From assembly GCA_965203095.1 (NCBI GenBank), contig OZ241877.1:1152001-1216000 (forward strand): 64,000 bases of DNA. The letters run 5' to 3'. Source of the DNA: Bdellovibrionales bacterium. Its GTDB lineage: Bacteria > Bdellovibrionota > Bdellovibrionia > Bdellovibrionales > UBA1609. Below are positions 1 through 64,000 of the stretch, one piece after another (position 1 is the stretch's first letter; the number at the start of each line of letters is the position of its first letter). The position numbers and the translations under genes were made by a program. Under the pieces are notes generated by a model. It made no database searches. It was not told where the DNA came from and saw only the letters and a program-made list of their open reading frames with translations.

Positions 1-1
1 T

Positions 2-757
2 TTGAAAGAGCCAATGGATCAAGAAACTCCTGCTTTTATCAATGAAGAAAAGCTTGTTAACTCACAAACTAAAATTCATTTTAAATCTTCAAAGGATTTT
101 GTGTCTTTTGTGATGGATAGGGAAGTTTTAGATAAAAAAAAGACAAAACTTATTATTAACAACACTAAAACACAAGAGCAGAATTTAAAAAGCACAACTG
201 ATAATTCTTCTTCTAAGGAAGGGCTGTTAGCTCCATTTTCTCTTGTTAAAACAAGAAATATTTTATTTAAAACTTGCCTGGGGAATCATCTTCATCTTTT
301 TTTGCAAAAACTCTCTTATCAAGGTTTTGACAAAACAGAAGCTCTTATTGAGAGAGCTTTTTTGAAAGAAGAGGATAAAAAACAACTTAAATCAGCTCTT
401 TTTTATACATTTCATCTCAAAAATCCTTTGATGAAAAAGTTTTTAAAAACAGGTTTCCCGGAATGGCCTTTTAAAATCCAAAAAAATAATATTGTTCTTC
501 AAGGAGTGATAGATTTATGGGCATGGGATTCTCAAGAGATCTGCCTTTTTGATTACAAAAGTTCGCCCACTGACAAGACTAAATGGCAGTTGATTTTTTA
601 TAGCTATGTTTTAAATGAATTGTATCATCCAAAGAAAATACGAATGGTTGAGCTTTATCCTTTCCAAAAAAAGGTTTGTTCTTCAATTTACGATGAATCT
701 CAAAAAGAAAAAATGGAGATATGGCTTAAATCATTCAGCCATTCTGATCCGGTTTAA
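2..757 (+). CDS. C-terminal part of a PD-(D/E)XK nuclease-containing protein, AddA/RecB-like; 5' end lies outside the window
   Basis: Motifs LQGVIDL...LFDYKS...QLIFY typical of RecB-family nuclease domains; ORF is open at the window edge. Confidence 0.7.
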   Translation: MKEPMDQETPAFINEEKLVNSQTKIHFKSSKDFVSFVMDREVLDKKKTKLIINNTKTQEQNLKSTTDNSSSKEGLLAPFSLVKTRNILFKTCLGNHLHLFLQKLSYQGFDKTEALIERAFLKEEDKKQLKSALFYTFHLKNPLMKKFLKTGFPEWPFKIQKNNIVLQGVIDLWAWDSQEICLFDYKSSPTDKTKWQLIFYSYVLNELYHPKKIRMVELYPFQKKVCSSIYDESQKEKMEIWLKSFSHSDPV

Positions 758-792
758 AAATCTTGAAAACCCTCTTTTCACAGGCGATTATT

Positions 793-930
793 TAGTCGTC
801 CGTAAAAAAGTATCCTCTTAGTTTTCTTATCCAAAGGCTGTCCGGTGATGGTCCAAGGGATTTTTCCGGGAACAAGCTTTTCTGGATTCCCGTTTGCACG
901 GGAATGACTGGAGTTTTTCACAGAGGACTA
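793..930. mobile_element. MITE-like repeat family A, copy 1; carries a GGATTCCC-N-GGGAATGAC palindrome at 884-908
   Basis: Terminal inverted repeats TAGTCGTCCGTAAAAAA...TTTTTCACAGAGGACTA shared with copies at 7055 and 24384; an orphan right end (TTTTCACAGGCGATTA) abuts it at 775-790. Confidence 0.7.
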
Positions 931-1247
931 TTGAGATTTTCTGGCTTTTTGACCTTTAAAATGATCTTTTGAATTTTTTTATCAGGGAAATGCTTGTTAA
1001 TTTTGTTTCTTAAAGCCTCTTTTACAAAATGCATCTCCTGTAAGTGTGTGGAATCTGGTAAAGTCAAAATCAACTTGTAGGCTTTAAACTGAGCGGGAAC
1101 AGCCCGTCTGGCTATCTCCCCTCCAGCCAGTTTTTGCCATTTCCGGCTCAGTTGAAATAAAAAATAAATTTCTGAAAAATGAGATTTTTCTTTTTTAAAA
1201 AGGGCCTCTATCACAGAAGATATCGGCACAGGAGCTGTTTTCATCAT
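918..1247 (-). CDS. DUF721/DciA-like protein
   Basis: About 110 aa with W..LAG..IA...P......L.L and late helix pattern typical of DUF721; ATG at 1247 preferred to TTG at 1280. Confidence 0.65.
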   Translation of the reverse strand: MMKTAPVPISSVIEALFKKEKSHFSEIYFLFQLSRKWQKLAGGEIARRAVPAQFKAYKLILTLPDSTHLQEMHFVKEALRNKINKHFPDKKIQKIILKVKKPENLNSPL

Positions 1248-1444
1248 CTTGAAATTACAAAAATCCAGCCAAAAAGGCAATAAAAAAGCTTAATTTGTGG
1301 GATTTTTTAAAAAAATCATAAAAAAATCACAAAAAAGTTGGATTTTCTGGTATATTAAAGACAGCCTGTTTTGTTTATTCATAGCTGAAGGAAAAGCTAA
1401 GCTTGGCAAAATCCTGGCAACAACTTAATACAAGGAGGTCTCTT

Positions 1445-1798
1445 GTGGAAAATATCAATTTAAAAATTCATAACTACCGACACAGTGAACAGCAAAATAA
1501 ACAAATAAAAAATAAAATGGAAATTTTATTAAAGCAAATCCCTTGTGACTCCCGTGTCCTCTTGAATTTTGACTATAAAAACAAGGTTTTTCATGGTTAT
1601 TTAAAGGTGGATTGCGATGGTCGCACTTTTTTTTCCGCAGACCAAAATGCTCTATTAGCTCCTTTAGCGGGTGCCCTTTGCAAAAAAGTTCAAAAACAAG
1701 TAATGAAATGGAAGAAAACCAGAACTATAGAAGAAATTACAGGAGTTATCGCCCTTAAGCCTCCTCATCGGGAAAAATCTCATAAAAAAGCCAGCTGA
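1445..1798 (+). CDS. Hypothetical protein, possibly divergent HPF/RaiA-like fold
   Basis: AGGAGG at 1433-1438 precedes in-frame GTG at 1445; beta-alpha-beta-beta-beta-alpha pattern ending KKVQKQVMKWK. Confidence 0.45.
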   Translation: MENINLKIHNYRHSEQQNKQIKNKMEILLKQIPCDSRVLLNFDYKNKVFHGYLKVDCDGRTFFSADQNALLAPLAGALCKKVQKQVMKWKKTRTIEEITGVIALKPPHREKSHKKAS

Positions 1799-1912
1799 TT
1801 CCTTTTGAATCCTATAAGAAAGTTTTATAAGTCTTGTTGAATCAACAAAATAGAGATTTGTCTCACTTTTTTTGTTGATTTTTCGGGCTTTTTCCATAAA
1901 CGGGAATCCTTT

Positions 1913-2584
1913 TTGCTATGTCAACAATTGATGATTGTAAAATATGTCAGAGCTTGTGCTATTTGCAAAGCCTATTTCCCGCCCACTCAATGGCTTTGTT
2001 CCCTTTGTTGGAAAGCTGTAGAGAGGGAATATCTTTGTTCGGAAAACATTTATCGAGCAGAAAAAAATCTCCCTCATTTAAGGCTTTTAGACTGGCATGA
2101 AGATAATCATAAATTGATTCAGTTGTTGGTTGCCAGTCTCAAACAAGGAGGGCCGGATTTTATTTTCAAAAGGCTCAGTTTAGAACTGCTTTCTCGATTT
2201 TTATATTTAAATTTTTGGAACAAAAAATCAGTTCCGCTATTTATCCCTGCTCCGCCCAAACAAAAAAATCCAACTGATCACGCTTTTCAATTGGCCAAAG
2301 CCTTAAGCTTTTATTTTGGTGGAGAGTTAAAAAGCCTTTTAAAAAGAGGATCTTTTTCCAGTGCACAAAAAAAGAAATCTAAGAGAGAAAGGGCGGGTAT
2401 TTTGATTCAAAAAGAAGGAGAGATTCCAGACAACACACAGCCTGTTGTTTTTGTGGATGATGTTCTTACCACAGGATCCACTGCACGAGCGGGTTTCCAA
2501 GCTCTGAATCGCCCTAAAAATTTTTTTATATTTACTCTTGTATGGAAAAGACCTCCTCAAACAGAAGATTCAGATGAGTTTTAA
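1913..2584 (+). CDS. comF: ComF family competence protein (zinc ribbon + PRTase domain)
   Basis: CAIC...LCSLC at N-terminus and VFVDDVLTTGST PRPP-binding motif. Confidence 0.85.
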   Translation: MLCQQLMIVKYVRACAICKAYFPPTQWLCSLCWKAVEREYLCSENIYRAEKNLPHLRLLDWHEDNHKLIQLLVASLKQGGPDFIFKRLSLELLSRFLYLNFWNKKSVPLFIPAPPKQKNPTDHAFQLAKALSFYFGGELKSLLKRGSFSSAQKKKSKRERAGILIQKEGEIPDNTQPVVFVDDVLTTGSTARAGFQALNRPKNFFIFTLVWKRPPQTEDSDEF

Positions 2585-2805
2585 CGAGGTTTAGATTCTT
2601 TTTTTTCTGAAGGAGAAATTTGTTTAATAGCCTTTGCACTCTCTTGGCTGACTTTTTTTAAAGTCCGGGTGACGATAAATTTTCTGCCAAAATCATTCAA
2701 ATAACTTTCCAAAGTTTTGCCATTAAATTGAATTTGAAGCAAAAACACAAAAAAGAAACTAAAGACAATTCTCAAAACAAAACTTATTAAGCGAAAAAGA
2801 ATCAT
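2581..2805 (-). CDS. Small hypothetical membrane protein
   Basis: AGGAGG RBS upstream, N-terminal hydrophobic helix, fills the intergenic space. Confidence 0.6.
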   Translation of the reverse strand: MILFRLISFVLRIVFSFFFVFLLQIQFNGKTLESYLNDFGRKFIVTRTLKKVSQESAKAIKQISPSEKKESKPR

Positions 2806-2869
2806 TACATCCTCCTTTCTTTATTGCTCTATTTACAAATTTGCAAAAAAATCGATAAATTTTTAGACT

Positions 2870-3238
2870 TTAAGCCACAGTGTTTTTAATGGACTGAGCC
2901 AAAGCCTCCTCTTTAAACGGTTTAAAAATATAGTCAAAACAGCCGGCTTTTAAAGCTCTGTGAACAATATGCTCCTCTCTCAGGCTGGAACAGACGATAA
3001 TTGCCAAATCAGGATAAAGTTTTTTTATGGTTTGAATCAACTCTAAGGTGTCCTCCTCAGGGATGACTAAATCTAAAATGATGGCCTGTGGCCTTTCTCC
3101 TTCTATTTGTTTTAAAAGATCTTTGGAGCTTTTTGAGAAAGCTATCACTTCAAAAGAGTATTTTTTGGAAAATTCCAAAAAAGCCTGTTTAAAAATCTCA
3201 TTATCTTCTAAAATCGCCAGTTTGATTTTCCCCGGCAT
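2870..3238 (-). CDS. Single-domain response regulator (CheY-like receiver)
   Basis: ILED, IILDL phospho-acceptor, CSS and YIFKPF motifs. Confidence 0.9.
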   Translation of the reverse strand: MPGKIKLAILEDNEIFKQAFLEFSKKYSFEVIAFSKSSKDLLKQIEGERPQAIILDLVIPEEDTLELIQTIKKLYPDLAIIVCSSLREEHIVHRALKAGCFDYIFKPFKEEALAQSIKNTVA

Positions 3239-3311
3239 TTTTAACCTCTATTATTTTAAATTCTTGAACCTGCTTTTGAAAAACAGATTCCCAGCTGTGC
3301 ATGAGAGCCAG

Positions 3312-4310
3312 CTAAAAGCTTTCATCAAAAGTGACTTCGCCCGGAATGCCTTTTTGATAAGCCGCTACCCTTCGTTCAAAAAAATTAGTCAACTCCTGGG
3401 TGTCTTGCAATTCCATAAAATCAAAAGGATTTTTTGATTTAAAAGGCCCTGGAATATTTAACCTCTCCAGCCGAATATCTGTTATGTATTGCAAATAAGA
3501 TTTCATATCTTTTAAACTTAAGCCCCCGACCCCACTTTCTAAAATTTCTCTGGCAAAGCTCAACTCACAGTCAATGGCAGAGTGAAACATAGCCTTAATA
3601 TGATCTTGAAAATCAGAGGAGAATAAAGAAGGTTCTTCCTTCTTTATGACATCAATTACAGCATAAGCAAAATCAATATGACAACTTTCATCTCTGAAAA
3701 CCCAGTTAGTGCCAGAAGCTAAACCGTTCAAAAGCCCTTTGGAACGAAGAAAATACACATAAGCAAAGGCCGCAAAAAAGAACAAACCCTCAATAGCTCC
3801 CGCAAAACAGATCAAGTTCCTGAGAAAGGATTTTTTGTCCTCCGGGCTATTTAACTTCTCTAATTTGAAAATGGAATCCATCCACTTGAAACTAAAATCC
3901 GCCTTTTTCTTTATAGAGGGAATGTCATGGATGGCCGAAAAGGCTTTGCTCCTTTCTTGAGTGTCGGGAATATAGGTATCTAAAAGGGTCAAATAAAATT
4001 GAACATGAAGCATCTCTTCATAAAGTTGCCGGCCCAAATACATTCGTGCCTCTGGGGAATTGATATGGCGGTAAAGATTCAAAACCAAATTATTCCCCAC
4101 AATAGTGTCTCCAGTAGCAAAAAAAGCCACGAGTCTTTTAATAAGGAAAACCTCGTTTGAGCTGAGACGGGATTGCAGATCCGCCACATCAGAGGAAAAA
4201 TCCACTTCATCTACAGTCCAAGTGTTTTTTATAGCATTTTTATACATTTCATAAAATAAAGGGTATTTCATTGGCCTTAAAGTCAATTCTAATCCTGGAT
4301 CTAAAATCAT
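3312..4310 (-). CDS. nrdB: Ribonucleotide reductase class Ia beta subunit
   Basis: Metal ligands FFATGD, EEMLH followed by radical Tyr at H+4, IEGLFF, RDESCH; C-terminal NFFERR. Confidence 0.97.
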   Translation of the reverse strand: MILDPGLELTLRPMKYPLFYEMYKNAIKNTWTVDEVDFSSDVADLQSRLSSNEVFLIKRLVAFFATGDTIVGNNLVLNLYRHINSPEARMYLGRQLYEEMLHVQFYLTLLDTYIPDTQERSKAFSAIHDIPSIKKKADFSFKWMDSIFKLEKLNSPEDKKSFLRNLICFAGAIEGLFFFAAFAYVYFLRSKGLLNGLASGTNWVFRDESCHIDFAYAVIDVIKKEEPSLFSSDFQDHIKAMFHSAIDCELSFAREILESGVGGLSLKDMKSYLQYITDIRLERLNIPGPFKSKNPFDFMELQDTQELTNFFERRVAAYQKGIPGEVTFDESF

Positions 4311-4381
4311 TTTTTACCTCTTGTTTTTAGGGGATGATAGAAGGAAAGGACAAAACTTTGTTCAAACATAAATACTTAATC

Positions 4382-6760
4382 CTATTGGCAAGACTCACAA
4401 ACTTCAGGATTTTCCAAAGTTTTATTTGGCACTGTGACTTTAGCAATGTTTGTTGCTGGTCGGGATCGTAAATAGTAGCTGGTTTTTAAGCCCCTTTTCC
4501 AAGCATACATATACATACTGGAAAGCTTGTTAATAGTGGGGCTTTCCACAAACAAGTTAAGTGACTGGCTTTGGTCAATATAAGGCCCCCTCACAATGGC
4601 CCAATCAATAAGGCTTTTTTGGGAAATCTCCCAAGAGGTCTTAAAAAGCTCTTTAATCCTCTGTGGGATTTCAGGAATGTTTTGAATAGAACCTTCGTGT
4701 GCTTTTAACTGCTCTTTGATTTTTGTAGTCCAAAGCCCCTCTTTTTTTAAAGCCTGTGCAAGGTATTTATTGATTTGAATAAATTCTCCGGAAAGAGTTT
4801 CCCTTTTAAAAAGATTAGACACCTGTGGCTCGATAGATTCATAAACTCCTACTATAGAGGCAATGGTGGCAGTGGGAGCTATAGCAATCATGAGAGAATT
4901 TCTCAAACCGTGTTTTTTAATGCGAGCTTTAAGGTTGTCCCATCGTTTAGAATCTTGTGGCTTTACCCCCCAAAGATCAAACTGCAAAAGCCCTTTTGAA
5001 GCTCTTGTCTCGAAAAACTTCTCATGAGGCTTATACTTTTTGGCTAAATCACAAGAGGCAGAAAGGGCCTGATAATAGATTTCCTCTTGAATTTTAGCCG
5101 TCATTTCTTTAGCTTTTTCGCTTTCAAAGGGTATTTCCATCTGAAAAAAGAGATCTTGAAGCCCCATCAAACCCAAACCTACAGGTCTCCATGCCTTATT
5201 GGATTTTTTAGCTGTCAGTATAGGGTAAAAATTGACATCCACCACCTTATCTAAAAACTTTATAGCCACTTTGACATTTCTGGCCAGTTTGTCCCAATCC
5301 AAATCTTTACTGCGATCATCATAATAGTTCCCTATATTGATAGAGCCTAAGTTGCAAACGGCTGTCTCTTTGTCTGAACTGACCTCTAAAATCTCTGTGC
5401 AGAGGTTGGATAAATGGATTGTATTTTCCGGATTGAGAGTTTGATTGCTTTTTTTATTACTGTGATCTTTAAAATTCATCCAACCGTTTCCGGTCTCTGC
5501 TAAAGTTTTCATCATACGGGCGTATAATTTTCGAGCAGATAGTTTCCGGACAGCTAAGCCCTTTCTTTCCGCCTCTTTATATTTTTTGGAAAATTCTTCC
5601 CCAAAGCAATCTATAAGTTCTGGAACTTCTTTGGGATCAAAAAGAGACCATGGCTCATCCGCCTCCACTCTTTCCATGAAAAGATCGGGCACCCAGTTGG
5701 CCATATTGAGGTTATGGGCCCTTTGTTGCTCGTCTCCTGTGTTGTCTCGCAACTCTAAAAAAGATTCAATATCCTGATGCCATGTTTCAAGATAGATGCA
5801 AGCGGCACCTTTTCTCCTACCCCCTTGATTGACTGCGGCCACAGAGGAATCTAAGGTTTTTAAAAAAGGAATAATGCCATTGGACTTCCCATTAGTCCCT
5901 TTAATAAGAGAACCTCTCCCGCGGATCCGGGAAAAAGATAGGCCAATCCCTCCGGCAAATTTAGAGAGTAAGGCCACATCTTTATATTTGTCATAAATGG
6001 CGGAGAGATCGTCTTTTGGAGAATCTAAAAGATAGCAGGAAGACAGTTGCGATCGATAGGAGGCCGAGTTAAATAAGGTGGGTGAGCTGGGCATATAATC
6101 CAGGCAGGACATCAGGTCGTAAAATGTTTTAGCGGATCGAAAATTCTCTGATAGGCCACAAGCCACTCTCAGGAAAAAAAACTGAGGGCTTTCTATCACT
6201 TGGCGACTTTCCGGATCTTTTAAAAGATAACGATCATAAACAGTCCTCAAGCCAAAATATTCAAATTTTTGAGTTCGGGAATCATCAATAATAATATTTA
6301 AAGCCTCTTTATGTTCTCTAACAAAATCATATTTGTCCTTATGTATCAATCCCGCTTTATAGGATTTTTTAATGCTGTCGAAAAAGTTAATAATTCCCTG
6401 GTTGGTGACCTCTTCGTTGATATAACGAGCCAAAAGTCGAGCAGAAAGTTTAGAATAATCAGGGTCTTCAGCTATTAGGAGAGAAGCTGTCCTGATGCAA
6501 AGGCGGTCCAGTTCCTTAGTGCTGGCCCCATCATAAAGCCCACTAATCACTTTTGTCGCTACCCGCATAGGATCCACCTCATTTAAACCCGAAGAGCAGG
6601 CCAAAACTACATTGATGATTTTATTGACATTTACCGGCTCATAACTGTTATCCCGTTTTTTAACCCTCATAATTTTAGGGCCGGCAAAGCTGTTGTCCTC
6701 AACACTGGCTAAACGGAGTTTGGCATTATTTTGATCTGTATTTGACTGTGTCTCAATCAT
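4382..6760 (-). CDS. nrdA: Ribonucleotide reductase class Ia alpha subunit with ATP cone
   Basis: VKKRD ATP-cone start, PSSPTLFN, LSSCYL, SNLCTEI, APTAT, SYYLR and C-terminal CESC; start at ATG 6760 preferred to TTG 6892. Confidence 0.97.
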   Translation of the reverse strand: MIETQSNTDQNNAKLRLASVEDNSFAGPKIMRVKKRDNSYEPVNVNKIINVVLACSSGLNEVDPMRVATKVISGLYDGASTKELDRLCIRTASLLIAEDPDYSKLSARLLARYINEEVTNQGIINFFDSIKKSYKAGLIHKDKYDFVREHKEALNIIIDDSRTQKFEYFGLRTVYDRYLLKDPESRQVIESPQFFFLRVACGLSENFRSAKTFYDLMSCLDYMPSSPTLFNSASYRSQLSSCYLLDSPKDDLSAIYDKYKDVALLSKFAGGIGLSFSRIRGRGSLIKGTNGKSNGIIPFLKTLDSSVAAVNQGGRRKGAACIYLETWHQDIESFLELRDNTGDEQQRAHNLNMANWVPDLFMERVEADEPWSLFDPKEVPELIDCFGEEFSKKYKEAERKGLAVRKLSARKLYARMMKTLAETGNGWMNFKDHSNKKSNQTLNPENTIHLSNLCTEILEVSSDKETAVCNLGSINIGNYYDDRSKDLDWDKLARNVKVAIKFLDKVVDVNFYPILTAKKSNKAWRPVGLGLMGLQDLFFQMEIPFESEKAKEMTAKIQEEIYYQALSASCDLAKKYKPHEKFFETRASKGLLQFDLWGVKPQDSKRWDNLKARIKKHGLRNSLMIAIAPTATIASIVGVYESIEPQVSNLFKRETLSGEFIQINKYLAQALKKEGLWTTKIKEQLKAHEGSIQNIPEIPQRIKELFKTSWEISQKSLIDWAIVRGPYIDQSQSLNLFVESPTINKLSSMYMYAWKRGLKTSYYLRSRPATNIAKVTVPNKTLENPEVCESCQ

Positions 6761-7050
6761 ATCATGGTTTTCTCTATGACATCCCTCAGCCCCTTTGCGA
6801 GATAAGAGAAGTGGAGAGGCTATCTCCATTGATCTCAAGCTTAAGGTGGAGAGCTTTTTTTGTCCAGAATTTAAAGATAAAAATGAGATCAACTCTTAAT
6901 TTTTGGCAGAAGATTAGACCATAGCCTTAATTTTAAAGGGCAGGTTGTCGTCACTATGCATAAATTCCGAAAAAAATTAAAAATAAAAAAATCTTTGATG
7001 CAAAGCCAAAGCGACTTGACTTTTGACAAAAAGACATTTTCGTAATTCTT

Positions 7051-7216
7051 TAATTAGTCGTCCGTGAAAAACCTTTGTTTTTTAACTTTTTTTGTCCAAA
7101 GGACCATTCCATTTCGGGACGGCAATACCTTGGACCCTCATGGAATGGCCTTTGGACAAAATCAGGAAAAAGAAGATGAGGTTTTTTGTCCAGCTTTTTT
7201 CACAGACGACTAATTA
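7051..7216. mobile_element. MITE-like repeat family A, copy 2 (best preserved)
   Basis: TAATTAGTCGTCCGTGAAAAA...TTTTTCACAGACGACTAATTA (21-bp inverted repeat, 1 mismatch) plus internal hairpin TTTGTCCAAAGGACCATTCCAT/ATGGAATGGCCTTTGGACAAA. Confidence 0.85.
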
Positions 7217-7221
7217 GTCTC

Positions 7222-8685
7222 TTATTTAAGGCATTCTAAAGCGATCTCCTTGTCGCAAAAGCGGATTTTTTTATCACCTATGATCTGGAAGTCCTCATGC
7301 CCTTTCCCAGCGATGAGGACGCAGTCCCCCGAAGTAGCGGATTGGATAGCTTTTTGAATGGCTTGTTTGCGATCGGGTTCTTGTGTGATTTGTTTTCTCT
7401 CTTTAGTGGATAAATTTTTTATGCTATCAATGATGATTTGTTCTGGATCTTCATGCCGGGGATTGTCTGAAGTGAGAAAAACCTTATCCGCCAGCTTTAA
7501 AGCTATTTTTGCCATTTCAGGTCTTTTGCTTTTGTCTCTATCCCCTCCACAGCCATAAACTAAAATGATTTTTTTTGCTCCGGGGCGAAGAGCTTTTAAA
7601 GCATAAGCCAAAGCTGAGGGGCTGTGGGCATAGTCGATCACCACTTCAAAAGGCTTAGAGGCTTGAACTCTCTCCATTCGTCCAGGAACACCGGGAAAGT
7701 TTTTTAAGGCTTGAGCACAGGCTTTGGCTTTAAATCCAGTGAGCAAAGCACATGAAATGCCGGCTACAGCATTATAGACATTATAAAGACCTGTTAAAGG
7801 GAGAAAAAAATCATGAAGGCCAAAGGGGCTTTTTAATTTAAAAGTGCTATTCCACTGAGTGATTTTCTTGATTTGAAAACTAAAATCAGAGGACGGGTTT
7901 TGGCCATAAGTCCATAAGGGTTTTTTTATCAAAGGCTTTAACTTGTGCCCATAGAGGTCGTCTTGATTGATCAGGCAAAATAGGTTTTTCCCTCTGCATC
8001 CTGAGTCGGGCAAGAAGAGTTTTTTTTTGGTTTGAAAGTAATTGTCCATATTTTTATGATAATCCAAGTGGTCTTGGCTCAAATTGGTAAAAACAAGGGC
8101 ATTAAAATCCAGCCCATCCACACGACCTTGATCTAAAGCATGGCTTGAGACTTCCATAGCTAAGGCTCTGGCTTCTAAACGGACAAAGTCATTTAATCGC
8201 CCGAAAAGCTCCACTGGGTCAGGGGTGGTTAAAGAGGATGGCCATTTGTGTTCTTTAAAAGCTTGCTCCACTGTGCCTATGATGGCTGTGGGCCAGCCAC
8301 AAGAACTTAAAATCCACTCCATCAAATAGCAAAAAGTGGTTTTTCCGTTGGAACCAGTCACTCCTAAGGTAAAAAGTTTTTCTGAAGGAAAATCATAAAA
8401 TCGGTTTAAAATTTTTGGCAAAATTTCCTTCTGATCTTTATATTTTAAGATCATCCCTTTAAAATCAGGAGGCCAACCATTGGTTTTTCCCACTAAGAGG
8501 GCTTTAGCCCCTTTTTGAATGGCTTGTTTTAAGTAATAGTGGCCATCGGTTTTTTGCCCCTTCAAGGCGACAAAAAGTGACGAGCTTTTGACTTTATCTG
8601 AGTGAATGCTTATTGAGGACAAGGGGGGTATGTTCGCCTTTTGCAGAGGCTCAAAGTGCTTGAGAAGGAAATCCTTAAAACTCAT
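7222..8685 (-). CDS. murE: UDP-MurNAc-L-Ala-D-Glu--meso-DAP ligase
   Basis: GVTGSNGKTT, LTTPD, MEVSSH, DHLDYH, DYAH, DNPR (DAP specificity), AGKGHE. Confidence 0.96.
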   Translation of the reverse strand: MSFKDFLLKHFEPLQKANIPPLSSISIHSDKVKSSSLFVALKGQKTDGHYYLKQAIQKGAKALLVGKTNGWPPDFKGMILKYKDQKEILPKILNRFYDFPSEKLFTLGVTGSNGKTTFCYLMEWILSSCGWPTAIIGTVEQAFKEHKWPSSLTTPDPVELFGRLNDFVRLEARALAMEVSSHALDQGRVDGLDFNALVFTNLSQDHLDYHKNMDNYFQTKKKLFLPDSGCRGKNLFCLINQDDLYGHKLKPLIKKPLWTYGQNPSSDFSFQIKKITQWNSTFKLKSPFGLHDFFLPLTGLYNVYNAVAGISCALLTGFKAKACAQALKNFPGVPGRMERVQASKPFEVVIDYAHSPSALAYALKALRPGAKKIILVYGCGGDRDKSKRPEMAKIALKLADKVFLTSDNPRHEDPEQIIIDSIKNLSTKERKQITQEPDRKQAIQKAIQSATSGDCVLIAGKGHEDFQIIGDKKIRFCDKEIALECLK

Positions 8686-8693
8686 ATTTAGGC

Positions 8694-8776
8694 AGGTTCA
8701 TGACACTTTTAGAGGTTGTTTTTCAAACATTTTTAATAATAACAGATACAAATTATCTTGTCTATGATTAAATCTA
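8694..8776. repeat. Repeat family C, copy directly upstream of murE
   Basis: AGGTTCATGACACTTTT left end and TTTTAATAATAACAGATACA core match 37007-37096. Confidence 0.45.
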
Positions 8777-8785
8777 AATTCACAT

Positions 8786-9841
8786 TCAGTGACGGCCATA
8801 ATCCTTGCTAAAAAGCTCCTTAAAAAGTCTCTTTTCTGCACGAATTTCGCTTATTATATCTGCTTGAAAAAAATGATTCAAATCCTCAATATATAAATTG
8901 CTGGTTGAGGGGTCGAATTTTGAGCTTAAACTCTCTCGTCCATAAATTGCTGGGCCTTGATGGCCTTCTCTCATCATAGATATAAAGTTAGAACCAGGGA
9001 AAAACATTTTTAAATGCTCCTCCACCTCTTTATAAATATTTTTTTTACCTTGTTCAGGCCATCTCATCCAAACCTCCAGCAGGCCATCTCTATGAAAAAC
9101 ACTGAGGAGATTGTCATGGGTCCAAGGTAAAAAAATATCTTTTAAAAATACAAAGTGAGATGGAATGATTTTTTTATAATCTCCAAAATCTGTTTTAAAG
9201 AAACAGGATTCCCATCGCCAATATGGCTCAATAGTTTGTTGTTGTTTTAAATCAACCGGCAATGACTGGTTCAACCAAACCGATTTCTCACTTTTCAAAA
9301 GTTTTTTTTGTGCCAGCCAACTCCACTGGGCCTGCTCATCACAAGAAATATCTTTTAAATAAGCTTTGTAAAAAGAGATTGAGGAATGATCATTTTGAAA
9401 CTGTTTTATTTTTTTAATTGAAGGTTCAAACAAAAAATAATCAGAAAAAAGATTCAAGCCTTGATTGGAAAATTCAGAATTGTTGTATTCAAAAACTTTG
9501 CCGGCCAAATTAAAAGAGAGGTCATTCAGCCAATGGCTTTCAAAATTATTGGAAGAATCTCTGTTTAAAACGGGTAGCTGTTCCCTCATAGAGAGCATAT
9601 CTTGAAGAGGCCATACCCCTTGAGGGCTGAGGAGGCAAAAACCTCCCTCTTGTTGAAACAAAAAGCCCAAACTTTGTAAAAACTCTTTTTCCTCTCTAAG
9701 GTTTTCATCTATAAAAAAGCCAAAGGGGCTTTTTACCTGCGGCAAAAGTTCCACATAAGCTGTTTTTTGCCCACTTTCTGCCAGTTTTTTTGCCAAAAAA
9801 AGTCCTCTCGGCCAATAAGCAAAAATCGCCCAATCAAACAT
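8786..9841 (-). CDS. Hypothetical protein with degenerate Rossmann-like N-terminus
   Basis: 351-aa ORF; FDWAIFAYWPRGLFLAKKLAESGQKTAYVE resembles a beta-alpha-beta dinucleotide fold lacking GxGxxG. Confidence 0.6.
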   Translation of the reverse strand: MFDWAIFAYWPRGLFLAKKLAESGQKTAYVELLPQVKSPFGFFIDENLREEKEFLQSLGFLFQQEGGFCLLSPQGVWPLQDMLSMREQLPVLNRDSSNNFESHWLNDLSFNLAGKVFEYNNSEFSNQGLNLFSDYFLFEPSIKKIKQFQNDHSSISFYKAYLKDISCDEQAQWSWLAQKKLLKSEKSVWLNQSLPVDLKQQQTIEPYWRWESCFFKTDFGDYKKIIPSHFVFLKDIFLPWTHDNLLSVFHRDGLLEVWMRWPEQGKKNIYKEVEEHLKMFFPGSNFISMMREGHQGPAIYGRESLSSKFDPSTSNLYIEDLNHFFQADIISEIRAEKRLFKELFSKDYGRH

Positions 9842-9931
9842 TATAAAAACCTCATTTTTCAGTTTTTTCTTGAGATTTATGAGATAATAGCATAAGCCAT
9901 TCCCACTTAAAATGGGAGTCCAAAAACCGCC

Positions 9932-10198
9932 CTATGAGGCTCCAAAGTATTCATCGAGCTTTTCTAAAAGAGTCCATCGCAACTGATCGATGTTGGCCAT
10001 TTCATCTTCATTATCTAATTCCTTATAAAGAATATCATCTCTCAAAATTTGAATTTTTTGTTTTAAATGGGGATCATTTTGAGTTTGAATAAAGCGATTA
10101 AGATAAAGCCCCACTTTTCGCTTAAAATCTCCAGTATTTGTCTCATAGAGAGCTTCAATTTGCCTCAGCAGGCTTTCTTTTATTTGTTTTTCCATCAA
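9932..10198 (-). CDS. Hypothetical helical protein
   Basis: 88-aa ORF overlapping the prpD stop by 4 nt. Confidence 0.6.
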   Translation of the reverse strand: MMEKQIKESLLRQIEALYETNTGDFKRKVGLYLNRFIQTQNDPHLKQKIQILRDDILYKELDNEDEMANIDQLRWTLLEKLDEYFGAS

Positions 10199-11691
10199 AA
10201 AATACCTTTACTTTTTGGATCTGTTGAAAGCCCTGCCTGAACATTCAACTGGCCAACTTCCTCCGGCGACAAACTCTCTAACCTTTGAACCAGATCTAAA
10301 AACCTTTCCATTTCCTGCCTCGCTACCACTCCTTCACTGAGGCTTAAAAATTTATGAATATAATCTTCCCGCTTAAAAGGCTTTGCTCCAAAAGGATGAG
10401 CGTCTGCCAATTTTTTCTCTGCTGAAATAAGCTCTCCACTTTTTAACTCAATTTGCACCTTTCCGCCAAAAGCTTTTTTTTGAGGATCAGGGTTTTTATA
10501 TAAATCTGTCCATAATTTGTCCTCACAAGTTTTTATTTTGTGCCAAAGCTGAACAGTGGAGGGCCGGCCAGCTCGCTCTTTTGTGTAAGAGTCTATATGA
10601 TGCCATCTTCCATCTTCTAAAGCCACAGCAAAAATATAGGGTAAACTGTGATCTAAAGTCTCTCTACTCGCTTGAGGATCCATTTTTTGCGGATCTCCAG
10701 ATCCTGTCCCTATTACAAAATGTGTGTGATGAGATGTAAAAATAGTTATGTTTTTAATAAGAGAAAGATCTTTTATTTTTGGCCCCAGTTCAAAAGCCAA
10801 ATCAATAAAAGCCTGAGCCTGATACTCCGCTGAGTGGGCTTTGGTGTAAGATTCTAAAATGCTGGTTTTTTCCTCCCCTTTTTGGACAAGTGGGATTTCA
10901 TAAAGTGCCCCCGGCCCTTTGAGCATATAGGCCACAACGGAGTCCTCTCCCTCATAAATAGGAGAAGGAGAATTTTCCCCTCTAAGGGCACGATCCATAG
11001 CCTCAATGGCCATTTTTCCGGCAAAGGCCGGAGCATAAGCTTTCCAGCTGGAAATTGCCCCTTTGCGGGATTGGCGCGTGGTGAAAGAGACATGAACCGC
11101 CTGCTGAATAGCCTGATAAACTCGCTCTATATCCCTATCCAGTAAAGCTCCTATTCCGGCAGTTTGTGCTGGGCAAAGATGGGCAATATGATCTATTTTA
11201 TGTTGATGAAGGCATATCCCTTTAACCAAACTGATATGAATCTCATAAGCTGATAAAATACCTTTTAAAAGATCCAATCCGTTTTTTCCTGCCTGTTGGG
11301 CCACAGCCAGCAAAGGGGGAATATTGTCCGCAGGATGAGAGTAATCTTCAGCTAAATAAGTGTCGTGAAAATCCAGTTCTCTTACAGCTACACCATTGGC
11401 CCAAGCCCCCCACTCTGCAGAAAAGCGATATTTATTGGGAAGGCCAAACAGGGTAGAACCTTTTGAAAGAGGCTGTGCTAAAGCCTGATCTCTGGCACAG
11501 GCCACTGGCTGGCGGTTGAGGCTGGCCATAGCCACAGCTGAATTGTCAATAATGCGGTTGATGACCATATCCCTAACTGATGAAGATATAGGGGCGGGAT
11601 CTAAAGCCACTTCTGCCAACCTCCAAGCCAACTCCTGCTCTTTTTTTAATGGAACTTTGGAAGGATAAACCTTAAGAATATGTGTTCTCAT
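10195..11691 (-). CDS. prpD: 2-methylcitrate dehydratase, MmgE/PrpD family
   Basis: VRELDFHDTYLAEDYSHPADN, HKIDH, RQSRKGAISSWK, TLDHSLPY. Confidence 0.93.
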   Translation of the reverse strand: MRTHILKVYPSKVPLKKEQELAWRLAEVALDPAPISSSVRDMVINRIIDNSAVAMASLNRQPVACARDQALAQPLSKGSTLFGLPNKYRFSAEWGAWANGVAVRELDFHDTYLAEDYSHPADNIPPLLAVAQQAGKNGLDLLKGILSAYEIHISLVKGICLHQHKIDHIAHLCPAQTAGIGALLDRDIERVYQAIQQAVHVSFTTRQSRKGAISSWKAYAPAFAGKMAIEAMDRALRGENSPSPIYEGEDSVVAYMLKGPGALYEIPLVQKGEEKTSILESYTKAHSAEYQAQAFIDLAFELGPKIKDLSLIKNITIFTSHHTHFVIGTGSGDPQKMDPQASRETLDHSLPYIFAVALEDGRWHHIDSYTKERAGRPSTVQLWHKIKTCEDKLWTDLYKNPDPQKKAFGGKVQIELKSGELISAEKKLADAHPFGAKPFKREDYIHKFLSLSEGVVARQEMERFLDLVQRLESLSPEEVGQLNVQAGLSTDPKSKGIF

Positions 11692-11738
11692 ATATATTCT
11701 CCGGGCAGAGACTTAATATTTTTGCTGAGGATATATAT

Positions 11739-12551
11739 TTAAGCCGCCACCAGCTCCTCTCTATCTATTTTGCTCATAAGCTTTTGCTTTAACCTTTCTA
11801 TAGCTTGAACATGGAGTTGGGAAACGCGACTTTCTGTCACTTTCAAAATCTGCCCTATCTTTCTCAAATTGCACTCTTCGTAATAATAAAGTGATAAAAC
11901 AATCCTTTGCCTTTCTGGCAACTCTCTAATTGTATCAAGAATAACTTTATGGACCGATTTCCTGTTCAATTTGCTGTATGAGGAATCCACTCCCTCTAAC
12001 ATTCTTAAAACCATACCTTTGTCCACATGGTTAAGGATTGAGCTTTCATCTATAGAGACCATACTCACTTCACGGGTTTGATGTAATAAATTGTGATAGT
12101 CCTCTAAGCTCACTTTTAGGGCTGAGGCAATTTCTTTTTCTTCAGGAGAGCGGGAAAATTTTTGTTCTAAATTTTTGGCCACCTTGTTAATTTTTTTGGC
12201 TTTGTCTCTTACAGAGCGAGGGGTCCAATCTTCCGATCTTAAGGTGTCCAAAATAGCTCCACGGACACGAAACTCCGCATAAGTTTTAAACTTATTATTC
12301 CGCCTGGGATCATATTTTTGGATAGCATCCATTAAACCAATCACTCCGCTGGAAACCAAATCACTGCATTGGATATGAGCCGGCAAACGGGAAGATATCC
12401 TCCTGGCGATATATTGAATCATAGGGAGATACCTTTCAATAATCGCATTTCTGTCCTTAACACTCAAGTTTTTTTGTAGAATCATCTTTTCCTCCCTTTT
12501 TCCAAGGAAGTCAATTAGACTTGAAGATTTCTTTCTTTTAGATTGTGCCAT
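11739..12551 (-). CDS. fliA: RNA polymerase sigma-28 factor FliA/WhiG
   Basis: DLVSSGVIGLMDA, FKTYAEFRVRGAILD.LR..DW.PRSVR, VTESRVSQLH. Confidence 0.96.
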   Translation of the reverse strand: MAQSKRKKSSSLIDFLGKREEKMILQKNLSVKDRNAIIERYLPMIQYIARRISSRLPAHIQCSDLVSSGVIGLMDAIQKYDPRRNNKFKTYAEFRVRGAILDTLRSEDWTPRSVRDKAKKINKVAKNLEQKFSRSPEEKEIASALKVSLEDYHNLLHQTREVSMVSIDESSILNHVDKGMVLRMLEGVDSSYSKLNRKSVHKVILDTIRELPERQRIVLSLYYYEECNLRKIGQILKVTESRVSQLHVQAIERLKQKLMSKIDREELVAA

Positions 12552-12565
12552 GTTTCCTCCTTTTT

Positions 12566-13069
12566 TTAGTTCAACACTTCAGTTTGAATCTGAACCCCAC
12601 GAACAAGGCTCTGATTTACAAAAGCATTAAGTTGCGATTGGATTTGCTCTTCAAAATAATCTTTTTTCTTTTTAAGAAATTGAGTGGACTGACCGGACAA
12701 AATAAACAAAAGATGTTTTTTAATCTGATTATCAGAGGATAAAAAATCTTTTTCCAAAGAGTGAGCATTAAAACTGATGGAAACCTGAACTCTGGCCAAC
12801 TGTGGGCCTTCTCTCCCTTTTAAATTGACTAAAAGAGGAAACACATGTGTTGCCTTTGTATCCGCCTTAATGGGTTTTTTAGAAAAGATCCAAATGCTTT
12901 TATTTGAATAAAAAAACGGAACAGCCCTTAAAACTAAAAAGCTAAAAAAAGCTAAAAAAGAGCTAAAGGCCAGAATTTTTTTTATAGATTTTGCTGTTAA
13001 AAGCTCTTTCCTTTTAGGTTTAGAAAAGGGATCTTGATTTTGAAATTTAAATTTTGTTTTTTTAACCAT
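12566..13069 (-). CDS. fliL: FliL family protein
   Basis: N-terminal TM helix, P.LVNL.G, LFILSG, I...LN.FV..V patterns of FliL; divergent. Confidence 0.75.
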   Translation of the reverse strand: MVKKTKFKFQNQDPFSKPKRKELLTAKSIKKILAFSSFLAFFSFLVLRAVPFFYSNKSIWIFSKKPIKADTKATHVFPLLVNLKGREGPQLARVQVSISFNAHSLEKDFLSSDNQIKKHLLFILSGQSTQFLKKKKDYFEEQIQSQLNAFVNQSLVRGVQIQTEVLN

Positions 13070-13260
13070 GCTGACCTTATGACATACAAAAAGGATTCCT
13101 ATCCCGACTTTAGTAGGGGCTACATAGTCAAAGCTTAATTTTAAAAGCTTTTAGATTTATGAGAATGACATGCAGAGGAAGAAACTGTCAAAAAACACAC
13201 ACTATGAGCTACTTGTAGACAATTTATTGGCAGTTCAAGAGTCTCTTACTTTGTCTCTCA

Positions 13261-13428
13261 ACTTCCTGCTTTTTCAGAGACAAGCTTACAGAAAATTATC
13301 TTTTTAACTACTTTTATCCAAAGGCCACACCATGAGGGTTCAAGGTATTGCCGTCCCGAAATGGGGTGGCCTTTGGATAAAGAAATTAAAGAATAATGTT
13401 TTTTAGCAAGATTTTTCACACAGGACTA
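13261..13428. repeat. Repeat family A, copy 3 (core inverted relative to copy 2; left end unclear)
   Basis: CCATGAGGGTTCAAGGTATTGCCGTCCCGAAAT is the reverse complement of the copy-2 core with 1 mismatch; right end TTTTTCACACAGGACTA. Confidence 0.8.
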
Positions 13429-13473
13429 TTGGTGACAGGAAGTTTTTTAACAAGCTTTATAGGTTTTAAAAAT

Positions 13474-14181
13474 TTAAGCAGAGAAACTTAAAGTGGTAGA
13501 GGAATTTTTAATCCAGTAGTTTTGCCATCGGTGCTTTAATCTCAAAGCCTTTTGATTGTGCGGTTCTATATCCAAAGAGCGATTGAGGCAAGCTAAAGCT
13601 AAATCTTCATCTCCAAGGGCCTTTCTTACCAAAGCTAAACCCTGCCAAGCTTTAGCATAGCGAGGTTGAGACTGCACTACTTTTTGAAATCCTTTTTCAG
13701 CAGATTTATACTTCTTTTCCTTTAAATGCAAAATGGCACGGTGAAAAATAAGGCTAAAACAAGAGGGATTTAATGTGCCCGCTTTGTTATAATATTCCTC
13801 TGCCATAGCAAAATTATTTTTCAATAAACCAATTTCCCCTAAGGCTTTATAAATTATAAATAACAAAGGGCAAGGTTCAGAGATCTGATACAGGGCGGAC
13901 AAATAATGCTTTTCAGCCGGGTCCAAAAGAGATCGCTCCAAAAAGGATTTAGCTAAGCCCACCTGATCTAAAACCTTATCTCTTCTCTTTAAAAGATGGG
14001 AAAAAATATTTTCTGCCAATTCCCATTTTTTGTTTTCCAAAGCTAAACAGCCGGCCCATTCCAAAAGGCGAACAGGTGCCTCTTTATTTTTTGCTAACTG
14101 AGATAAAAAATCAGCCGATTTCTCTAATCTGATCGGAGTTCGGTTTTCTGAATAATGTTCCATACCCATTACACATAGCAA
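13474..14181 (-). CDS. Tetratricopeptide repeat protein
   Basis: Several TPR units (A..YY.KA..LNP; AW.GLA; A..CL.RSL.IEP). Confidence 0.85.
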   Translation of the reverse strand: MLCVMGMEHYSENRTPIRLEKSADFLSQLAKNKEAPVRLLEWAGCLALENKKWELAENIFSHLLKRRDKVLDQVGLAKSFLERSLLDPAEKHYLSALYQISEPCPLLFIIYKALGEIGLLKNNFAMAEEYYNKAGTLNPSCFSLIFHRAILHLKEKKYKSAEKGFQKVVQSQPRYAKAWQGLALVRKALGDEDLALACLNRSLDIEPHNQKALRLKHRWQNYWIKNSSTTLSFSA

Positions 14182-14281
14182 ATTTCATTCCCTACTGGAC
14201 AAAAGCCGGGTGTAAATTTAACAAAAAAATGGTTTATGGTGCTCAATAAGGGCAATAGTAGGTTTTGGTTTTTAAAAAAAA

Positions 14282-14641
14282 TTAAGAGGCAATGGCCGGC
14301 AATTCTTTCTTTTTGATCTGATCCACTAAGGAGATAATAGTCAGATCCTGATCCAAAATGGACAGGACCATTTTCCTTTTAAGTTCCAACATGTCTGCTA
14401 ATTTCTTTTTCTCTCGTGCATTCACTGTCACCTTTTTATCCCATTCGTTTTGGGATATCTTCTTATCTAATTTGTTGATGGCATTCAGCAAAAGCTCACG
14501 GGAATAATAAAAATTTTCCAAATTATCTATGCAACCTTCAGATAATCGACTCAATTCATCCATATTGAGTTTGTGAAACTCCAACAGATAAGAATTTTTT
14601 TGCTCCAACACTTCAAACAGCGAAAAAACTTCTTTATGCAT
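14282..14641 (-). CDS. Hypothetical all-helical protein, possibly FlgN/FliT-like chaperone
   Basis: Strong RBS GGAGGAGGG; 119-aa coiled-coil pattern; located near fliL/fliA. Confidence 0.5.
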   Translation of the reverse strand: MHKEVFSLFEVLEQKNSYLLEFHKLNMDELSRLSEGCIDNLENFYYSRELLLNAINKLDKKISQNEWDKKVTVNAREKKKLADMLELKRKMVLSILDQDLTIISLVDQIKKKELPAIAS

Positions 14642-14819
14642 AGCCCTCCCTCCCTTTTTGATTTGCTCCCTGATTATGACACAAAATAATAAAAAATATC
14701 ATGTCAATAATTTATCCTTGTCTATAGGCGGGAGTGAAAAAAAGCCCTTATTTTGCGGGAATTTTGAAAAGTGTCAATTTTTTGATAGGTTTTTGGTCTT
14801 AATTTTTTTTAAAAAAAAT

Positions 14820-16415
14820 TCATAAACTGTCCCAAATTGAGACATATTTGCCAAAACAGGCCTTTGTGTCCTCTTTTTCTGGCTGAATCTCCACCAGGCA
14901 GTAAGGCACATCGGGCCATTGAAAAGCCTCTGATTTCTTATAGAACCTATAATTTAAACCCCACATTTTAGCCAAAGAGGAAAAAGTGAGACTGTGAGAA
15001 TTTAAAAAAGCCGGGTTTTTAAATATTCGGGAAAATATTTGCCCACCAAAATTGTTAATCACAATAAGGGTCCAAGGGGGAAGATCTTTAGATCTCCAAA
15101 AACCCGGCATATCATAAAGCAAACTCAAATCCCCTAAGATTCCCACATTATTTGCCTTAGAGCTGACTCCTCCTAAAAAATGAGAAATTAAACCTTCAAT
15201 GCCGCTCCCCCCCGTCTGATTAGTGATGGACAAATTCTTTTTCTCACAAAAGGCTATCCGATCCCATAAACGAATAGGCAAGCTGTTCCCTAAAAAAACT
15301 TTTGAATTTTCTCTTAAAGATTTTTTTAAAGTCCAAAACCAAAACTCCTCACTTTGAGGGTGCTCTTTAAGAATGAGTTTCCATCTTTTCACCTGATGAC
15401 GATCTTTCTCCCAAACAGATTCTCCAAAATTTTTTAAAGAGGAGAGGAAAGGTTTGAGCCTATCTAAAACCTCTGTTAGAGGGGCATTAAAAGATGGACG
15501 GGAAAGCCCAGCATAAAAAGGAGGAGAGGAAAGACTGAGCACAGGGAGTTGGTTTTTCTCTAAATCTCTCCAAAACCGGACACGAGGGATTCCGCCTAAG
15601 CGAATCACTCCATCTATAGCTTTTGTCTTCAGGGCATAGTCAAGTATCTTTTCCCCTGAAATAAGCCCCGGCATATCTATTAAACCAGAGAGAGGCTCAG
15701 TGTAAAACAAGCCTTTATGCCTGGACAAAAGAGCTTTCACAAGAGGTTTTTCTTGTGGTTTGAGTTCTCCTATTAAAAACAAAGGCTTTTTGCATTGCTG
15801 AAAAAACCTTTTTATCTCTTTATTGAAATTGACTTGCTCACTCTCCACATGCTGTTTTTGCTTTTTCCTCTCTGAGTTTTTTTTTGAAGAGTTAAAATAT
15901 TTTGAAAAATCAACAGAGGGAACCGTTTGATCAATTAAAGGCTCGTCAAAACATATATTGAGATGGAGGCTCCCTTTTGAAGCTGTCCAACCTGACAAAT
16001 CCACATCTTTTAAATTTAAAATATTTTTAGCACTTTGACAGTAATCTTTTAAAATATGAACAGCACTTTTTAAAGTTTGTGGAGCACCTTGTTGGCCTTG
16101 CTCTAAAGGACGGTCAGCTGTAATAAAAACTAAAGTCTGGCCACTATAGTGCGACTCAATAGCCGATGGTAACAGCTCTGCCACCGCTGTTCCCGAAGTG
16201 GTTAAAATAGCTACGGGCCTATTGTCCCTCTCTGCTCGTCCTAAGGCAAAAAAACTGGCAGATCGCTCCTCAAAAAAAGACAAAACATCTAAACCTTTTG
16301 AACGGGATAAAACTTCCACAAAAGGGGCCAGCCTCCCTCCCGGGCAAAGGCAAAAAGAGCGAACACCCTGGCAGACTAACTCTTTTATTGTTTTTTTTGC
16401 TATTTCAATATTCAT
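14820..16415 (-). CDS. menD: SEPHCHC synthase MenD
   Basis: CPGGR.AP, EERSASFFALG, TTSGTAVAELLP, GNSLPIR, GDLSLLYD, INNFGGQIF. Confidence 0.93.
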   Translation of the reverse strand: MNIEIAKKTIKELVCQGVRSFCLCPGGRLAPFVEVLSRSKGLDVLSFFEERSASFFALGRAERDNRPVAILTTSGTAVAELLPSAIESHYSGQTLVFITADRPLEQGQQGAPQTLKSAVHILKDYCQSAKNILNLKDVDLSGWTASKGSLHLNICFDEPLIDQTVPSVDFSKYFNSSKKNSERKKQKQHVESEQVNFNKEIKRFFQQCKKPLFLIGELKPQEKPLVKALLSRHKGLFYTEPLSGLIDMPGLISGEKILDYALKTKAIDGVIRLGGIPRVRFWRDLEKNQLPVLSLSSPPFYAGLSRPSFNAPLTEVLDRLKPFLSSLKNFGESVWEKDRHQVKRWKLILKEHPQSEEFWFWTLKKSLRENSKVFLGNSLPIRLWDRIAFCEKKNLSITNQTGGSGIEGLISHFLGGVSSKANNVGILGDLSLLYDMPGFWRSKDLPPWTLIVINNFGGQIFSRIFKNPAFLNSHSLTFSSLAKMWGLNYRFYKKSEAFQWPDVPYCLVEIQPEKEDTKACFGKYVSIWDSL

Positions 16416-16432
16416 AAGATCCTTTTTTTAAA

Positions 16433-17593
16433 TCAGGAGCATTCTAAAAAAAATCGGGTTTGTTGTCTCTTTAAAAAAAGCTCCTGCCACTCTTTTTGTA
16501 AAAGGCTCTCTTTAACCCAGCCCCCTCCAGAGCTGATCTCAGCTTGACCAGAGTCCCACTCCAAAGCCCTTAAAGCCACAAGGCAAAAGGACTCCCTTTG
16601 AGAATGAAAAAAACCCAAAGGGGCACCAAAATATTTCCTTTGTCTTTGAGAGGGCTGGCTTTTTAACCAAGCCAAAGCTGATTTTTTAGGATAGCCCCCC
16701 AAAGCGGCTGTGGGATGAAGTTTTTGGCATATTCTCTCAAAATCAAATTCTTGAATTAAACGGCCAGACATATCCGCCCGCAAATGTTTAAGAGGGGGAA
16801 AGGGATACTCATACACTTTATGTTGAACCCATTGGATTTCGCCTTTTAAAGATTTTTTTAAACCTTGAACAACATAATCATGCTCTTTTAATTCTTTTTT
16901 GTCCCTTAAAAGAGGGGCCCCGGGATGAGGCCCTGTTCCAGCCAAAGCCATTGTTAAAAACCGATCCCCTTGGGCAGAAAAAAGAATCTCCGGTGTTAAA
17001 CCCAAAATGCCTGACTGTTGACTCCAAACTCCATAAAGCCAACCCTGCTTTAATAAAACAGATTTTTTGAAAAGATTTTGAATCAGTAAAAACCTATCTG
17101 GCACTTTAGAAAAGCACTCGGCAAACATCGGAACTGTTTTTTGAAATAGACCTCTTTCAATAGCTTGCTGAGCTTGATAAAAAAGCTGTTGGTATTGAAT
17201 AAAAGAAGGTCTCTTAGAACTTGTAAAATGGTTTTTTAAATGATCTGTCTCTTGCACAGGTAAAAAGGTTTCAGCTTTTTTTCTCTCACTCGAAAAAAGT
17301 TTTGTTTTAAACAAAGAGGAGTTTGAAATAGAACTTCCCCTCTTTTTATGAGAAGAATTTTTTTTATCAAACAGGAAATGGGCCAGTTCTTTTTTGCTCA
17401 GCTGAGCTACAAAACGAGCTTTTATCCAAGGCTTTTCACTTTTAAGAAAAAAATCAGGATGATACAAAGTTTTATCTGAAGGCTTTGGCTCAAAGCAAAA
17501 AGGCCCTTGGCCTACCCAATACTCTTGGTTAAGCCCCTGCAAGACAAATCCCTCTTTTAGCCAAAGCTCCTTATTTAATTTGAGATTCATCAC
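16433..17593 (-). CDS. menF: Isochorismate synthase (chorismate-binding family)
   Basis: GLTPE, MALAGT, KELKEH, LHPTAALGGYP, C.VALR; directly upstream of menD. Confidence 0.88.
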   Translation of the reverse strand: MMNLKLNKELWLKEGFVLQGLNQEYWVGQGPFCFEPKPSDKTLYHPDFFLKSEKPWIKARFVAQLSKKELAHFLFDKKNSSHKKRGSSISNSSLFKTKLFSSERKKAETFLPVQETDHLKNHFTSSKRPSFIQYQQLFYQAQQAIERGLFQKTVPMFAECFSKVPDRFLLIQNLFKKSVLLKQGWLYGVWSQQSGILGLTPEILFSAQGDRFLTMALAGTGPHPGAPLLRDKKELKEHDYVVQGLKKSLKGEIQWVQHKVYEYPFPPLKHLRADMSGRLIQEFDFERICQKLHPTAALGGYPKKSALAWLKSQPSQRQRKYFGAPLGFFHSQRESFCLVALRALEWDSGQAEISSGGGWVKESLLQKEWQELFLKRQQTRFFLECS

Positions 17594-17684
17594 TTTTTGC
17601 CCTAAAGTTCAGCTTGAATATTCCCACCTAACTCGTATAGAATAAGCCCGACTTGAGCGAACAGCAAGAATTTTAAACTATTAA

Positions 17685-17761
17685 GGTGGCGTAGCTCAAC
17701 TGGATAGAGCAGCGGCCTTCTAAGCCGCAGGTTGCAGGTTCGAGTCCTGCCGCCATCGCCA
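17685..17761 (+). tRNA. tRNA-Arg (anticodon UCU)
   Basis: Full cloverleaf: acceptor GGTGGCG/CGCCATC, D arm GCTC/GAGC, anticodon arm GCGGC-CTTCTAA-GCCGC, T arm GCAGG-TTCGAGT-CCTGC, encoded CCA. Confidence 0.98.
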
Positions 17762-17782
17762 TTATAATGAAAATCCCTCAAA

Positions 17783-17856
17783 TATACTGATCACAGCTGA
17801 AGTTTCCGGTCAAAACAGAGTCCAGAAAGCAAGAATTTTCAAACCCAATCGATATA
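17783..17856. mobile_element. 74-bp MITE-like repeat family B, copy 1
   Basis: TATACTGATCACAG...CGGTCAAAACAGAGT...AATCGATATA; colinear and same length as 20993-21066. Confidence 0.75.
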
Positions 17857-17862
17857 CCTATT

Positions 17863-18333
17863 TTATTCAGAAGGCTTAGCTCGTATAAGCAAAGGTTCTG
17901 AAAAACTTAAAAAGCTATCTGTGACTCGAAAATTTTCAACCAACCACAGCCCCGGCTTTTCAGCAGATTCTTTTAATAAAGCTGTTCCCTCTGCTAATAA
18001 CTCTCCTCCTGCTGGCCCTTCTGTTTTTAAAGAGTAATTAAAAAATATCTCCACCTCTTGCGACTGAGTATCCCCTTTTGTCCAAACTTTGTGAAAGGTA
18101 ATGCTCGTCACTTCAGGATGTTTTTTTATTACAAAGTCAGACAACAGAGTTTGAAACTGGTTTTGAAGGAGGCTATGGGCTTGTTCCTCTTCACTGTCTA
18201 AAGAAGGCCGAGAAAGGTAAAGCCATGAAACACATAAAAGCAAAAGAAATCCTGCTATAGCCCAAAAAGAACCAGAAAAAATATTTTCCTGCACTTTGTG
18301 AGTTAAATTTTTAAAACTATCTTTTGAAATCAT
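17863..18333 (-). CDS. Hypothetical bitopic membrane protein
   Basis: One TM helix followed by a soluble domain; RBS AGAGGTG before ATG 18333. Confidence 0.7.
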   Translation of the reverse strand: MISKDSFKNLTHKVQENIFSGSFWAIAGFLLLLCVSWLYLSRPSLDSEEEQAHSLLQNQFQTLLSDFVIKKHPEVTSITFHKVWTKGDTQSQEVEIFFNYSLKTEGPAGGELLAEGTALLKESAEKPGLWLVENFRVTDSFLSFSEPLLIRAKPSE

Positions 18334-18410
18334 GTTCTCACCTCTATTGTATGTTTTCACTAAGGGACACTGCCCTTAAAATGTTTCAAAACCTAAAAAA
18401 CCAAAGCTCC

Positions 18411-19388
18411 TCAAGGGGCTGGAGCCACTATTTGTGCGATGGATCCAAAAAGGCTATGGCCCTTTTTATCCAGCATTTTTATCTCTATATGATCCCCTGC
18501 TTTCATAAAAGCCTGTTGGGGATGACCTGTTTGTATTTTTTCCAATGTTCTTTTTTCCACAAGGCAACTGCTCCCTTTTGCAGGATCTTTGTTGGAGACG
18601 GTGCCACTGCCAATAATAGTTCCTGCTATAAGGGATCGGGTGGTGGCACAGTGGGCAATAATTTCCCCAAAATGAAAATGCATTTCCCCCGCAGAGGCTT
18701 TGCCAAAAAAAGCTCCGTTAAAATTTACAAGCAAAGGCAAATGTATCCGCCCTTCTTTCCAACTGTCTCCTAATTCCTCTCTTGTGATGGCAAAAGGGGC
18801 AAAAGCAGAAGAGGGTTTACTTTGTAAAAAACCAAAACCTCTTTTTAGTTCCTCCACAGCCAAAGCTCTTAAAGAGACATCGTTAATCAAAACAAATAAG
18901 ATAATATGATCTAAAGCCTTTTTTGCACTAATACCCATGGGGACATCATTCACTATAACCCCGACCTCCCCTTCAAAATCAGTCCCGTCAGAAATATCCC
19001 TTTGAGGAATATCTTCTGTAGGAGCTAAAAAACTGTCTCCCGCTCCTTGGTATACCAAAGGAATTGTTGTGAGAGTTTCCGGAAGTTCTGCTTTTCTGGA
19101 TTTTCGAACCAGTTTGATATGCTGGATAAAAGTGGAACCGTCAATCCACTGAAAAGAGCGAGGGAGTGGAGATAAAAAATCCCTTTCTTTAAGGCTTTGA
19201 GAATGTGCCGTCCCTTCATTTAAGCTTTTATAAAGACTTTCCAAGCGGGGTTGGACTTCCTTCCAGTTTTCTACAGCTGTTCTTAAATTAGGAGCAATAG
19301 AATCAGCTAAAGTCAGCCTTTTATTGTCTTTTGAAACAATAACTAGTTTCCCATCTCTTGAGGAGGACTTAATGGTTCCTAATTTCAT
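18411..19388 (-). CDS. Fumarylacetoacetate hydrolase family protein
   Basis: YQGAGD, DFEGEV, NDVSLR, GFLQSKP, IIGSGTVSN. Confidence 0.93.
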   Translation of the reverse strand: MKLGTIKSSSRDGKLVIVSKDNKRLTLADSIAPNLRTAVENWKEVQPRLESLYKSLNEGTAHSQSLKERDFLSPLPRSFQWIDGSTFIQHIKLVRKSRKAELPETLTTIPLVYQGAGDSFLAPTEDIPQRDISDGTDFEGEVGVIVNDVPMGISAKKALDHIILFVLINDVSLRALAVEELKRGFGFLQSKPSSAFAPFAITREELGDSWKEGRIHLPLLVNFNGAFFGKASAGEMHFHFGEIIAHCATTRSLIAGTIIGSGTVSNKDPAKGSSCLVEKRTLEKIQTGHPQQAFMKAGDHIEIKMLDKKGHSLFGSIAQIVAPAP

Positions 19389-19540
19389 TAAAATAAAACC
19401 TATTTCAAATTAAGAGACAGCTGGACTGTTATATTCCATCAATTTTATCGGTTTTACCGTTGTAGTAAAATCTGATCCAGCTTATCATCCATATTGTCGA
19501 TCTTGTTGTTAATTGTCCAATAGTTCAATTCACTAAAAAG

Positions 19541-20287
19541 CTATTTTTTATTTACTACCTCCATAAAAGGTTTGAAAAGGTCGATAGGGATAGGCAAAAC
19601 AATAGTTTGCTTCCCCTCACCTGTCACTTCCTGCAAAGCCTGAAGGTAAGCTAACTGAAGAGCAGAGGGACTTTGAGAAATAATTTGTGAAGCCTCTTTA
19701 AGTTTTTCTGCTCGTTGAAATTCCCCTTCGGCGTTAATGACCTTAGCCCGCCGTTCCCTTTCCGCCTCAGCTTGTTTGGCCATAGCCCTTTGCATCTCTT
19801 GTGGTAGATCAATATGCTTGACCTCAACTACAGAAACTTTAATGCCCCAAGGCTCTGTAGCTTTATCCAATATTTCCTGTAGGGTGTGATTGATTTTATC
19901 CCGACTGGAAAGCAGATCATCCATTTCATATTGCCCCAAAGTGGATCGCAAAGTGGTTTGAGCGAGCTGGCTGGTAGCAAAATAAAAATCTTCCACCTGT
20001 GTGACAGCCTTTTCTGCCTCTACCACACGGAAATAAATAACCGCGTTGACCTTCATACTCACATTATCCAAAGTGATTACATCTTGAGGTTTAATATCCA
20101 TAGTGACTGTTCGAGTATCTACGCGAATAATCCTTTCCACTCCGGGAATAAGGATGATAAGCCCCGGGCCTCTCACACCCACTGAGCGACCAAACCTTAA
20201 AATCACACCTCTTTCCCACTCTGGAAGAATTTTAATCACAGTGAAAACTAAAAAAAGAATAGCCCCTAAAACATAAAGCATCCACAT
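19541..20287 (-). CDS. SPFH/stomatin (slipin) protein
   Basis: [49 protein letters not shown]. Confidence 0.96.
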
Positions 20288-20616
20288 AATAGCCTCCTTA
20301 AATTATTAAAGCCTTTCCCTACTTGTAAGCCTTTTATTGAGAAACATAGCCATAAAAGCGACTCAGGCAAGACCTTTGTAGATTTTTATACAAAGCCTTA
20401 AAGGCAAAAGCAAGAAAAAAACAACATTTTTTAAGCTTATTTTAAAAAACAGAGGCTTTTTCACAAAAAAAAGCCCTTTCCACTCAAAAAAACAGCCTAT
20501 CCCTCTCTTTAAACTTTAAAGGGCAAAAACTTACTCAGGCCAAGTTTATGTAAAATGGAACATATCGGAAAAAGAATTTGATCTTAAACCCAATTATCTC
20601 TTATGCTCTATTTTAA

Positions 20617-20985
20617 TGAAAACATCAAAAGACTTTAGATTTTAGAAAGAAATATATTGGCAAAGTGTTTATAATTTACAGCAAAAACAATCAAATAGCC
20701 AATAAGAATATATTAAGTGAAATTCAAAATGAAATACACTATTTAAAACAAGATAATAAAGAACTCAAAATAAGTTTTCGTGAAAATTCTAATATAATGA
20801 CTGGCATAAAAACAAATATAAGCCATAAACAAATCACTATGGAGATATAGCCTGTAGCTCAACCTTTAACAGCCATAATTTAAGTCAGCTTGTTCAAAAA
20901 AATATTTCAGCTTATTTTTATGATTTTAACTGTTAAGTTCATGGATATTTTAAAAAGATTGGTAGGGGGAGAAACAGGAGGGTTT
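20617..20985 (+). pseudogene. Probable decayed coiled-coil protein gene; includes ORF 20665-20850
   Basis: Heptad-like ILSEIQNEIHYLKQDNKEL fragment flanked by short interrupted frames and a hydrophobic stretch further downstream. Confidence 0.3.
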
Positions 20986-20992
20986 TGTAAAA

Positions 20993-21066
20993 TATACTGA
21001 TCACAGTGGAAATTTGCGGTCAAAACAGAGTAGAAAAGGCAGGAATTTTTAAATAAAATCGGTATA
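20993..21066. mobile_element. 74-bp MITE-like repeat family B, copy 2
   Basis: Ends TATACTGAT...ATCGGTATA form a 9-bp inverted repeat with 1 mismatch; homologous to 17783-17856. Confidence 0.75.
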
Positions 21067-21209
21067 ATAGTAAATTTTCAAGATTTTTTTCAGTTAAAAA
21101 TTTGACATAGTGTTTTTAATTGTATTATGGTGTTTTTTTATGCTTGACTTTTTTAAGCACTAACTAAAAAGGGGTTGCCATTTGAATACTAAAAAAGGCT
21201 ATAACAAAT

Positions 21210-22550
21210 ATGGCAAAAAATAAAAATTTTATATTTACAATTAAAGATGTTCGGTGTTTTGCTGGGGAGCAAAATTTAGACATTCGCCCATTGACCTTTC
21301 TAACAGGGGAGAACAGCACAGGCAAAACAACAATTATGGGTTGCTTCTCCACAATGCATGACCTCATTGGCTATCCATATAGAAGATATCCTCCTTTTAA
21401 TAGAGATCCTTACTCCTTTGGAGGATTTAAAGAGATTGTTAGAAAAGCTAAAGACAACAAAGATCAAAAAACAACATTTGATATAGGGATAGAATCTGAT
21501 GATCCTTCTTTTAAATTCCTGTTTTCTTTTAAAGAGAATAAGGAAGATTCCAGCCCTGGCATTGATTGTATAAATATTCGTTTTGAGGATTTTGAGATTT
21601 TTTTTGATACGGTCAGCACAAGTCCTATTCTTAGTTTAAAATATAAAACAGAAAGCTTTAAAATCCCACTATCAAAACAAACTTTCCACCCAGTAAATGA
21701 AATCTGGCACTTTTGGCCCTTTGGTTTTTTTCATTTTATAACAGAAGCTATGGACAAAGAAGGGAAAAAAAAGAAAAAAGATTCAAAAAAATGGATAAAA
21801 TTTAAAACTATTGCAAAAAAATATGAAAAAAAAATAATGCGTTATATGCGTGATCATTTTTCAGAATTCATCATTAGTTTGGCCCCTATTCGTTCTAAGC
21901 CTAAGAGGACTTATGATCCAGTAGGTGAAGAGTTGCGGGTAGTAAGCCCTGAGGGAAGTGAAGTTCCTCTGTTCCTTATGCGTTTGAGCGGGCAAAAAAA
22001 AGAAGATTGGAAAGATCTGCAAACCAAGCTCACTCGTTTTGGAAAAGCCTCTGGCCTGTTTTCTGACATTGAAGTTAAAAAATATGGTGAATCTATGGGG
22101 GAACCCTTCCAACTGCAATTCCAAGTAAAGGGTGCTCAATCCAATATTATGGATATAGGCTACGGAGTGAGCCAGATTTTGCCCTTGTTAGTTCATCTTT
22201 TTCGCTCTCCTTCCAGCAGACGATTTTTACTGCAACAGCCGGAAGTTCATCTTCACCCCAAGGCTCAAGCCGAGCTGACCTCTCTTTTGATTCAATCTGT
22301 AAAACAAAATCAATCTTTCCTAATTGAAACCCACAGTGACTTTATGATTGATAGAACTCGAATAGAAATACAAAAAGGCAATATACCACCAGATCAGGTC
22401 TCTTTAATTTACTTAGAATCTCTAAAAACCGGAGGAGTGAAAGCACATAATATTTCCTTTGACAAAAAAGGGGATATTTTAAAAACACCTAAAGGCTATA
22501 GAGATTTTTTCCTGAAAGAGACCGATCAATTTTTAGGCTTTCAGGATTAA
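21210..22550 (+). CDS. ABC-superfamily ATPase (AAA_15/AAA_21-like) with DUF3696-like C-terminus
   Basis: Walker A GENSTGKT, signature-like DIGYGVSQ, Walker B region LLQQPEVHLHP, H-loop IETHS, tail FDKKG...P.GY.DFF. Confidence 0.88.
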   Translation: MAKNKNFIFTIKDVRCFAGEQNLDIRPLTFLTGENSTGKTTIMGCFSTMHDLIGYPYRRYPPFNRDPYSFGGFKEIVRKAKDNKDQKTTFDIGIESDDPSFKFLFSFKENKEDSSPGIDCINIRFEDFEIFFDTVSTSPILSLKYKTESFKIPLSKQTFHPVNEIWHFWPFGFFHFITEAMDKEGKKKKKDSKKWIKFKTIAKKYEKKIMRYMRDHFSEFIISLAPIRSKPKRTYDPVGEELRVVSPEGSEVPLFLMRLSGQKKEDWKDLQTKLTRFGKASGLFSDIEVKKYGESMGEPFQLQFQVKGAQSNIMDIGYGVSQILPLLVHLFRSPSSRRFLLQQPEVHLHPKAQAELTSLLIQSVKQNQSFLIETHSDFMIDRTRIEIQKGNIPPDQVSLIYLESLKTGGVKAHNISFDKKGDILKTPKGYRDFFLKETDQFLGFQD

Positions 22551-22553
22551 AAC

Positions 22554-22976
22554 ATGTGTATGCTTATAGATACTAACATTTGGGGGGAATTTTTTAAAAA
22601 GACAAAAGATAGCCAGCCCATTCATAATTGGATAAAGAATGGCGGGAAATTGGTTTATTCCAACCATAACCAAATAAAAAAAGAAATGGGATCTTTGATA
22701 AAAAAATTCAGCCAATCCCAAAAACAGGCTCGCCGGAATCCTCTAAAAATCATTCCAAAAGAGAAATTAGAAGCAGAAATAAAATCTATTAAAAAAACAT
22801 ATCCATTAAAATCAGACGACTCACATATACTGGCTTTAGCCAAAGCGGGAGGGGCAACATTGCTTTATTCTAAAGATACAAACCTCCGTGCAGATTTTAA
22901 GAAAATTATAAAAGGCAAAATCTATAAAAACAAAACTCACGAACATCTTTTAACTCAAAACACCTGCCCACAATAA
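22554..22976 (+). CDS. PIN-domain ribonuclease
   Basis: LIDTN at N-terminus, SDDSHILALA, LLYSKD..L acidic active-site pattern; starts 3 nt after the ATPase stop. Confidence 0.82.
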   Translation: MCMLIDTNIWGEFFKKTKDSQPIHNWIKNGGKLVYSNHNQIKKEMGSLIKKFSQSQKQARRNPLKIIPKEKLEAEIKSIKKTYPLKSDDSHILALAKAGGATLLYSKDTNLRADFKKIIKGKIYKNKTHEHLLTQNTCPQ

Positions 22977-23003
22977 ATTATTGAATATAAAAATCAAAGA
23001 GGT

Positions 23004-24311
23004 TTAGGATTCAGAGATTTTTTGGACAAATAGATCCATTTTTTTATGTTTCAATACTTTAACAAAATCTCCTACTTTAAGTGCTTGATTACTTCTAAAT
23101 TTCCAGTTCTCTCCATGGACAACTATCCAGCCCTTTTTTCCCTCTTTATCTAAAATTTCTGTCACTTCCCCCTCTTCATTCAAAACAGCTCCCATAGCTG
23201 TTGTGTCCCTCTTCATACGAACTGTTTTAACAGCTAAATAACAAGCCCCCAACATCAAAAGCCCCACAACAAGAGACACTGCCAAAATAAGGAACAAAGG
23301 CAGTTGATAGCCCCCCATCTCCACCGGATCAAAAAGATACACACTTCCCAAAATAAAAGAAATCACCCCTCCAATGCCCAAAATGCCAAAACTGGGAACT
23401 AACATTTCTGCCAAAAATAACATAAGCCCGGCAAAAATTAAAGCCACAGCCCCCCAAGCCACACTAAAAGCATTAAGCCCTACTAAAGAGATGATTAAAC
23501 CAATCCCCCCCATCACACCGGGGACTAAAGTTCCGGGATGAGTAAATTCAAAATAAATTAACATAATACTGCCCAAAAACAAAAGATAGAGAATTTGTGG
23601 ATCGGCAAAAAAATTCAACACACTATAGCGAAATCCAGTGGGAAAAACCTTAAGAGAACCTATGTTTATATGGGTCTTCCCCCCTTCCTTCATTTCCACA
23701 TTGCGGTTTTTTGAAAAAGCCAAAAACTCATCAGTTGTATCGCCAACAAAATCTATCGCTTTTAAAGCTAAAGCCTCTTCAGCTGTCACAGACTTAGCCT
23801 TTGTGACAATCTCCTCTGCAAACTTCTCATTTCTCTTCCTTAACTTGCTGAGGGATTTAACAAAGGATACGGTGTCGTTTACAGCCTTTTTCCTCATATC
23901 GCTGTCTTTTTCCATCTGTTTGCCCATCATAATAGGGGTGGAAGCCCCTAAATTAGTGCCTCTTAGAGCACCACTCACATGACAGGCTTGTAATATGATC
24001 GCTCCAGCAGAAGTGGCCTGAGCACCCTTAGGGGAGACCAAACACAAAAAAGGTAAGGGGGAATTGAGAATCTCCTGCACTATCAGTCGAGTTGCTGGAA
24101 GAGAACCACCGGGGGTATCCACTTCCATTAAAATAGAAAAACAGTTTTCCGATTTTGAAAAAGCGATAGCCTTTTTGATAATATCTAAAGTGACTGGAGT
24201 GATAGCTGTTTTAATAGGCAAACTTGTTGTGCAAGCCCATAGTGAAACAGGGCATAGAACCAAAAGAAAACCAATTATAGCTATAATTTTTTTAAAAAAT
24301 AACTTTGCCAT
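23004..24311 (-). CDS. nfeD: NfeD membrane-bound serine protease (long form)
   Basis: DTPGG, ATSAGA catalytic Ser, KKAVND, TM region, C-terminal OB domain VHGENW; ATG 24311 (alternative TTG 24347). Confidence 0.93.
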   Translation of the reverse strand: MAKLFFKKIIAIIGFLLVLCPVSLWACTTSLPIKTAITPVTLDIIKKAIAFSKSENCFSILMEVDTPGGSLPATRLIVQEILNSPLPFLCLVSPKGAQATSAGAIILQACHVSGALRGTNLGASTPIMMGKQMEKDSDMRKKAVNDTVSFVKSLSKLRKRNEKFAEEIVTKAKSVTAEEALALKAIDFVGDTTDEFLAFSKNRNVEMKEGGKTHINIGSLKVFPTGFRYSVLNFFADPQILYLLFLGSIMLIYFEFTHPGTLVPGVMGGIGLIISLVGLNAFSVAWGAVALIFAGLMLFLAEMLVPSFGILGIGGVISFILGSVYLFDPVEMGGYQLPLFLILAVSLVVGLLMLGACYLAVKTVRMKRDTTAMGAVLNEEGEVTEILDKEGKKGWIVVHGENWKFRSNQALKVGDFVKVLKHKKMDLFVQKISES

Positions 24312-24383
24312 AAGACTTAAAATAATTTTTATTTCATTTTTTGTCAATAAATTTTTTTATATTTTTTAATATGTTCAATAATT

Positions 24384-24629
24384 TAGTCGCCAGCGAAAAA
24401 CCTCTGTTTTTTGTCGCATAAGCAAAAGCCAGCAATGAGGATCCAAGGTGTTGTTGTTCTGAAAAAGAATGGTCCTTTGGACAAAAAAGCTAAAGAATAG
24501 GCTTTTTAAAAAAGCTTTACGGAAGGACAAACTTTTATGGATTCCCGCCTTGAGCGGGAATCCAGGAATCTTTGTCTTTCTTGTAAAACAAGGTATCTAC
24601 AAACTATAGAGGTTTTTCACGAGCGACTA
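24384..24629. mobile_element. MITE-like repeat family A, copy 4; carries GGATTCCCGCCTTGAGCGGGAATCC palindrome at 24539-24563
   Basis: TAGTCGCCAGCGAAAAACCTCT...AGAGGTTTTTCACGAGCGACTA terminal inverted repeats; internal GAATGGTCCTTTGGACAAA arm shared with copy 2. Confidence 0.82.
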
Positions 24630-24704
24630 TATTTATAGAGAAACTGTTGACAGGTTAAATTTTTACAAGTTAAGCTATTTTTCAAATAAAACAGATATAT
24701 AATA

Positions 24705-25580
24705 ATGAAAAACAATTCATTTAAAAAAAATATAAAGCATGTGAGTATTTTTTATCGCTCAAAAAATCCGTCCATTAAAAAGAAAATTCAAGAAATCTCC
24801 CTTTATTTAAAAAAACAAAATATAAGTTGTGATTTAGCCGATCTGAACGGCCAAAAACCGGCAAAAAAGCCAGATATAATGGTTTGTTTAGGTGGAGATG
24901 GTGCTTTTTTAAAAGCTGTGAAATACGGAAGTGGTGCTCCTATTTTAGGAATCAATATGGGTTCTCTTGGTTTTTTAACGCCTCATTCAGCAAAAAAAAG
25001 CTTAGATCTTTTAGAAAAAACTTTAAAAGGTCAAATGTTTTTAAAGAAAAACTTTTTTTTAAAAACCCAACTCTACAACAACAGCTCATCTAAAGGTGAA
25101 CCGGAGATCAAAACAAAAAAATTAGAAAAGACTTTTTATTCCGTCAATGACATTGTTATAGAAAGAGGGTCTTTTAGCCAGCTCATCAATGTTTCTATTT
25201 TCATAAATAAAGAATATATTTATTCTTTAAAATCCGATGGTCTGGTTATTTCCTCTCCTATTGGATCCACTGCTTACAATTTGGCCGCTGGAGGGCCTAT
25301 CCTTCATCCTAAAGCCTCCTCACTTGTGATCACTCCTATTTGTTCACACAGCCTAACCAACCGCCCTGTGGTTATCCCTGACACTTCGGAAATTTGTCTG
25401 ACTTTTGACCGCACTAAATCCTTTTTAACAATAGACGGAGAGACAAAAGAAAAACTTTTTAGCCAAAGAACAGTCCTCATTACAAAAGACAAAAGCTGTT
25501 TTCTATCCCTTGCAGAAAAAGAAAGTGGCGATGGCTTTGCTCTTCTTAGGAAAAAACTCAAGTTTGGGCAAAGGGATTAA
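24705..25580 (+). CDS. nadK: NAD kinase
   Basis: [39 protein letters not shown]. Confidence 0.96.
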
Positions 25581-27019
25581 ACCATATCCTCATCAGAAAA
25601 ATCCACAGAAGGCTCAAAAGGAGAGGATAACTTTTCCTCCCATTGGTTAGTGCCTTTCCAATTCATACTCATCTGGTTTTCCGATGGAGTCACTTTGTGT
25701 TTTTGGTTTTCATACTCCTTAACTTTTGAAAGCAAAATCTCTTTTGGAGAAGGCTTTTTCTCATCCTCTGTTTTGTCCGGGTCCGGGGGAGAGTGATGGC
25801 CTTCCAACAAATGGCTTTCTTTATCTGAATCCGCTAAAGGTAAAGGGCTGGCCCTCTCTGGTGGGAAAGGAGGAGGGGACTGATTCTCTTGATTCTCCTG
25901 ATTTTCAGGAAGCGGTGGTTCTTGAATAGTTGGTTCTCTATAAGACTCCTCTTCAAACTCCATTTTTCTGTCCGGAAATAGGCTTTTCCCCTCTAAAGAT
26001 TCCCCTTCAGGGGAAGAGTTGGATAAAGAAGGCTCTACAGGCAAAGCCTTCTCCTCTACCCTTTGAAAGCCTGTAGCAATGACTGTCACTGACAACTTCT
26101 CTCCTAAACTCTCATCAATCACTGCCCCCACGATCACATCCGCGACCTCATCCGCCATATTCGTGAGAACAGAGCTGGCCTCTTGCACCTCCCTTAAAGA
26201 CAAATTGGATCCCGCAGTGATATTGACAATCATCCCTGTAGCCCCTTGGATAGAGACACCCTCTAAAAGAGGAGAGGATATAGCGGTATGAATGGCTTTT
26301 TTGGCCCTCTCTTTTCCTTCAGAAATACCTTGACCCATAAGTGCCATTCCCTTATCTGTCATTACTGTTTTTATATCCGCAAAATCCAAATTGATCAGAC
26401 CAGGGACACTTACCAACTCCGCTATGCCTTTAACTGCTTTTAACAAAACCTCATCAGTGAGTTTAAAAGTTTCCAGCAACGGAGTGTCTTGTTCAGATAT
26501 TTTCAACAGTTTTTCATTAGGTGCCACAATTAAAGTATCTACATAATTTCTCAATTCTCTAATTCCTTTTTCCGCCTGTCTCATTCTTTTTGGCCCTTCA
26601 AAAACAAAAGGCTTCGTGACGATGCCCACAGTTAGCAAACCCAACTCATCCGCCGCCTGAGCCACAAGAGGAGCACCTCCTGTGCCTGTGCCTCCTCCCA
26701 TACCAGCAGTCACAAAAACCATATCTGCACCCTTAAGAGCTTGAACAATTTCCTCATAAGATTCCACCGCGGCTCTTCGGCCCACTTCAGGATTGGCTCC
26801 TGCCCCAAGGCCCTTAGTGAGTTTCACACCTAACTGAATTTTTGTTTCCGCAGAAGATCTATCTAAAGCCTGATGATCGGTGTTAACAGCTATATATTTA
26901 ACACCTTTAATGCCTTCTTTAATCATTGTTTGAACGGCATTACTCCCTCCTCCACCAACTCCTACAATGCGAATATCCGCTTTGGACTGATTTTTTGTTT
27001 CATCTTCCAGGATAAACAT
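25577..27019 (-). CDS. ftsZ: Cell division GTPase FtsZ with long Pro/Glu-rich tail
   Basis: [19 protein letters not shown] tubulin signature, INLDFAD; AGGAGGAGG RBS before ATG 27019. Confidence 0.98.
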
Positions 27020-27040
27020 AAGCACCTCCTCCTTAAGGTT

Positions 27041-28216
27041 TTAAAACAGATCTTTCCAAACAAATTTTTTACTATGGAAATTTTGTTTTGGAACTGTTGT
27101 ATGGTTTTCTAAATAAGCCTGCTCGGCCAAAGCCCAATTATTGGTTTGTCTAAAGTTTTCATACATATTTTTTGCCAGTTTTACTGGACCTCCTAAACAA
27201 AAATCAGATAGTTCTTTAAAGCCGGGGAGAAAAGCTGTTCCTCCAGTAAAAACAAAACCAGAGGATATTTTATCTATGAGCTTATCAGGTTCTACCTGGG
27301 CTTTGATTTGATCCAAAAGTTTTTCTGCTGTTTTTTCCAAAGTTTGAGAAAAGATCTTTCGTGATAAATATAAAGACTCTTCCCATTCTATAGAATTTTC
27401 CTCTGCGTAAGAATTAAAAATTAACTGGCCCTTGGCCTCTTTCAATCGCTCTGCCGATTCCAAAGAAAGATTGAATTGAGAGGCTAAGTCCTGACTGAAA
27501 TGATAGCCCCCTATGGGAATAATAAACATTTTTTCTGTCCGGCCATTAAGATAAACTATCCCTCGTGTGCTTTTGTAGCCTATATCACAAAGGCAAACCC
27601 CGTTTTTCTTTTCACGAAAGCTTGTGAGAGAATGGCCGAAGGCCACAAGGTTATGAAAAAAAGACATAGGTTTATACCCCAATAACTTTAAAGCTTTTAT
27701 TATATCTCTACAATAAAATTGAGGAACTGTCACAAGGCAAACCTCTGTTTCTAAACGAAGGCCGGAAAGCCCTAAAGGGTTTAATATATTTTTTTGCTTA
27801 TCAACACAAAAAGACTCTGGCTGGCTATGTAAACAAATATTCCGCTGAGGCAAAGGGACTGCACAAGCTGTTTGAACAGCTAAATCTAAATCCGCTTTTG
27901 TCACCTCCCTTGAAGGCAAAACAGCCATACCTTGAGAACGAAAAAAATGAAAAGGTGGACTAAAGCCCAGAAAAATTTCAGAAAAAGCACTTTTGCAAAG
28001 CTCTTCCCCCTTCTCTAAAACTTCACCAAGGGCCAGGTGAAAACTCTCAAAATGGTTGACTCGAGATTCTTGCAAGCCAACAGAAGGCTTTTCTACCCAA
28101 GCCAAAAGTTCTAAAGGAAAGGAGTTGCCCTTCTGAAAAACAGCACAACGAATAGAGTAAGAACCTATATCTAAGCTGGCTAAAAGACGACTATCATTTA
28201 ATTTAAACCAGGACAT
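27041..28216 (-). CDS. ftsA: Cell division protein FtsA (divergent)
   Basis: LDIGS, NPLGLSGLRLE, CDIG, IPIGG, VFTGG, C-terminal amphipathic WKDLF; lies between ftsQ and ftsZ. Confidence 0.9.
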   Translation of the reverse strand: MSWFKLNDSRLLASLDIGSYSIRCAVFQKGNSFPLELLAWVEKPSVGLQESRVNHFESFHLALGEVLEKGEELCKSAFSEIFLGFSPPFHFFRSQGMAVLPSREVTKADLDLAVQTACAVPLPQRNICLHSQPESFCVDKQKNILNPLGLSGLRLETEVCLVTVPQFYCRDIIKALKLLGYKPMSFFHNLVAFGHSLTSFREKKNGVCLCDIGYKSTRGIVYLNGRTEKMFIIPIGGYHFSQDLASQFNLSLESAERLKEAKGQLIFNSYAEENSIEWEESLYLSRKIFSQTLEKTAEKLLDQIKAQVEPDKLIDKISSGFVFTGGTAFLPGFKELSDFCLGGPVKLAKNMYENFRQTNNWALAEQAYLENHTTVPKQNFHSKKFVWKDLF

Positions 28217-28265
28217 TGTTCCTCTGCCAACAAGTGGCTTTCCAATGATAGAATTAAGTTTAAAC

Positions 28266-29000
28266 TCAATTTAAATTTTTGACAACAATTTTTTTGTCCC
28301 AACGGGCATCAATTAAGCCTTCTTTCCTCCCCTGTTGATGAAGATAGTTTAACACAAAATCAATGTTTTTAATTTGCCCTGGCAATAAAGGGTCTTTTAG
28401 CTCTACAATAAAATGAGACGAGACAAGATAAATCCACCAGCTGTCATTGGCCCCGTTATAATAGATTTCAGAAATATTTTTAGCAGAAAGAGGCTGACCC
28501 TTCTCAGGAATGGAAAAAATAATAGAAAGTGCTCTTTTCCTCAACTTTAGTTGCTTCCAAAACTGATCCCCTCTTAGAATAGGAAAATCAAAGGACTCCC
28601 CCGGACCTTTTTTAGAGCCGATCTCTCCTCTGTGAGAGATTGGGTAAAAACCTCCGTCCTCTTTCATTAAAATAAGAACAGCATTTTTTTTTGTCAAAAA
28701 TACATTTATTTGATTAGGGAATTTTCGAGTGGCGGAAATATCAGCCTCTCTGTAAAGGGAGTTTATTTGCTCAACCAAATTCTGTAAAGACACTTGCCAA
28801 AGGAGTTTCCCTTTATAAGCCTGCACAAGAGATAAAATCTCCTGCTCTTTTTGCCTATAAAACTTATCCGCTTTGAGCTTTTCTCCAGCCTTTAGTCTCA
28901 CTATAGAAATTTTGGAAAAAGGGCCTAAAAAAGTGTAAACAGTAAAGGCAAGTAATAAAAAAGAGACTCCAATCAAAAAGACAGTTTTTGCCTTCTTCAT
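28266..29000 (-). CDS. ftsQ: Cell division protein FtsQ/DivIB
   Basis: N-terminal TM, POTRA-like RKFPNQINV, C-terminal IDARW..KIVV; ddl-ftsQ-ftsA synteny. Confidence 0.82.
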   Translation of the reverse strand: MKKAKTVFLIGVSFLLLAFTVYTFLGPFSKISIVRLKAGEKLKADKFYRQKEQEILSLVQAYKGKLLWQVSLQNLVEQINSLYREADISATRKFPNQINVFLTKKNAVLILMKEDGGFYPISHRGEIGSKKGPGESFDFPILRGDQFWKQLKLRKRALSIIFSIPEKGQPLSAKNISEIYYNGANDSWWIYLVSSHFIVELKDPLLPGQIKNIDFVLNYLHQQGRKEGLIDARWDKKIVVKNLN

Positions 29001-29009
29001 ATCTATTAC

Positions 29010-29939
29010 CTAAAACTTATAATCCGTATCTGCTAAATGAACAATTTTTTGAATAAGCTCCGGAAAATCTATCCCGTCATATTGAGCGGACTTAGGTAAA
29101 AGAGAGTTTTTTGTAAGCCCCGGTAAAGTGTTCACTTCAATCAGCCAGGGAGTTTTATCCTTTTCCAACAAAAAATCCGCACGAGCGTAAGAGTAAATGG
29201 GTAAAGATCGAAAAACTCTCTCTGCAAGGGATTTTATTTTTTCTAAAACAAGAGGATCTATTCGAGGGGGGATAAAATAAGAGGACTTCCCTTTAATATA
29301 TTTTCTTTTATAGTCGTAAAATTCCCCTTTTGGCTCAATTTCCACAGGAGTTAAAATTTGCCCATCTAAAAAAGAGACAGCTATCTCCCGGCAGTGGGGC
29401 AAATAATCCTCAATAAAAACTGGTGAGCCAATCTGTTTTGCCTTTTTCACAAAGGGCAAAACCTGCTTCTTCTCCTTAACAATATAAGTGGCCAGCGAAG
29501 ATCCCCCGTGAGAGGATTTAACAACTACAGGATAAGCAAAATCGGTTTTGGTTGAGCCTGTAGGGGGAACAACATAAAAATCAGGAGTGGGAAATTTATT
29601 TTGAATCAGCCAGTTTTTAAAAAAGATCTTATCCATACATAAACTGCTGGCCAAAATGCCACTTCCTGTATAAGGAATTTTTAAAAATTCAAAAAGAGAC
29701 TGCAAACAACCGTCTTCACCATAAGGCCCATGAACAGCCAAAAAAGCCAGATCGGGTTTTTCAGATAGCAAAAGCTGAGGTAGGTTTTGATTGGCTGAGG
29801 CCATAAAATATTTATAACCTAACTGGACTAAAGCCTGGGCCACAGCTTTTGCACTCTCCCGGCTCACTTCAGCCTCTAAGCCTAAGTCATTTTGAATAAG
29901 AGCTATATTCTTTTGGGTTGCTATATTTTTTTTACTCAT
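29010..29939 (-). CDS. ddl: D-alanine--D-alanine ligase
   Basis: EAEVS, VHGPYGEDG, PYTGS, MDK, FYDY..KY, EVNTLPGLT..SLLP. Confidence 0.96.
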   Translation of the reverse strand: MSKKNIATQKNIALIQNDLGLEAEVSRESAKAVAQALVQLGYKYFMASANQNLPQLLLSEKPDLAFLAVHGPYGEDGCLQSLFEFLKIPYTGSGILASSLCMDKIFFKNWLIQNKFPTPDFYVVPPTGSTKTDFAYPVVVKSSHGGSSLATYIVKEKKQVLPFVKKAKQIGSPVFIEDYLPHCREIAVSFLDGQILTPVEIEPKGEFYDYKRKYIKGKSSYFIPPRIDPLVLEKIKSLAERVFRSLPIYSYARADFLLEKDKTPWLIEVNTLPGLTKNSLLPKSAQYDGIDFPELIQKIVHLADTDYKF

Positions 29940-29952
29940 AGTTTTTAGCTAT

Positions 29953-32856
29953 TTATAACTCTGCATCTTCAATAGAAGTGCAAACTTTATAATCAACTCC
30001 TATGCTTTCAAAGTGTGCCTTCCCGCACTGAATTTTTTTACTTTCCAAAGCTCGTAAGCCCAATTTATCTAAAGAGGATTTTGTTTCTCGTATCATATAA
30101 ACAATATCTCCATTTTGTTTGAGAATAGCCCAATCAGGGTTATATTCCCCAACGGGAGTTGAGACTTTAAACCAGCCAGGGAGTTTAATAAAATACTTTA
30201 TATTGCTCATATTCTCAAGAGCCTCTGCAAAACTTTTTTCAGGATGGGATTCATAATAGATATAATCATAAACTGATTTTTTAGTAGGTATAATTTTATC
30301 ATCTATAAATTCCATTTTATGCTCTTCATCTTCAAACCGAGACATTTCATAAGACTCTTTATCTAACTTTTCATATTTAATGCCTTCAATAACCAATTGG
30401 TTTAACACAGTTTTTATCTCCTTAACAACCAAATCCATAAATTTTTGCGGATTAGAAATAAAATCGTCCCACCTCTTGGATTGATCTAAAATTTTAAAAA
30501 TCGTTTTTCTGGTGATAGGGATTCTATCTTGAATATAAGATAAAATATCAGGAATCTTGTTTCTCTCCGGAAGATCATAATGATCCGGTGTTTTTGTGAG
30601 ATGAGCTTTTACACCTTTGGTTTTAAGTTCAATATCCACCTCAGAAACAGAAATTTTAATCGGTTGCACAGCTTCCATATTATAAATGGCCTTTCCTGCT
30701 TTTTTTATTAAGTCTTTTGAATCGTAATAAACATTATAAAATGTTTTTTTAGATATAGCTTTCCAAAATTTTTTAAATTCAGGATCTAACAAGGTTTTTT
30801 TATTTAAGCCTGCCCGTTTTTTTGTTTTATATTTCCGAATGTATCTTCCTGATTGGTATTCCTCCACTCTGCAAATAATCTCACTACGAATATTTTTAAA
30901 ATTTTTAGAAACTAAAAAATGATTGTTTTGGACAGCTTTTGCAAATTCTTCCTTAATCACCCCCTCATTAGACAGATAAGATAATTCTTTAAGCTCCTTC
31001 CATATTGCTTTAGATTCTTCTAAACGGATTTGATGTTCTTTTCCCTGTTTTTTAAAAGAGATTCCAACAAATGCATTGGTAGGCAAAGCTCCAAAAACAA
31101 AACCGCATTCCTCTTCAAACTCTTTTTGCAAACTGTTTACAAAACTATCATAACTTTCATTAGCTATAACAATCAAATTGTTAATCAAATCATCCTGCAC
31201 TCTTTCACCTTTTTGATTGACAGGAAGTCTTAAACCTCTTCCAATTTCTTGTCTTTTTTTTAAGGTAGAACCAGTTTCGTTTAATGTGCAGATTTGAAAA
31301 ATGTTGGGGTTATCCCAACCTTCTCTTAAAGCGGAATGAGTAAAAATAAACTTTAAAGGATTGTTAATGTCTAATAGTTTTTCTTTTTCTTTCATAATTA
31401 AATTATAGGTATTTGTATCTTCTTTAGTATCTCCTTTAGTATTTTTAAAATGACCTTTTTTATCTTTGGAAAAATATCCATTATGAACTATGGAAACCGA
31501 TCCCATATCTTGCTCTTTTTTATATTTTTTAGATAACTCCTTATAAATTTCTTCAAACCATTTCCCGTAAATTCCTAAAGAAACATTTCCTGCATTATAA
31601 ACTCTGTAATTTTCTACACGATCCAAAAAAAAGAGAGATAAAACTTTTATTCCTGTTCCCTTTAACTGAGCTTCTTTTTCAAAATGAGTTTCTATGGTTT
31701 TCCTGATCTGAGCCTTTACTACTTCTTTTTTAAAACCTCCCTGTTCCTGTTTTTCTGCAATTTTTAAGCCATTAGAAAACTTAACAAACTCATTGCCTGG
31801 TTTACAGCTAATTTCATTGACCTTAAACCCATATTTATAAATAGGATTTTCATCTGAATAAACAAATAAATCGTCATTCTGCCTACAGTTTTTATTTACT
31901 AATTTTCGCCCTTCTTTTGTATTTTTAAAAAACTGGATTTGTGAAGTGATCTTGTTGTTTTTATTAGTGATCTTTAAAACTTTTATATAGGCTTGTGTAG
32001 GATCATTTTCCTCAACTAAAGAGGCGACAGAGATTTTTTTAACTAATTTTTTTTGAAATGCCTGCACAGGGTCTAAACGATACACCGGATTATATAAATT
32101 TCTATGGGTTGCAGAATACCGTAAGGTGCAAAGGGGATTCAAGGATTTTATAGCTGAACGAGATTTTTCACTTTCCATATTTTGAGGTTCATCAATAATT
32201 ACAATGGGTTTTATGTTTTTTATAAATTCAATAGGTTTTATTCCTCCAGCTTGATCTCTTGCTTCATGAATGATGTTTTTATCTTTGTTAAAAGCATCTA
32301 TGTTGATAACCATAATTTGCAAATCATTTCCTCTGGCAAAATTCCTCAATAAACTGATTTTTTTAGATTGATAAATAAAAGGAATAAAAACAGGATTGTT
32401 ATATAGCTCTTTAAAATGAGATTGCATTATATCAAAGGATTTTAAAACTCCTTCCCGAATAGCTATAGAGGGAACAACAATGATGAATTTGCTAAATCCA
32501 TATTGCCTGTTCAATTCAAATATTGTTCTTAAATAGACATAAGTTTTTCCTGTTCCTGTTTCCATTTCCACAGTAAAGTTTTTTCCTTTACTACCTATAC
32601 TTTCTTTGGAGAAAATTTGATTTTTATCTTGCACTTTTTTTAAATTTTTATTTATTTGTTCATCGCTTAAGGTCAGCTTATTTCCATAAAGTGATTCCAT
32701 ACCCCCTTTGGATAAGGACAATTCTTGTATGCTGGCAATTTTTCCTCCTGTGACTCCAAAAACATTGGACGAAATAGTTTGTCCTTTAAACAAATCCTTC
32801 ACAGCGGAAATAGCGTTTAACTGGTATTTTTGATTGGGCTTAAATTGAAACTTCAT
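29953..32856 (-). CDS. res: Type III restriction-modification Res subunit (helicase + nuclease)
   Basis: METGTGKT, IIDEPQ, RYSAT, ALREGWDNPN, QEIGRGLR, nuclease YNPDW...IRETK. Confidence 0.95.
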   Translation of the reverse strand: MKFQFKPNQKYQLNAISAVKDLFKGQTISSNVFGVTGGKIASIQELSLSKGGMESLYGNKLTLSDEQINKNLKKVQDKNQIFSKESIGSKGKNFTVEMETGTGKTYVYLRTIFELNRQYGFSKFIIVVPSIAIREGVLKSFDIMQSHFKELYNNPVFIPFIYQSKKISLLRNFARGNDLQIMVINIDAFNKDKNIIHEARDQAGGIKPIEFIKNIKPIVIIDEPQNMESEKSRSAIKSLNPLCTLRYSATHRNLYNPVYRLDPVQAFQKKLVKKISVASLVEENDPTQAYIKVLKITNKNNKITSQIQFFKNTKEGRKLVNKNCRQNDDLFVYSDENPIYKYGFKVNEISCKPGNEFVKFSNGLKIAEKQEQGGFKKEVVKAQIRKTIETHFEKEAQLKGTGIKVLSLFFLDRVENYRVYNAGNVSLGIYGKWFEEIYKELSKKYKKEQDMGSVSIVHNGYFSKDKKGHFKNTKGDTKEDTNTYNLIMKEKEKLLDINNPLKFIFTHSALREGWDNPNIFQICTLNETGSTLKKRQEIGRGLRLPVNQKGERVQDDLINNLIVIANESYDSFVNSLQKEFEEECGFVFGALPTNAFVGISFKKQGKEHQIRLEESKAIWKELKELSYLSNEGVIKEEFAKAVQNNHFLVSKNFKNIRSEIICRVEEYQSGRYIRKYKTKKRAGLNKKTLLDPEFKKFWKAISKKTFYNVYYDSKDLIKKAGKAIYNMEAVQPIKISVSEVDIELKTKGVKAHLTKTPDHYDLPERNKIPDILSYIQDRIPITRKTIFKILDQSKRWDDFISNPQKFMDLVVKEIKTVLNQLVIEGIKYEKLDKESYEMSRFEDEEHKMEFIDDKIIPTKKSVYDYIYYESHPEKSFAEALENMSNIKYFIKLPGWFKVSTPVGEYNPDWAILKQNGDIVYMIRETKSSLDKLGLRALESKKIQCGKAHFESIGVDYKVCTSIEDAEL

Positions 32857-33953
32857 TTGCTCCTCTTCTTTTTTAAATTCTTCTTGCTTTTTATTGTTGG
32901 TTTGACAACTTTTTTAGACATCGTTTTGTTCTTTTGTTTTTGTTCTAAAGTGCGAACAGATTGTCTTAAATCATGTAAATATTTTTTATCCGCTTCTCTT
33001 TCAGCTCGCAATCTTCTTTTTTTTAAGAAAATACTATATTGCTCATAAGCCCAAGCCGTAGCAATTTCATGACTAACTAAACCAGAATGACTTAAGACTA
33101 ATAATTCTGTATCCTTTAGAAATTTATCTAAAAAATTTTCCCAATCGTGGATATAAATATTTTGTTTTCGTTTAGCACGAAACTCAGCTTGATCTAAAAA
33201 CATTACAGTAATACGATTAAGAATATCTATCTCTTTCGCAGTCAAATAATTTTTTGCTATAACTACATCTTTTTTCAGCACATATTTGCCTTTCCATGCC
33301 GTTAATCCCATATTAGCTTTACTTGCTTTTGCTCTTTTATATACAATTTCAGCGGCCGTCAGTCCTGTTGCAGCATAGTGCATTTTATTTTGCATTATAG
33401 CAAAAAAAATCTGTGTCTCCTCTTCTTCTCTCTTATAATCTTCTGCTAAAGAAAAAATCTCCCGAACACGTTGATACACACGAGCTTCACTGGCACGAAT
33501 AGATCGGATCCGTTCCAGCAACTCATCAAAATAATCTATAATCCCAATATTACCTTTTAGCCGTTCATCATCTAAAGTAAAACCTTTAATCAAATACTCT
33601 TTTAAATGAATTGTAGCCCATTGACGAAATTGCATACCACGAGAAGAACGGACACGATAGCCAATAGCTAAAATCATATCCAAGTTATAATGTTTTAACT
33701 TCCTTTGAATACGACGTTTCCCCTCCAAACGAACTTGTAAGTATTTCTTACAAGTTGCCACTTCAGATAATTCTTTTTCTTGATAAATAGTTTGAATATG
33801 CATTGTAATATTTTGTGAAGTTGTCTGAAAAAGTTGAGCAATATGCTCTTGAGTCAGCCACACTGTTTTATCTTGTAGGCGAACATCAATCCGATCTTTT
33901 CCATCTTTGGTGCGATAAATGATAATTTGTGAATCAGGTATCTTTTTTGACAT
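32853..33953 (-). CDS. rhuM: RhuM family DNA-binding protein
   Basis: TVWLTQ..IA.LF, HYNLDMILAIGYRVRS..G.QFRQWA, YFDELLERIR.IRASE, QNKMHYA. Confidence 0.92.
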   Translation of the reverse strand: MSKKIPDSQIIIYRTKDGKDRIDVRLQDKTVWLTQEHIAQLFQTTSQNITMHIQTIYQEKELSEVATCKKYLQVRLEGKRRIQRKLKHYNLDMILAIGYRVRSSRGMQFRQWATIHLKEYLIKGFTLDDERLKGNIGIIDYFDELLERIRSIRASEARVYQRVREIFSLAEDYKREEEETQIFFAIMQNKMHYAATGLTAAEIVYKRAKASKANMGLTAWKGKYVLKKDVVIAKNYLTAKEIDILNRITVMFLDQAEFRAKRKQNIYIHDWENFLDKFLKDTELLVLSHSGLVSHEIATAWAYEQYSIFLKKRRLRAEREADKKYLHDLRQSVRTLEQKQKNKTMSKKVVKPTIKSKKNLKKKRSK

Positions 33954-33977
33954 TTTTCAACACTCCTCTGTTTCGTG

Positions 33978-36008
33978 TTATATGACTCTAAAATCCCTTA
34001 CTCCAAAAGAGTCAAAAGTATCTTTAGCATTGGTTTTTAGCCAGTCATTACCTTCAAAGCTTTTATCTAAACAAAGCACACGGGCAGGCTCAAGTTTTGC
34101 CATTTCCTGAATAAGCTCTTTTGTGATTCTTTTTTCAAGGCAAACCAAAAGAGCATTATTTTCTATAGAATAAACTGTCTTACCGGACATTTTTAGAATT
34201 TTTATTTTGGTTGTGAGCAAATAGCCTGTTTTAATAAGAATCTCATAAAGCAAATCTTCGGTAGTGGATTTTTTATCAATCAACTCTTCAAGTTGCATTT
34301 TGATTTGCCCGGAACTGTCCTTTGAGATTTGTTCATTCCATATTTTGAAATTGGATTTATCCAATTTAAAAACCTTAAAACCTAAGTCCCAATTGTTTTG
34401 TATTTCTTTTGGAGGATTTTTGTCTTTCTTGTTTATAGCCGGAAAAAGTCCGGCCTGTTGGTTTTCTAAAGAGGAGGAGGCTTTTTGATTTTTGGTTTTA
34501 AGAGAGTTTTTGTTTTCTGTTTCTTTAATTTTCTTAATGGCCCGGCGGATTCGCTCTTTTCCTATATCCGCAATAGTTTTGTATCCTTCTTTATAAGCGG
34601 ATGTATCTTCCTGAGTAGGTTCTGGTAGCTGGACACAAATATATTTCCTGCTCCCTCCGTCTTCTAAATTTTTCTCATAAACCGCGTGAGCCGTTGTCCC
34701 GGAACCAGCAAAAAAATCTAAGATAATATCGTCTTTATCTGTTCTTGAAACTTCTATTAAATACTTAATTAAACAGGTGGGTTTTGAATAGTCAAAAGGT
34801 ATATTTAAAGCATCAAGTTCATGAGATCCTTTCTGATTTATATGATTTTCTATCAAACTGTTTGGCTTAGCTGAAGCATTATTAATTACATCCAACAAGT
34901 AGGTTTTTGTAAATACATTATACTTTGCTGGTTTTTTGTTTTTATCAATTAAGTTTGAAGATCTTGTTTCCTTAATAACAATTTTATCTTGATCCGCTTT
35001 AAACTTTTTTTTCGTCCATCGCCAAATTCCATCACCCAACACTGGTCGTTCCGGTGGAAAAGTGGAACCAGGAGGAATAACCTCGTCACCATTAGGGCAT
35101 TTTATCCAAAATCGCTGTTCAGGATTTCTGTTCTGAATAGTAGACATAAACAAGCGAACAAGCTGATATTTTTCTCCTTTTCGTGCTCCAGTTTGTTCTA
35201 CAAGATTGTATGCTTTAGTATTCACACCACCAAAAAAAGGTTTAGCATTATCTATGTTTTTTGTATAAGTCAAAATATAATCAAAATTAGGAGCCCAAAA
35301 ATCTCCTTTATTATTACTTTTTTTAGTAATTCTTCCTGCACATCCAATAAAATTCTCTTCACCAAAAATTTCATCGCAAATTTTTCTTAAGTTAGCAACT
35401 TCATTGTCGTCAATGCTAATAAAAATCACCCCGTCATCTCTCAAAAGATTTCTTGCAAGAAACAAGCGGGGATACATCATATTGAGCCAGTTAGAATGAA
35501 ACCGCCCATCGGTTTCCTGATTGGTAGAAAATCTTTTCCCCTCAATATCCTTTTGCCCTGTGTATTTTAAATAAGTATCCAAACTTTCACTATATTTGTC
35601 AGGATAGATAAAATCCTTCCCTGTGTTATAGGGCGGGTCAATATAAATCATTTTGATTTTTCCATAATAAGAATGCTGGAGCAGTTTTAAAACTTCCAGA
35701 TTATCCCCCTCTATAAACAAATTTTGTGTCTTTTCCCAATCCAAACTCTCTTTTTTGCAGGGCTTTAAAGTTCCAAGGCTTTGCTCTTGAATTATGCGAA
35801 AGCAATCCGCTTTCCCCGGCCAACTAATATGATACCGCTCTACCTCTTTATCTAATATTTCCCCAAGCGTGGTTTTTAATCTCTCCCAGTCAATGTTTTT
35901 CTCATTAAAGACTTCAGGAAAAAGTTGTCTTAACTTTTTCTTCTGATCCTCTGTAATACTCATAGACCGCAAATCCAACTTCTTTAGCTTTTGTTTGGTG
36001 TTTTTCAT
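33978..36008 (-). CDS. mod: Type III restriction-modification Mod subunit (N6-adenine DNA methyltransferase)
   Basis: IEGDNLEVLK, IYIDPPYN, WLNMMYPRL, ILDFFAGSGTT; TRD between motifs IV and I. Confidence 0.96.
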   Translation of the reverse strand: MKNTKQKLKKLDLRSMSITEDQKKKLRQLFPEVFNEKNIDWERLKTTLGEILDKEVERYHISWPGKADCFRIIQEQSLGTLKPCKKESLDWEKTQNLFIEGDNLEVLKLLQHSYYGKIKMIYIDPPYNTGKDFIYPDKYSESLDTYLKYTGQKDIEGKRFSTNQETDGRFHSNWLNMMYPRLFLARNLLRDDGVIFISIDDNEVANLRKICDEIFGEENFIGCAGRITKKSNNKGDFWAPNFDYILTYTKNIDNAKPFFGGVNTKAYNLVEQTGARKGEKYQLVRLFMSTIQNRNPEQRFWIKCPNGDEVIPPGSTFPPERPVLGDGIWRWTKKKFKADQDKIVIKETRSSNLIDKNKKPAKYNVFTKTYLLDVINNASAKPNSLIENHINQKGSHELDALNIPFDYSKPTCLIKYLIEVSRTDKDDIILDFFAGSGTTAHAVYEKNLEDGGSRKYICVQLPEPTQEDTSAYKEGYKTIADIGKERIRRAIKKIKETENKNSLKTKNQKASSSLENQQAGLFPAINKKDKNPPKEIQNNWDLGFKVFKLDKSNFKIWNEQISKDSSGQIKMQLEELIDKKSTTEDLLYEILIKTGYLLTTKIKILKMSGKTVYSIENNALLVCLEKRITKELIQEMAKLEPARVLCLDKSFEGNDWLKTNAKDTFDSFGVRDFRVI

Positions 36009-36093
36009 TCTAACCTCTTAAACATTGTCTTTTATCTTTCCGCACTCCTGATACTGTTGAATATAATAAAAGATATATGGCTTTGGCAACTGT

Positions 36094-36990
36094 TTATTCA
36101 TCCCATTCCCCAATACGGTGAACTTCAGTTTCTAACATTACAGAGAATTTATCGTAAACCCTGTTTTGAACTTCTTTAATAAGGCTTTGAATATCTTTTG
36201 CAGTAGCAGATCCAAGGTTGATTATGAAATTGCCATGCTTTTCAGAAACTTGAGCCTGTCCTTTTTTTAAGCCCTTAAGGCCGGCTTTTTCAATCAACTC
36301 CCCCGCAAACAGATAAGGTTTTTTATAGGGGTTTTTAAAAACAGAACCGCAAGTAGATTTATCTAAAGGTTGTGTGGCTCGCCTTCGCATTAGCTCCGCT
36401 TTGATTTGCTCCCCAAGGTTTTTTATCTCCTCTAAGGGCCATTCCAAACAGGCTGTATAGATCACTCCTTTTTGCCAGCCAGAGCTTTTGCGATAAGACC
36501 ATTGAATGTCTTTTTTCCTATATGTTTTTGATCCCTCAAAGTTTTGCACTTTAAAACTACTAATAATTTCTGAAAACTCAAAAGGTTTAACAGGGCGACT
36601 CACCCCGGCGTTCATAACAATTCCTCCTCCTACATCCCCTGGAAGTCCAGATAAAAAAAGAGCTGGGGCCAGTTTATGGGTTTTAAAAATCTTCATTACC
36701 TGAGATTTTAAAGTGCCAGCACCACAATAAATAAGGAGTTTGCCCTGGCTTTTTTCAAAAGAGCAATGATTGAGCCAAGCAGTGGAAATAACCAAACCCC
36801 TCACCCCCTGATCGCTAATTAAAACATTAGTCCCCCCACCAAGGACAGTCCAGTTTTGATGGTTTTCCTTAGCCCAAGCCAAAGCCTCTTTTAACTGCTG
36901 TAAATTTTCTGGCTGACAAAAGTGCTCTGCCGGCCCTCCCACCTTCCAAAAGCTAAAGTTTTTTAAAGACTCATTTTGTTTGATTTGCAT
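36094..36990 (-). CDS. murB: UDP-N-acetylmuramate dehydrogenase
   Basis: WKVGGPA, LGGGTNVLISD, GLPGDVGG..VMNAG, QP...CGSVFKNP, SEKHGNFIIN, LETEV. Confidence 0.96.
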   Translation of the reverse strand: MQIKQNESLKNFSFWKVGGPAEHFCQPENLQQLKEALAWAKENHQNWTVLGGGTNVLISDQGVRGLVISTAWLNHCSFEKSQGKLLIYCGAGTLKSQVMKIFKTHKLAPALFLSGLPGDVGGGIVMNAGVSRPVKPFEFSEIISSFKVQNFEGSKTYRKKDIQWSYRKSSGWQKGVIYTACLEWPLEEIKNLGEQIKAELMRRRATQPLDKSTCGSVFKNPYKKPYLFAGELIEKAGLKGLKKGQAQVSEKHGNFIINLGSATAKDIQSLIKEVQNRVYDKFSVMLETEVHRIGEWDE

Positions 36991-37006
36991 AAGCTATTCC
37001 CTAACT

Positions 37007-37096
37007 GGATTTATGACATTTTATTCACAATATTTTAAAAGTTTTTTTCTAAGTTTTTTTAATAATAGCAAATATATCTTAAAGTGTCATGAATCT
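37007..37096. repeat. Repeat family C, copy directly upstream of murB
   Basis: Imperfect terminal inverted repeat GGATTTATGACATTTT...AAAGTGTCATGAATCT (13/16); core shared with 8694-8776. Confidence 0.5.
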
Positions 37097-37211
37097 TAGC
37101 TAAAACTTTTAAAATACCTGTTGCCAACACAAATAGGGTAGATTATATAGTGGGCGGGCCTTATGGAGGCAAACAAATGATAACCTGCTCCTAATCACCT
37201 ATAAAAACACT

Positions 37212-38276
37212 ATGTTAGTTAATTATTACCCTCTTAAAATAACAAAAAAGATTTTTGAAACAAAAAGGGCTTGCTCCCTTTATTTGTCGGTTAAGGAAGA
37301 GCATAAAAATCTCTTTGTTTATCAAGCAGGTCAGTTTCTGACTTTTCGCTTTCTCATTGAGGGGAAGGAGTATGTGAGAAGCTACTCTATTGCCTCCTCT
37401 CCCTTTTTAAATGAGCCTCTAAGAGTCACTGTGGGGCAAGTGGAAGGAGGGCTGGTATCTAACTATATATTTTCTCAAGTTAAAGAGGGAGATGAGATTG
37501 AGTCTCAAGTGCCTTTAGGAGAGTTTTTTTGCCTACCCAAAAGCCTCCAACCTCAAAATTATATGCTTTTTTCTGCTGGTATAGGAATTACCCCTTTATT
37601 TTCCATTTTAAAAACAATTTTAGAAGTCCATATCGCGAAAAATGTCATTTTGGTTTTTTCTATTCGCAACATGACTGAGTTCATTTATCAAAAAGAACTG
37701 GAAGAGCTAAAAACTCTTTTTAAAAACCTCTTGCAAATTCGTCTCATTATATCGGAACAGGAGGGGCGATTAAACCCTGAAAAGATCTCTCAAATTATAA
37801 AACCATGTGATCCCCAAAACAGCTCATTTTACCTGTGCGGGCCAAAAAGTTATATGGAAATGATCTCCAACCAATTGCTTGAAAGTGGCATCCCTCCGGG
37901 CCAGATCCGGACAGAAGATTTTAAAATTGTCCCCATTCGGGGGCCAAAACCGGATAAAAATTCTGTGTTTTTTACAGCAAAGGCTTTTGAAGAGGGGGAA
38001 CCTGCCGAACTGAAAACTATTTTAGACGGAGAAGCTTTAAAGATCCCCCTCCATCGTGAGAAATCTCTGTTAGAGCAGTTGATTGATCAGGGGCATAGCC
38101 CTCCTTTTTCATGCACTTCTGGTTCTTGTATGACCTGTATGGCTAAACTTAAAGAGGGGAAGGTTTTCCAATTAGAAGAGGGTATTTTAGACGAAGACAA
38201 CATAAATAATTTAGAAATCTTAACTTGCCAAAGCTACCCTCTATCTAAAATTGTATCTATCGATTATGACTTATAA
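37212..38276 (+). CDS. FAD/NAD(P)H oxidoreductase with C-terminal 2Fe-2S ferredoxin (PaaE-like)
   Basis: GQFLTF, RSYSI, GLVSN, AGIGITP, YLCGP, CTSGSCMTC...LTCQ. Confidence 0.92.
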   Translation: MLVNYYPLKITKKIFETKRACSLYLSVKEEHKNLFVYQAGQFLTFRFLIEGKEYVRSYSIASSPFLNEPLRVTVGQVEGGLVSNYIFSQVKEGDEIESQVPLGEFFCLPKSLQPQNYMLFSAGIGITPLFSILKTILEVHIAKNVILVFSIRNMTEFIYQKELEELKTLFKNLLQIRLIISEQEGRLNPEKISQIIKPCDPQNSSFYLCGPKSYMEMISNQLLESGIPPGQIRTEDFKIVPIRGPKPDKNSVFFTAKAFEEGEPAELKTILDGEALKIPLHREKSLLEQLIDQGHSPPFSCTSGSCMTCMAKLKEGKVFQLEEGILDEDNINNLEILTCQSYPLSKIVSIDYDL

Positions 38277-38380
38277 CTCCTGTCCTCTTGCTTTCGCGAG
38301 GGCAAGCTTACAGAGAACACGGCCTTTGAACAAAGAAATTAAAGAATAATGCTTTTTAACAAGCTTTTTCACGAGGAACT
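38277..38380. repeat. Repeat family A, partial copy 5
   Basis: CAAGCTTACAGA and GGCCTTTGAACAAAGAAATTAAAGAATAATGCTTTTTAACAAGCTTTTTCAC match the copy at 13261-13428. Confidence 0.75.
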
Positions 38381-38461
38381 TTTTACTTGCTTTTTCCAAA
38401 GAAAGCTTATATATAAAGAGTTAGGCAAGAAAATCAACTTATCCAAAAAGTATATAAAAAA

Positions 38462-39478
38462 ATGAGACCTCAAAAAATTTTTATTACTGGTGTGGCTGGC
38501 TTTTTAGGGAGCCATTTAGCCGAGTGGGCTTTGTCTCAAAATCATGAAGTCCTAGGTTGCGATAATCTCTCATTAGGCAAGAGAAACAACATTCCTAAAG
38601 GGGTTGAGTTTTATGAATATGATGTTTTGGATTTAGAAAAAAACAAAAAAACTATGGCGGGTGTGGATGTGGTTTTTCATGCTTCAGCTTACCCTTATGA
38701 TAATTTCAGCCTTTTTTCCCCCTTTAAAGTCACACAAAACACAGTATCCACAACAGCCAGTGTTTTAAGTTCAGCTATTTTTAACAACATACCGCGGTTT
38801 ATTTATTGCTCTTCAATGTCTCGCTATGGGAATAACAAAAGCCCTTTTGAGGAAAACATGCCCCCTCGCCCCCTCACTCCTTATGGTATAGCTAAAGCTT
38901 ATGGGGAAAACCTTGTAAAAAGTTTATCTCAAGTGCATGGTTTTGAGTATGTGATCTTAATCCCTCACAATATTTTTGGTCCCCGGCAAATATTCAATGA
39001 TCCTCATAGAAACGCTGTTTCCCTCATCATCAATCAAATGCTCCAAGACGGCCCTCCGATCATTTATGGGGATGGGGAACAAAAAAGAGGCTTTAGCCCC
39101 ATTCAAGATCTCAAGCCTCTTTTTGAGGGGATTTTATTTTCAGAAAAAGTCCGAAATCAAACACTCAATATTGGTCCTGATGAGGAGTCCATTACTCTCA
39201 ATGAGCTGATAAATATTTTAAATAAATACATGGGTAAAAAGCTTAAAGCGGTCTATAAGCCTTTTCGCCCTCAAGAGATAAAAACAGCCCTTTGTAGCAG
39301 TGAAAAGGCGAGACAACTGTTAAATTATAAAAAAGCCATAGCCCTAAGGCCCGCACTGATAGAGTTGGTGGAATGGATTAAAGAGCAAGGGCCTGTAAAG
39401 TTTTCCCATAATCAAAAAGCAGAATTGAGTTGGCCCCCTTATCAGCCACAAAAAAATGACCGGCAAAGTCAATTTTAA
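38462..39478 (+). CDS. NAD-dependent epimerase/dehydratase (extended SDR)
   Basis: ITGVAGFLGSHL, CSSMSRYG, YGIAK, HNIFGP, IYGDGEQKR. Confidence 0.93.
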   Translation: MRPQKIFITGVAGFLGSHLAEWALSQNHEVLGCDNLSLGKRNNIPKGVEFYEYDVLDLEKNKKTMAGVDVVFHASAYPYDNFSLFSPFKVTQNTVSTTASVLSSAIFNNIPRFIYCSSMSRYGNNKSPFEENMPPRPLTPYGIAKAYGENLVKSLSQVHGFEYVILIPHNIFGPRQIFNDPHRNAVSLIINQMLQDGPPIIYGDGEQKRGFSPIQDLKPLFEGILFSEKVRNQTLNIGPDEESITLNELINILNKYMGKKLKAVYKPFRPQEIKTALCSSEKARQLLNYKKAIALRPALIELVEWIKEQGPVKFSHNQKAELSWPPYQPQKNDRQSQF

Positions 39479-40409
39479 AGAGGCCCTATCACTTCTCATA
39501 GAGGGGCATGTTCTGGCCTTGCCTACAGAAACAGTTTACGGGTTGGCCGGGCGAATTGATAACAAAAAAACTATTGAAAAAATATTCTCACTCAAAAAAC
39601 GACCTTTTTTTGACCCGCTAATTGTCCATTGTTTTGATAAAAAACAGGCTTTATCTTATTTGTCTCAGGAAAAAGATTTTGTTGAAGGGCTTTTTGATTT
39701 CTTCTCCCCCGGCCCTTTGACCGTGGTGGCTCAAAAAAACAAGAAAATCTCTCCTCTCATCACAGCGGGACAAGCCACAGTGGCCCTTCGTATCCCGCAA
39801 CATCCTTTGATGAGAAAGATTTTAAGGCAAATCAAAATTCCTCTGGCTGTCCCCAGTGCCAATGTGTATGGCAAGGTCAGCCCTGTTCGAGCAGATCATG
39901 TGCTGGCGGGGTTTAAACAAAAAGTTCCTGTTTTAGATGGCGGACCATGCAAAAAAGGGATAGAATCTACTATTGTTTGCCCCGATAGCCAAAAAAAGAA
40001 ATTATTTATTTTAAGGCCGGGGATAATTACTAAAAGACAATTAGGGTTTTTTCTCAAAAAAAATCAAATAGATTTTGAGCTTGAGGACAAAAAAGATCCT
40101 TACCAACCGGGAGGGCAAAAATCTCATTACAAACCTCCCTCTCCACTTTATATTATAGAAACTCAGAAAACAGAAAGAGAAATAAGAGCTTTTTTATTAA
40201 AAAAATTCCCCAACAAAACACTAAAAAAACTAAAGTTGGAATCAGATCCTAAAAAGTCAGCCCGTTTCCTTTACTCCCGTTTAAGGCCAGCGTCTAAAAC
40301 AAGAAAAAGTGTCTTGTTTGTCCAAAAAACCAAGAAACAAAGTGGAGGGCTTTGGCCAGCGATCTGGGATCGTTTAAACAAAGCCTCTTCTAAAAAATAC
40401 AGGCTTTAG
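39456..40409 (+). CDS. L-threonylcarbamoyladenylate synthase (Sua5/TsaC)
   Basis: PTETVYGL, KKRP..DPLIVH, PGPLT, PSAN, GIESTIV, PG...SHYKP. Confidence 0.95.
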   Translation: MTGKVNFKEALSLLIEGHVLALPTETVYGLAGRIDNKKTIEKIFSLKKRPFFDPLIVHCFDKKQALSYLSQEKDFVEGLFDFFSPGPLTVVAQKNKKISPLITAGQATVALRIPQHPLMRKILRQIKIPLAVPSANVYGKVSPVRADHVLAGFKQKVPVLDGGPCKKGIESTIVCPDSQKKKLFILRPGIITKRQLGFFLKKNQIDFELEDKKDPYQPGGQKSHYKPPSPLYIIETQKTEREIRAFLLKKFPNKTLKKLKLESDPKKSARFLYSRLRPASKTRKSVLFVQKTKKQSGGLWPAIWDRLNKASSKKYRL

Positions 40410-40421
40410 AGGAGAGACAGG

Positions 40422-40958
40422 TCACAAAACCATCTCCTGCCCACAATTTTTATAAGCAGGGTTAATGGGATTGTTTGCCAAACCGCTTTCTTGAAACCAA
40501 AGGCTTTTGTCCTTCGCACAGTAAAACATTTTATCTTTCATATCCCTTGTCAGGCCATAGACCTGAGCCAGCTCAAAAAAAGAGTTAAAAAGCTTTTTCA
40601 CATTTCTTTTTTTCTGTTTTTCATCTAAGGAGGAGTTGAAATAGATGACAGCCAACTGCTCCTCAATGGATCTAAAAAGCCTGTGAGAGTGGATCCTATG
40701 GTGAAATTGCGGGACCAATGAAATTTGCCGATTCAGCCGGGAGATGATTTCTTGAGTTTCCGCTATTTCTGTTTGAATGGCCTGGCTGTCCCCATTGAGT
40801 AGAGTTTTATGAAAATCCGCCGCTTGCTCTAAAAGCTTGAGATAGTTCATCCTCATAAGAGGTTCCAGCTCAAAAGCAGATTGGGCCGTTCCAGAAAAAA
40901 CAAAAAGGGAACAAGCTGTTAAAAAGCGAAAAAATCGAAAAGAAAAAACCTTGTTCAT
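40422..40958 (-). CDS. Exported helical protein, DUF3347-like
   Basis: Signal peptide (AQS-A); C-terminal FYC....LWFQ.....NP......CG motif. Confidence 0.55.
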   Translation of the reverse strand: MNKVFSFRFFRFLTACSLFVFSGTAQSAFELEPLMRMNYLKLLEQAADFHKTLLNGDSQAIQTEIAETQEIISRLNRQISLVPQFHHRIHSHRLFRSIEEQLAVIYFNSSLDEKQKKRNVKKLFNSFFELAQVYGLTRDMKDKMFYCAKDKSLWFQESGLANNPINPAYKNCGQEMVL

Positions 40959-41010
40959 GCCCCTTATATCAATGAGTTTTTTTGAGAAGTCAATACTCTA
41001 ATTAAAAAAT

Positions 41011-41150
41011 ATAGCTGTCCGACATGGCCCCCCGCACAAGGGCCAGGCGAAAGTCGGGAGGAAATATCCCCATTTCGCGGGAAAATGCTTTGGCCCCTCA
41101 CCGCTGGCTTTTGCTTATGCGATAAAGAACAGAGGCTTTTCACGGAAGAT
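41011..41150. repeat. Repeat family A, partial copy 6 (inverted relative to copy 4)
   Basis: CTGGCTTTTGCTTATGCGATAAAGAACAGAGGCTTTTCACGG is the reverse complement of the left part of the copy at 24384. Confidence 0.7.
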
Positions 41151-41176
41151 GAATGAGTATGACTTCATAAGAAACC

Positions 41177-42376
41177 TTAAAATTTATAAAAACCCGTCAG
41201 TTGAACATTACTGTAAAAATTATCTTTGGCAAAAAACTCTTGAATTTTAAGGCGAGGGGTAAAAAATCCGGCCAATAAGCTCAGTTCAAAGTTCTTTTGA
41301 ATCTGGGTTTTGAGTTGAATATCCACCTCCTTACCTAAATTATTAGGCCCCAATATAGAGTCAGAAAGCCCCTTCCCCTGAATCAAAGAACCAAAATAGC
41401 CCCAAACAGGAACTATTTGTTTTTCTGTCTGGCTCAAATCATAAAACGAAACCTGAAAGTCAAATAATTTTTTAGCTGAACCACTCAAACCCAGGAAATA
41501 ATAAGTCAAATTACCCCATAAGAAAATGTCCATAAGGCCGGCATTTTCATGGCGATTGTAAAGCCAGGGGTTATATCCTTGGCTGTCTTTATGATAGCCA
41601 GCAAAAAATCTGCTGTTCAAAAAATCAGGATAAGAATAGCTCAAAAGGAAGTGCAACATGTTCTCTTCCCATTTGAACCGAAGGCCCTGCCCATGCCCTA
41701 TAGCTACAAAAGTGTAATCCAGATCCATTACTATCGTCCCCTCAATGCCTAAGCCATAACGGGACATTTTGCTCGCTCTTTCCTTTAAAAAGGAATCTCC
41801 TAAATAGGCGGCATGAACACTAATATAATCAATGTAATCCATTTCAGACTTTACATCCACAAAAAAGCCAAAACCATATTTCAGCTCCGGAATCCTTTTC
41901 CCAGCAATCCATCTGTCGGGGAGATGAGCAGACCACAAATTGACATTGAGAAGGCGTGCACTATATTCTAAAAACACCCCGTCAAAAGTATAAAAAAAAG
42001 GCTCGTAATCATTTAAAGAAACTATTTGTGGGAAGGGGCTTTCATAAAGGTTTCGTCCTATGTTGAGCTGAAGATCCTCATTGATAAGCCAGCTGATGGA
42101 GGGGTAGATTTTGAGGGATTTTTTAAAAGACAAAGAGCCTTCATAAGAGTTTCCAGCTAAAAAATGAGCCTGACTTTTAAAACGGTTGCTAAAACGAAAT
42201 TCTCCGCTCAAATGAAGACGACCCTGTAATAGAAAAGCAGTGGACAAGTTATCAGGCCCTAACCAGCCCAAACGGGCACGAACAGAACCTTGCCCATCTC
42301 CCTTAGCTATTACAATTTGTGGCAAAAAAAGCCAAAGCATGAGGAAAAGGCGGGTTTTCCATTGAAAATTAAGCAT
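41177..42376 (-). CDS. Outer-membrane beta-barrel protein, alginate-export-family-like
   Basis: Signal peptide, alternating amphipathic strands, FDGV, H..AGLMD, LGKEVD, C-terminal Phe. Confidence 0.65.
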   Translation of the reverse strand: MLNFQWKTRLFLMLWLFLPQIVIAKGDGQGSVRARLGWLGPDNLSTAFLLQGRLHLSGEFRFSNRFKSQAHFLAGNSYEGSLSFKKSLKIYPSISWLINEDLQLNIGRNLYESPFPQIVSLNDYEPFFYTFDGVFLEYSARLLNVNLWSAHLPDRWIAGKRIPELKYGFGFFVDVKSEMDYIDYISVHAAYLGDSFLKERASKMSRYGLGIEGTIVMDLDYTFVAIGHGQGLRFKWEENMLHFLLSYSYPDFLNSRFFAGYHKDSQGYNPWLYNRHENAGLMDIFLWGNLTYYFLGLSGSAKKLFDFQVSFYDLSQTEKQIVPVWGYFGSLIQGKGLSDSILGPNNLGKEVDIQLKTQIQKNFELSLLAGFFTPRLKIQEFFAKDNFYSNVQLTGFYKF

Positions 42377-42377
42377 A

Positions 42378-43511
42378 TTATATCAAATCCCCATTCCATA
42401 ATTGATTTAAAAAGTCTGTCCAAGGCCAAATTTCAATTTTATCCTTTGTGATTCTTTTTTGAGGAACCTGAGAGATAAGAAAATATTTTTTTATCAGTTT
42501 TTCCTCTTTAAGTGCTCTTAAACCTTTAAGGTGCTTATCTTGAATGTCCCTACTGGATTTAATCTCTATAGCCAACTCATTTCCCACAATCAAGTCCACC
42601 TCCTTATGAGATACAGATCGCCAATAAGCCAATTTTAACCTCCTTCTAAAATAGCTTAAGAAAGCCCGTATTTCTAAAATAAGAAAATGCTCAAAAGCTT
42701 TCCCAAACAGCTCGCTTTTGTCTTCAATAAAAGGACGATGGCAAAGGGCATTAGCAATCCCAACATCAAAGAGATAATACTTTGATCGGGAAATAGCTTT
42801 TCGCTTTTTAGTTTTTGTCCAACCGGGAATTTTAAAACCTAAAAGAGTGTCATCTAATATTTGAATATAATTTTTTAATGTGCCAGGGGATACTTGAAGA
42901 TCTTTGGAGAAATTTTCATAATTTATCTCTTGACCATTAGATAAAGCTATCGAATCCAAAAATTCAGCGAAAGCTTGTATATTTCTGGACAAAGCCTCAT
43001 GTTGTATTTCCTCTCTGAGATAAAGGCTAATGTAGGCATTTAGCTCTTCCTTATAATCCGAGCTGTCATAAATTTGAGGCAATCCCCCACGGTTTAAATA
43101 GCGGATCAAATTGAACTTTGGGATCTCCTGCCATGTTAATGGAAAAAACTCCGCTTTCCAGGCCCGGCCAGCTAACAAATTAACTCCCTTTCGCTTTAAC
43201 TTTCTGGAACTGCTACCCATCAATAGGAATCGGAAACTCCGTTTTTCAATAAGCCGGTGGACTTCATCTAATAAGTTAGGGAGTTTTTGTATCTCATCAA
43301 TAATCACAATTTGATTTTTCTGATTTTCCTCTTCTAAAATTTTGGGGTTTTTAATTAAAGATCTATAAGTATTGGCGTCCAACAAATCATACATTTTGGC
43401 TTGAGGAAGAGACTGCTTTACTAAAGTGGTTTTCCCTGTGGAACGAGGGCCGAAAAGAAAAAACGATTTTTTCCTCAATAAAGCCACTAAATCTAACTGC
43501 CTTTTATACAT
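42378..43511 (-). CDS. AAA+ ATPase with C-terminal PD-(D/E)XK nuclease (AAA_14 + DUF4143 type)
   Basis: GPRSTGKTT, IIDEIQK, MGSS, LAGR, GGLP, K.YLFDVG, FEH, EVDLIV..AIEIK. Confidence 0.92.
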   Translation of the reverse strand: MYKRQLDLVALLRKKSFFLFGPRSTGKTTLVKQSLPQAKMYDLLDANTYRSLIKNPKILEEENQKNQIVIIDEIQKLPNLLDEVHRLIEKRSFRFLLMGSSSRKLKRKGVNLLAGRAWKAEFFPLTWQEIPKFNLIRYLNRGGLPQIYDSSDYKEELNAYISLYLREEIQHEALSRNIQAFAEFLDSIALSNGQEINYENFSKDLQVSPGTLKNYIQILDDTLLGFKIPGWTKTKKRKAISRSKYYLFDVGIANALCHRPFIEDKSELFGKAFEHFLILEIRAFLSYFRRRLKLAYWRSVSHKEVDLIVGNELAIEIKSSRDIQDKHLKGLRALKEEKLIKKYFLISQVPQKRITKDKIEIWPWTDFLNQLWNGDLI

Positions 43512-43520
43512 AGATTTCTA

Positions 43521-43549
43521 ATAATAAGCTTTATTTTTATTATTTTCAA
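43521..43549 (-). promoter_or_regulatory. Sigma70-type promoter of the DUF4143-type gene, probably near-leaderless
   Basis: Minus strand TTGAAA-17 bp-TATTAT, 9 nt before ATG, no Shine-Dalgarno. Confidence 0.6.
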
Positions 43550-43637
43550 CATTTATGTTGTGGATTTTTATTATTTTCAACATTTATGTTGTGGATTTTT
43601 ATTATTTTCAACATTTATGTTGTGGATTTTTATTATT
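43533..43637. repeat. Perfect tandem repeat, 3.4 x 31 bp, with internal palindrome CAACAT-TT-ATGTTG
   Basis: Unit ATTTTTATTATTTTCAACATTTATGTTGTGG at 43533, 43564, 43595, plus a 12-bp partial at 43626. Confidence 0.97.
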
Positions 43638-43678
43638 CGGCCTTGGAAAAGTCCTTTTGTTTAGAACTCCAGCTTATG

Positions 43679-43765
43679 TGTCGTCTGAATGTCGTCTGCC
43701 TCCTGCGGAGTAGTCGGCAGGCTGTCTCTTAAAGCCAGTGCGGGTTTGTCGTCTGAATGTCGTCT
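43679..43765. repeat. Two identical 19-bp boxes TGTCGTCTGAATGTCGTCT
   Basis: Copies at 43679-43697 and 43747-43765; each is TGTCGTCT twice at 11-bp period. Confidence 0.9.
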
Positions 43766-44079
43766 AAAAAAAGGGAGGATATAGACAGAGATTAGAGGGA
43801 AAAATAGAGGGTTTAGAGCTTAACCCGCCCTAATCCAGCTGTGTTTAATGCTCCAGTTGATTCTTAATCAAAAATATCTTCATAAATGAACCAAATTAAA
43901 TCGCCATTAAAGCAGATCACAGCTCAAAAAAACCAATGGGCTTTTTAGCAAATTCTGTCAACGAAATACTGAACATGGACAGAAATGACTGGTTTTTTAC
44001 AGTAAAAGAGATTAAATGATTGACTCCCATCACTAAAAAGATTAAAAGCACTTGATTAAATGATTTTAGGAGAAAACTG

Positions 44080-46872
44080 ATGAAAAAATCATTATGCATC
44101 CTAACAGTAATGGCCTTTTTTGCCCCCGCACTGGCAGAAGAAAGGCCAACCTCTCTAGAATCCAAATCTATAGAGGGAAAAGTTCAAACCACTACCCCTT
44201 CAAAAAGCAATCTCCATAGCGAAGAGCCTATAGATAAAATCAAAGTGACGGGTTCCCGCATCAACCGCATCGGGACAGAAGGGCCCAGCCCACTTTATAT
44301 TTATTCCCAAGAAGACTTGGAAAATTCTGGCTATAGCTCCGCCGGTGACTTTTTAAGAGACACAACCATATCTCATTTTGGAGTGGGAAGGGAGCAGTCG
44401 GGAAGGAGCACAGCTGGAGTATCCTCTGCTGGCATTAAAGGGGAACAAGCTTTGATCCTTATCAATGGCCTGAGAGTGGTTGAAGACCCTCATGCCAATG
44501 CTGTGGATCTTAATCTCATCCCCTTATTTGCTATAGAAAGAGTAGAGATTTTAAAAGACGGGGCCTCAGCCCTATATGGCTCAGATGCCGTGGGTGGGGT
44601 GATCAACTTTATCACCAAAAAAGATTTTTCTGGAATAGAGCTTCAGGCCCAGGCCAGCCCTACAGCATGGCCTTTGGTTAAGGGAGGTTCTCGCGGGGAT
44701 ATAGCTGTCATAGCAGGGGAGAGTAGCAGAGATTGGTCTTATATCAGCTCTTTTCACCTCCGTTTTCAAGACCAGGTCCACAATGCCGATCGGGCATGGA
44801 CTAAAAAATCTATTTCCCCTATAGGTCCCTACGGCATTTTCACAGTTGGGAGAGGAAAGCCCTATATCGATCCCTCCTGTCCTAATATAACCTCCGATGG
44901 ATGTGAGTTCAATGTAGCTGGTCACTCCAGCAAGCTCCCTCGGCAAAGCCAATTATACGGTTATTTGCAAGCTGATTACAAAATTTTTGGAGAGAATAAG
45001 CTCTATACCCAAGTTTTATCCAGCTGGAAAAACACCAACTGGTTTTATGCTCCTGTTCCTGGAGGCTTGCCAATCCCAGCACAGCATAAAATGAGCTATG
45101 CCACAGGCCAACCGGGAGTTTTAAGGTTTCGCTTTATGGAGGCGGGGAAAAGAGATACCACAACAAATAACTTTGCTGGAGATCTCACTGTGGGGCTAAG
45201 GGGCTGGCTTTCCCACTCTTGGGACTATGATATTAATTTGAAATTAGCCCATATCACAAAAAACAACAAGGAAAAGGGCCTTCTGTTAAAAAAAGAGCTT
45301 ACTCAGGCCATTTTAACAGGGGTTTATGATCCCTTTAATAAAAGCAGAAGAGACCTTTCAACAGCCCTTTACACAGCTAAGGACAATAATGATTCCATAT
45401 TGCTTTCCAGCTCTTTAGATTTTTCCGGGGATCTCGGGTTCTTATCCAAAACCTTAAATGATTTGAATTTAGCTACGGGCATTCAAGCCTATTTTAAAAA
45501 TTATGACCAAAATGCGGACAAAAAATCAAAAGCTGGTGAAATTTTATCTAACGCTGGAGGAGATGGCTATGGAGAGCGATTTGTTTTGTCCCACTATTTT
45601 GAGATGGGTCATCATTTTTCTGAAATTTTGGAACTGCAACTGGCGGGACGAACGGATTATTACTCCGATGATTTTGGCTCGACTTTCAACCCTAAAGGTG
45701 CCTTTCGATTTCAGCCTTGGCTAAAGCCTATGTTGAAAATCGCGAAAAAGCTGACTTTCAACCCCAAAGTGGCTGTTCGATTCCAACCTCATTCCCGCTT
45801 TTTTTTGAGAGGCAGTGTGGGCACAGCCTTTGTAGCCCCATCACTTGATGATCTCAACCAATCGGACTTTGAAACCTATCCTTGGATTTTTGACACAGTG
45901 GCCTGTTATAACGAATTAAAATCCCAAAAAAGTTTTGCCACAACCTATAAAGCCTTAGGGGAAATGTCAGTAGAAAAAAAGGAAGAATTCGTTAAGGACT
46001 TCCTGATCGAGCAAAAAGATGTGATGGGGAGAAGGAATCTTAAAAAAACTGTCCTATCGGAATTAAAAAAATTATCCCAAAGCTTCCCTCAAAAAGATTA
46101 CTGTAAAGACCGACAAGTTAAGGGCATGGGAAAAGGGAATAAAAAATTAAAAGAAACCAAAGCCATAGTCGCCTCCTTGGGATCAGTCTCACAAATCACT
46201 GATGAGCACAGCCTGACTTTAGATCTATGGTATATCAGAAAAAGCGGAGTCCCAGGTTATGGATTAGGTAAAAAAACTATAGATTCAGAACTTAATTTTG
46301 GAAATGATTATGTTGCCAAAAAGGGGGTGACAGTCAAAAGAAAAAGTTCTCAACATAATCCTATAGATAAAATCCAAACAAAACTTTTAAATCTTGGGAA
46401 AACCCATATTTCCGGTGTGGACATAGATTGGGAGTCGGACATGACAAACATTCGCATTCCAAGTGGGAATCCTTATTTTAAAAGTTCACTCTCTTACATT
46501 TTATTTTTTAGGAAAGAAGATTTCCCTGGGATTGGCTATGTGGATAAAATAGGCAAATTTGGTTCTCCTCGTTGGAGAAACATCAGCTCCTTCGGTTGGA
46601 AAAACAACAAACACAATATTTCTCTAACAGCCCACATTGTGTCCCCTTTTAACAAACGAAGTTCCGAGTTAGAAGATCTCCCTTTATCCATCCGATGGGA
46701 TTTAGATTATCAGTTCATAATGAGTGAAAAAACTTCCATCCGCCTGGGCTGGTCCAATCTGCTTTTTCAAGATCCTCCTTATGACAAAGAGGCGGAAAGC
46801 AACCAATTGGATCATGATATTTTTGAGTCTCGTGGCCCCTTCTTTTTTGCTGGTATCAAACACAAAATTTAG
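44080..46872 (+). CDS. TonB-dependent outer-membrane receptor
   Basis: Signal peptide, IKVTGSRI TonB-box-like segment, LILINGLR, IERVEILKDGASALYGSDAVGGVINFIT plug signature. Confidence 0.95.
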   Translation: MKKSLCILTVMAFFAPALAEERPTSLESKSIEGKVQTTTPSKSNLHSEEPIDKIKVTGSRINRIGTEGPSPLYIYSQEDLENSGYSSAGDFLRDTTISHFGVGREQSGRSTAGVSSAGIKGEQALILINGLRVVEDPHANAVDLNLIPLFAIERVEILKDGASALYGSDAVGGVINFITKKDFSGIELQAQASPTAWPLVKGGSRGDIAVIAGESSRDWSYISSFHLRFQDQVHNADRAWTKKSISPIGPYGIFTVGRGKPYIDPSCPNITSDGCEFNVAGHSSKLPRQSQLYGYLQADYKIFGENKLYTQVLSSWKNTNWFYAPVPGGLPIPAQHKMSYATGQPGVLRFRFMEAGKRDTTTNNFAGDLTVGLRGWLSHSWDYDINLKLAHITKNNKEKGLLLKKELTQAILTGVYDPFNKSRRDLSTALYTAKDNNDSILLSSSLDFSGDLGFLSKTLNDLNLATGIQAYFKNYDQNADKKSKAGEILSNAGGDGYGERFVLSHYFEMGHHFSEILELQLAGRTDYYSDDFGSTFNPKGAFRFQPWLKPMLKIAKKLTFNPKVAVRFQPHSRFFLRGSVGTAFVAPSLDDLNQSDFETYPWIFDTVACYNELKSQKSFATTYKALGEMSVEKKEEFVKDFLIEQKDVMGRRNLKKTVLSELKKLSQSFPQKDYCKDRQVKGMGKGNKKLKETKAIVASLGSVSQITDEHSLTLDLWYIRKSGVPGYGLGKKTIDSELNFGNDYVAKKGVTVKRKSSQHNPIDKIQTKLLNLGKTHISGVDIDWESDMTNIRIPSGNPYFKSSLSYILFFRKEDFPGIGYVDKIGKFGSPRWRNISSFGWKNNKHNISLTAHIVSPFNKRSSELEDLPLSIRWDLDYQFIMSEKTSIRLGWSNLLFQDPPYDKEAESNQLDHDIFESRGPFFFAGIKHKI

Positions 46873-46883
46873 TTTTGGGAAAA

Positions 46884-49187
46884 CTACCAACCAATAGAAA
46901 AATGGAATCGGTAATTTAAATCCGCTTTGGGCCTTTCGGGGGGAAGTCTATAAGCAATATCTAAACCCACAGGGATTAAAAAAGTCTGATAACGAAAACC
47001 CACACCAACAGAATGACCATAGTTAAAAACCGCATTGTTCCGGCCCTTTAAATAAACAGCCCCTATATCATAAAATAAAATGCCTTTAAATCCTTTAAAA
47101 ACAGGCCAGCGAAACTCTGCATTCAACAGGCCATAATTACTAACTAAAGCACTCTCTAACTGATCGTCTTTTTTAAGTTTTAAGTCTGAGTTCGCGGTTT
47201 CAATAGGGGCATGTTTTTCACTGGGGATCCTCGCTCCTTCAATATGCCCATCATAACCTCTAATAGAGTTTTTTCCGCCTAAAATGAAAGCTCGGCTTAC
47301 AGGTATATGATAACGATCTCTTAAAGCTTGAATCCAACCCCCTTTTAAAGTTAAACTCAATGTGTAATTTTTTGCAAAAGTCCAATACAGGCGATTTTGA
47401 AAATCTGCCTTTACAAAAGCAATATCCGAACTGCTCCCTAAAAGAGGATCTGCCCATTCCAGTGCTAAAGAACTAAGGGCTCCCTTTGAAGGATCAAAAA
47501 TGTTGTCTCGTTTGTCCCATATTATATTAAAACTGGAACTGGAAATTTGTTGAGGATTTTCCGGACATATTATTTGATCGCAAGACTCTCTTCTGTTTTC
47601 AAAAGACAAAACATTCCATCTCATTTTTAAATTTTCACTGAGGTTTTTATTTATAAAAAAGCTGATTTGCGTTTTATTGACAAAATTGATACTATTCTGA
47701 GAATAATTGAATATGTGTCGGGACTGAGAGAGGCTGACATCCCCTTGATAACCATAGCCCGGAACAAAAACCTCTTTGTATCTTCCGGAAAGATCATACT
47801 CTAAAAAAGTTTTTCGCCTGTTAAAGTTAACTTGCCCACTTACCCTGGCAATAAGGGATCTCCCCCAACCAAAAAGATTTCTATGAGCTATTTCAGAATA
47901 AGCACGAGTGGTTAGCCCTCTTTGTGAATTTAGCCCTAACCCCCCTCTAATAGACCTCAGCTTTCTCTCTTTAAAAAGAGCTTCCAATTCAAATGGATCC
48001 TCTGCAACCTCATTCAAACTGATGCTGGAAAAAAGCCCAGTTGCTCCAAGAGATTTTATTGCTCGCTCTTTTTTTAAAGGAGTTAAAACATCACCTGGCT
48101 GAATTTTTAGTAAACTTAGAACCATACTTTTCTTAGCCTTTTTTAAACCCTTAATAGAGATTTTTGAAACAAAAGCTTTAACCCCTTCATCCACTTTAAT
48201 AATCAAACTGGCATGTTTATCTCCCGGAGTGTATTGGATGACATTTTCTCTATTCTTGATTTTTATATTGATATAACCTTTGCTTTTATAAAACTGTTCA
48301 ATCCGATCCATGTCTTTTTGCACTTCATCCACTTTAAGAGTGGATTGAACTTTAGATTGAATGTGAGACAAAATTTCCCACACAGGAAGAGCTTTTGCGT
48401 TTTGAATTTGTATGTCCTGAATGATTATCAAAGGCCCTTCTTCTAAATTGATAGTGATAAAAGCTTTGTCCTCTTTAAAAAATATCCGGTCAGAATAAAT
48501 TTTGCTTTGTAAATAACCCTGCCCTCTAATATGACGAATTAAATTTTTATAACCTTTTTCCAGATCTTTTTTATTATAAAATCCCTTTTTGATAAGATCA
48601 GAACTGTTGTTTTTAATAAAATTTTCATATTGCTCGTTGGGCTGAGAGAGCAACCCTTGAATTTTTAATTCCGCTATACGGATCCGTGGGCCTTCAGCAA
48701 TATTGAAATAAACCCATTTCTTCCATTTCTTTTTAAATTCGGATCTTTTTAATTCTACTTTTAAAAAACCTTGATTTTGGTAAGCTCTTTGAATAGCTGT
48801 TTCAACAAAGTCATAAAAAAAAGCCCCCATAGTGTTTTCATCTACTTTCACAATTTTGTGAATTTGCTTTTCACTAAAAAAACGATTCCCTTTAAATACA
48901 AAGACAATTTGAATAGGGTTTTTAATAATAAAATTTTTACCTATTTGAGAAACTTCCGCTTGATAATAATCTTTTTTGATAAGAAATTTTTGTAAATTTT
49001 TTATTGATATAGGTTTATCCTTAAAATGCCGGTAAATTTGTTTGGGCAATGTAGGGTGAGGAGAAACAATGCGATAAGGCCCTGGTGTATCTAATTCCGG
49101 GAAGTTTAAAGCTGATTTTCCATAAGCCTGAAAAGTTAAAACAAGCAAAATCAAAAAAGACATAAACCCAGAAGTTCCCCAATGCAT
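46884..49187 (-). CDS. Omp85 family protein (BamA/TamA-like) with POTRA domains
   Basis: POTRA repeats (Y...GY), DKRDNIFDPSKG, LGG..SIRGY, GVGFRY.T..PVGLD.A, C-terminal FHFSIGW. Confidence 0.9.
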   Translation of the reverse strand: MHWGTSGFMSFLILLVLTFQAYGKSALNFPELDTPGPYRIVSPHPTLPKQIYRHFKDKPISIKNLQKFLIKKDYYQAEVSQIGKNFIIKNPIQIVFVFKGNRFFSEKQIHKIVKVDENTMGAFFYDFVETAIQRAYQNQGFLKVELKRSEFKKKWKKWVYFNIAEGPRIRIAELKIQGLLSQPNEQYENFIKNNSSDLIKKGFYNKKDLEKGYKNLIRHIRGQGYLQSKIYSDRIFFKEDKAFITINLEEGPLIIIQDIQIQNAKALPVWEILSHIQSKVQSTLKVDEVQKDMDRIEQFYKSKGYINIKIKNRENVIQYTPGDKHASLIIKVDEGVKAFVSKISIKGLKKAKKSMVLSLLKIQPGDVLTPLKKERAIKSLGATGLFSSISLNEVAEDPFELEALFKERKLRSIRGGLGLNSQRGLTTRAYSEIAHRNLFGWGRSLIARVSGQVNFNRRKTFLEYDLSGRYKEVFVPGYGYQGDVSLSQSRHIFNYSQNSINFVNKTQISFFINKNLSENLKMRWNVLSFENRRESCDQIICPENPQQISSSSFNIIWDKRDNIFDPSKGALSSLALEWADPLLGSSSDIAFVKADFQNRLYWTFAKNYTLSLTLKGGWIQALRDRYHIPVSRAFILGGKNSIRGYDGHIEGARIPSEKHAPIETANSDLKLKKDDQLESALVSNYGLLNAEFRWPVFKGFKGILFYDIGAVYLKGRNNAVFNYGHSVGVGFRYQTFLIPVGLDIAYRLPPERPKADLNYRFHFSIGW

Positions 49188-49189
49188 TA

Positions 49190-52100
49190 TTAAAAATCAA
49201 GATTAAATTCAAAATCCAGACCCAATCGATCGTTTTGATCGGTTTCTAAATCAGTTTGCCGGGTATTTTCCCAAAAGGCAGTGAGAGAAATTTTTTTATT
49301 AAGATTGTATTTTAAGCGAATGTCGCTTTGAGCATTTTCCTCAATGGTCCGGCTAAAAGAAGTTTTCCATTTTTCAAACCAGTTTTTACTCAATGTGATT
49401 TTTGTAACTGGTTTATTTAAAGTATTGATATAAGATGTGGGGCGAAAATCCCATCCCAAAGTGTCTTTTATTTCCTTGTTTAAAATTTTTTCCAAAAACA
49501 AAGAACCTAAAATTTGATAAGAGTAATCAATGACATCTTTTCTAACATTGGCGTCAAAATACCGAGACCCCACACCAAGAGTCAAAAGGGATATGATCTC
49601 TTTCTCATTTAAAACAGGAGAGCTTTTTAGAGAAAAATCAGGCTCCTGAGAAAAGCCTTTTAAAGATAAAAAGATCTTGTAAGCTCTCTCAATTTCCTGA
49701 TTGCCCTCTAAAGGATCGATAATTTGCTCTTTAAACAAAGTATTAGCTGAAATATCCAAATAAGGATTCCCCAAAGATGAATTTTTAAAAAGAACAGAAC
49801 CTGAACTGACTTTAAATTCTGTTCCTCTGAAAAAAATTAAATTCTCTTCAGCAGTTTTTGAAATAGCAAACTGGCCATCAGCTAAAAGCGACTCCAAAGG
49901 CCCATAAATCCTGATCTGACCCTTAATAGCAGATCTTATCAAACTGCTATTGATCTCCACAGCTTGATTTGTTTGAATATTTAAATCCAAATTAAAAAGG
50001 CTATCCTCCTTTTGTTTCTTCTTTTTTAAAAAGGAAAAATCATGCTTTGTTTTTTTAACTCTACCAGAAAATTCTTTTGTGATAGTGCCGGAATCTATAA
50101 GATACTCACCACTAATTAAATAAGGAGGATTGTCGCCATGGATTTTTAAGCGACCTTTGCCTTTGGTTTGAAAATCTTTTGGAATATTGAGTTGTGCACC
50201 AGAAAAATCCAAATCCAAATCTACTTTGGGCCAATGAATAAAATCATAAAAAACTAAGCCTTTTCCTTTTAGGGAACTGCCACCAGTATGGCTAAAAAAA
50301 TCATGAACCAATATGCGATTTCCGGCAAAATCCAACTGAGCCTGAGCTTCTTTAAAATCAGGCAAAGTGCCTACAGAAAATAATGCCTTATCCACTCGCA
50401 CAGATCCTTTAGGGGACGGTTGTTTTAAATTATTGTCTATTAAGACCTGCCCTCTCACATCTCCTTCAATTTTTTTTAAAAAAGGGAAAAGAACAGAAAA
50501 CAAACCTAAGGAGAATCTCCCAGAGACCCATAGTTTGTCAGGACCTCTTTCCTCTATAATTAGATTCTCTTTATTATGGTAAGAAAAACGACCAGAGGAG
50601 AGAGACCAACGATCTTTATCAAAAAAAATAGAAAAAGGCTTTTCACCTTTTATCCACTGATCAGATCGGGAGACAAAAAACTGATCGATTTGAGCCTGAC
50701 CAGTCCATTGGCTGGTTTTTTCTTTTGTTTTATGGAAAGAGAAAAAACCTGTCAGTTGAGAAGATCTCTCTTGTGCCCTCTCCATACGATTTTTTGAAAA
50801 TAAAAGCTTAATAAAATCTAAGTTGGCTAACCGGCCCCTTGCCTTTATTAAAGCTTTTTTTGAAAAAGGATAAATAAACTGATCGATAAAGATCTCGTCC
50901 ATAACAGGGCCAGAAAGGGACAATGCCTTAGCGTCTAACTTCATTTTAATATGAGAGTCTTTAACTGGATATGAGTAAAAAAACATATTGGATATAAAAA
51001 TGTCACTGTGGATTTTTGGACGAGCGAGTGTGCCAGTGATTTTCATATCAAAGTTCACATCGCCGGACTGATTGAAAGGCACAATACTGTTTAGCCATTC
51101 CAGCCTCTCTAAAGACAGATCTTGGCCTTTTACTTTTAAATTAAGGGCGTATTGGCTATCAAAAAAACCAGAACCTTTAAGATAACCTTGTCCCTTTTTT
51201 AAAAGTAAAGAGCGAATCACACCTTGATCATTTTGTAAACTAAAATTAAATGTCGCTTGTTGAAACAGATCTTTATTTACAGAAACATTAAAAAGATCTC
51301 CTTTGAGATGAAACTCTTTTTTCTCCGGTAAAGCCCATGGATAGCGAATAAAAAAAGTGCCTGCCCCTGTGCCTTTAAATGAGATAGGCCAAGAAATATT
51401 TTCTTGAACTGAGTCCATTAAATCTTCAATGTCAAAAAAAGAAGATTTCCAATTCAAAACAAGCTCTTTTTGACGAAAATCTATAACCCCCTCTCCGGCC
51501 CAGTTGGTTCTTCCAGGAGAGCTTTTGATATTTACAAAAGCTAATCGGCCAGTTTTAAACTGATACCTGCTGGAAATATCTTTGAGCTTATAGGATTGAA
51601 TTTTTATAAGAGAAGAGCTGAGGAAGCCTTTAAATTGAACTTTATTTTTTTCAACAATCAATTTTCCGTCTCGAATTTCTGCTGTTCCTTCTACAGGAAA
51701 AGCAGTGTTGAATTTTAAATCTTCACCCCACTTTCCAATAAAAGAGTAAGAGGATTCCAATCGATCAGAGGGTTGCGAGTATTGCCCTTGGAATTGCACT
51801 TTGGAAGTTTCAGATTTTGTGGTTTTTGTGCCAATGGCTAAAAAATTTAAAATCTCACGGTCCCACTCCACATTGAGATCCAAATTCATCCCGTGGAGAG
51901 ATACCAGTTCATTTTGATCTTTGGTTTGTGCACTTACTTTTTTACTTTTCCCCTCAGCTGAACATTTGAAATAAGAACCTCTATAACCTTTCCCTTGGCA
52001 TTTAATGGAACCAGTAAAATCTCCTTTTACCGGAAAATTATCCATGTTTAAAACCGCTTGGGCCACAAAATCAGAAGACAGCTTATGAGTTTCAATAAGA

Positions 52101-53272
52101 AAACCAAAACGAGAACTGGCCTTATGGAAAAACCATTCCCCATTTTTTATATAAGCTCTGCCTTGATTTTGCACTTCTACTTTAGCAGAATCTAAAAATA
52201 AAGTCCGGCGACGAAGCCTTCCCTTTGCAAAAAAACTTTTTAACTTGTGAGTTTTAAAAACAGCGTTTTCGCCATTCAGATCAAAAGAGCCTTTATAGCC
52301 TTTGTGAGTTGTATATTGAATATTCAGTTTATAAGATAGAAGAGAGTCAAAAAAGATAGTCTCTCCCCCCATCCAATCAATCCCTTTTTGAATAAGAACG
52401 AAAGGCAAAGCACCAGAAGATCTTATGTTCATCTGTTTTAATTTCTTGGAGTCAAACTGAAGATCTAATCGTTCTGTTATAGACTGAAATTTATGATTTT
52501 TTAAAAGGATCTTTTCAAAAAAAACTCTTCCTTTTTGCACAACCCCTTTAAAAGCCAGTTGATATGCCGGGGCATTTTCATTTTTTGGGATAGAAACCCC
52601 AGGCAGATAGTTGGAAAAAGCCTCAAACCCCGGATCTTCACTAAAATGGAAAGACTCCACAAAAAAATTAAAGTGAAAAATGCCCTCTTTTTTTTGACGA
52701 ACAGAAGAGCGGAGGCGAGAAAGCTTAAGCCCGCGACCCTGATGGCGAAGGCTTAACTGAGTGTTTTTAATAAGAATATGCTTTATGGGCAAAGCCATGT
52801 CCTGTGGGGCTTTAGATTTTCTCAAAAAAGATTTTAAAGTTTTAATATAAATATCCCCTTTTTGAATTTTTAATTTTGCCAAAACCACACGCTTTTTAAA
52901 TAAAAGAGAAAATAAAGATGGACGGGCCGATATTTTCTGAATTTTTTGTCGCCCATCCAATAAACCCAGCTCCTGTATTTTTTTAAAATTGGCTGTGTTT
53001 AGAGGAATTACTTGAACTCCCTCTAAATGAACATTCATTGTAAATATGTTAAATTGTAAAAGCTCCCATTCAATTTTTAAGCCTGTTTGATTCTCAAAAG
53101 CTTGAACCCCCTCTGTAGCCCTATCATTTATAAAGCCTTCCACCTTGTTGCCAACTTGACGTAAACTGATCGGGGTAAAGAGAAAAAACAAAATAAAAAG
53201 AAAGAGAAAAACAAAAAACTTTTTTGTTTTGAAAAAACGAGGGATTTTAAAATTTTTAAAAATAGATCTCAT
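49190..53272 (-). CDS. Translocation and assembly module TamB/AsmA-like protein
   Basis: 1360 aa, N-terminal TM anchor, beta-rich, C-terminal P.LDI...L.SSP.L.EKEIISLL.LG; adjacent to the Omp85 gene. Confidence 0.85.
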   Translation of the reverse strand: MRSIFKNFKIPRFFKTKKFFVFLFLFILFFLFTPISLRQVGNKVEGFINDRATEGVQAFENQTGLKIEWELLQFNIFTMNVHLEGVQVIPLNTANFKKIQELGLLDGRQKIQKISARPSLFSLLFKKRVVLAKLKIQKGDIYIKTLKSFLRKSKAPQDMALPIKHILIKNTQLSLRHQGRGLKLSRLRSSVRQKKEGIFHFNFFVESFHFSEDPGFEAFSNYLPGVSIPKNENAPAYQLAFKGVVQKGRVFFEKILLKNHKFQSITERLDLQFDSKKLKQMNIRSSGALPFVLIQKGIDWMGGETIFFDSLLSYKLNIQYTTHKGYKGSFDLNGENAVFKTHKLKSFFAKGRLRRRTLFLDSAKVEVQNQGRAYIKNGEWFFHKASSRFGFLIETHKLSSDFVAQAVLNMDNFPVKGDFTGSIKCQGKGYRGSYFKCSAEGKSKKVSAQTKDQNELVSLHGMNLDLNVEWDREILNFLAIGTKTTKSETSKVQFQGQYSQPSDRLESSYSFIGKWGEDLKFNTAFPVEGTAEIRDGKLIVEKNKVQFKGFLSSSLIKIQSYKLKDISSRYQFKTGRLAFVNIKSSPGRTNWAGEGVIDFRQKELVLNWKSSFFDIEDLMDSVQENISWPISFKGTGAGTFFIRYPWALPEKKEFHLKGDLFNVSVNKDLFQQATFNFSLQNDQGVIRSLLLKKGQGYLKGSGFFDSQYALNLKVKGQDLSLERLEWLNSIVPFNQSGDVNFDMKITGTLARPKIHSDIFISNMFFYSYPVKDSHIKMKLDAKALSLSGPVMDEIFIDQFIYPFSKKALIKARGRLANLDFIKLLFSKNRMERAQERSSQLTGFFSFHKTKEKTSQWTGQAQIDQFFVSRSDQWIKGEKPFSIFFDKDRWSLSSGRFSYHNKENLIIEERGPDKLWVSGRFSLGLFSVLFPFLKKIEGDVRGQVLIDNNLKQPSPKGSVRVDKALFSVGTLPDFKEAQAQLDFAGNRILVHDFFSHTGGSSLKGKGLVFYDFIHWPKVDLDLDFSGAQLNIPKDFQTKGKGRLKIHGDNPPYLISGEYLIDSGTITKEFSGRVKKTKHDFSFLKKKKQKEDSLFNLDLNIQTNQAVEINSSLIRSAIKGQIRIYGPLESLLADGQFAISKTAEENLIFFRGTEFKVSSGSVLFKNSSLGNPYLDISANTLFKEQIIDPLEGNQEIERAYKIFLSLKGFSQEPDFSLKSSPVLNEKEIISLLTLGVGSRYFDANVRKDVIDYSYQILGSLFLEKILNKEIKDTLGWDFRPTSYINTLNKPVTKITLSKNWFEKWKTSFSRTIEENAQSDIRLKYNLNKKISLTAFWENTRQTDLETDQNDRLGLDFEFNLDF

Positions 53273-53284
53273 CTTTTTTGTGGG

Positions 53285-54340
53285 TTATGTGTTTTTCAAC
53301 CATTTATCCAAAAGATATTGCACACTTTTATAATCCGGCTGAACCTGAGAAATAGCTGTAAGATACTCAATAGCTGAAGACTTTTTTCCTAAAGCGTAAA
53401 GCATTTGTGATTTAATGTAAATGAGAGGCAGAAAAAAACTTTCACTTTCTGGAGTTTCTGAAAAAAGCCGGTGGATCAACTCTAAACCTTTTGTGTATTG
53501 CCGAGTCTCCAATGCCCAGTCTAAGTAAAACCAATAATCAGACAACCGGCGAACATCTGTCTCTAACAAAGACAAAGCCTGATCCGGCCAACCACCGAAA
53601 TATAAAAAAAAGGATAGATTTTTTGTCCGGTGAGGGGTCTTTTTAGCCGTTTGCCAAATTGCTGAATGCCAGCTTTTTTTTAAATTCCGCTTTTCCAAAG
53701 GAAAAGAAGGTAAGGAGTCGACTTCCTCAGTCTTTTTCCTCTGACTGATCTTTTTTTGCTCTTGAATAGTTAAAATAGCCTTTTTTTCATCCCATTTTTT
53801 TTTGAGTGTTTTATATTTTTTATTTAAAGGTTGAAGAGACAATAGCTTAAGGATAATGTCTTCCTCTTCTTTTATCAAATTTTGAGCTTTAGCAAACTCT
53901 AATCTCTCCAAAAGATCTTCTTCCTCTTTAGAGGACTTTTTCCCCTCCATATCTTGAAGATGGACATATCTCAACTGCTGAAACTCTGGGGAAATGTCCT
54001 CCCATTCCTTACAAGCAAATAGGGCCGGTGTCCAATTTTCTTTCTTTTTGAGGTAGTGGTGAAACAAAAGTTTCTTCATTTGTGAATTAGGGGATATTTT
54101 ATATTTAGTTAAAATTTTTAAAATGTAAGGCCATGCAAGAGGCTTTTTTTTACTTAGCCTTTGAGCTGAAAATTCCAGCAAGGTTTTATATAAACCGGCA
54201 TTGTAAAGAAACCGACTGACATCCTCTATACTTGAACTGCCTTGAATTTCTTCAAAAATTTGGATTGGTGTTAAATTTTTTTTAAAAAGAGAAAAAATCT
54301 TTTTTTCCAAAAATTCTACTGTTTTAATTTGAGAATCCAT
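53285..54340 (-). CDS. Hypothetical protein with C-terminal TPR
   Basis: Helical; ends Y..SQMLYALG....AIEYL..I..VQPDYKS. Confidence 0.65.
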   Translation of the reverse strand: MDSQIKTVEFLEKKIFSLFKKNLTPIQIFEEIQGSSSIEDVSRFLYNAGLYKTLLEFSAQRLSKKKPLAWPYILKILTKYKISPNSQMKKLLFHHYLKKKENWTPALFACKEWEDISPEFQQLRYVHLQDMEGKKSSKEEEDLLERLEFAKAQNLIKEEEDIILKLLSLQPLNKKYKTLKKKWDEKKAILTIQEQKKISQRKKTEEVDSLPSFPLEKRNLKKSWHSAIWQTAKKTPHRTKNLSFFLYFGGWPDQALSLLETDVRRLSDYWFYLDWALETRQYTKGLELIHRLFSETPESESFFLPLIYIKSQMLYALGKKSSAIEYLTAISQVQPDYKSVQYLLDKWLKNT

Positions 54341-54388
54341 ATTTTTACCAATTTTAAAAAGGTGGGCACAAATACAAAACGAATAGTA

Positions 54389-54949
54389 TTATCTGCATCT
54401 TTCAATATAAGTTCCGTCTTTACAGTTGATTTTTAACTTATCCCCCTCTTGAATATGCAAAGGGACCTGAACCACAAGCCCTGTCTCCATAGTGGCGGGC
54501 TTAGTTGTATGGCTGGCAGTATTCCCCTTAAACCCAGGATCGGTTTGTGACACAGTTAAAATGAGGCTCCTTGGCAACTCAATAGAAATTACCCGATTGT
54601 TAAAAAAACAAGCCGTGACTTTTAAAGATTCTGTCAAATAGTATTGATTGTCCCCAACAATTTTCTGGCTTATAGCCAAAGTCTCATAAGATTGAATATC
54701 CATAAAATAAAAAGAGTCCTTATCTTTATATACATAAGAAAGATTTTTGTAATCAATATCCGGCACCGCAAACTTTTCCCCAGAGCGGATTGTAAGATCA
54801 ATAGCCATGCCTGTCAGGAGGTTAGTTAGTTTGGTCCTGGTGAATTGATTGCCCTTCCCTGGTTTGATATGCTGAAAATCCAAAATAACATGAGGTTCTC
54901 CTTTTACCATGAGCTTTAATCCTTTTTTAAAATCACTTGTCCCATACAT
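54389..54949 (-). CDS. efp: Elongation factor P
   Basis: DFKKGL, HIKPGKG, TDPGFKGNT, KPATMETG..VQVP, G.YIER; true start ATG 54949. Confidence 0.97.
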   Translation of the reverse strand: MYGTSDFKKGLKLMVKGEPHVILDFQHIKPGKGNQFTRTKLTNLLTGMAIDLTIRSGEKFAVPDIDYKNLSYVYKDKDSFYFMDIQSYETLAISQKIVGDNQYYLTESLKVTACFFNNRVISIELPRSLILTVSQTDPGFKGNTASHTTKPATMETGLVVQVPLHIQEGDKLKINCKDGTYIERCR

Positions 54950-55013
54950 GGCTATCTGATGGTTTTGTGCCGGATGATTTTTCTCATTTAAGAAAAAGGA
55001 GCAAGGGCCTTTT

Positions 55014-55589
55014 TCAAGCTGAACCAGTATAACCACTTTTTGAAAATTTATCCATATAAATTTCAATATGGGCTAAAATTTTATTCAGCCGGGCCAGTTT
55101 TTGACTCTCTTTTTCAGAAAGAGTTTTAGGCTGTGCCTCTTTTTCCTCCGTTTGACGAATCTCCTTTATTGGCCGATCCACTACCTTTTCTAAATGCTGA
55201 ACTGTGGCTGTGGCCTCTTTGTCCCCTGGCCTTAAAAGAACAGCCATTTTATAAGCGTTAAGGGTTTTTTCTAAATCATTTTTCTTTTTATAGATAGCAC
55301 CTAAACTTTTGTAAATGTTAGGGTTATCCGGGTTAAATTTTTTGGCTTGAGTGAGGCAATAGATGGCCTCTTGGGTCCGGCCCTGGCTTTCGTATATATC
55401 CCCAAGCAAAGCATAAGCCTGAGAATGAGAGGGATGATAAACTAAGCCCTCAAGACATAGCTTTTCTGCCTTCTCCACAGCCCCACTGGAATAATAAATT
55501 TGAGCTAAAGAGCAAAAAACTTTTGAGCGAGGGTCTTTTTTAAGATTATCCTCCAGCTTTTTAGTTAAAAGGGGATTATGTCCGGCCAT
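55014..55589 (-). CDS. Tetratricopeptide repeat protein
   Basis: DPRSKVFCSLA followed by three TPR units; start ATG 55589. Confidence 0.85.
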   Translation of the reverse strand: MAGHNPLLTKKLEDNLKKDPRSKVFCSLAQIYYSSGAVEKAEKLCLEGLVYHPSHSQAYALLGDIYESQGRTQEAIYCLTQAKKFNPDNPNIYKSLGAIYKKKNDLEKTLNAYKMAVLLRPGDKEATATVQHLEKVVDRPIKEIRQTEEKEAQPKTLSEKESQKLARLNKILAHIEIYMDKFSKSGYTGSA

Positions 55590-55852
55590 ACTTCTATTTT
55601 GACATAAAAAGTCTGGATCCGCCAAACTTTTTTATGGTTTTTTCCATTGAAAATTTTTATTGCTTGCGTTGAAACTCAATTTGAATATACCTTTGGGCTG
55701 GTTTTATTTGAAAATTCATGTTAGCTAAGTCATACTGCTTTTGTTAGCAATATATTAAAATATAGAGAGAAAGCTCTTAAAAATTTCTGGTTTTTGAGAG
55801 CTGAGGGAGCTAAGGCATTCGTTTAAAACTTCAACAGGATGGCTCAACAACT

Positions 55853-56365
55853 ATGGATCTGATCATCATGGGCATTGATCCCGGCACTGTGAGCACAGGT
55901 TATGCTGTGATTCACACTACAGAGGATTCCAGCAAGTGTTTGGATTACGGCCTCATCCGTGCCAATGAAAAATCTTTCCCTCTCAGAATAAGCAAAATTC
56001 ATCAAGGGCTAAAAGAGTTAGGTCAAACCTATAAGCCTCATCATATCGCTGTGGAAAAGATCTTTTTTGGGAAAAACCCCGTCACAGCTTTTAAGTTAGG
56101 CCATATTTTTGCTCTCTGCTTGTTGGAAAGCACAAGGCAAAAGGCTGAATTTTTTGAATACTCCACCCGGTTTATTAAAAAAGCTGTCACATTTTCTGGC
56201 AATTCTTCAAAAGAGCTGGTTCAGCAATTTGTCACTAATTTTTTTGCTCTCAGCCCTACCCCCCGATCTTTAGACGCTACTGACGCCTTAGCCGTGGCTT
56301 TATGCCACAGTAGAGAGTGCAAAAAAAATCTATTTCAAAAACAAATTCAAGCAGTCAATTTATGA
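55853..56365 (+). CDS. ruvC: Holliday junction resolvase RuvC
   Basis: IMGIDPG..TGY, AVEKIF, IKKAV, SKE, DATDALAVALCH. Confidence 0.96.
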   Translation: MDLIIMGIDPGTVSTGYAVIHTTEDSSKCLDYGLIRANEKSFPLRISKIHQGLKELGQTYKPHHIAVEKIFFGKNPVTAFKLGHIFALCLLESTRQKAEFFEYSTRFIKKAVTFSGNSSKELVQQFVTNFFALSPTPRSLDATDALAVALCHSRECKKNLFQKQIQAVNL

Positions 56366-56940
56366 TCGGATTTTTAAAAGGTTCTCTTATTTTACAAAAC
56401 CCCAACAGTTTGCTGGTGGACACGGGAGGAGTGGCTTATGAGGTTCAAGTGTCTCCAACGGCTTTTAGCCAATTTCAAACAGGGGCTATTGTCTCTGTTT
56501 GGATTCACACTGTTTTTCGTTCAGATAGCCTTGAGCTGTATGGCTTTCCCTCCTTTAAAGAAAAAGAGGTTTTTCTGGCACTTTTAAAAGTTAAAGGTAT
56601 TGGGCCTAAGATGGCTCTTTCCATATTGGCTTCTTGCTCTATAGAACAGTTGAATCGTATGATTTATGAGGAAAATATAAAGGCCCTCAGTGCCTTGCCT
56701 AAAGTGGGTAAAAAAACAGCTCAGCAAATTGTCCTTTCATTAAAGGATCAAATTTCTGACAAAGCCATCGGTTCAACTGATGGAAATCCTGGGAGGGATA
56801 AACTTTTTTTTGCCTTAGAAAAATTAGGCTTTCATCCCTCTGAGATTGGAGAGGCTTTAAGCTTGATGAAATGGGAAAATGATTTAGAAAAGAATCTCAA
56901 ACAGGCTTTATCTCTCCTCAACCCCTCTTCAAAATCGTAA
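56362..56940 (+). CDS. ruvA: Holliday junction branch migration protein RuvA
   Basis: MIGFLKG, GGVAYEV, LYGF, VKGIGPKMAL, PKVGKKTA, AL..LGF; ATGA overlap with ruvC. Confidence 0.96.
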   Translation: MIGFLKGSLILQNPNSLLVDTGGVAYEVQVSPTAFSQFQTGAIVSVWIHTVFRSDSLELYGFPSFKEKEVFLALLKVKGIGPKMALSILASCSIEQLNRMIYEENIKALSALPKVGKKTAQQIVLSLKDQISDKAIGSTDGNPGRDKLFFALEKLGFHPSEIGEALSLMKWENDLEKNLKQALSLLNPSSKS

Positions 56941-58287
56941 AGGGGTAGGGTATTTTTCGTCAAAACAGGCCAAACAAAATTCTTTATTCCCCCCCGCTTT
57001 GATCAGGCTCTCGTAAGAGAGATAAGCTAAAGAGTCCGCCCCGATGAATTTTCTAACCTCCTCAACCCCTTTACGGTGAGAGAGCAGTTGTTTTTTTTGA
57101 GGAGTATCTACACCATAATGACAAGGCCCTCTAATAGGGGGGGAAGAGACACGAAGATGAATCTCCTTAGCCCCTCCGGCCCGCAAAATTTCCACCAAAG
57201 CTTTTGAAGTGGCCCCCCTTACAATAGAATCATCAATAGCCACTACTTTTTTGCCTTTAACTAAAGAAGAAAGCGGGTTGAGTTTGATTTTGACTTTAAA
57301 ATTTCTCACTGTAGGGGATGGATGTATAAAAGTCCTCCCTATATAATGATTGCGGATAATGCCCATCTCATAAGGAAGACGCATCTCCCGGGCATAGCCA
57401 ATAGCTGAAGGGACGCCACTGTCTGGAACTGGAATCACCATATCTGCGGAAACAGGATGTTCCTTAGCTAAATACTCTCCCATCTTTTTTCGCCTCTCAT
57501 AAACATTTTGATCAAAAACTAAACTGTCCGGGCGGGAAAAATAAACATACTCAAAAATGCATTGTGCTTTTCTCCGGGCTGGAGGCAGAAAAAACGATTT
57601 TAAACCTTTTTTATTGATAAGCAAAATCTCCCCAGCAGAAACTTCACGAAGATAGCGAGCACCTATCAGATCCAAAGCACAAGTTTCAGACGCCACAATA
57701 TAAGCCGAATCTTTTACACCCAAAACCAAAGGGCGAAAGCCTCTGGAATCTCTAACAGCAATTAAAGAATCTTTTGTCAGCAGGACAAAACTAAAAGCTC
57801 CTTCTAACAGAGGCAGACATTTTAACAAGATAGATTCCACAGGCTGATTTTTACCTGCAAAATGGGCCATAAGAGGGAATAGGCATTCTGTATCGTTGTC
57901 GGCTTTAAAAGCTTTTTGGTTTTTTAAAAACCTTTTTTTCAGAACATGATGGTTGACGATATTCCCATTATGAGCTACTGAAATAGGCCCAAAGCTCAAT
58001 TCACGAGTTAAAGGTTGAATGTTTTTGAGTTTGTCCCCACCAGTAGTGGAGTATCTATTATGCCCTATGGCCGATAAACCTTTTAAAGACTTCAACTTTT
58101 CTTTTGTGAAAATATCCCCTACCAAGCCACGATCTTTATGGGATAGGTGCCGGCCCCGGAGGAGAGAGACAATACCTGCCCCCTCCTGCCCTCTGTGTTG
58201 CAGAGCATACAAAGACAGATAAGTTAAAAAAACAGCGGAGGGATGATTCCATACCCCCACCACAGCACATTTGTCATTAAAACCCAT
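56929..58287 (-). CDS. purF: Amidophosphoribosyltransferase
   Basis: Propeptide then CAVVG, LQHRGQE, GHNRYST, AHNGN, CIFEYVYFSRPDS, IDDSIVRG. Confidence 0.97.
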   Translation of the reverse strand: MGFNDKCAVVGVWNHPSAVFLTYLSLYALQHRGQEGAGIVSLLRGRHLSHKDRGLVGDIFTKEKLKSLKGLSAIGHNRYSTTGGDKLKNIQPLTRELSFGPISVAHNGNIVNHHVLKKRFLKNQKAFKADNDTECLFPLMAHFAGKNQPVESILLKCLPLLEGAFSFVLLTKDSLIAVRDSRGFRPLVLGVKDSAYIVASETCALDLIGARYLREVSAGEILLINKKGLKSFFLPPARRKAQCIFEYVYFSRPDSLVFDQNVYERRKKMGEYLAKEHPVSADMVIPVPDSGVPSAIGYAREMRLPYEMGIIRNHYIGRTFIHPSPTVRNFKVKIKLNPLSSLVKGKKVVAIDDSIVRGATSKALVEILRAGGAKEIHLRVSSPPIRGPCHYGVDTPQKKQLLSHRKGVEEVRKFIGADSLAYLSYESLIKAGGNKEFCLACFDEKYPTPLRF

Positions 58288-58319
58288 AAACTGATCCTCT
58301 TAAAGGTTGGGGGGAAATA

Positions 58320-60473
58320 TTAAACAATATAACCTTCCCATGGTTTAAAATATTGAGCTTTCATTTCCTCATAAGAGATGGCCTCACCTTGCAAAACTAA
58401 AAAAGGTTCGGCTTGAGTTTCCCCCATAAAATCCCAATTTAAAGCCCATCTATCTAAAGCCCATTTAAAGCTTTTTTCCTGTTCCTTTGGAACAGAAACC
58501 ACTGCCTCATAAAGCCTCCCTTCCCAAATGTCAAAGGGAAAGCTTTTTGCCAAAACAAAACCTACCCCTCGCTCTAAAACCATGCGAGCCAAAGTGTTTG
58601 CTAAACCCCTCTTGCCTACCATCCGTGCACTGGAAAAACAGCCTTCCTCTGCCATCCCCTTCAACTGTTGAACAAAGCCATTCAATAAGGGATCTTGAAG
58701 AGCACCATAAGCTGTTTTTTCCCTTTTAAAACTCTCAGTGGGACTAACTACAGGGAAAAAAAACTGATGAGAACTTAACAAATACACCTGCTCTTTTGGC
58801 TGGTGAAATCCTGCCGGGGCTAAACTCTGGTGGCTTTCCTTCAAACCAATCATGGCAATGGCTGGTGTGGGGGTAATGCTCCTTCCTTGGCTTTCATTAT
58901 AAAAACTCACATTTCCGCTCACAATGGGAGTATCTAAAACCTCACAGGCTTTGGCTATGGATTCGACAGATAAAACAAACTCTCCCATAGCCTCTTTTTT
59001 TTCTGGATTGCCAAAATTCAAGCAGTCGGTGAGGGCCCAAGGCTGAAAACCCCTTAAAGCCAACTGTAGAGCCGGGTAAAACACAGCATCTTTAGCTCCT
59101 TGCTCAACATCCAATGCCATTAAATAAGAAGAGCCTGCCACAGTGAGAGCTAACTCCCTTCCGCTTTCTAACAAGCGAACAACAGCTATAGGGTAAGAAG
59201 AGTCTTTAAGAGTTTGAGTGCCTACCCTTTGATCATATTGACGATAAATAAATTGCCGGCTGACTCCCTCCGGCTGGGCCAGCATTTTTAAAAGGCTGGC
59301 TTTAACTTTTTTTGCTTGTCGCCATTCATTAGGGCAAAGCCTTTTTACTGGCGATGGGATAACATAAGGGCGGTTTTCTATAGGTGCTTTGCGGATCCAA
59401 AACTGAGGGTCTGTTTTGAGTATTCGTTCTCCTTGCCAAAAAATTTCCAGCTCTTTTTGATTTAAAATTTTTCCTAAAATGCAAATTTCCAGCCCATAAT
59501 CTTCAAATAACTTTTTTAAATTTTCCCAATGGCGAGGAGGGCAAATAAAAAGCAGTCGCTCTTGACTCTCTGAAAGCAAAATATCCCCCGGTTGTAAGCT
59601 TTGATCTCTTAAAGGGACCCGATCCAAGTGCAAGCTCAGGCCAAGCCCTCCTTTATCCGCCATTTCAAAACTGGAGCAAGCCAGACCCGCGGCCCCCATA
59701 TCTTGACAAGCTGTGATCCAAGCTCTCTTCATAGCCAAAAGGCTGGCCTCCATAAGTTGTTTGCCAAAAAAAGGATCTCCTATTTGAATTGTAGGTCGGA
59801 AAGATTTTTTCTCCCCCTCAAAAGAGCGACTGGCCATATCTGCCCCTAAAATCCCATCCCTTCCAGTGGAAGAGCCGGCGTAAACTACATAATTTCCCAC
59901 ACCTTTAGCCTTGGCACTCATAGCTTTGGTTTGAGAGCCTAAATAGCCTAAGGCCATGGCATTAACTAAAATGTTATGGTTGTAGGAGGGAGAAAACTCT
60001 GTTTGGCCTGTAATTGTGGGAATGCCCATACAGTTGCCGTAATCTCCAATACCACGGACCACGCCATCAACAAGGCCGGAGGAGATCTGAGCCTTAGGAT
60101 CTCCAAAACAGAGATAATTTGCCAAAGCGATGGGTCGGGCATTCATGGCGAAAATATCCCTCAAAATGCCTCCTACACCTGTTGTCGCCCCATGATAAGG
60201 AGTAATAAAAGAGGGGTGGTTGTGGCTCTCCATTTTAAAGCAAACTCTCTCCCCTTGCCCAAGATCGACAATGCCAGCCTGCTCAGCTTTTCCTGAAACC
60301 TTTTTTCTTGTAGGGAAATCCAATTTTTTAAGATGAGGGCGGGAACTTTTATAAGAGCAATGCTCATTCCACAGGGCCAAAGCCAAAACGACCTCCAAAT
60401 TTTTAGGGGGACGGCCTAAAAGGCTCTTTAGTTTTTGATGATCGGCAGGGGGAAGGCGGTATTTTTTCATCAT
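58320..60473 (-). CDS. purL: Phosphoribosylformylglycinamidine synthase, small-type PurL
   Basis: WNEHCSYKSS, KMESHNHPS, GATTGVGGILRD, QDMGAAG, SESQER, DCLNFGNP, SGNVSFYN. Confidence 0.96.
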   Translation of the reverse strand: MMKKYRLPPADHQKLKSLLGRPPKNLEVVLALALWNEHCSYKSSRPHLKKLDFPTRKKVSGKAEQAGIVDLGQGERVCFKMESHNHPSFITPYHGATTGVGGILRDIFAMNARPIALANYLCFGDPKAQISSGLVDGVVRGIGDYGNCMGIPTITGQTEFSPSYNHNILVNAMALGYLGSQTKAMSAKAKGVGNYVVYAGSSTGRDGILGADMASRSFEGEKKSFRPTIQIGDPFFGKQLMEASLLAMKRAWITACQDMGAAGLACSSFEMADKGGLGLSLHLDRVPLRDQSLQPGDILLSESQERLLFICPPRHWENLKKLFEDYGLEICILGKILNQKELEIFWQGERILKTDPQFWIRKAPIENRPYVIPSPVKRLCPNEWRQAKKVKASLLKMLAQPEGVSRQFIYRQYDQRVGTQTLKDSSYPIAVVRLLESGRELALTVAGSSYLMALDVEQGAKDAVFYPALQLALRGFQPWALTDCLNFGNPEKKEAMGEFVLSVESIAKACEVLDTPIVSGNVSFYNESQGRSITPTPAIAMIGLKESHQSLAPAGFHQPKEQVYLLSSHQFFFPVVSPTESFKREKTAYGALQDPLLNGFVQQLKGMAEEGCFSSARMVGKRGLANTLARMVLERGVGFVLAKSFPFDIWEGRLYEAVVSVPKEQEKSFKWALDRWALNWDFMGETQAEPFLVLQGEAISYEEMKAQYFKPWEGYIV

Positions 60474-60589
60474 TTTGAACCAATAATGACTGTTATATCG
60501 CTCAAACGGGAATTTTCAAGGCAGGAATCCACATTTTCACTTGCATTCCTTTAGATTTGAGCTTAAACTTCTAAAAATAGGAGTTTTTT

Positions 60590-60778
60590 ATGGGGCCTTC
60601 TTTTTGGCAAATTCTCATTTTGGTTGTGATTGTCCTCTTTATTTTTGGCCCTAAGCGGATACCAGGCTTAGGCAAATCCCTTGGGGAAGCCATTAGAGGC
60701 TTTAGAAAGGGCATCAATGAAGACGACAAAACAGCTGAAAAAAAGGAGGATGACAAATCCTCTGATAAAAAAGCCTGA
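60590..60778 (+). CDS. tatA: Twin-arginine translocase TatA/TatE
   Basis: TM helix then [30 protein letters not shown]. Confidence 0.95.
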
Positions 60779-60782
60779 GTTT

Positions 60783-61805
60783 TTAACCTCTTTTACGGGT
60801 TTTTAATGCTTTTATAAGGTGATGAATGTAATCATAGATACCGGGATAGGAAAGCTCTCCGGCAGATTGCCTTAAAAGTTTAAAGGTGGGCAAAATATAC
60901 TTTAAGTGAGAACTTTTTTGATTCAAGTTTTTAAAAGCGGCAAATCGGCCACAGGCTTTAAAGCCTCTTTGTAAAAACTGCAACTTGACCATCTGCTCCA
61001 CACGAGATAAAGAACCCACTATTTTTTTTAAACCTGTGGGAAGATTTTCAAAATAAAAAAGAAGAAGTTGGTTTCTGCTATAAGAGCTGAGCGGGACATA
61101 ACTATCATACAATAAACTGGCCAGATCATAAAACCAGGGACCCCTTCCAGCATCTTGAAAATCAATTAAAAAAACTTTTTTGTTTTTCAACATAAGATTT
61201 CGGCTGTGAAAATCCCTATGGCAGTAAACATAATCCTTTGTTGAGAATTTTAAAAGAATCTTTTCCATATCTTTTTTAAAAGGCAAGATAAGGGAGGGGT
61301 CCGGTTGAGGCTTTTTCAAAATATAGATTTGCAAATGATGGATAGCTTTATCTAATTCCTTTAAAAAAAATTTTTTATCAAATAGAGGATCAGAAAAAAG
61401 CAAGCGAACACTGCTTTGGATCCGTATCAGTTGACTTAAAGTCTGATGATAAAAAGGCCAGCTGTTTTTTTCCCCTTTTTGAAAAAAAAATTGCTGAAAA
61501 CTTTGAGATCCCAGATCTTCTAAGAGAAGTAAGCCCAGTGCAGTGTCTTTATAATAAATTTTAGGGGTATTAGCAAAAATGCTCAGCCTTTTCCGGATAT
61601 TTATAAATTTCTTTAGGCTAAGATCCTCTTTCCCGCAAGACATTAGCATAGCTGTTTTTTTTTTCGATTGGACACGAGTATAAAGCCTGTGCCCTCCATC
61701 TCCTTGGATTTTTTCTTTTTTTAAGTTTTGCGGAGAGGAAAAGCCTTTTTTTAAAAAATTATTCCGTTCCTGTCGGTTAGCAAAATGAAGTTTCATATCT
61801 GTCAA
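60783..61805 (-). CDS. Aminoglycoside phosphotransferase family, AmgK-like MurNAc/GlcNAc kinase
   Basis: GDGG.R.Y.R, LLEDLG, HRDFHSRNLM, IDFQDA..GP..YDLASLL.D. Confidence 0.85.
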   Translation of the reverse strand: MTDMKLHFANRQERNNFLKKGFSSPQNLKKEKIQGDGGHRLYTRVQSKKKTAMLMSCGKEDLSLKKFINIRKRLSIFANTPKIYYKDTALGLLLLEDLGSQSFQQFFFQKGEKNSWPFYHQTLSQLIRIQSSVRLLFSDPLFDKKFFLKELDKAIHHLQIYILKKPQPDPSLILPFKKDMEKILLKFSTKDYVYCHRDFHSRNLMLKNKKVFLIDFQDAGRGPWFYDLASLLYDSYVPLSSYSRNQLLLFYFENLPTGLKKIVGSLSRVEQMVKLQFLQRGFKACGRFAAFKNLNQKSSHLKYILPTFKLLRQSAGELSYPGIYDYIHHLIKALKTRKRG

Positions 61806-61827
61806 TGCACCTTGTCCTATCAGTGTT

Positions 61828-63567
61828 TTACAAAGTATCTACCTCTTCAAACTCTTCTAACTCAGTATCTGGTTCTTCCTCATCATCTAATTTCCCCTCT
61901 AACTCCTCACCTAAGCCTTCATCTGAATTTTCATCCTCATTTGTGCTTTCAAAATCTTTCACTAAATCTTCATCTTCTTCCTTTCCTTTATCTTCTTCAC
62001 CTTCTTCTTCCATTAGCTCATCCTCCTCTTCTGGCTCATTTTCTATTGGTTCATCATCTTCCATTTTTTGAAACTCATCTAATAACTCTTTATCTAATTC
62101 CTCTTCCTCATCTGTAGGCTCTTCGGAATCTTTATCTTCTATCTCTTCAAAATCCTCCCCTAAGCTCTCTTCTTCTATAGATTTTTCCTCTTCTTTTTCT
62201 TCTTCTTTCTCAGGGACCTCTTCAAAATCAATTAAAAGATCTTGGCCTTGTTTTAAACTTTCATCCTCTTCAATTGTTTCATGCTCCAGGGACTGGCTAA
62301 GATCTTCCATTCGACCTGATTCCCCAGTAAAGCTGTCTCCCACATAAATTTTGTCTTTAGATGAAATGATAATACCTGTAGAGGTATTTCCCGCACTATG
62401 GATAATTTTTAACTTTCCAAGAAGAGGGCTATCATAATGATATGGCCTTCTAAAAAGTTGGGAGGGGTTGGCCTCTCCTCGGATGTAAAAAATATCTTCT
62501 TTCTGAAGGCCATCGTTTATCCCTCTATTAAGATAGACAATGGAGCCGAGGCTAAGCAAAACTTGCTGTTTATAAAATGAACCTACAATTGAGCCTTTAG
62601 CAGAACCTATTTGCCCTTTTTGAGAAAAGTTATAAACCTGAGGTGGGCCTTCAAAAAGCAAATCACCTGGAGAGATGCTTTCCATAGCAAAAACCACATG
62701 AGCTGAATATAAAGAATCTTCTCCTTGGATATAGGATAAAATTTTAATTTTCCCTTTGATTACTATTTCATCTTCATTTAAGCCGGTAAAAAATTTCAAA
62801 AGGCTGGCAACACGCCCTCTGTTTTCAAATACAGTGTATACAGATCCTATGGAGATTTGGCTGTCTATTTTGACAATAATTGGTTCTCCCCCTAAGCCTA
62901 TAAACTCTCCATAGCCATCTTTGCTAATCACTTCTCCCGCCACGGTAGGAGGGCTATCCGTTAAATAGGAGGGGATAATATGCTCCTTTGTGATTTCCAC
63001 AGTTTGAAGTTTGCTGATGTCTATACTACTGTGAAAGGGTTTAAATTCCTCCAGTTGAGGAAGAGATGAGGGAATTTCCTCTGCTGGGAGGGCACCTCGT
63101 GAAAAGGGATTTTCCGGGATATTAAGGCCAGGGAATTGAGATTGAATATCCACACTGTATTTTGAAACAGCCACTTGAGACAGTGCCTGAATATCAAATT
63201 TGATCTTGTTCCCTTGATAAATTAAATGAGGATTTTCCACATCAGGGTTGGCCACCCACATTTTTGACCAGTAAAGAGGATTTTTAAAAAAAGAACGGCT
63301 CAAATCCCAAAAGTTGTCACGCCATTTCAGCTTATATCTTGATGGCAAAGTCTGAATCCTCTGACTCCAATCGCTGTGAGAGATAGGCTCTTTATAATGT
63401 TTTAAATAAATTTTGTGCAAACGGTCTTCATAAGCCAGATCATCCTCTGAAACATTCTTTAAAATATCTTCTGAAGTATCTTCTGAAATATCTTCTGAAA
63501 CGGCTAAGCTCAATCTCACCAAAGCCAAACTAAAAAAAATAAGAATATAAAACTGCTTGTTCATCAA
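61828..63567 (-). CDS. Exported LysM protein (TsaP-like) with a long acidic C-terminal tail
   Basis: Signal peptide; DNFWDLS..FF.NP.YW..MW.ANP.VENPHLIY.G LysM signature; VYLNRG..DGL domain; Asp/Glu-rich tail. Confidence 0.8.
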   Translation of the reverse strand: MMNKQFYILIFFSLALVRLSLAVSEDISEDTSEDILKNVSEDDLAYEDRLHKIYLKHYKEPISHSDWSQRIQTLPSRYKLKWRDNFWDLSRSFFKNPLYWSKMWVANPDVENPHLIYQGNKIKFDIQALSQVAVSKYSVDIQSQFPGLNIPENPFSRGALPAEEIPSSLPQLEEFKPFHSSIDISKLQTVEITKEHIIPSYLTDSPPTVAGEVISKDGYGEFIGLGGEPIIVKIDSQISIGSVYTVFENRGRVASLLKFFTGLNEDEIVIKGKIKILSYIQGEDSLYSAHVVFAMESISPGDLLFEGPPQVYNFSQKGQIGSAKGSIVGSFYKQQVLLSLGSIVYLNRGINDGLQKEDIFYIRGEANPSQLFRRPYHYDSPLLGKLKIIHSAGNTSTGIIISSKDKIYVGDSFTGESGRMEDLSQSLEHETIEEDESLKQGQDLLIDFEEVPEKEEEKEEEKSIEEESLGEDFEEIEDKDSEEPTDEEEELDKELLDEFQKMEDDEPIENEPEEEDELMEEEGEEDKGKEEDEDLVKDFESTNEDENSDEGLGEELEGKLDDEEEPDTELEEFEEVDTL

Positions 63568-63714
63568 GAAATCCGACTATAAAAGAACCTTTAATCTTAT
63601 TTTCTATGTTTTACGCTAATAGTCAAAATTCATAATCCTAAAAAAATTGTTTAAACAGACGAAAGTCCAAGTAAAAACGCTCCATTGGGAATCTTTTTTG
63701 CATGAGAAATAGGT

Positions 63715-64000
63715 ATGGCATTTTGGGCATTTTTTGGGATCCTGTTTGTTTGCCTCTCCGGTGGGCTGGCTTTTTGGGATCTGTCATCGATGGCTGAGGA
63801 GTTGCATTTTCTTTGCTTAAAAAAGCTGAGTTGGGAAAGCTCTATGACTGATATTTATAAATCCCTTGTTTGTGGAAAAAGACTGCCTGAGGGCCAACTC
63901 AAAGGGCTTTTTATTCAAGGAGGCTTGATTCATCTGACTGTGGTTTCCGGGGCCCACTTGCTTTTTTTAGAAAAATTTTGGAAAAAACTCCCCTTGCCTG
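63715..64000 (+). CDS. comEC: ComEC/Rec2 competence protein, N-terminal part (runs off the window; not in the ORF track)
   Basis: My translation from ATG 63715: MAFWAFFG...SLVCG...F.QGGLIHLTVVSGAHL, matching the ComEC H...VSG.H motif. Confidence 0.8.
   Translation, partial: MAFWAFFGILFVCLSGGLAFWDLSSMAEELHFLCLKKLSWESSMTDIYKSLVCGKRLPEGQLKGLFIQGGLIHLTVVSGAHLLFLEKFWKKLPLP

Follow-up and report, generated by a model that had tools for sequence, protein, structure and literature searches.

An ABC ATPase and a VapC-like PIN protein encoded side by side in a Bdellovibrionales genome form a conserved two-gene unit which, on sequence comparison, is a new and separate clade of an already known ATPase-PIN architecture. 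By analogy with HEC-03, Menshen and PARIS, we consider it on balance probable that the pair is a horizontally mobile anti-phage module of this type, in which the ATP-bound ATPase would restrain an RNase until infection. The locus lies in a 64,000-nucleotide stretch of DNA, the whole of which we call the window, and comprises the following features:

19541-20287, minus strand: slipin (SPFH/Band 7), host flank outside the module (domain match and comparison with congeners)
20993..21067, no strand assigned: dispersed repeat of ~75 bp with short inverted ends, MITE-like, within the inserted region
21102..21131, plus strand: promoter-like site with a perfect -35 and 10/12 matches, ~80 nt 5' of the ATPase (motif scoring)
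21210..22550, plus strand: ABC (OLD/AAA_15-type) ATPase of the NsnB/HEC-03 superfamily, 446 aa; predicted to act as sensor and as keeper of the PIN
21306..21329, plus strand: Walker A, residues 33-40 (GENSTGKT), intact (alignment of homologues)
22224..22238, plus strand: degenerate Walker B, residues 339-343 (FLLQQ), with Gln at both acidic positions (motif comparison)
22449..22547, plus strand: C-terminal DUF3696-like tail, residues 414-446, with helix 430-442 at its end; predicted PIN-holding element
22554..22976, plus strand: stand-alone VapC-like PIN nuclease with D6/E44/D89/D108 intact, 140 aa; predicted RNase effector
23004-24347, minus strand: nfeD, host flank outside the module (domain match and comparison with congeners)

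The pair is inserted into the nfeD-slipin operon

The two ORFs are separated by 3 nt, and ORF calls, Pfam and structure models agree on the 446-aa ABC-type ATPase and the 140-aa PIN protein that an earlier, sequence-only reading of this DNA had proposed; it also placed the pair correctly between nfeD and slipin. Its remark that the pair runs against the strand of all its neighbors is right for the immediate ones but too broad, since the gene at 24705-25580 is on the plus strand as well. Public contigs spanning 21020-24600 and 20273-21046 show zero differences from the assembly.

A gap of 922 nt (20288-21209) lies 5' of the ATPase gene, followed by the divergent slipin gene. The sole ORF of at least 60 aa with a start codon that lies wholly inside this gap encodes 61 aa, and six-frame searches of it returned only the dispersed repeat; no antitoxin-like gene is found there, in keeping with the earlier statement that no VapB-type antitoxin is visible. 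The promoter-like site ranks best of 13 in the region, where 9.6 +/- 3.2 are expected by chance, so we treat it as a lead only.

This copy is inserted into the nfeD-slipin operon. The spacing between the two host genes is 2,716 nt in this genome; in six of nine congeners nfeD is followed by slipin at a distance of 11-445 nt from match to match, in one the two genes are convergent and 98 nt apart, and in the remaining two they are unlinked, leaving no room for the pair between nfeD and slipin in 7/9. Neither a target-site duplication nor terminal repeats were found around the insert. The pair has a lower GC3 (0.30 and 0.31) than its flanks (0.36 and 0.39) but equals ftsA (0.30), so composition says little about insertion. 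We considered the MITE-like repeat, which has 43 matches in the genome, 36 of them at least 60 nt long, as the vehicle, and dropped it because it does not occur within 1.5 kb of either of the other two ATPase copies. A functional tie to nfeD or slipin is ruled out by the empty site in congeners and by the absence of both genes from the listed recurrent neighbor clusters and the scanned upstream genes of homologues.

The genome's second ATPase-PIN pair, 50% (ATPase) and 44% (PIN) identical to the one in the window, lies between type III mod and res. The third ATPase copy is followed by only ~17 codons resembling the start of a PIN gene.

The ATPase keeps its nucleotide-binding motifs and has lost both Walker B acids

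The ATPase passes the Pfam cut-offs of both AAA_15 and AAA_21, and its AlphaFold model (pLDDT 86.7) resembles the ABC heads of Rad50, SMC and PtuA, which identifies it as an ABC ATPase. A PDB sequence search matched OLD, PtuA and Rad50 and found no solved structure of this ATPase-PIN clade. Among 64 aligned homologues, Walker A residues G33, N35, S36, G38 and K39 are invariant, and a Walker A of this form occurs in 120/120 phmmer hits. Like Walker A, the H-loop is invariant or nearly so among homologues, and the protein retains a GYG signature and the ETHS loop.

Walker B, on the other hand, reads QQ in all 120 of these hits, compared to EQ in 13/15 HEC-03 ATPases and EN in 5/6 Menshen NsnB proteins. 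The catalytic glutamate is thus missing from all three families; in this clade the first acidic residue is gone too. In ABC ATPases, changing Glu to Gln at this Walker B position makes hydrolysis slower and locks the dimer in its ATP-closed form; judging by its motifs, the ATPase is probably hydrolysis-dead. At the C-terminus, P427, F433, F434 and E437 are 99-100% conserved across 132 homologues, and the tail can be aligned with those of NsnB and HEC-03, which bears out the DUF3696-like tail described earlier. It does not reach the Pfam DUF3696 cut-off, so 'DUF3696-like' is the correct term.

The PIN protein is a predicted VapC-like RNase

The PIN protein passes PF01850 (41.8 bits against a cut-off of 23.6), and its structure model (pLDDT 90.6) is closest to VapC toxins, with Z scores of 8.0-8.6 and rmsd values of 2.9-3.5 A over 111-120 residues. 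The positions of D6, E44, D89 and D108, present here as the earlier reading had noted, are all acidic in 139/143 aligned family members, and the tetrad is complete in 148/150 independent representatives; C2 and C138 are likewise conserved. The best 150 representatives are 137-193 aa long, showing that the PIN is unfused. Other searches returned little: weak VapC hits in the PDB by sequence (E 0.4-1), no Foldseek match to the model at E 0.001, no NCBIfam model above its cut-off for either gene of the pair, unnamed or PIN clusters in the ESM Atlas, and nothing in viral contigs scanned with a single PIN sequence. Fold and active site together lead us to predict a VapC-like RNase effector.

ATPase and PIN travel as a fixed pair

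We collected 175 ATPase loci, a set that includes duplicates and kin and was gathered in scans using a pattern that contains the QQ motif. In 163 of the 166 evaluable loci, those with room downstream, a PIN of one family lies directly 3' of the ATPase, mostly at most 12 nt away; this count takes in broken PINs. The three loci lacking it are the third copy in this genome, a remnant and a frameshift. Searches anchored on the PIN, or on the NsnB and PDC-M55A models, are free of the QQ-pattern bias. With the PIN profile in 702 genomes, a QQ ATPase was found upstream in 13/13 family-level hits, three of which are loci already in the ATPase set; two weak hits (E about 1e-5) are ordinary PINs beside small genes. 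With the NsnB and PDC-M55A models in ~800 proteobacterial genomes, the PIN lies downstream in 10/11 clade members, and the eleventh (L229) is a tandem ATPase copy behind such a PIN. These counts from both sides of the pair agree with the expectation that homologues stay together.

Both genes are under purifying selection: dN/dS, computable in 10/11 pairs, is 0.13-0.28 (ATPase) and 0.07-0.39 (PIN). Pairwise identities of the two proteins are correlated across 132 loci (Spearman 0.74), a value that kinship alone can yield. Among genome loci, damage to the PIN (a frameshift, a truncation or loss of the gene) is seen in 9/79 and damage to the ATPase in 0/79, an excess that is biased because loci were ranked by their ATPase match; the 56 metagenome loci gave no flagged PIN and four flagged ATPases, three of which are still full-length ORFs.

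With clustering at 50%, 2,202 representatives match the PIN profile, 1,808 of them at E 1e-10. Named hosts include Bdellovibrionales, Poribacteria, Caldilineaceae, Binatia, Acidobacteriota and Proteobacteria, many of which we take to be typical sponge-associated taxa. Occurrence is patchy: the pair is present in 5/9 congeners, 0/31 other genomes of the family or order and 1/350 genomes of the phylum. No homologue was detected at E 1e-30 on any of 72,556 plasmids.

The pair shares its architecture with HEC-03 and forms a separate clade

The preprint by Payne et al. (bioRxiv 10.1101/2024.01.29.577857) describes HEC-03 as an ABC ATPase with a VapC-like PIN that lowers plaquing, requires both genes and is apparently toxic on induction. 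The pairing itself is therefore known and has been tested against phages. What stands of the earlier proposal, a previously undescribed sensor/effector defence system, is the conserved two-gene sensor/effector module, in which the PIN is intact and VapB is missing; the claim to an undescribed pairing falls. (The two sources name the subunits differently: PADLOC calls its 159-position PIN model HEC-03A, a name that Payne et al. give to the ATPase.)

For comparison we gathered real HEC-03 and Menshen loci with the PADLOC models (PDLC04147, the PIN model, and PDLC04148 for HEC-03). Like HEC-03, our pair consists of two genes, an ABC ATPase and then a VapC-like PIN, without VapB or a third gene; it has a DUF3696-like tail and Gln at the catalytic Walker B position, and some copies are embedded in other defence operons. 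In contrast to HEC-03, Walker B is QQ rather than EQ, the tail is shorter, and the PIN is mostly 135-160 aa rather than 158-182 aa. The HEC-03 PIN model matched 0/143 family PINs at E 0.01 and nothing in this genome at E 10, compared to 15/15 PINs beside HEC-03-clade ATPases, nine of which had originally been found with that same model. HHalign aligns the two PIN families with a probability of 89.5 (E 2e-6, 17% identity over 120 columns) and with the catalytic residues in register; at the level of sequence profiles, this PIN family is a distant relative of the HEC-03 PINs. The HEC-03 ATPase model matches the ATPase in the window over its C-terminal half only (E 2e-24, 84.5 bits).

In a midpoint-rooted ATPase tree of 62 rows (30 of this clade, 13 HEC-03, 6 Menshen and 13 others, taken from a 100-row FastTree set), this clade, HEC-03 and Menshen form separate branches with SH-aLRT values of 99, 98 and 99; a union of our clade and HEC-03 is not rejected by an AU test (p 0.16). 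Two further small groups in the tree combine the ATPase with a PIN-like partner of 183-203 aa and are named by none of the PADLOC models, which indicates that ATPase-PIN pairs recur across the superfamily. Full-text literature searches found no paper on this clade, although the HEC/PDC and Menshen supplementary tables could already list it; the ABC ATPase classification of Krishnan et al. 2020 may list ABC-PIN neighborhoods.

These comparisons bear on whether the pair is simply a divergent HEC-03 that current PADLOC models miss, a classification that would be compatible with the restraint mechanism proposed below. Gene order and domain types are identical, the PIN profiles are homologous and the AU test allows the grouping. 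We nevertheless judge it unlikely, if the most serious of the alternatives, given the failure of the PIN model here against its success beside HEC-03-clade ATPases, the 17% PIN identity, the separate and well-supported ATPase clades, the higher score of the ATPase on the Menshen NsnB model (141 bits) than on the HEC-03 model, and the QQ in place of EQ.

Relation to Menshen and other ATPase-nuclease systems

NsnB is the best PADLOC match of the ATPase (E 2e-41, 141 bits, positions 6-343 of 345), although true NsnB proteins score far higher on this model (E 1e-95 or better for four of them). Other PADLOC matches are PDC-M55A (3e-32) and AriA (4e-21), and there is no real match for the PIN. Strictly, then, PADLOC yields no full match to a described system, because the PIN matches neither the HEC-03 nor the NsnC model.

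According to Li et al. 2025 (PMC12065111), NsnB has EN in Walker B and a signature changed to GxG, NsnC joins an inactive PIN to a second nuclease, and modelled NsnB dimers grip the PIN-like domain by their DUF3696 helices. Our pair shares with Menshen an NsnB-like ABC ATPase, the GxG signature, a degenerate Walker B, the C-terminal helix and a PIN-fold protein directly downstream. It differs in having no DUF262 NsnA beside it, in an ATPase of ~440 aa rather than ~370 aa with QQ rather than EN, and in a stand-alone PIN of active type, whereas the PIN of NsnC is inactive and has a BECR or other nuclease joined to it. We scanned 85 of 89 upstream genes of homologues for DUF262 (PF03235), leaving out one duplicate and three VWA paralogues, and found it in none (0/85), compared to NsnA in 6/6 control Menshen loci; the Pfam scan replaced a motif regular expression, dropped for missing 5/6 true NsnA proteins. 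The NsnC model matches none of 143 PINs, and the PIN profile finds no match among 5 NsnC sequences. We therefore exclude membership in Menshen, with no NsnA upstream and NsnC an inactive fusion. The sampled loci also yielded ATPases with partners of 316-360 aa, mostly without an upstream ORF of NsnA size.

The PADLOC candidate PDC-M55, which no paper found in our full-text literature searches names, resembles the pair in its ATPase (the PDC-M55A match noted above); its partner model PDC-M55B, of 315 positions, is matched by 0/143 PINs. PARIS and Septu likewise use an ABC ATPase scaffold to control a separate nuclease, but their effectors are TOPRIM (AriB) or HNH (PtuB) proteins rather than a PIN. 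With VapBC the pair shares the PIN fold, the acidic tetrad and VapC toxins as best structural matches; unlike VapBC it has no small antitoxin gene, and the fixed partner is an ABC ATPase of 430-490 aa, which is the gene upstream of the PIN in 13/13 PIN-anchored family hits.

Genomic context of homologues

The defence context of the pair is mixed. Copies lie between type III mod and res (the second copy in this genome, G007, L020, L048, L083 and L026), after type I hsdM-hsdS (L022, L030 and L032) and behind a ubiquitin-like E2/ThiF operon (G002 and G007), and restriction-modification (R-M) genes make up 10/85 upstream genes. One phage contig (L175) has the pair, in opposite orientation, between its terminase and portal genes; in another (L173) the ATPase lies beside a lysis cassette and the contig ends after it. 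Most copies, including the one in the window, are surrounded by housekeeping genes. PADLOC matches were found for the directly downstream gene in 18/126 loci, compared to 13/100 genes more than 3.5 kb away and 4/43 window genes, controls that contain housekeeping false positives and genes inside islands. In this check, which the sequence-only reading had proposed, adjacent genes show no measurable excess of defence matches over distant or window controls.

A proposed mechanism and its alternatives

The model that we favor has the ATPase bind ATP, hydrolyze it slowly or not at all, and form ATP-closed dimers or tetramers. A pair of its C-terminal DUF3696-like helices would grip a single PIN; we infer this docking from Menshen, where modelled NsnB dimers hold the PIN-like domain of NsnC in this way. 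A phage cue would then free or activate the PIN; the most likely candidates are a phage protein, for instance an anti-restriction DNA mimic of the kind sensed by PARIS, and a fall in ATP. The PIN would cut host tRNA or rRNA in the manner of VapC, so that translation would stop and the infection would be aborted. Of these steps, we are least sure of the trigger and of the RNA that is cut. A guard against anti-restriction proteins would be well placed inside R-M operons, and damage to the PIN without damage to the ATPase (9/79 compared to 0/79) is the polarity expected for a toxin and its keeper. A complex prediction with two ATPases (10-446) and one PIN (1-126) scored 0.00 against a mark of 0.32 and weighs neither way.

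Related systems inform this model. In PARIS (PMC11464382), Ocr is sensed in an ATP-dependent way and a tRNA nuclease is released in response. AriA carries the catalytic glutamate of Walker B (E393) and its ATPase activity can be measured; AriB is only mildly toxic alone, its toxicity requiring prior association with AriA. In DS-5 (bioRxiv 10.1101/2025.01.08.631726), the PIN nuclease is not toxic without its partner. Together, the DS-5 and AriB observations mean that simple restraint and release may be wrong.

A bolder version is that the QQ ATPase acts as a non-hydrolyzing, nucleotide-gated clamp that reads the ATP level and lets go of a nuclease for tRNA or rRNA once ATP is drained by phage or by other defence systems, and that the clade keeps the ancestral state, an ATPase with an active PIN, behind Menshen's inactive PIN docking domain. 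We offer this speculatively and think it unlikely to be right as a whole.

Alternatively, the ATPase could activate or target the PIN with no restraint involved, so that the PIN works as part of the complex, with phage RNA or DNA as possible substrates, and the cell survives. HEC-03 requiring both genes, the dependence of the DS-5 PIN on its partner and the need of AriB for AriA all fit this scheme, but loss is commoner for the PIN than for the ATPase, the predicted fold of the PIN is nearest to VapC toxins, and HEC-03 is apparently toxic when induced. On these grounds we rate it as rather improbable.

We are somewhat more doubtful that the pair is a selfish toxin-antitoxin module, in which the ATPase would be an oversized antitoxin of a VapC-like toxin and the module would spread through insertion and stabilize R-M loci with no role in phage defence. 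Such addiction could account for the lack of enrichment of defence neighbors, the many solitary insertions among housekeeping genes, the decay of the PIN while the ATPase is kept and an ATPase that probably does not hydrolyze ATP. A passive antitoxin would have no need of (near-)invariant Walker A and H-loop motifs, however, and the related HEC-03 pair protects against phages; the plasmid search also found no homologue.

Finally, a Menshen remnant, with an NsnB and a truncated NsnC relying on a DUF262 sensor elsewhere, is very improbable: NsnB is the top PADLOC match and the genome does have DUF262 matches, but these are more than 40 kb from any copy, DUF262 is missing upstream of homologues though NsnA is present in every control locus, the PIN has intact catalytic residues, no C-terminal effector, unlike NsnC, and no profile match to NsnC, and the ATPase forms its own clade.

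Significance

The pair brings in no new architecture. If it is protective, it would add a large family with members in many uncultured phyla. PADLOC does not report this family as a system, since it scores the ATPase as an isolated NsnB and leaves the PIN unrecognized. With 586 aa in total, it is also a compact test case for how ATPases of the HEC-03 and Menshen type control their effectors, and its invariant QQ Walker B makes it testable whether ATP binding without hydrolysis is sufficient for sensing.

Further copies and relatives of the ATPase-PIN pair

The genome that contains the window carries two further copies of the ATPase, the first of them with its own PIN gene.

G000:C1:350838-352568 (loci L007 and L189): second member of the family, with ATPase and PIN genes both intact, between type III mod and res
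G000:C1:1739618-1740901 (loci L011 and L190): third ATPase copy, divergent, adjoining an apparent rRNA gene

Behind the third ATPase there is only a stretch of about 17 codons that resembles the start of a PIN gene; its orthologues in two congeners, G002 and G007, retain a full PIN.

Related arrangements also occur outside this family. Two further small groups (loci L212, L230, L214, L217, and L227) combine a DUF3696-type ATPase with a PIN-like partner of 183-203 aa, and no PADLOC model matched either group. We also found genes of this family itself in a tandem array, in which the D-loop of the second ATPase is degraded and the next gene encodes an HTH-IrrE protein.

L219 and L229 (G106:C156): tandem ATPase-PIN-ATPase

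Defense-type and phage genes in the window and around other copies of the pair

Both in the window and in other genomes or contigs, we found defense, possible defense, or phage genes at the following positions.

Window 29953-36008: type III restriction-modification operon (mod, a RhuM-family gene, res) inside the cell-division cluster
L191:2804-6927 (G002) and L192:4194-8321 (G007): three-gene operon, then the pair
L175:3476-8398: the pair inserted in a phage contig, with the large terminase gene on one side and the portal gene on the other, on the strand opposite to the phage genes

The type III operon in the window is an insertion, with murB on one side and a ddl-like gene on the other. The operon ahead of the pair in G002 and G007 encodes a 155-aa protein, a Prok-E2_E-like protein, and a ThiF/E1 protein, a composition that we take to be like that of bacterial ubiquitin-like defense operons.

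The inserted region and its flanks

Two other features lie beside the pair in the region between slipin and nfeD.

Window 20620-20850 (+): AT-rich open frame of 76 codons
Window 20993-21067: MITE-like repeat of about 75 bp with short inverted ends; a further copy lies near window position 17781

The repeat has 43 matches in the genome, 36 of them of at least 60 nt. The open frame, for which neither the rest of the genome nor the fetched loci gave a match, is possibly a gene remnant.

The flanking nfeD gene itself differs in form among the congeners. The long form is present in the window's genome and five others; in G002, G003, G005, and G006 (L183-L186), short open frames precede slipin, and the match to NfeD is limited to the C-terminal third.

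Conserved cysteines in the PIN protein

Cys2 and Cys138 of the PIN protein (22554-22976) are conserved in >90% of the family, and these two residues may form a disulfide or a metal site.
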